A DNA stretch of 64,000 bases from Polymyxa betae A26-41. Taxonomy: Eukaryota; Protista; Endomyxa: Phytomyxea. The DNA is taken from positions 70,115 through 134,114 of the forward strand of contig RBZT01000404.1 of the NCBI GenBank assembly GCA_003693705.1, written 5' to 3'. Numbering within the stretch: the stretch's first letter is position 1; every line of letters begins with the position of its first letter. Below the pieces are notes generated by a model. The model worked only from the letters and a program-made list of their open reading frames with translations. It was not told the origin of the DNA and searched no databases. Below, piece by piece: positions 1 to 64,000 of the stretch. The translations under genes were made by a program, and so were the position numbers.

Positions 1-191
1 TTCATACATTGGACTTCGACAGAATCGGTCTTGAACACCTGATGCAGACCAGAGCCTTGCCAATCATAGAATGTTTTCCCATCACACATCAGGTAGTGTG
101 GATCACCGGTTCCGATACACATGCAATCGGCTGAAACCAGAGCCGGCAACAGCAGAATTAAACAGATTCCAGTAACCGTGGTCAGGAACAT
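1..191 (-). CDS. 5' part of a secreted von Willebrand factor type D (VWD) domain protein, running off the left edge
   Basis: Manual translation from ATG 191: MFLTTVTGICLILLLPALVSA (signal peptide) then DCMCIGTGDPHYLMCDGKTFYDWQGSG, matching the VWD signature C-x-x-x-GDPHYxTFDGxxYDFQG. Not in the ORF track because it is truncated. Confidence 0.8.
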   Translation of the reverse strand, partial: MFLTTVTGICLILLLPALVSADCMCIGTGDPHYLMCDGKTFYDWQGSGLHQVFKTDSVEVQCM

Positions 192-381
192 AATTATAGA
201 TTAAATTTGATGTTAACTTAGTATAGAAATGAATAATGACGGTGGTGAGCAAGTCAATCACACGTGACGACACTGTGGGTGTTGCATGACTCAATCAACT
301 TCTCAATGCTAGTGTTGAATGATTTGTCTTTTATCCACAGGGATCTGCCAATACGACTATAGATGCAGAAATCCTAAACAT

Positions 382-760
382 TTACACGACATTCCAAACA
401 GTGTTTTCGACAAATTCGTGCTTGTGGAGCACGCTCGTTATTGATGACAAACATTGTTGTGAGCTAAGAAGCTCGGTTGGTGGCAGCCAGTTGTTTAGAT
501 GTAGAAGCCATTGGTACTGATTCCGCTGACAAGAAAATAGGGTAGGACGTTCGATCACTGTCTCTTGATCGACTGGATCTGCAATAGAATTCTGGACATC
601 GTTCCAAACAACGCATGTTTCATTCGATTTCATTTTTGGCGTTTAAAAAAACCCTCCCAGTTTCCATCAAGTAACGTTGCTTCTTCAGAATGCTGAAAGC
701 ATTTTGAAATTGTGAGTACCTTCCCGGTGAATAAAGCTCAAACAATAGCCGTGAGAGAGC
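382..760 (-). pseudogene. Possible decayed MULE (Mutator-like) transposase fragment
   Basis: Broken frames give NWEGFLNA..WNDVQNS and LNNWLPPTE, resembling the WxxFxxxWN...YLxxxWLxP stretch of MULE transposases; stops and frameshifts present. Confidence 0.25.
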
Positions 761-1581
761 CTTTTAGAATGAAATCAGCTTTGTTTTGGCCTTTTACACG
801 TTCACTGGACCCTCTTACCTCCATATCATCCAACCATGATTCTTTGTAGATTGTTGCTGAATCATTTTCAGATTGCACCGAAGAATGGGAAATTACAAGT
901 AGAGTTATACTTCACATTTTCTGGCAATCTATCCGGAAGATTGAACTGCGGAGCGATGGCCCATTGTCTTGCGATTACAAATGCATCATTTTACTTGAAG
1001 TTAAGCTCCCTCAGCAATGTATTTTTATTACATAACAGTTTCCACATCAGTTTAATAATACATGTTCGGTTTCATTTCCAGACGCTTCCACCAAGGTGGC
1101 ACTCGAATTAGTTCGGCTTGAGATTGTTTTCCTTGCCAAAGACGTGCGCTGTGCAAACCCTTCTGGTTGGATACAGTACAGAAGGCATTTTTTCCAAAAA
1201 CAGCAGATTTTCAACATTGAATCCAATTTGCATGACAAAAGAAGTCTCGAAGCATTGCGGATCACCAGAAAAGGGCAACAATTTTGCTCAGTTTCCGGCG
1301 GTCTTTCCATGCCTTGCTCAGCTAGCAAAACTTGCTTGCATAGAAGGAACCAGAACGTGAGCTGATAGCCCAACAATTGCAAGCAAGCGTTTTCGTTGGA
1401 ATTGGTCACAATCTGGATTGTTGAAACAAGACCATTTAATTTTAATGCCAGTTAGTGTTAAAACCATCAGAATGATATGACTACTTTCAAAGCCTCTCAA
1501 ATCGCCCATCCGGTTTAGCGGAAACAAAGTGACTGGGGATCATGGTACTACTGTATTCAGCGACTGTATTAATGCCAATTT

Positions 1582-1908
1582 CCTACGCACTATAAATCCA
1601 GCGTTATCGGGCGGATTAGTGGAAGGAGGCAATCAAATCGGAGCTCGAATCGTTAGCCGAGAACAATACCTGGGTGTTAGTGAACGTACAGTATAATAAC
1701 CGGCATGTAATAGCTCGATGTGGGTATTTGCTGTCAAATACAATTAATCGGATTGTTCAGTTGAACATTTCAAAGCCCGATTAGTGGCACGGGGAGACTC
1801 TCAAATAGTTGGAGTCGATTTTAACGAAACATACGTCCTTGTTGCACCTGTCTCGTGGTTCCGGCTGTTGATTGCACTAGGTGCGAATTACGACTTTGAT
1901 CTCGAACA
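1582..1908 (+). mobile_element. Ty1/copia LTR-retrotransposon reverse transcriptase relic
   Basis: WKEAIKSELESLAENNTWVLV ... WVFAVKYN* ... FKARLVARGDSQIVGVDFNETY ... RLLIALGA are canonical copia RT N-terminal motifs; the sequence is interrupted and truncated. Confidence 0.85.
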
Positions 1909-2551
1909 GAGTTTATCGTCATTTGTCCTATCAGGAATAGGACAACATTGTTTCTTCATATATGCCATCAAAACTTTGATAACAGTGCGGCGTCATGCTA
2001 ATCGGTCGCTTTTCATTGCAGTGTTCGCATTACTTAATTGCGATGGGTGCCGGTGAGTTTATCGATGTTCGTTCATCAGTTTCGTGCACATGGCCGACTT
2101 TGAGCTGCCTCTTGTGTCAGAGAACATCGGGTGCTGTAGCCATTTCTAATCCAGATTCGATGTATCCGCAAAGCATCTGCACCTGATGGTTCGCTGTTCT
2201 ATAATGTCATGATCTCAACCACAGCGAGGAACACATTTTTTTTGGATATTTTATATATCCATGTTCGCATGCAACAAATCGACAGTCACAGAGAAGTAGG
2301 TAAACAGTTTTGCGGACAGATCAAGCTGAGGGTAGCTCAGTCCGATTAACGCATTACGCACATTCTGGGCAGAATATTCTCGACTTTGTGTGCCTTTCGT
2401 AGCTTCCGTTCGCGCGTTTCTGGTGCCCTGGCCGTGTATTCCTTAGTATCTCATCTTCCGGTTATTCTGATTCCAAATCTCTACTCCATCCTCAAATTTG
2501 GTTTATAACATATAACGTCCGTTTGTCATGACCTTGTAACCTCGTCAGACC

Positions 2552-3068
2552 TTGACTACGTTACAGAATAATATCTTCTGTGATGACCCCCCTTTATTTG
2601 ATAGTTTCAACCCAATACAGCCCAAAGATCTTCTTGCGACTGAGGGCATCGAGCGCAACATCAGGCTTCAGTTCGAGCGTCTCGACTACTCCAGGCTCTT
2701 CTTGCCGACGCTCAACAAAAGGATGGAGATGTAGGCTCTTCCAATGTGCCCTACGTGTTCGTGACAGCTCTCCGTGCAACGACGATCACAAGTCTGCTTA
2801 TATCCAAGTCATGAACATGTTCGGCTATTGGGGGCCACGGACAAAGAGACATATTACTCAGGCAAAGTTGGACAAGTACACGGGGTGGCACCACAACTTG
2901 GACGAGTTCGAGCCCGCCACCGACCTTGTGAACGAGATGCTTGTCGAGATACAGGATGACCGCGGTCACGTTCCAGCAGGCGACTTCGAGATCTCTGACA
3001 ACGATCTGATGGCGGAGGAATTGCATCTCATGGGCATCCATCTTTGTGTTCGACGACGGCTTGCCTGA
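2552..3068 (+). pseudogene. Intronless, disrupted orphan coding relic
   Basis: Two overlapping frames with C/G-ending codon bias (GAC GAG TTC GAG CCC GCC ACC GAC); no recognisable motif. Confidence 0.25.
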
Positions 3069-4978
3069 TCGGACTGAAATCGTCGTCCTTTTCGTCACCA
3101 CCCCTCTTCTTCCGTTTAGTTCTTAATTAGCTTTTCGTACTCAACGATCTGTTCTTCCCCAGTTGGTTTGCAACACCGTTCAGCACCCTGATCTGTGAAT
3201 CTCGAAATAGGCTAAAGGCTTGGTAGGGAATGTATGTCAATAGGAATACTGTATATTTCTGATGTATAATTGAATATTTGGAAAGACCAATGAGGTCAAC
3301 CGGAAACACGTTCTGCTTTAATTTATTATGAATTTTCGGTGGCATGAATTTGATCGGATCGGTGGCTGCAAGACGTTTGGTCAAATTGGGGGCGAACACT
3401 TCGAAAAGTAGATGGCAGGCGCCATCATCGGAATTTACGGTGTTTTCCCACATCAGATTGCACGTTCTATCGACGTTTTTCCTCCAGGAACTCATCTGAT
3501 CATGAATCTGTCATGAGAAACAATTTGCTTGCGACGCTTATTTTACAATGCAACATTCGGTCCATCTTTGTTGCAATGGAGAAGTGGATCGGACGCAGAT
3601 CAGTCAACAAACGGTGATTGCAATGTGCAGGAATTTGAAAAAAGTTTAGGTGGGTTGGACATACGGTGCTTTGCCGGGCTTTGAAATTGAATCACAACAG
3701 GTGTAATGGACCAGAACTATTATATATATTTATATAAAAGGATGTTTAGAATTTAAGGGTGCAAAGCTACAGAAGGAAGATACAAGGCTTGGAGAGTATC
3801 GCGATAGAAGAATACAAAAATAGGAACACACAGGAGTACGACGAGTAGACGAAGACTACGAAGGAGACAGAAACTGTGAAGACGAGGCAGAACAGAGTTT
3901 TAGTCTAAAACGGGCGTTAATTGAACTGAGCTACCCTCATTTCAATGAAGTTGATGTATTATCATGTGACAGACTGACAGCAGTAGGAACTGCAGTGCAA
4001 GCAGGCACCGCCCTGCTGAGCTGCATTCTGGGGTTGCGCTCATGAGTCATGACAACAAGTGCCCGTGAAGATGAAATGCTACTGGGAATCGCTATCAGTT
4101 TATTAGAGGAACTCAATAGAAAGCATGGCCGTCAGCGGCTATTGCAAATGAGCAGCCCGCCTGCGTTAATCGCCAGTTTCAAGGCTTGATACAGGCGGAC
4201 GAAGTAATGATTTCCTCGCAGCAACCGAACGAAGAAGCGCCTGAGCCAGCCACTATCTCGAAACCCATTGCACTCGTGTCGCTTCGGCTAGTCCTTCAAT
4301 TACTGAACCTAACACGTCTGCAGCGCAGCGGCAAGTGAAGGGCGTCAGGCAACAAGATGACTACACAAGTTTGGTTATGAATTCCAGCACCACAAACAAA
4401 GCCACAACGTTGACGTACATGAAAGACCGGATGTTGTGGCTTGTCGAAAAAATTCCTTGACCGCATGGAACAGAGGGGATAATCTAAGGCTATAAGCTTG
4501 TAAAACGAGAAGTTTTCATCGGAAAGCATGCGATTGGACTTAGCTCGAGAAAGTCGATATATCCGCAAACCACCAAATAACGCTCAACTGCTGTTTAATG
4601 TTGAAGATTTTCTCTGGATCTTTTCATTTGTTACAGGTAGGTCTAAAATTACCATACAAAGATTTTTAACAAATTTTACCAGACAAGGAATTTAACCGCC
4701 AAAATACAGTCAGAGCTTACAGGGTCAATGGTCAGAAGCTCATTATGACTGGCATGTAGAAATACAGCAACCATTTGAAGGCAGTAGTATTACAATCTCT
4801 GTTCTACGAATGCGATGACATGTTGTTGATGTTAGCAATTGGCATATGAAATAGCAGTCAGCAAACGGCGACTATTGCTACATCTTCAGCATAAAGTTTG
4901 TTGTAGGTTAGCTGTGAGACCATTTGATGACAAACCAATCTGGATCGTCAAATGAGTTGAATAATGTTTTGATAGTTT

Positions 4979-6665
4979 TTATGGATTTTGAGCGGAGGAG
5001 GATGCCTTATCGATATCGATGGAGACATCGCCTTTCGACAATACATCCCGCTCTTTCACGTTCTTTTCGAATTCAGCCCATGCTTGCTTCCCGACCGTTG
5101 TCTTCTTGAAGCGCGGCAACATATCTGATACGGTTTCAAACACATTCCATAAGAGAAGACGACTTCCCACCATCGTTCATGAGTTTCTCGATGGATCTCA
5201 TAGCAGGCACGTAGATTTTGGTTGGATCGACGATATTCTTTGCACTCCCTTCTTTCAGAAGAGCGATGTCTTTGTGGATCTGGGTGGAGATTTGATCGGG
5301 GAGGTTAACCTACCCAAATGACGCTCAACGAGCAACACGATGACAAAGCGAATTACCTGAAGCATGGAGCCATCAATAACATACTTATTGTAGATGGCCA
5401 AAGCTGCTTCTTTATGACTCATAATAGAGGCCGTATTGATGGTCTCTGTATCAGATCCAGCTTCACTATCACCTGCTGTGGTTGCGCCTGCTGGTGTTGA
5501 AGTCGATAACGACGACTTCAATAGGAATCGCTTCGAGTTCGACAACGATCTCTTCTTGGTTTTGCCGTCCGATACCAGCGTGTGAACATCCTTCCAGAAC
5601 GACAGGTTCTCGACGTTGAATTCGGTTTTCGCATGCTTGAAGAAAGCGTCGAAGTATTGCGGGTTGAGCAAGAATTGATGAATCAAGCTCTGATTCTCGG
5701 CACTGTTACTGAGAGCTTCATTAGCCATACGAACCTGTCTCGCAATCCCATAATGGAATATGATATGATATCCGAACAAGATAAACGAGGTGCTGAATGC
5801 ATAGCCACCAACGACTGGAACCATCGACAGCAATGATAAATAGATGAGATTCGTGAGGAGGAAAATGACGGAAATCTTCTTCAGACTTTGTTTGATCCCG
5901 ATCGAATCGAACACCATTTTCAGCTTGAACGCCATAATAACGGCCAGAGACCATGAGAAGGCGGTCTTCAACATGCAAATCTCCACTCTATTCTGCAGCT
6001 GAGTTCTATCAGGAACAAGTACCTCGGGATCAACTTACAAACGTTCACAATTGGGATGGTTGCCATCCCGACATTGACTAGCGGGCACCATACCAACCTC
6101 GGGATGTAGAGCGATGAATCCACAAGATGCCAACAGGATGAAGGCCAGATTAAAGCCCATGAACAGAACACAGAACTTCCTCGAGACGAACAATCGCGCT
6201 CGTCGAAGCAGTCGCTCTAGTTCGGCTAGTTTCGTCTGGTCTTGCGTATTGCATTGCTCCTGAGTAAAAGTTCAGCAAGCAGATGGGCATCGATGACGTG
6301 CTGTACCTGGGCGTTGACGATCTCGAATTTGATATAGAGGATGAACGCTTGCAGGATGAACGAATCTGTTAAGATTGAATCGGTGACAACAAGTGGCACA
6401 GCTGCCATCCACGTGATCATGGTCGGTATCAATTGAGCCATTAACACGAAGATTTGATGGATGAATATTGCTATGCCACAGGTTAACATGAGCGGGCTAT
6501 TCCACATTCTACAAATGCCATTTAAGACAACATCATCGGCTGGCAACAGATCAATACTTACTTGATGGGGTATACATGGAAATATTTATAGTAGTGATAG
6601 AGAGCATAAGGCATGTAAACAATAAGCAGAGCATTAATGATGTATAACCATTCGAGATTAATCAT
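4979..6665 (-). CDS. Multi-pass membrane RGS protein (7TM-RGS-like), multi-exon
   Basis: Hydrophobic N-terminal helices (MINLEWLYIINALLIVYMPYALY..PIK|..SPLML), then an RGS box FDAFFKHAKTEFNVENLSFW...IYNKYVIDGSMLQ|VNLPDQI...LMND|DMLPRF joined across GT-AG introns; stop at 4979. Confidence 0.8.
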
Positions 6666-7663
6666 TGCAACTATTAGTCTCTAATGGATCCCGATTCAAG
6701 ATCCGAAACAGTGAATACACGAAGGTACCGCTCGTAATGATTCTATCCCGAAAAAAAATCTGATAGATCGAATTCATCCACACGTACAATCAGGAATGTT
6801 TGACTAATGGCCTTGAAGATATTCGATGGATGATGCTCTTGGCGTACAGATAAATGGCTCATCTATTCGCTATTAGATCATTCTCTATCCATCAGATATG
6901 TTTGACAATTAGCGGAGATACACGATAAAAATAGATCTTTTGTAGTGGAATCTTTCAAAGCGATGATAAAACGGGCTTTCAATCGAAGTCAACCGGCTTT
7001 TCGGTCACTGAACCGAAAAACATTATTTAATTGGCAAATCATGTACGTAAATATGTAGTTTGTCGATTGTCTATACAAACAAGATCTGTAAAACTGTTTA
7101 AAAAAAAGTCGAGCACCGCTTGGCTGGATGTTTTTTTGTGTTTGACATTTTTATTTGCATTAGTGATTGGTGTTTACCAAATGATATCGGCGTATAGAAT
7201 GTGCCTGATAAGTTTCGGTTATCCATTCTTAGACACCAACTTCCTATCGCTCAGCAATTGCAAAAGCGTCCTATCAGATGCACAAATACATCAGCCTGAA
7301 GACATCGGATCAGAGATACCACAGAGACACAAAACTGTGTATGGATCGCATGCAGCCAAGATGGAATTTTCTAGAACTGTCCTCGCCTGGATCTCAAGAT
7401 CCGTCATGATCCCGAACTGGCTCTATCACCGACATCCCCCAGACAACAAACCACCAGATTACGAACAAAATCAAGCATGACCTTAGGACCGCCCAAGAAG
7501 CAGTTCATAATCGGTCATTTCATTGGATTTGGTTCCGATATGGCTGGTTGAAATCAGCCCCTGGAGCCGTCAGCCCAAGTCCTGTTGCTGATAGGATGCA
7601 TGCAACTTGTCGAGAATCGTAGTCGGTCACAGAAAAGCCCAGATCCTGTTTTGATCAGCGGTC

Positions 7664-10600
7664 ATGAATGGACCGGAATCAGCCGCTCTTTCGCCGCCGC
7701 CGTCGCCAGCGTTGGCATTATCGGTGCCTGATTTGCCATCATCAACCGAATTTCGAAAGGAGAAACCCAAAGCTCCAACCAGGGCGCTTTCCGTCAACAA
7801 CCGGGCGGAAAACGCTCCGAAACTGTTTCCTTCAAATGTCATCCAAACCTCGAAATACACGCTGCTGACATTTCTGCCAATCAATCTATTCGAACAGGTA
7901 AGCGCCGATCTTCCCATCGCGACAGGTCTAAAATCCCAAATCAGTTCCGTCGCATAGCAAACTTTTACTTTCTGGTGATAATCTGCATGAGCATACCGGC
8001 TGATCTGGCTCCATACCCCTGGTACACGACAGCCATGCCTTTAGTGTTCATTCTGGCCATTTCTGGTGTCAAGGACGGCTACGAGGATTTCCTGCGCCAT
8101 CGCGAAGACCGCATCGCTAACAGTCGCGTGTTCAAATCAGTCAGTGCCGATGGGACGTTGCAAACCATCAACAGCGGCGGTATCACGGTCGGTGACGTGA
8201 TTCGCGTTGAGGAAGGGCAGGAGTTCCCTGCCGACTTGATCGTTCTGCTGACATCGAAGCACGACAATACGTGCTATGTGAATACAGCGAATCTGGATGG
8301 AGAGGTGACACCGAAGCTGAGAATTGGACCGCAGCTGGGAGATCAATACAGCCCTGAACTGGATCTGGCGCTGCTCAATGGGGCCAAAGTCGAATCTGGT
8401 GATCCATGCAAGCAGCTCGATGGGTTTGAGGGCACCTTGACTCTGTCGAACGGGGCCCAACGGCCGATTGGCGATCGTCAGGTCCTGCTTCGAGGTGCGA
8501 AATTGAGAGGAACGACCTATGTGTACGCTGTGGTGTTTGCCACCGGACCAGAGACCAAGCTCATGCTGAATCGAAACCCGATTCGCTACAAATTCTCGAC
8601 GTTCGAGCGTGTCCTGAATCGATGCGTGCTGGCTTCATTGGCAATCGAACTGGCATTGTGCATTATCATGGCCGTTCTGAACCATTTCCAGCGAGTTGCG
8701 ACAATATCAGCAGCCGAAATGGCATATTTCGCCGTCGACAACAATCAGGATACATTCGCCGGTGTAAAACTGTTCATCACCAGCTTCATCCTGTATTCGT
8801 TCCTGATTCCGGTTTCACTGTTCGTGACGATCGATTTCGTGAAAATCGGCCAGGCCATGGTCATTGAAATGGACAGTGATATGTCAATCCCGGGATCGGA
8901 TGCCGATCGAGCAGAAGGGGTTCATCGCCTGTACTCGACAGTGAAATCATCGAATTTGAACGACGAATTGGGACAGATCGAGTATTTGTTCACAGATAAA
9001 ACCGGGACACTAACCTGCAACCGGATGGAGCTATCGAATGTGTCTGCAGATGGATTCATTTCGCAGAACAAACGTCTCGAGACCACAGCACTCGCTAGCG
9101 TACAGCCGCCATTGCAAACCGACCAGCATCGGTTATCGGTTGTTGCCCTGGCCGAATCGGGAAAGTCGGCGCAGGTTCTTGAAAATCTCGTCCATTGGGC
9201 GTTCAAGAACATCATTGAGAACAGATCGGTGGACAGCATGCAGCCTGTCGATGTCGAGCATCATGCACAGAATCCTCAACATAGCAACATCTCTCCCGAT
9301 GTAATCGCGGCCCTGACCGCAGCATCGCTCTCGAAATCGGAAAAGCGAGTGCAGGACATGCTGTTTTGCATGTTGGTCTGCAACGATGTTCAACCCGAAA
9401 AGAACGGCGATCGCGTCGAATTTGTATCAGCGAGTCCCGATGAGATTGCATTAGTTGAAGCTCTGGCACGTAATGGTCTACGTTTGATATCAGCGGGTCC
9501 ATCACAGCCCTGGATTATACAACTCGATGCCGCTCCAGAACACACATTCACGTTCGGGCGTATCGCCCAGTTAGATTTCTCAAGCGATCGCCGGCGAATG
9601 TCAGTCGTCGTGCAGGCCCAGGATGGCACGGCCATACTGTTCACAAAAGGAGCCAGTTCAACAATCGAACCATTCCTGAGCACCGATTCGGTCAATGAAG
9701 CGACTCTGGCTGAAACGCAAAAACATCTGACCCAGTTCGCCAAGCTCGGATCCAGAACGTTGATGATGGCGTCAAAAGTGCTAGATTCGAAACAATTGGA
9801 AGAATTCGTCACCGCTTATGAGAAAGCCACAGTTCAGCTTCAGGACCGAGAGAGAGCCATCCAAAGGGCGTTCGGAATGATCGAAAAGAATCTACAGCTG
9901 CTTGGAGCGACGTCAGTGGAAGATCAGTTGCAAGAGCACGTCCCGGAAACAATTGAACAATTACTGAAGGCGGGTATCACAATCATGATGTTAACTGGAG
10001 ATATGCAGGAGACAGCCGTTACAATAGGGCGCAAGTCTCGGATCATCAGCAAAGATTCCAAACTGGTTTTCATTCAGGCGGAAACCCCCAAACAATGTGC
10101 ATACCTCTTGTAAGATATAATTCGCTTTAGAGGCTGTGGACTAATTTTGCCAAAGAGACAGGTATATCGCTAAAGCTGATGAGAATTTACAGAAATCAAG
10201 CGACGACGCGAAGAAAGGGAAGTTGGCCATGGTTTTGAATGGAAATTCTCTCGAGATGGCCATTCAGCATCATTCCGATAAATTCCTTCGTCTATTCGCT
10301 CGCTGTGAGACCATCATCTGCAATAGAGCCACGCCTTCCCAGAAAGCGTTTGTTGTAGCGCTGGTGACATCCAGATTCAAAGGCATTACGATGGCTATTG
10401 GTGACGGTGCTAATGACGTCAGCATGATTCGAAAGGCGCATGTTGGAGTGGGATTGGTTGGACGAGAAGGCCGACAGGCTGCACAAAGCGCCGATTTCGT
10501 TTTGCATCGATTTAGTCATCTCAGGAGACTACTGTTCGTTCACGGTCGATACTCTTATCAAAGATCAGCTCGAGTGTGACTCCACGCTTTTGGCATTTCC

Positions 10601-11750
10601 TCGTTTTGAGATAATTTTGTGATTTCAGTTTTGCTGACGGCTTTGGTCTGGGATCTAATCAGATTTCATTAGGTGGTTCTATTCAGTTTCTTCAAAAACT
10701 TCCTCTACCCATTGCCGCTCTTCTGGTATTCTTGCTTCTCGCAGTTCTCTGGGCAATCGATTTACGATAGTCTGATTATCACCAACTTCAACATGTTTTT
10801 CTCTTCGCTCCCACCACTCATAGCAGGTGTACTTGAAAAGGACGTGATTGAGAACGCCTTGCTCAAACATCCGGTCGCTTATAAGCGATTTCGAGAGAAT
10901 CCCACTTTCACGCTACCCATCTTCTTATCCTGGATGGCTCTTGGAACTTATCAATCTTTGGGTAGGTTTGATTCCAGTCCTGCAAATCGGTCTAATTGAA
11001 TGTGATAGTAATCTATTTCGTTGGGCATGCCTTCTTTTATCCCAGCGAAGGATCTTTATCTTCGAGTGATGGCATCATTTTGGACATGTGGACGTTCGGC
11101 ACCTGGATCGGAAGTGTTGCCATCATCAACGTCAACTTATCATTTTTGATTCGGACCACGAATCTGACGATGGCCACCATCATTTGCTCTCTTGCTGGAA
11201 TATTCTTCTATCTCGTATTTTTAGCAGGATATTGCTCTTGGTTCCCAAAAATTGCTCCAAATATGTATGGAATGAATCCGTATATATTTGGCACACCAAC
11301 CGCCTATTTGTACTATTTCATTTCCCTTACACTTTGCCTTGTGCCCATACTCGTCTCCAATCTGTAAGCTTTACCAACACATGTGTTTTACTTGCTAAGA
11401 GCAAGTTGCAGAATCGCTAGAGAATACTACCCAACGTATGGGACAATACTTTCAGATCACTGCACGGATGAAAACCATTCGTCGAAACCAGGCGACATCA
11501 AGTGCTGCCTGACTGATCATGTTGATGCCGCTACAGATTACAGAGCACAATCTTCATCAGAAGAAGGCGACAAACCCCCAGAAAGGAAGCTATCACTTCA
11601 AAGATCAAGGTCACGAAGTGAAGGTAGCCACTGTTTAATCTGTTACACTATGAAAATGATCTGAAATTCCGCTTAGGGCAACCTCCACCTCAGTTACAAG
11701 TTAAAATAGATTTCAATCCAGTCGATTCTCCTCCAATACCAATACAATGA
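7664..11750 (+). CDS. P4-type phospholipid-translocating ATPase (flippase), multi-exon
   Basis: TSKYTLLTFLP, NLDGE, LLRG, DKTGTLT (phospho-Asp), SPDE, FSSDRRRMS, KGA, LTGD, GDGANDVSMI, LLFVHGRYSY, FFKN and C-terminal TM helices. Confidence 0.95.
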
Positions 11751-11881
11751 TCTATCAAAGGCAACGCTTCTGTCATCTAAGTATACACAGCAATGTGAAA
11801 ATATAAATTTATCCAATTCAATTTTAGACGCTTGGGTTTACATTGAGATCAATGTATTAGCAACCACAGATGCATAGACCT

Positions 11882-12290
11882 TTATTTCTCAGACTTCCAC
11901 TTGTTCAAGGCTTCTTTCAAAGCAGGCGATAGGTTGGTGCTGTGATCATGAAAAATTTTCTCCAAAGCATCGTTTGGTTGCTGCTTGGACAATTTTTGAA
12001 GAAGCGTCTTAAGCGCTTCTCGATCGTGACGGTTGATATACTACAAGAAATTAGCATTGCTAACACGATGTAAAGTCTCTCAAATGTAAACCGGCTTCAA
12101 GGTCATAGAAATACCACTCATAAGCGTCCAGAAATTGCTCATCAAATGGAAACAGAAATCTCAACCCTACATCTTGTTCAGCTGCACTATCTTTCTTTTT
12201 TAAGGTGTCGCTGCTCATCGAGCGCTTTGACAAAGTACGCTGAGCATGAAGTCTTGCCGAGCTGATCGCCAGACGACGCGTCGCGAACAT
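11882..12290 (-). CDS. Mitochondrial F1Fo-ATPase inhibitor IF1-like protein (2 exons)
   Basis: Arg/Ser-rich presequence MFATRRLAISSARLHAQRTLSKRSMS, then KKKDSAAEQD|YINRHDREALKTLLQKL (IF1 core) and a C-terminal ...EALNKWK as in plant/algal IF1. Confidence 0.75.
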
Positions 12291-12525
12291 TGTGCAGACT
12301 GAGATATGCAAGATGATTGGTAGAAATTGAAATGATAACTGATGGTTCAAACTATGACGGGATCAAACGATTGTAACCTTTGTCTTTGAGTGGCGCGGAA
12401 CCCCCCTTTAAGACTTGAGGGCTGCACAAATTCCAATCGTTGTCCTCGATGACAAATTGCAATAGAGGATGAATTTTATATAATAGTTATGTTTGCGCTT
12501 CGATTAAGTTACGTTTGCGCTTCGA

Positions 12526-40710: not shown

Positions 40711-41118
40711 GCGCCGATATGTGTAATGAGACTGAAACGCGAACCACGATAAGTGCCGGGAAAATCGTTCGAGCCACGAATGTCTCTTCGATCATCAGCA
40801 ATTGTGTAGACCGTCCAGCGATCGGCTGTGGCTTGCGCTCCTGATATGACTGCAGAATGATGAACGCTGCCCGCTATTACATACCCGCCAGCGACCGTTC
40901 GGCTACGTGTGACTACAGACTACCGTTACAATGATGTTACGCTCCGTGTCACTTGGACGCCGCCGCTCCCGATTCGCACCAATCGCGGCAATCCTGACTT
41001 TCTGCGGACTTGGCAGCCCAGACCGTGGGTTTGTATCAAAGGCTGGGTGGCCCCATTGCCCCAATACGTTTCACGTCGGAGCCCTTCCCTGGGAGCTCAC
41101 TGCTGAACATAACACGCT

Positions 41119-42616
41119 ATGGCGCTGGCGCCTCCCTCCAGCCCGGCATTCGAGACACCCGAGCTGTAAGTACTATCGGGCGGATGGGTGCAGACCGGCG
41201 GCCGTACTGACCACCCCGTCGTTGGGCTTGCCAGATCGGATCTCGACCATGCCGTCTACGAGTATCTGTGCCTGCGCGGGTTCAATTCGATCGCGCAGGC
41301 GTTCATGACGTCGACGTTCCAGTGCGGAGGCAGCGTCCCCGTTCCGATGTCATCGTTGTATCGGTTCTGGCACGCCCCCGTCCCGGATCAGCAGCAGGCG
41401 ACGCCGACGACCGCAACGACGCCGCCCCTGGCTCAGGCCCCAGGGCCCGGAACAACGCCCGCCGTCGTCACGGCAGCGACGACGACCCAGCCGCGACCCT
41501 CACCGACCGGAGACAAGCTACATCCGTGTACATGGCCCAATTGCACGCAATCGTTCAGGAAGAAGAGCAACTTGCAGAGGTTCGAATTGGCTCATTTCGG
41601 CTCTGTGCTCTGTGCATAATTTTTCCTGTTTATTCTGGTTTCACATTTTAAATTTTCTGGACTGACGTTACTGTATGCAACATCTGATGATGTATCGCTT
41701 AGGCATATGCTGTTACATGAAGGTCGGCGGCCGTATCGTTGCACCGTGACTGTGGCGGACGGGACCTGCTGCGATAAGACGTTCGCCCGCGAGTCCGATC
41801 TGGCAGCGCACGTTCGCGTCCATAGTCCGTCCAGTTTTTCGGATCCGATCCCGGTGGTACTGACCCTCGTGCTCAGATGGAGTCCGGCCTTTCGTCTGCC
41901 CCGATTGCGGCAGGAAATTCACCCGGAATTCGGTGCGTCTTGTCGTTTTTGCCTTTGTTCAGCTGATTTTTTTTATAATTTTCGGCTGAATTTTACATTA
42001 TTGTTATCTGATGACCAATTATGATAGGATTGGAGATCTCATGTTAAGTCAGTACATAATCGGGCTCCTTATTCCTGTCCAGGGACCGGCTGCGGCGGCC
42101 GATTCGAGACGCTGAAGGAGCTTCGCGCCCATTTCCCGCACTGCACCGCCTCCGATGCCAATGCTGAGAAACAGCGGATCATGGCGGCCGCGGTCGATGA
42201 CGATCTTCAAGATGGCGATGGAGGTGGCGGCGACGCTGTTCCCGTCGTCGCCGTCACTGCTCCTTGCCAGGTCTCTACATGCAGCCATAATCCACCACTT
42301 TCCACATCACCAAAACGATTTGCCTGTTCTGGTCATGGTCAGCCGTCCTTCCAGGTATCTTTTGTCATTCATGTTAGGGTTTTAGGGTTTGGACTGCCGC
42401 TGTGCCATTCTTATTGTATTTGGTGTGCTTCTGTCAACGTTTTTTCTTTTGAAGCTGTCGACCTTGCATTGATTTCTCGTTTAGGTTCGTCATGATGATC
42501 ATATTGATTTCTTAATCGATGGCGAATTACATCATTGGACCGATAAGTACTGTGAAAGTCACGGGCTCTTCAGCCTGATCGATTACGCGCCCAGCTCAAC
42601 GCCGTTATCCAATTGA
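41119..42616 (+). CDS. LisH + four C2H2-type zinc fingers + His-rich C-terminal motif; putative transcription factor, multi-exon
   Basis: SDLDHAVYEYLCLRGFNSIAQAF (LisH); HPCTWPNCTQSFRKKSNLQR|HMLLH; EGRRPYRC...FARESDLAAHVRVH; GVRPFVCPDCGRKF...HVKSVH; PYSCPGTGCGGRF...LRAH; last exon VRHDDHIDFLIDGELHHW...CESHG. Confidence 0.82.
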
Positions 42617-43092
42617 CCTTGGCCGAGTCATAATCAATGGCATACCTAAGCGCCGTGCTGCCCCGGGAGCCGCTAATAGCTCTTCGCAATCATATATCTA
42701 TGATATTGTATATATCCCTATTCGAGACAAAGATCAAATTCGTTCAATTGTCGCAGTTGGCTGTGTCATTGGGCCAGAATATGTAATACACGAGACCCTA
42801 AAACCTAACAGAACCCTGTTCACACACCAACCCACCAGCCTTTTCTCAACTTTGCAATCTCGCATCATCGTCAATCGATGCCGTTCTGATTCCGCTAACA
42901 AGTTTGCACACGAGTGAGGTCTGGCATCAACGCAAAGCACAGCCCGGGGTCGTGGGGTTAGCTCGGGGTTGTAGGGTGATGCTATCTGATGATTGTTGTG
43001 AGCGGAATCGCGCAGTTGCTCTTTCGATCGCGTGATATCGAGGATCAGGGTCGGGTAGTGATACTGCCCCCCAGGTACCAAACACAATACAA

Positions 43093-46000
43093 ATGGAGGC
43101 GCTACCACCGCTTCACGATCATAGCGCCTGGGACGCCCTGGCCCAGGATATCGCCGCCGACGAATCGGACTGGTCGGCGTCCGTCTCGCATCAGACCGAC
43201 CCGTATAGTATCCTAAACATGTACGCCATTTCAATCATCTCGAAACCGATGTGGTGCTGGCTCCGAACCATTTTCTGTTTACTCAGCGAGCACGTTTCCG
43301 GGATTGTTTAATGTTTCACATTGCATGTGGCATTTGTGTTACAGTCCTGCTGGTCGTCTTTTCCTTTTGCAAGTTGAAGAACATCGACTTCTCCTTCAAT
43401 GTGGTTTTCATGCAGAATTTTATTCCCACAGACGGAAGAGTGTCTTCAGCTGTGTTAACCTTTATCTTAGTCTGGGTTGAATTCATCCTTTTGTTTGGTG
43501 TTTTGAAATCGGTCGCCTATGAAATGTTAACTCGATCACATTAAGGCCTTTACTTCATTATATCGTTGATGTTTTTTAACAGTTCATTAACTGGGCTGGA
43601 TTCGCTTTGCCGTCAAGGTTTCGCTTTTTCATCATTTGTGGATCTAACACCGTTCTGATATTGTGATTTACAATCTTGCTATTCTCATAGTGTGTCTTAC
43701 TGACAATTTGCTCTTCGTGTTTGATCATGTTTCCCCACTGTCTGATCATATGGCTGTTATGAACGACACATCGCTGATGATCGAATTTCCACAGATCGCG
43801 GGCCAGTTCGGCTCATGATGTTCGTCTCCGGTACCGTCAGATGAGTCTCTTGTTCCATCCAGATCGGCATGCAACGTCCGGGTCGGCGCCGTCCGCTATC
43901 GCGTCCATATTCCCGATCGTGTCGGCGGCCAGTACGACATTGTCGGCGCCGTCGGAACGAGCCGCATTCGATATCCTGGGCGTATCGACTGAACATGATA
44001 AGGTCAGGTCGATCTGGCTGCGTTTCCGTTGATTCCGGGTTTGGGTCTGTAACGTGACATCAGTTCCCGATCTGTTACATTACGTTACCCGGCTCCGTTT
44101 TCCGCCGTCGCCGCTTTCATTTCGCTCGTCTCGCCAACGTTTCGATATGAATCATGAAACCCTAAACCCTAACTCCTTTTTCAATAGAGCCGTTTCGATC
44201 CGTTCAGCGAGACGCTGCTAACACGCGCCGAGCTCGAGAAGCAGGTTCTCAATTCCGCCATCCAATCCGAACTGCAGCGTCGTCAGCGTCTGACGCAATG
44301 TCAGCTGGACGCCACCAGCGGTAATACCGGCCCCCCCCGGCCCGGCCGGGCCGGGTCCGCTCAGCCGAGTCGCCCGCTGAATCATCGCTGCTGTTACAGG
44401 GCCGGGTCCGGCGACGACCGAATTCCAGAGCCAGGTGCAGTTCGATATCGGTACCGGATACGACGCCGTCGGATTCGCGTCGTCGTTCACTCGCAGCCTG
44501 ACGATGCGTTCGACCTGCATTCTCCAACTCTTCTGGTAAATTCATTCTTCGGTCTTCTTTCGTCATCGTTTCTCGAAACCATCTTCGCTTCTGGGTTTTA
44601 TTCTTCGCTCTCGTCCCAGATTGGGCTCTGATCAATTAAGGTCAGGTCGCGAACGTATGATCTTTGGACATCGTCGAAGGTGGCGTTGGCTGTCACGAAC
44701 GCCAACTTGTCGTTGGATGCGATCGGGACCAGAAAGCTGTCGCTGACGACCTCCGGACAGATGTGTGTCGGGCTGCGGACCCGTCTGCGCCAGTTCGTCA
44801 CGCTCTGGTTCCGTCTGATGCACGCCTTCTCCGATTCTATGCTCGGAACACTCACGTTGACTCTGTCGCCATTACCCACCATCAGCTGTAATATCAATCA
44901 ACGATTCAGCAAACGGAATCGAGGTGCGCTTTAATGCTTTGAATCTCGTTTTTTGAAGATCCCTTTCTCGGCTGCTTTTACGCCTGATTTCTCGAACTCT
45001 TTTCCATTTCCGTTTTGTTTTTTTTACAGGGTTTTCACCTAACCCATTTTTCGTCTTGACTAAATGGCCTTCAGGCATGATGTCGTACAACGGCGGCCTT
45101 CGTCTTTCTGGCCTGAACAGCGGTCTTGAGAGCAAAGTTCAATATCGACTCAATCGTCGTTATCACGTAATGCTGCGGGATGCTGATTGCTGATTCGTTG
45201 CCGATCGTCGTATCAGGTATTCGCGGATCTTCACGGCTTCATCGTCGACAGCAGTCTCGAGGTCGGCATCTGTCGCCGCTTTCTTCATGCCCCTGGTCTA
45301 TCGCTGTCCTACTCGTTAACCTTCTCTGATTCCGAGGGCGTTCTCGTTAACTTAACCGCTGAGAGAGGTCCATGTCGAATTCGTCTGCCTTTATCTCTTA
45401 CTGTACGCAGAACCCAAATTTCAAAGCTCAATTTATAATGTTCTCTTTAGGCCAACGAACCCGAGCCTTTCGCGCGCTATTGGAAGCTTCTCATGCTGCT
45501 TCCACTGATCGTTCAGGCGGGCGCGATCGTATTCCGATACCGACTGCAGCCTGAGCTTAGCTCTCAAGGCTTGATTTATGTTCGGCAACGTCGAGAGGCG
45601 ATTCAGTGGCAGAAAGAGCACAGAAAAGAAGCTCAGCTGATTGCTATGAGAGAAGAAGGTGACGGCTGCACCGAATCGGTGTTTTGACCTGATCTGATCC
45701 TGTTCCAGATGAGAACGGGCTGGTGATTGTTGATGCCAGATACGGCGATCTGTCGTCTCTATCCAGCCAGGATGGTCCAAATCTGTATGGAGGCGATGAT
45801 GATGATGATGAAGTCCTAGATGGAATGGAGTCGCTGTTTCCTGCAACAATCGATGCTGCTGTAGGCACTTGACGACTGTCAATTTGGCATTTTTTTTTGC
45901 AGTTTGAAATGAAAAGTTAAAAAAGTTTTTGCTTTTTTCAAACTCTTTCGGAAATCTCAAAATGTTGTTATTTTCGTTTTGGCGTTTTTTTCATCGTCCA

Positions 46001-46279
46001 TATCGCCAACTGCCGTGTATTTAAACCATTGTCGATTCGTGTTTCTACAAAGTTCAATCACTAATGAGCATGCAGATTCCATTACAGATGTTGGTGAAAC
46101 ATGGTCGTTTGGAGATTCGCGGCTCGATCGCGTCGTTATCGGGTCTGTTCGCCGTTCGTCACAGTCCGCATTGTCGTCTGCGTATTCGATATCGCTACGA
46201 TTGTGTCGATCATGAGGCCATCATTGCTGACGGCGAGGACTTCACGCTCCCGAACCCCGCCCACATTATTCGAATATAG
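43093..46279 (+). CDS. DNAJC11: DnaJ homolog subfamily C member 11-like, multi-exon
   Basis: J-domain DPYSILNI|SR...RYRQMSLLFHPDRH...RAAFDILG; C-terminal DUF3395-type GLVIVDARYG...IPLQMLVKHGRL...LRIRYRY...HEAIIADGEDFTLP..AH. Confidence 0.85.
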
Positions 46280-46563
46280 CGCCGTATCTATTGCACAGAC
46301 GAGCCAGTACGACACCCGATTGCCAAAACGTAGTCCGTATCGTCAATCAGCATTGGCACGAGCACGCTTAGGATGTGGATACAAGCCTGGCGCCATTCCA
46401 TTCATTAATAGCGGGAAATCAATCCGGGTTTCGAAAGGCGAATTAATCACGGAAGGCAGTATGACCTGAAGGGCTTCTTCACGCTGTCAGATCGGGGCGC
46501 CCTTTATCTTCATTTCCCATAATCGATTATTTATCTAGATATATCGGCGTCCGGCGGTCGTCT

Positions 46564-48062
46564 ATGATGTCGTCGTTCGGGTTGCGAAGGGACGCCGGCG
46601 CCCAGCTGTTTCAATGCTCGGCGGATTCGATCGCCCGCACCTTACTGCCGGCGCAATCGCCGATCCTGATCGCCGACATCTGGTCTCTGGTCCTGCATTA
46701 TACAGACGCCAGCACGCTGGCGCGATTCGCCACGGTCAGCCTGGACGCCAGCGAGATCGTCCAGCTCGAGCGTCGTCGCCGTCGTCAAGACGAACTGCAA
46801 TCATGGCGTCGTGCTGCGGACGAATTCCGTCAGAAACAGGCGGCGGCCGCCCAGCGTCGGCAACGCCTGTCGCCGCGCATGGCCGAGTCGCTCGACACGC
46901 AGCTACGGGCGTCGATCAACGCCGAGCACGTCGTGCGCGCCCGCGTCCTGTTCGAATACGGCGCGCGAACGTCGCTGACGACGCACGCCGGCCATGGCCA
47001 GGTCAACTTCGCCTCGATTTCGCAGCGCATTCTCGACGAGGACGAATCGCAAGAGCCGCGTCTGATCATGCTGGCCCAGCTGGTGCTGTTGTGCGGGCCG
47101 CCGTCCGCGACGACGTCGACCGTGGGCAACCGGCGTCTGTCGGCGTTCGACATCATCCTGTCGTTCGGCGTCGATCGACGACCGCAGACAAGCCTGCGCC
47201 TCCTGCAGATGCTGGCGGCGGCCGGGTTCCGGATCCCGTGCGCCAGCCTGCCGTCCTGGACCGCCTTCATGGACTCGTTCGCCGTCGAGAAACGATCGCA
47301 GGAGGTCAGCGGCAGCATCGTTCGCATCGCGATCGCACACCATTGTAAATTCATATCTTTTTCCGTTTTTTTTTTTATTTTCGCTCTTTTCTACAGTTTT
47401 GTTTTCCCTGTCGTACCGGCCCATGACGTTTCTCTTGTGCTAAAGGGTTCGATCTGGACAGTGTGATGGGTGACGGGTCCTGGAATCGGTTCCCGCATGC
47501 GATTCTGGGCGCCATTCCCAGCCACTTTCTGCTATCGGAGATGATCGCGGCGGCCGCCCCCCAGATCCGATCGTGGCGTCCGGTTCAGACGCGGCGCCTG
47601 AATCGCCTGCTTCGGGACCACGGGCAATCGTCGGCCACCGTCCTCGAGTACTTTCAGCGATTCGGCCATACGCGGCGCCTGCTCCGAAGCATTCTGCTCC
47701 AGTCCCGACCGCTGCGCCAGGTCGTGCTGGTCCAATGGCCGCAGATCCTCGTGCATCTGTATGAATGCCATGACCATACGACACTGAGGCTGTTGTATGA
47801 TCTGGAATCTGTTTTGGTCGGGTCGTTGGCGATCGATGATCGTGGGAATACGTTGCTGCATTATATGGCACGGGTCCCTAATCGGATCGCTGCTCGATGT
47901 CTGGCCATGTTCACAGGCGACTCTCTCCTGAATCGTAATGATGATGGGGAGAGCGCTATGGAGGTTGCTGAGCGGTTCGGGCATTGCCTGCCGTTTAATA
48001 CTGTCGAAGCCGCATCCGATGAATTATCACATCTGAGCCGCATTCACATCCTCCATGAATAA
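46564..48062 (+). CDS. F-box-like plus ankyrin-repeat protein (2 exons)
   Basis: LIADIWSLVLHYTDASTLARFATVS (F-box-like); DDRGNTLLHYMAR...NRNDDGESAMEVA (ankyrin). An intron of about 47345-47445 joins the two ORFs in frame. Confidence 0.65.
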
Positions 48063-48456
48063 ACAAATAGTTCGATGTTCCTGAATCGAGACCTGTTGCT
48101 GTAATGAATGTTGAAGTTTCATCTTGCAGTACGAATCATCAACTCCAGTTCTGTGACCTATAATTATCTGATCGTATTGGCGAGGTCACCCGTCAACAGC
48201 AACGCTGACACAATCCTGTGATTCGCTTGGTGTCAAAAAAGTGATCGCCAACGGTGACAACTGCAGCAATTGTCATGAAGTTTTCAGATTCCTAAATTTC
48301 CAATTTTCTGGGCACAATTACAGTACACATTTCGGCTTTGCCGCGCTCGAAACTTATATTGGGAACCATGTGTACGACTCTTCGTACAATTAGCAGGTTT
48401 GCCGAAATTAAGACGTGAGAGTTCATTTTGAATCTTCGTTTTATATTGAAGACTTT

Positions 48457-48860
48457 TTAATACCGACCTTGAGTTTCAGTCCTCGTAACAGTCCAATCTT
48501 TCGGCCCAAATCTGTTCATTTGAGGCTGCCTTTCATCGGTACAGAAATGCGCCCGACCTAGAGCATGACACAGGAACCCGTTCCATGTGGTCAAACCCTG
48601 CTGGCTGCAGCCCTCCAGAGATGTTTCGTCAACATCTATTTCGGTCATTTCTTCCCAGCTTTAGCAGCGGAAAAATGACATTTCCAGCAGGACGCAGGCG
48701 TTGATACGCCACAATTCTTCGTACTGGTCCTTGGAAGCGAGCTGGTTGTCGACATTCCAAGCTGCCAAAAACTCATGCAATCCGGGAGATTGTTGAAATT
48801 CCTTGGTACGAACGGGCGACGTGTTGTCGCATTTGCTCAGGACAAGCCGTTCTTCATGTA
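48457..48860 (-). pseudogene. Possible decayed MULE transposase fragment
   Basis: LVLSKC...LHEFLAAWN...KDQYEELW resembles the MULE segment after the CxxH motif; contains an in-frame stop. Confidence 0.25.
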
Positions 48861-48923
48861 TGAAAAGTCTAACCGTCACACCCTCTTTATTCTTGATGTT
48901 TCCTCGTTTATTGATTTAAGTAT

Positions 48924-49041
48924 CAGACTTTTATTGGCAATCCATACAATCGCCCAGCGGTTGACCATATTGATTGAAAAAGAGAACAATAACGTAGATA
49001 ATTTAAGATGGATAACAATTCAGAACAATGGGCATAACAGA
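48924..49041 (+). pseudogene. HNH endonuclease relic (HNH_3 / homing-endonuclease type)
   Basis: QTFIGNPYNRPAVDHID* followed, after a frameshift, by KENNNVDNLRWITIQNNGHNR, matching the consensus FIPNPxNKPxVDHIDxNKxNNxVxNLRWVTxxEN. Confidence 0.7.
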
Positions 49042-49380
49042 GTCGATAATAAGGAGTACCTAAATATCATGAAATGAAATGATAGACATACAGGGTTCAG
49101 TTTTCGTTCCGATCTCGAAAGAGGATATGTACTGAAGATGAAAGGAAGTTGTCACACCACTGACAATTTTAACATGATCGCCTTAGCTGGAATCGGAATA
49201 ATGGGTCTCCATCGCCTGGGAGAACTCGCAAGTCGCACCACACAAGGGCTCTGCGCCATGTTTGGGTCAGTTGATAATCGGGGAAACTGGGGGATCTCTT
49301 TGCCTGTACAAAAGAGGGATATTAATCGCGACAGCATTGTAGTGAAATATGCCAAGGAAGACATGACTGTCAAGAACCAT

Positions 49381-49573
49381 CGAGATGCCTGCATATCGTC
49401 TCTATCGTCGAGAGATGCCTGCATATTGTCTTTATCGTCGAGAGATGCCTGCATATCGTCGCTATCGTCGAGAGATGCCTTCATATCGTCGCTATCGTCG
49501 AGAGATGCCTTCATATCGTCTCTATCGTCGATGATAGAGCTGCCTGCATATCGCTCTATCATCTATCATCGAT
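49381..49573. repeat. 30-bp tandem repeat (about 5-6 copies) ending in an 11-bp inverted repeat
   Basis: (cgagagatgcctkcatatcgtckctatcgt)n; inverted repeat gatgatagagc 49530-49540 / gctctatcatc 49553-49563. Confidence 0.9.
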
Positions 49574-52500
49574 GAATGCTGTTCAAAAACCATATCGAGT
49601 TGATGCAATCTCATCAGGACTTTGTTTACAAAGCGACAAATACAGACAAAGCGCCATATTTTGGAGACGAGGATTACAAGTACAGAAACGGACGACGATC
49701 CTGAATAATAAACACGAAGAACCCTCACGCAATGCATTAAAATAAATAACGAAATATTATTGATACACCCATACATTGGGACAGAACGCAGCATTACAGA
49801 CAGAAAGAAATATTAGAAAGATTTCGTTGAGTATATAGATGAATGCAACAACGAAAGCCCGCGCTGAACAAAATCATCACAGGCGACCTTAACACTCGCG
49901 ATCAGCGCTTTGGAATCAAACACCAAGAGAACCATGAATATTTAGACCAAATCGTTTTAACCTTGGATATAATTAGCGACAAATACACACCGACCAGAAA
50001 AGAAAACACATTAGATATTACATTAGCGAATAACTTCGCCGTCGAAAGTCAAATACGGACGAAGGTCCTCCATAAGCTGAGCAATGCTCACAATCCGACA
50101 AAAACAGAAGTGACACTCAAAGAAAATCCAATTCACGACAGAACAGAGCCTGAGCGGCAGAAAATTGAATACTCCCGAAAACGAGGAAAACATCCAAGAA
50201 GCAATAAAGAAATAGAGGAAGAAGAGGAACAATTAACACCAGTACCAATAAAGTTCTGGACATCACAATTGAAAAAGGCAGTCCGACTGCATAATAAGTG
50301 CAGAAGGGTAGCAAAAACCCAAATACGAAATGAAGACACAGAACAAACATATATAAAGTACAAACAGGCTCAGAGAGACTTCAGAAAACTGTTTCGAAAG
50401 ACCACGATGCAAAGATCCCACTGGTGCAGAATTTTATAAACTCATTAAACAACTAGAGCCAAACCTTAGTAAAAAGACATGGCAGCAGAACATCCATACA
50501 CTCGAAGCAGATGAAGAGACTGAAAAGATTGCAAAGCAATTTGAGAGCATATTTTGGACAAGCAGTGAACCCCACAGAAACAGAACGTCGCAAACTAAGG
50601 AACGAGCTCAGAGATATCAGAGACAGAATGCGAGACGAAGAAAGCCCGCACTTCACAATCAGAGAACTAGAGCAGGCCATCAGAAGAGCAAATATGAGAT
50701 CTGCGAAAGGGCGCGACGGAATGTCCAATCGGCTTATCAAAATTGCATACAGACTTCGCAAGAATACTTCTGCAAGCAATTAATAAGCAAATCGAGATAG
50801 GAAAATACCCTCTGGAACGAATAGAAGCTAGATTAATACCACTTCTGAAGCCTAAACCTGGAGAGCACTGACCGATCAGCCAATTACCAAACCTATCTAA
50901 ATCGATAGAATATATGATACAGATCCGAATGAGAGAAATAATACAGTAGAAGCTCGATCGTATTCAATTTGGCTGCAGGCCAGGACATTGTACTATCCAG
51001 GCATTACTGCGTCTTATGCATTACTCGGGATATGCTGCTGGCACTGATCAGCAGTTCGGAGCTATTCTATATGACTTCACAAAAGCCTATGATAGAGTCC
51101 TGAAACATATCTTTGGTTAAAAAGATGATTAGTGGGTATCAAACATGCGCTTTCCGTAGCTTTTAAGGTCTGATTTAAAAGTTTTAAAAGTGCTTTTAAC
51201 TCTGCAGTTGATGCTATAAATCTGTGAAAAATAGGTATTTTTCCGATTTTTTTCGCAAGTTTGCGTGGCCTCCACTTTAAAAGCGCTTTTAACATTTAAA
51301 AGCATTTCCCGAGGTGCTTTTAAGATTTAAAAGCGCTTTTAAAATTCTCCGGAACGCCGACTTTGATACCCCCTATTGAATCAAACACCCCTGCTTATCT
51401 GATAAGCATCATATATTTAACGAAAACAAAAAAATGGAATCCCACAAGGATCCAGTCTCAGTGTACTTTTATGGGACCTCCCATTAAAACCGAAACTCGC
51501 GAACACGTATGTGGATGATACAGTACGATGGGCGCGCAATAAGCCATGACAGACACGTCGCAGAAAATCGCCTAAAGTATCAACTTGAAAGAATGATCAC
51601 CTGGTGCGAGAAGAATAAGATTAGAATCAACACCGACAAAACATTCGTATTATTCAATGAACATAACCCAGATGACTGCATTGTAACAGATAAAATGACC
51701 ATAAAAACGACTGAGTCGATACGCTACTTAGGAGCCCAACTAACAGCCAACAATGACAATAACAATTCAACATTTCTCATACAAACGAGCAAGGTCGCGT
51801 TGTAAGGTTATCAAGCAAATTCAAAAGTACAAAATTCCCCGAAAAGTATGTAAACAAGCATGTACGGCCTTGATTGGAGGTATCTTCAACTATTACCTAC
51901 CCTGGATGGGAGGAGAAATGCATATTAAAGGCACCCTGCGCCCTATTGAAATTGCATACAACGAATATATGAGAACATACACAAGATGTCTAAGATCCAC
52001 TCCAATCCCCATACTTTATGCAGTCTCGAAATTCCCTCTGCTAGAAGATAAAATCAGCACTGACTCTACACTGAGAGTATTACAAGCTGTTGCACAGGGA
52101 AATCTACTGGCAGATGATTACTCGAAATGGGGACAAGGCAGGATGTCATGTCGACGGATGAACCCCCTTTCGGGAAAGCCAGACAGGGCCTAGAAAGACG
52201 ATATGGCTCACGCATCCATTCCCAAGATCTAATACCTTCAAAGATCCTTGAGCGGTTAACAAAATGTAAATTCCACACGAGTGATAAGAAAACAGCCATG
52301 GAGAAACGCCGAAACGGAGAATGAATCCCAATACCCAGATATCGCAATTTGGACTGACGGGTCCTGGAATAGAGAACCGCAAGACCAATGCTAGAGCAGA
52401 TCTAGACACAATCAGATCTTTTAACCACAAAATCGCCAGATACACATATTTACTGGTTCTCTTTCTTGTCTACAGCAGCTTGCCACGTTACCGTACAAAT

Positions 52501-53396
52501 ACAGATTCGCTAACGCAATAGTAATCGATGTAACAGAAAGTCTAGGTAGCACTGGCAATAAGAAACCAAGTCGATCTACAAACATTTCATACGGATGAAA
52601 TCCCTGAAAGTGATGCAATCGATCTATAAGTTAAAAGGGCTGCGGATATTGGAGACGATATTGTGCACGACCCAGTTATCTGTTCATACAGAAACTTAAA
52701 CTGAAAAAAGATGGAAAACGAATTCGTAAGAAGTTCGTAGAGGACAACGTCAAAGAAGTCAGTTCACAAACTATCCCAACAGACTGCCATTACGTGATGG
52801 ATATGTGAGAATCCGACATAGACCTGGGTTCACAGATATCCGTCTCAAAATAGATCATGCGTTGGTACATCTCAGAAGAAGATAATACGTGTAGGCATTG
52901 TAACAAGTATCCCGAAACGATAGAACACCAATTGGTCAAGTGCAAAAAGCTCAAAACACAACTAAAGAAATTCTCCCGAGAGTACAAAAGACGAAAAATC
53001 ACCGATTTTAACGAAGCACTTTACATTCTAGAAAAGCTCATGAGAAAGTTTCTCAACGCAGGCTATAAACACGGATGCTATATATAACGACAAAGAGGGA
53101 GAGCATAATCAGTAGGGGTGTATTAGGGGGAGTAGGGTACATGGGTTCGAGTCCCTGTTGGTTCATACTTCACTGAGGCATTCTTAGGTCCGGACATAGG
53201 GGGCCGAACTCTGATGAATCTTCTACAAAACGGGTGAAATAATGTCCGCTCCGAAAATGGATAGAAGGAGCAGGACTATACTACCTAGTGACCATATGTG
53301 TCCTATAGGCCATGTCCTTAGGAGATAGCACCGCCTCTTGATACTTGATGACAATCAACGAACTATTCGAATCGAATCCAAATCCAATCCAAAATC
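49574..53396 (+). mobile_element. Decayed non-LTR retrotransposon (LINE): APE endonuclease, RT, RNase H, CCHC finger, (AATCC)n tail
   Basis: IITGDLN, TPTRKENTLDITL (EN); SAKGRDG, LIPLLKP, QFGCRPGH, DFTKAYDRV, GIPQGS, YVDD (RT); IAIWTDGS (RNase H); CRHCNKYPETIEHQLVKC. A-rich strand with many stops and frameshifts; tail aatcgaatccaaatccaatccaaaatc. Confidence 0.92.
51131..51374. mobile_element. 244-bp MITE inserted in the LINE RT region
   Basis: TIRs agtgggtatcaaa / tttgataccccct (12 of 13 match), flanked by ATT on both sides. Excision restores KKMIESNTPAYLISII. Internal repeated palindrome ttaaaagcgcttttaa. Confidence 0.85.
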
Positions 53397-53684
53397 ATGT
53401 ATCAATATTAAGTTTTGGGGGGCCAACTTTCCTCTCATGTGGTCAAACATAAGTAACCGATGATGGTCAAATCAGCATGTCTCACCATCAAATGTTGCCA
53501 CTCGAAGACTTTATAGCTGTAGAATTCGTGATTACAGATCTGCTTAGCAAAATCAAAATAACTTTGTTAGATTTTAGCTGAGATGCGGTTAGGGTTTACG
53601 GTTTCAGGGTTTCAAAACTGCGAATGTCAAGCAAACCCATCGAGAGATTCCTGGACAGAGGAGCTGTCGGTCTGTCATTCAGCC

Positions 53685-54520
53685 ATGTTGATCAACAAAG
53701 ACACGATCTTGAACGGCCCGAGAGTATCGCTGGTTCCTTATCGAGTAGTGCTCTCTACAGAGTCGATCAGCTGCTGCTAACAACTGTCCTTACAGGTCGA
53801 CCATGTCCCTGAATATCATTCCTGGATGCAGGTCAGATCGAATCTCTTCGTCTTGGCAACTTTTTAATTTTTTTTCGTTGTTTGACTGTGTGGCTTTTAT
53901 CTGATGATTTGTCAATTCAGGATCCTGAAATCTTGGAGTTGACCGCCTCGGAGCCTCTAACTCTAGAAGAGGAGTACGCCATGCAGCAGGAATGGCTCAA
54001 TGACCCTCATAAATGCACCTTCATTGTGGTTGATCGAGAGTCGGGACGTCCTGTTGGAGATGTGAACATCTTCACCGAATTCCACGAACCTGGAGAAGGC
54101 GAAATTGATGTCAGTTCGCTTGCTAACAATTGCTTTCTTTTGCATTTTTCAGCTATTCGATTTTTTTTCGCGAAAATTTCTTCTTTTTTGTTTTAGATTT
54201 GCAAACATTTCGAGCATTATTCTGAAATATGTTTCCAGGTAATGATAGCGTTGAAAGAGTTCCGGCGTAGAGGGTTGGCGTCCGAAGCCTTGATGTTGAT
54301 GATGAATTACGCTCGTGATGCCCTTGGATTAAGACAGCTGGAGGCCAAGATCAAGGCCAATAATGGACCATCACAAACGTTATTCGAACGGATGGGATTC
54401 CATCAGATATCGTTCACTGAATGTTTCAATGAATTTACATATCTCAAGTGTCCACTTTACACTCCATCTGATTTTGCCTCTTCGTTTTTGAATTGGAGGG
54501 CTCTCGGACCGAATTGTTAG
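53685..54520 (+). CDS. NAT9: N-acetyltransferase 9-like GNAT, multi-exon
   Basis: MLINKDTIL...VSLVPY, HVPEYHSWMQ|DPEILELTASEPLTLEEEYAMQQEW..D..KCTFIV, GDVNIF, GEID|VMIA..RRRGLA, AKI...N..S..LF..MGF. Confidence 0.93.
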
Positions 54521-55517
54521 ATCATAGCTTCCAATAGGATCGAATCGGTTGCGTTTAGGGTTTGCCCGGCATGCCGAAACTCACAATTGCAGCAATTTCG
54601 AACATTAAGTTGATCGCTGAGGTAAGTTCCTTCCGAATTCAGAACATGAAAGCTCGGCATCCGAATGGCTTCCATGGATGGGTTCGACAGCTTATTCAGA
54701 CGACGACATTGACGATCTGCATGCAGCCTGACGAAATCTAAAGTGTACGCGGGCCGCAGCAATCCGCCCACGATCTGGTCGAGGTCGCGACGGATACGGA
54801 TTCGGCCCCCCCCCGGAATGGGGTGTTGCGGTGAGCGGTTACTGGGATGTCATGGGCCAGTACCGACCTGGTTGGAGGCGAGCGCCGGGAACAGCAACAC
54901 CGGAACAGGGTCATGTCGTATATTTATTCGATTTGTAACAGCGCTATCCCATCTAATGATATGATGATGCTGTCACATTCAGATGATGGGTTTTGTAGAC
55001 GCTCGGGTGATGATATCGATCGTGCTCTCCGCCTAATACGGCTGCGATAAGATCAGCGAACTTTGCTGAGAAAAGGTCGTACACAGCTGTGCAGCAAAAA
55101 TGCGAGAAGCAGAGCAGCCAGCGACTCATGAGACCTGGCTTCATTCTGGAATCGAGCCCAGCGAAAGTTCGTTAGGAACAAACACGTGGCTGCCAATCTG
55201 TCTTAAAATTGAACCGCTGATGAGCCAGTACGTCAAATGTGCTGGTTTTTGCCATCACGCTAACTTCTTCGAAATGTTTGGAAATGGTTATGCAGTAACG
55301 ACTAAAGAACAACTGCTTGGGTTCTCAGTATTCTTGCCGACTTGCTTCGGATTTTAATTCTGTTAGAACAATCAAGGTCACAAATTCGTATTTCATTGAC
55401 TTACTGGGTCTTTGGCTTGATCGACAATTAGATGATGTTGCTCTAGTAGCTTTGTATGTACAGACAGTTCAGGGGACTGCAGCTGTAAGCGTACCTTCTT
55501 GAAACTTGCGGTGAATT

Positions 55518-55605
55518 GCCTCTTTAGCTCAGTCGGCAGAGCGTAGGTCTCATATCCATTCTCAGAGCAATCCTGAGGTCGTGCGTTCGATCCGCACAGG
55601 AGGCA
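55518..55605 (+). tRNA. tRNA-Met (CAT, elongator type) with a 15-nt canonical intron (55555-55569)
   Basis: GCCTCTT/AGGAGGC acceptor stem, GCTC/GAGC D-arm, TAGGT-CTCATA[intron]A-TCCTG, GTGCG-TTCGATC-CGCAC T-arm; followed by a T-run terminator. Confidence 0.93.
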
Positions 55606-55910
55606 TAGTTTTTTGCCGTCGATCAAATTGCACCGTTTTGCTCTGCCTGATCGGTTCTGGAATTTGTTGACATCGAAAGTGTAGGTAAGAGCGGCCCATC
55701 ATTGATATTTTGCATGCTTTCTGAGATTTAGGCCTTTGGACATCTGGGTTATCGTTCGATTGTATACGTTCCTGTTCGGGAAAGGAAATTCATGTAACGT
55801 GCTTGCTCTCTCATCAAGGCAATATAATGCTCCAACGAACCCCGATACCGCCTCTCGTTTGCTCATTTTGTTTAAAATTGCAAAAAAACAAGAGTTTCAA
55901 AACAACAATG

Positions 55911-55983
55911 GGGCTGTTCCGGGATTTGAACCCGGGACCTCCCGCACCCAAAGCGGGAATCATAGCCACTAGACCAAACAGCC
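55911..55983 (-). tRNA. tRNA-Pro (TGG)
   Basis: Reverse complement GGCTGTTTGGTCTAGTGGCTATGATTCCCGCTTTGGGTGCGGGAGGTCCCGGGTTCAAATCCCGGAACAGCCC folds into a full cloverleaf. Confidence 0.95.
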
Positions 55984-56677
55984 GAAGATGCTACAAACAT
56001 AAGAAATTGGACATAAGTAATGTATTGCAGCGAATGACAAGCATCTATGCTACGAATGGTTTAGAAAAATCGGTTTCCTTTAAACGGATGGGAGAATGCA
56101 CCCCGAAGCAGGATCGCCACAAGAAAGGAATTGCTGATAACAAGTGAAGTATTTCTGAAAAGGCACTTTTTAAGTTCGAAGAGACGAGCTGTTTCAATTC
56201 ACAAAGATGCAATCGGCCGTAACTGCACTACTGCAGCAATATGGTCTTGGTTTCAGCCTGCATCTGCATTCTGCCAGATTCTAGCATATAGTCTGTAAAG
56301 TTGGCAAACGAGAAGCAATGTTTGGGAGTCAATCGCTCTTACTCCAATGGAGCCATCGGCTTGGTGTCCGAGCTAATCAGCAAATTATCCAGGTTTTGCT
56401 TTAAAGATCATAGGGTGTGCCTTTCATCCACCTTTTTACCCTAGAAAACAGATATCCGAAGGTGCACATGTTTTTCTAGCCCGATCAGCAAAGATTGGCG
56501 AAGTTTCACTGATTTCAGCGCTAAAGTGGATTGAATAGCGACTGGATCTGGAAGCTTCCAGTAGAAAAAGCCAGAGGCGTTTCTTAAATTATGCGCATTC
56601 AACAACGGGTTCAAATGTGCCAAACGTAACCCGAGCTAATAAGCACTGCGTTGAATCTGATAACCAGGGAGGGTTTA

Positions 56678-58713
56678 CTTAGAGCGGGCTATTCCTATTG
56701 GCGTCTTGAGCGTCAGATCGCTCCAAATCATTAGAAACTAATAGAGTCGTTGAGTCATCACGTATGAAGAGAGGTTGCCCATCAAGACGGATGAACTATA
56801 GAACAGCCGATTAGTTTGTGAGCGCTTTCCGACAACATAACTCACACTTAGCAAAAGGTCGATGTCCGACATGTTGAGAGATGTTATTGATTCATTAGCA
56901 GGGGCCATATTCGTGATCATCGAAACATGACCGACCTGTGGAAAGCAAGTTTAACATGTCGCTAAACATTGCGATAAATCAAAAGGTACATCTGCGAACA
57001 TTCTCATCGGCTCTTGAATCTCTCTGATTCTGTTCTAAATTCAAGAGTCACAATGGGAAGATTTGAACAGTCAAGACGCTTACCGATTCATCAGCGTCAA
57101 TGATTTCCATCTGATATGTGGAAATCGATACACATTCTGCAGCTGTAATTGGATTCTGGGCGGATGTCATTTACGAATTTCGGAACATGATTATCGTCAA
57201 AATTTTACATTAAACTGAGGAATAGACCCAGAAGGGTTCCAATTATGTGTAGTAGGCTCCATCTGTCCAGCATCCATCATCGTAGCAAAACCAGGCGCAT
57301 TCATCGGGGAATCCTGTCACCAAAACATCATTCGCTACAGTGAATAATAACGTCTTGATATGATACCCTGCTTAAGTCTATCAGCGGCGATTCTTTAGGA
57401 ATCCGAAGCTGACAATCTCGGCCCTGTAATCAGAGGTTAAAACCAATAGACAACGGAAACATAAAGAACGCTCACAGCTTCCATCAAAGCTGCCGCATAT
57501 TCCTCAGCTATATTGATGCAGCTATCGGAGTCTCGATTTTTGATAGAGGCCATACTTGGTGACAGCGACCCTTTGGGCTCCATATCTAATTCCCCGCCCT
57601 AGACAGACAGATCAATAATTTAGACACGTGGAACATCACAGATGCTCACAGCATTCTCAACTATAGTGAGGGAGCTAACAGACTCCTGTTGGACCGCGGC
57701 AATATCTGTCGATAGCGATTCTCTGGGAATTCGCATTCGAAATTCGCCACCCTAGTAGCCATGTCAGAAGATTTGTGGAAACATTTGAGAAATGCCGACA
57801 GCTTCCATCCAGGCAGCATCAAATTCTTCTGCTACATTGATATGCTGAACAGTATCGATTGAGAAGATATCATCGAGAAAGTGAGTAAGTTTCAGCTCAC
57901 ATCAAAATCGAACTGTTGTGGTTCCTATAAAACGTCTTAGCAGCAGACCTTCTAGGCACAGGCAGTTTCATACCGCAACGACCGCAGCAATGTCTTCTTC
58001 AGGAGCACAGTCCATCACCTGAATGGCAGATGGGGGTTCCTACCAAACATCTTAGTTGCAGAACTCAGCATCACCAGCAATTCATACCTTATCGACGGCA
58101 GATAGATCTTCTTCAGGAACACGGATCAGAACGAATTCATCCTGAAGGGCAGATTTCAAACGACGGATCAGGTATTCCTGGCCAGTTCTCACATTTTCGA
58201 GCAGCTCCGATGAAAATAGGGAGAACGAGCTCAATTCTGTTGTCAGATCCAGATGCTAACGACAAGCTTAATGGTATCGAATAGACGATACAGATAGGAC
58301 TTGCATTGAGAGAGATGGGAGATGAGAGCGAGGCCGAGCTCCAACACGCGTCATTGATCGATCTCTGTTTCTTGATAGCACGTGACAGGGAGGTTGCGCC
58401 CACTCCATTGAACGACCTCTGCCGCCTCATAACGCGAGACTTGGAGGCTGCTCCCACTCAATTCAGCAACTTTTTTGAAGCGAAGTGAGGACAAACCATC
58501 AGAGATGTCGGTCAGAGGTCGGAACTTTTGACTTTTCAATGATCTCATGAGGATGTCGTGTTCGGGCGAACCGTGAATGTCATACAGATTCGATATCGGC
58601 TGCGATTTAGCCGACGATGTGGTGGCATTGTTACGAAGGGGAAATTTGCGCTTAGGGCCAGCTTCGATCAGGCCGAAGATGACGGGCAGGACGAGTAGGC
58701 AGAGCAGCTTCAT
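56678..58713 (-). CDS. Secreted protein built from many short phase-0 exons with duplicated modules; candidate effector (3' end uncertain)
   Basis: Signal peptide MKLLCLLVLPVIFGLIEA; successive small exons include INVAEEFDAAWMEA|GGEFRMRIPRESL and INIAEEYAAALMEA|GRDCQLRIPKESP. Confidence 0.6.
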
Positions 58714-60279
58714 GAGTAAATGATGCCGTGGCGGACTTTGTCCTGAGCTGGAAAAAGCCAAAAGGGATCCTGCCAATGCTTGTTTTAGATTTAGGTCGTA
58801 AAGTTTCTGGGCATTATCGCAATAGTAATTACGAAGAGCTGAAATTAATATAGGAATGTTGCTGCCCTCAGTGTGGTTTCATCAAAGAATCTGGAGTATT
58901 GAATTTAGTGAATTTTGGGACAGAATTACCAAGAGGACGACGACATCTGCGCAGCCTGTCACGGCGGGACGTTCCGAAAAAGTATCCGTCGGCGAGTCGG
59001 ACACGATCACTGGGTTATGACCCGGACTGATTTAATGCTGCTTGATAGATTCAGTTCACAATGTCAGATTACAGCCGATAATTCGCTCAATATAGAGCTG
59101 GTTATGACGTCCAGATATGATCAACGGATCTAAGACAGCATCAGCGCCCGTCTGAGCTTCCCGAGCTGGCATATTTGAATCGTTACCGTCGCTGGACGCA
59201 AACACAGCGAAACTCCTATGATGCGGCTGCGACGAAAAACTTCTTTAGTCTGCAATAAGCAGGCCAACGCTGATTTCAAATCCGTCCATGAAACCTCAGC
59301 TAACATTTGACAGAATTCCAAGAGACTCGGCAATGACCTACGGATTATGGCTGACGATGTTATTGCAGGACTGCTTCGCTTTTAACATTTAAACAGAATC
59401 TGGTGCTGGAAGATGCTGGAAGAGCCATTCTTGGATCTTCATCAAACAGTGAACGTAACGTCGAGCAAAGCGATTCGTCACGCAAAAACAAAATGCTCAC
59501 TGAAACGAGGCGGAAGGTTTCGCAAACATTCGGGTACGACCGTCCGTGTGCTTGCTTAGAAGTGATCGGGTGATGACCTGCCCGGGCTTCCGTGAGCGAG
59601 GTTGACGAGATTCGAGGACTGGCAGGCCAAAAGAGCGTAATCTGATTGAAATCAGTGATAATTGCTGAATGCGATTCTACCAGGCCATCTGTTCATTCTG
59701 TTGATATCAGCGAGCGGTTCGTTCAGTGCATTGCTACACTGATCCTCTGGCTTCAGCAAAACCAGATTTGAATTTTGCTTGATGTCTCAAACAAAAACTC
59801 GAAGAAAGAGTTGTGGTAAATTTTAGGATGTGATGATACCATTCACTCGAGCACGAGAAAGATACAGGTTTAATTATCAAATTATTATAAATTCCATTTA
59901 TTTCAATTCAATATTTTCACTTTTTCATCATTTTCTCATGCCAAAATGAATAGACCACGCCCATATATAAGAATGATCAACTTTGTCTGCTTGGACGACC
60001 GAAAAGCTGTTCAGCGAAAGGAGAGTCGGTTTCGGGCGCTGGCTTATTCAGGTAGAACGCAAGCTGTATCATCATACAAGAGGAAAATTTGGACAGGAAC
60101 ATTCGCCGGGGTTTTCTGATATTTGAGCCGAACCGGGATCCTTGTAGAATTCGTCTCCTTTCCGCTTCTGGACGAATCGGCTTCGATACGTTTAGGGCTG
60201 AGTCGAAATCGGATTATTGAAAGGTGTAGATTGCGCATAGCCGGGGGCGTACCCGAATCCATGTCGAAGGGCAGATGCT

Positions 60280-60492
60280 CAATACTTCGAGAGACCTACA
60301 GATCCCCCAAAATCCAGCCAAGCCGCCAATGAATATGACATGGTTATTCGAAATCCTATCGAGACGCGTCCTAAAGGTAGCCCCAAGGCTGGGGCGAAAC
60401 GATCGATAAGTGAAGTCGAGAAACAGCGGAATCGACGTAAGAAGAATAAAACGACCGGGCTGATCAACTCATATGACAAGTATCCAAGATGA
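60280..60492 (+). pseudogene. Possible MULE transposase C-terminal relic
   Basis: VIRNPIETRPKGSPKAGAKRSISEVEK resembles the basic xPxxxRxKGRPK..KRxxSxxE tail of MULE proteins. Confidence 0.3.
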
Positions 60493-61112
60493 TTAAGACT
60501 TAAGAACCTATTTGTGGGACTCCGTGGCCGCACAAACCACTTACTACCGTAGTTGTGCCACTGGTCGCACAAGTTCGAACGATTTAAAGAAACCATCACC
60601 ACTGATGAAATTGAGTGAATTTCGACCGTTCTTGCACTTTGAGCATTAATTGCTTCATAGTGCGAAACTTAATTTTAAATTATCATCCAAATTGTATTTA
60701 TATGGAACTAGTGTGCGTAGACCGCTCCGCTCAGAGCGGAGCGGTCCTTCTTGGGGGCGTTTGCTAAGCGTTTCCTAGTGCGCAGCTTTGTTTATGGGCG
60801 GGGTTGTACGACGCTGTGCTGTGGCGTTGGGTGTTGCTGTAAAAACGAAAGACCCGATTTTCAATGACAAATTCCAGTCGAAACCTCCCACGGAGCCCCG
60901 TCCCCAGCGGTCATTCCGCCTCTGGACCGCTTTTTGAGGCAGTATGAATTTTGAGCACGACAGATTGGATTTTTATCGATGACAAATCCGATTCCGCAAT
61001 TGGTGGGGGCTCTGCCCCCCGCCCCCGGCGCTCGACGCGCGGGCAGCCTCCTTCGTCGGCCGGACAGTCGTCATAACGTCTCGTGTAAAAAAAAACAAAA
61101 ACAAATTCAAAT

Positions 61113-61194
61113 CCCTAATAATAAAGACCCCTAAAAGAACACCCTAAAAACACCCTAAAAAGACCCCTAAAAACACCCCTAAAAAGACCCTAAA
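61113..61194 (+). repeat. Interstitial telomere-like array (7 CCCTAA cores, about 12-bp period)
   Basis: ccctaataataaagacccctaaaagaacaccctaaaaacaccctaaaaagacccctaaaaacacccctaaaaagaccctaaa. Confidence 0.8.
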
Positions 61195-62243
61195 GAAGCC
61201 CCGAAATGTCGGAGCGAAGATAGGCACGATCGCATGCGGGACCGCAAAACCCCCGGTCTCACCAACGCGGGTTTTTCCCTTCCGCGATGCGATGTGACCA
61301 CAGTTCGCGGGCCTCCTACCTCGCTCGATCACCGACCCGCTGACGCGGGTACCCCGGTGATGGGCTCACAGTTGTCACCCCCAGCGAAGCCACTGTCCAC
61401 GCCTAAATCCCCTTCAAATTTGGCGAATTTTCATTTTTTCAGTGTAACGTAAAGTCCGCGAGCCTGTATGTACCAGGCAAGTTGGCCCCAACGAAGCCAC
61501 AGACCACGATAAATCCCGAATAAATTTGGAGAATTTTTATTTTGCAGCGTAACGTAAAGTCCGCAGTCCTGTACGGACCAAGTGGGCAGAAACCGCTCGC
61601 AAAAAACGGGACCTTTTCAGTGTTTTTTGAGTGAATTGCGTAATTGCAAACCGATCGCAATCACGATTGGCAGGTCGTTGACTGGCGCAGTCGACGGAAA
61701 CCCTAATTTGCAATATTCGTTTTTCGAACTGGCCCAACTCCGTCAATATTTGCGAGACGCCGTCGAGATGATGCTCGCACTTTATGATACATTTGCGAAA
61801 TAGTTTGTCGTGTGTCCAGTACGACCAATCCGTGGCTCGTTCCGTGACGGTCTGCGTCCTTGTCAATGGTTTCTGACTGGCCGACTGGCAAACTGTCGAC
61901 GACACCCTAATTTGCAATATTCTTAGTTCGCACTGGGCCAACTCGGTCAATATTGCCGTGACGCCGATGAAATTTTTCCGATCGTCGCACTTTACGATAC
62001 ATGCGACAAAAAAACGTCCCGAGACCTGTACGACTCCGCAGCCTCCTTTCCCGACGTACCGGTATGTACATGAAATAACTGGGGAAGCAGGGAAGGGGGT
62101 CGGCTTTCCCGTGCCGCGACTTACACCAGCGACTGACCCGGGAGGCCGTCCTTTAGCAGCGACTGGCGCCCAGTTCCAACGTTCCCAACAAACTTTATTT
62201 ACAATATAGGGAGTTTTCTGTATTTTAGATGGGGACGAACGCA

Positions 62244-63668
62244 TTAAGCATTGCTGGAAGAAACGGTCCCCGGCAACCATGACTCCAGCAGATATTGTTC
62301 AAACAACTTGGACCCCAGTCGAATAATGTCTTCGTCGACCTGGTTCACGTCCACACTGGCGTAGTTCGTCTTCATGGTTGGCAACTGGTGATGAGCTGCC
62401 ATAGCTACGGATTCCTGTTCTAACTCCGGGACGTGTTTTAGAAGTTCCCGGGCCTGCATATGTCGGAACGCCGTTTGGCGTAAAATGAAATTGCGGTGCA
62501 ACGCGTTCCAATAAACGGCGGTTGAGCTGTGACAGGCGAAGTTGTTTGGCTTCGCCGTTACGGCCAGGAACGCAGAAACATTGACTCGAGCTGCCAGCAA
62601 CAGGATAAATGTTGGCGACGATCGGGCGAATCTGTTCCACCCAAACGCGCAGAAATCGGACACCCGCTTCCGACATGAAATGTAACATAAACGTTCGTTT
62701 TCCTGCAATACAATTGTGATTTTCGGAGCACCGACCATCGCTACTGTTCGTACGCGTCTTATGGGTGATTTTGAAATCGTAGCTGCGCCATCGATGATCG
62801 ACCGAATTCAGACATTGGACAGCCTCGTCGAGTAGCCGACCGATATGTTGGACACCTGCGGGATCGTTACAATCATCACCAGTGAGCAGCATTCGACAAC
62901 CTGAAGCATGAATAGAATCGACTCAGCAATGTGCTCGAGATGATGTCGTTGACGTCGCATCTGTAGTTCCATGATCAGCTGTCCAATAGAATCGGAGATG
63001 GAATGGCGAATGTCACCCCTGATTGAAAGTCTTTCATCTGACCTGTCAAGGGCGTCAATACAGCTCGGACCACGGTTTGCAACGTCTCCGGAACCGGAAC
63101 AACAGATACTTGGCGGTCCCCGATCATCTGCGTCTGCTGTTCGGGATGAAGGCGCTCCTCCTCGAGCAGCGTGTCTCGCTGCGAAAATCAGGCACAATCA
63201 AACGATTGGAACCGTTTTCTATACTCGGTCATAAGCACAGTCTCGCAGGCGCTGGCGGCATTCAGCTGACACCTTGATCACTTGCAGATTGTATCAATTT
63301 ATAAACGTTCTGGATACTGAGCCATTCATGCTGCTTCTTCATGAGCCGCTTCAGCGTGCGTTCGGGCGTCGAATGAGGACCTCGCTCCAGAATACTTTTA
63401 GGAAGGAACGGATAGATACAGCGAGCGATGTCCCTGGTTTGAGCTTGGACAGCCTGTCAAGAATTGAATCCCGGCCCGAGCGAGCTTGGTGACGCCGTCG
63501 TACCTGCTCGATGGATTTCTGCTTGCGTCTGCCTCGGACGCCAAGTGCGGCGAAACTTGCAATCGGCGTCACGGCCTCAATAAGCCACCCCGGAGCGTTG
63601 AATGTTCGGACGCGACCGTTTCGAGGTCGGAACCAACTGTCGTGATGGAAGAGAAATGGATCGTCCAT
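62244..63668 (-). pseudogene. Intron-containing tyrosine recombinase gene, one frameshift near 62475
   Basis: ITHKTRT (catalytic K), FLRVWVEQIRPIV, then HFTP/TAFRHMQA (HxxR box, joined after removing one A), VAMAAHHQLPTMKTNYA (H/W box and catalytic Tyr at 62361-62363). 5' exon ATG 63668 with a 50-nt GT-AG intron. Confidence 0.7.
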
Positions 63669-63789
63669 ATCTGTTGCGATGATGGGAAACGGGATGCTCC
63701 TCGAAACGCTCTTTGTACCGTAGACTCTCTTATAATTGGTCCTCTTATAATCGATTCTCGCTTATAATTGATCCAAAATTCACACGTTT

Positions 63790-64000
63790 CTCATCTCGTC
63801 TCCGACTCTCTATTGCTTCGTTCTCTCGCCTCGCCTCACCTCCGACTCCCCTCCGACCTTCGTCTCCGCTCCGCCTCCGTCTCACCGGCACCGCTCCGTA
63901 CGTCCTTCCTACGCTCCACTACGATCCCCTCACCGCTCCACTCCGACCCTCTCTCCGCTCCACTCCGTGCCCCGCCGCTCCGCCTCCGAGGACTCCCTGA
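63790..64000. repeat. C/T-rich low-complexity tract of (CTCCG)-like units
   Basis: Recurring ctccg/ctccgac/ctccgct units to the end of the window. Confidence 0.8.

Follow-up and report, generated by a model that had tools for sequence, protein, structure and literature searches.

The right-hand side of the 64-kb window (the whole stretch of 64,000 nucleotides analysed here) raises the question whether a terminus of the Helitron type and a spliced gene with tyrosine recombinase (YR) motifs, which lie near each other on the minus strand, belong to one mobile element and, if so, which enzyme moved it. The first-pass annotation had treated the two as coupled and as a candidate new transposon class. 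The right-hand 3 kb of a repeat copy are seen in the window. We tentatively favour, at somewhat less than even chances, an old non-autonomous Helitron1-type family that carries a spliced, broken and probable YR gene as a decayed passenger; a new transposon class is possible. The window consists of eukaryotic DNA of ∼45% GC, with introns of 45–56 nt, and its genes, among them a P4-ATPase and a DEAD helicase, are of ordinary kinds; the best protein matches of the P4-ATPase are 40% identical.

The terminus comprises two features:

60711–60708, minus strand: terminal CTAG; the adjoining base T (60707) opens an AT-rich flank
60746–60720, minus strand: GC-rich subterminal hairpin; 12-bp stem and 3-nt loop in the window copy, 8-bp stem and 4-nt loop in two other contigs

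A minus-strand Helitron-type 3′ end with a 13-bp hairpin, 8 nt, CTAG and T had been annotated, and it is indeed present. The inverted-repeat arms (60746–60734 and 60732–60720) are perfectly complementary over 13 bp about one central nucleotide, and the predicted fold has 12 bp and a 3-nt loop (−16.5 kcal/mol). Eight nucleotides separate the hairpin from CTAG, which is directly followed by T on the minus strand. This is the sole site in the 64 kb with an arm of at least 12 bp ahead of CTRR-T, and none of 100 block-wise dinucleotide shuffles gives any. An 8-bp arm at such a position is less remarkable (2 observed versus 0.19 expected; present in 15 of 100 shuffles). Measured against the description of Helitron1, the locus shows both a CTRR 3′ end and a hairpin at nearly the expected ∼11 nt before it (12 nt here). 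The compositional boundary is a local one: at 60700 the GC content per 100 bases steps from 31% to 56%, whereas at 60300 it is 51%.

Copy data were taken from assembled contigs of 4 of the 17 listed public sequencing runs, aligned at 80% likeness. Run X1 is possibly the window's own source and X2 stems from a separate study, while X3, though not recorded as RNA, was treated as such because of its GT..AG joints. Summed contig depth does not equal copy number and was used solely to locate where other contigs align.

The hairpin-CTAG end is a true mobile end and the boundary of a repeat. Record 8 of X3 aligned over 60707–60798 and then continued into 87 nt of a different, AT-rich flank, and thus represents a second copy with the same end base; this end with a new flank was found on one contig only, at a depth of 4.1. 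Depth in X2, which is 15 in the flank, reached 20 in the bin with 60707 and 44 in the next one, which fits about two extra contigs beginning there. Two X2 contigs have a 13-nt loose end at 60739 that restores an identical outer 8-bp stem with a loop of 4 nt. The hairpin of these sister copies has a 20-nt core 12 nt ahead of the end, and its stem is kept while the loop differs. T stands next to CTAG in both flanks seen, and both are AT-rich. The sequence ACTAGT spans both right junctions; this 6-bp palindrome would serve a recombinase core equally well. ACTAGT also occurs in a third contig, which diverges at 61813. The insertion is present in both X1 and X2. A pattern search for hairpin-CTAG loci returned 61 from metagenomes, of which none matched the element in BLASTN, and none from viral sequences.

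Inward from the hairpin, two stretches precede the gene:

60747–62060, minus strand: non-coding subterminal repeated region, shared with several contigs; internal duplications are a 12-bp array (61122–61206), a 41-nt pair 105 apart and a 73-nt pair 204 apart
62049–62243, minus strand: 3′ untranslated stretch after the stop of the gene, common to at least two other copies

Over the subterminal region the summed depth in X2 is 17–67 (60800–61279) and 96–244 (61280–61999), compared to 15 in the flank. The copies vary in sequence and arrangement: three to seven contigs have other letters per listed site, joints skip 106–217 nt or step backward by 58–87 nt, and 26 of 87 X2 records are less than 90% alike to the window copy. 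In this small repeat family, other copies share the hairpin-CTAG end, and the subterminal 1.3 kb recurs with internal deletions and duplications. Most sister copies cease aligning at ∼62002–62063, and most copies of the subterminal repeat contain nothing alignable to the YR-like gene at 80% identity. Record 10 of X3 aligns in one piece over 61804–62212 (35 other letters, 23 gaps), followed by 363 nt without alignment at 80%; in addition, a contig found in X1 and X2 joins 62003 to 62182. With these, two other copies reach 62182–62212, ∼35–65 nt short of the stop codon of the gene; therefore, the 3′ side of the gene belongs to the repeat. One 1770-nt contig at flank depth spans 61974–63743. The depth drop from the subterminal region to the gene, together with the sister copies that end before it, is expected if the copies differ in cargo.

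The gene has the following structure:

63668–62246, minus strand: YR-like gene from ATG to stop, spliced
63668–63017, minus strand: 5′ portion, beginning with the ATG, with putative introns at 63503–63454 and 63272–63219
63016–62961, minus strand: 56-nt GT..AG intron (X3 joint 62960/63017, short side 29 letters)
62900–62856, minus strand: 45-nt GT..AG intron (X3 joint 62853/62899, cut +2)
62855–62476, minus strand: core frame with HKT and L..W...RP
62763–62755, minus strand: HKT
62652–62623, minus strand: LRVWVEQIRP
62474–62244, minus strand: C-terminal frame with T-x-x-R-H ... H-x8-Y
62474–62460, minus strand: TAFRH
62396–62361, minus strand: AHH..T...Y

In agreement with the initial description of an intron-containing gene upstream on the same strand, two GT..AG introns are seen as X3 joints; the alignment of X3 record 29 ends at 63273 beside a GT donor and has no joint. 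Removal of both seen introns leaves stops in all three frames. The frame changes from core to tail near 62475, and the core is broken once more at ∼62810 or upstream of it. The YR motifs HKT, L..W...RP, TAFRH and AHH..T...Y are present as annotated, but the longer motif TPTAFRH needs the frame change near 62475, as TP and TAFRH are in different frames. Over the broken gene the 1770-nt contig is free of gaps, with no other letters in X1 and two in X2; an X3 contig over 62209–62702 likewise has no other letters. Because two DNA runs and the X3 contig agree, the breaks are genomic and sequencing error was ruled out as their source. The X3 contig matches the broken letters, and therefore the broken copy is transcribed. 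We also considered whether the tail frame is the true one over the whole gene. In its favour, splicing leaves it with a single stop, and the three paralog differences displayed are all at its third positions. This reading was rejected, since the overhang of the paralog has a stop in the tail frame and an open frame of this kind arises in 822 of 20,000 codon shuffles.

Judged from the order of its motifs and two Atlas results rather than from a significant alignment, the gene very probably encodes a tyrosine recombinase. In Atlas, the core gave DUF3504 and Phage_integrase clusters at 0.86 (recognition 2196, which is under its bar and a lead only), and the tail (recognition 2433) gave Phage_integrase clusters at 0.91–0.92 in 20 of 30 matches, with only named clusters counted. 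A six-frame translation of the window contains the signature [HT]-x-hydrophobic-R ... H-x8-Y once, and 31 of 100,000 shuffles contain it; the signature was composed after seeing the query and is satisfied by just 11 of 22 reference YRs. From the catalytic set, K (in HKT), R, H and Y are present at fitting spacing, with T replacing the first H, while the box I arginine is ambiguous and depends on the choice of frame. A global alignment to the YR domain is collinear throughout the domain, though not significant.

The gene could instead be another captured host or mobile gene whose likeness to YR motifs arose by chance. Several results would fit this. Sequence comparison gave no matches with phmmer (145-aa core against 1.84 billion proteins), no relatives in word searches with core and tail, which are weak tests, and no matches of the gene pieces in Pfam and PHROGs; Pfam on six pieces returned none, including DUF3504 and DUF3435, and PDB sequences contained no match to the gene. 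A tblastn search of phages with the tail listed three records at E 2 and no relative, a search of plasmids with the core found no relative, and viral or metagenome contigs held no core-related locus. One viral and three genome loci for the tail were discarded as chance peptide matches, in frames not matched by the YR profile. The YR profile score, from a 22-sequence and prokaryotic-only profile, was reached by 84 of 2000 shuffles; against the prokaryotic profile, the frameshift-aware alignment score was reached by 30 of 150 and that of the global hhalign by 10 of 100. Two single-sequence models of low confidence (pLDDT 53 and 59) had no YR among their top fold matches: the best VIA hit (Z 4.1) is an unrelated protein and Foldseek gave nothing under E 0.28, with the fold of the tail barely covered by these searches. 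The structure and profile check proposed initially has thus produced Atlas leads on two pieces and no significant profile or fold match. A gene other than a YR would also explain the T at the first catalytic H and the ambiguous box I arginine. However, Atlas returns the YR clan for each of two neighbouring pieces that lie in different frames, the signature is rare in shuffles and has no second match in any frame of the window, and the global alignment keeps its collinearity over the domain. Chance likeness is considered very improbable.

Paralogs of the gene exist in the sequencing runs. A 1430-nt X3 contig and one X2 contig align over 62519–62641 at 81% (123 nt), and are thereby more diverged than many subterminal copies; bin depths point to a further X2 contig over ∼62272–62432. 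The 30-nt overhangs of the 1430-nt contig fit the core frame by codon, with 3 same, 6 silent and 2 changed among 11 codons (hand count). As 6 of 8 changed codons are silent, YR copies were once under selection. The overhang matches sit at unexplained offsets of −11 and +8 nt, and given these offsets this paralog may also be broken. Among the contigs listed, none connects a paralog with the hairpin-CTAG end; since repeats tend to interrupt short contigs, this does not count as evidence against such a connection. Of the proposed coupling of a Helitron end to a YR, the juxtaposition holds and two copies reach the 3′ untranslated stretch, but the gene is broken and no listed contig links a paralog to the end.

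On its other side, the gene is bordered by a different repeat:

63716–64000, plus strand: terminal part of a separate, very abundant repeat with its start at TA|CCGTAG, not part of the element

The element had been annotated up to 64000, which has to be corrected. Depth over 63716–64000 is 2e5–7e5 in X1 versus 195–233 alongside, and loose ends with differing flanks were found at 63715/63716 in X1, X2 and X11. Judged by its end type, this repeat is probably a mariner-type MITE. Its boundary lies 48 nt upstream of the ATG of the gene. It was rejected as the left end of the element, being a different and very abundant element with many flanks. The absence of Rep and PIF1 motifs from the window was confirmed: a scan for Rep, PIF1 and DDE motifs with six patterns in six frames of the 64 kb found none of relevance, and one unrelated HUH-like match at 33862. 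Pfam detected no RepHel in the 19 window frames scanned. A reverse transcriptase frame, as in DIRS and Ngaro elements, is missing from the visible element, and the intact YR that serves Cryptons as only enzyme has no counterpart in the window copy, which lacks an open frame.

For the transposase, the gene capture and the passenger role, which we infer, the following course is conceivable. RepHel encoded elsewhere and acting in trans would nick the 5′-TC end; one strand would be peeled off, RepHel would pause at the hairpin and cut after CTAG, and the copy would be inserted between A and T. The YR gene may have come from a Crypton-like element, gained by capture or insertion, been copied with the element at least once, and then decayed. 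The MITE would have landed later, 48 nt from the start codon. Capture of a passenger by a non-autonomous Helitron is the most ordinary of the options, and the first-pass annotation had not listed it.

This passenger role is supported by an end geometry that matches Helraiser, by the stem that is kept between copies with a changed loop, by the fall in copy number from the subterminal region to the gene and by precedents, namely Fanzor1 in Helitron2, a Crypton inside Mariner and capture by hairpin bypass (PMC3627910, PMC3212892, PMC6431247). It is weakened by the lack of a 5′ A|TC junction, an empty site or RepHel in the sequences analysed, by the single low-depth contig that shows the exact end with a new flank, by the lack of significance for YR identity in every alignment test and by the report that full-length gene capture by Helitrons is exceptionally rare (PMC6431247). 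The palindrome at both junctions would suit a recombinase core as well, and the silent-site bias in the paralog speaks for past selection on YR copies. These last two points are in line with the YR being the transposase: a Crypton-like element would recombine at a CTAG or ACTAGT core with the hairpin as recognition site, the copies without the gene would be internal deletion derivatives and the window copy a dead autonomous one. The gene is the only one in the visible element and has spliced transcripts, the third contig that diverges at 61813 also has ACTAGT, and the window contains no RepHel motif; Cryptons use cores of 4–6 bp and gain copy number (PMC3212892, PMC9977147). Nevertheless, the end closely resembles that of Helitron1 in spacing and sequence, the palindrome has a centre of 1–4 nt and lies beside rather than around the junction, compared to arms of 11–13 bp about a spacer of 6–8 bp at YR sites (PMC3212892), no paralog is linked to the end by any listed contig, and the term hairpin is absent from the Crypton survey (PMC3212892). 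We consider this course unlikely.

About equally unlikely is a chance nesting at this locus only, with a Crypton-like remnant beside a non-autonomous Helitron and YR paralogs in elements that lack this end. Short pieces excepted, the body of the gene has the depth of the flank in both X1 and X2, the best-seen paralog is short and more diverged than many subterminal copies, and the locus gathers mobile DNA, as the MITE at 63716 illustrates; but X3 record 10 and the 62003/62182 joint run from the repeated region into the 3′ untranslated stretch of the gene, and no second terminus or target duplication was seen between gene and repeat. A larger Helitron, with its RepHel outside the window and a working YR partner that resolves or integrates circles, comparable to the IS91 elements with a YR, would account for the orientation of the gene towards the CTAG end. 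The left part of the element is beyond view, Helitron circles are real intermediates (PMC4778049, PMC13565253), and YRs linked to IS91 have been published (bioRxiv 10.1101/542381). Against it stand the broken gene, the window without RepHel, the transposition of Helraiser without a recombinase (PMC4778049) and the literature searched, in which no such Helitron was found. This makes the partnership very improbable. Taken together, a eukaryotic family in which the YR works with the hairpin-CTAG end, as sole transposase or as partner of RepHel, and of which this locus is a dead copy, appears doubtful.

If the gene is a decayed passenger, as we prefer, a recombinase-like gene without detectable relatives joins the mobile genes carried by Helitron ends, which would be a modest addition. 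If the YR worked with this end, the locus would unite two transposition chemistries that eukaryotes otherwise keep separate, and would provide a eukaryotic counterpart of the elements that combine IS91 with a recombinase. It would also offer a defined end for studying the multiplication of YR-only elements, which, according to a 2026 review, has not been demonstrated experimentally (PMC13565253); copy-out YR elements have been described (PMC10214605).

A Helitron end with a YR gene is not described in the literature searched, which excluded Repbase reports, subscription journals and supplements; related systems allow a comparison. The Starship captain differs, since it is a DUF3435 protein whose gene lies 5′-terminally in a giant element (PMC11162782), while the gene here is 1.5 kb from the end it faces. 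As stated in the first-pass annotation, some IS91 elements carry a tyrosine recombinase, which is integron-like (bioRxiv 10.1101/542381). They share with our locus a YR gene inside rolling-circle-type ends, but they are bacterial and have the HUH transposase on the same element, whereas our locus has a broken YR and no visible HUH gene. In MarCry-1_FO, a Crypton inside Mariner, a Crypton YR is likewise moved by the ends of another transposon, the carrier being a Mariner with TIRs and TA duplications (PMC3212892). Cryptons themselves resemble the element in having a single intron-containing YR-like gene, no TIRs seen and a short possible core, here ACTAGT (PMC3212892, PMC9977147). They differ in that the hairpin-CTAG end is absent from those parts of the published descriptions that were consulted, and the gene at this locus has no Pfam match to DUF3504, just the Atlas lead at 0.86. 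A close parallel for the cargo are CRe-1,2,3, Helitron2 elements with a Fanzor1 gene, in which non-autonomous Helitron ends also surround a spliced gene from another kind of mobile element (PMC3627910); there, the cargo is TnpB-like and the ends are of the Helitron2 type with ATIRs, in contrast to a YR-like cargo and a CTAG end. Capture of genes by Helitrons via hairpin bypass has been described (PMC6431247). Compared to non-autonomous Helitron1 elements with a right end of the Helibat or Helraiser type, the element differs in carrying a multi-intron YR-like gene and is known from its right end only. The right end of Helraiser has a 19-bp palindrome 11 nt before CTAG, which is joined to T and an AT-rich 3′ flank (PMC4778049). 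The element shares with this type a GC-rich hairpin ∼11–12 nt before CTAG, the T that follows, the AT-rich 3′ flank, and copies with internal deletions and varying upstream content.

Two frames of the broken tyrosine recombinase-like gene, core and tail, are simultaneously open across 170 codons (62807-62301), and codon shuffles reproduced this double-open frame in 822 of 20000 cases for the core and 1811 of 20000 for the tail. In the subterminal region of the element with the Helitron-type end, one contig of X3, a public sequencing run taken as RNA, matches 48 nt (61813-61860). Beyond them the contig continues through ACTAG|T to a TCCAA-like repeat; at the same point the window has ACTATT. 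The divergence of this contig possibly marks an older internal end, or merely a small deletion. A 55-nt GT..AG intron seen in X3 (60198-60252, minus strand) belongs to a flank transcript, 450 nt past the end of the element.

The broken frames at 49843-52193, with an endonuclease-RT Pfam match under the cut-off (E 7e-5), are likely to be the remnant of a non-LTR retrotransposon, and two repeats were noted with this putative remnant:
51276-51343, inverted repeat of 29 nt, in the remnant
49382-49531, tandem array of 30 nt

A pair of 26-nt inverted repeats at 2327-3939 (spacing 1561 nt, complementarity 92%) may delimit a TIR element. The 348-aa frame at 12526-13572, which combines an N-terminal hydrophobic stretch with a 63-nt tandem repeat, gave no match in a Pfam search.

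At the right edge, 63716-64000 is the end of a very abundant repeat that starts with TA|CCGTAG and has many and varied flanks in the run contigs. A further cluster of loose ends within it, at 63772, suggests subfamilies. This repeat is likely a mariner-type MITE.
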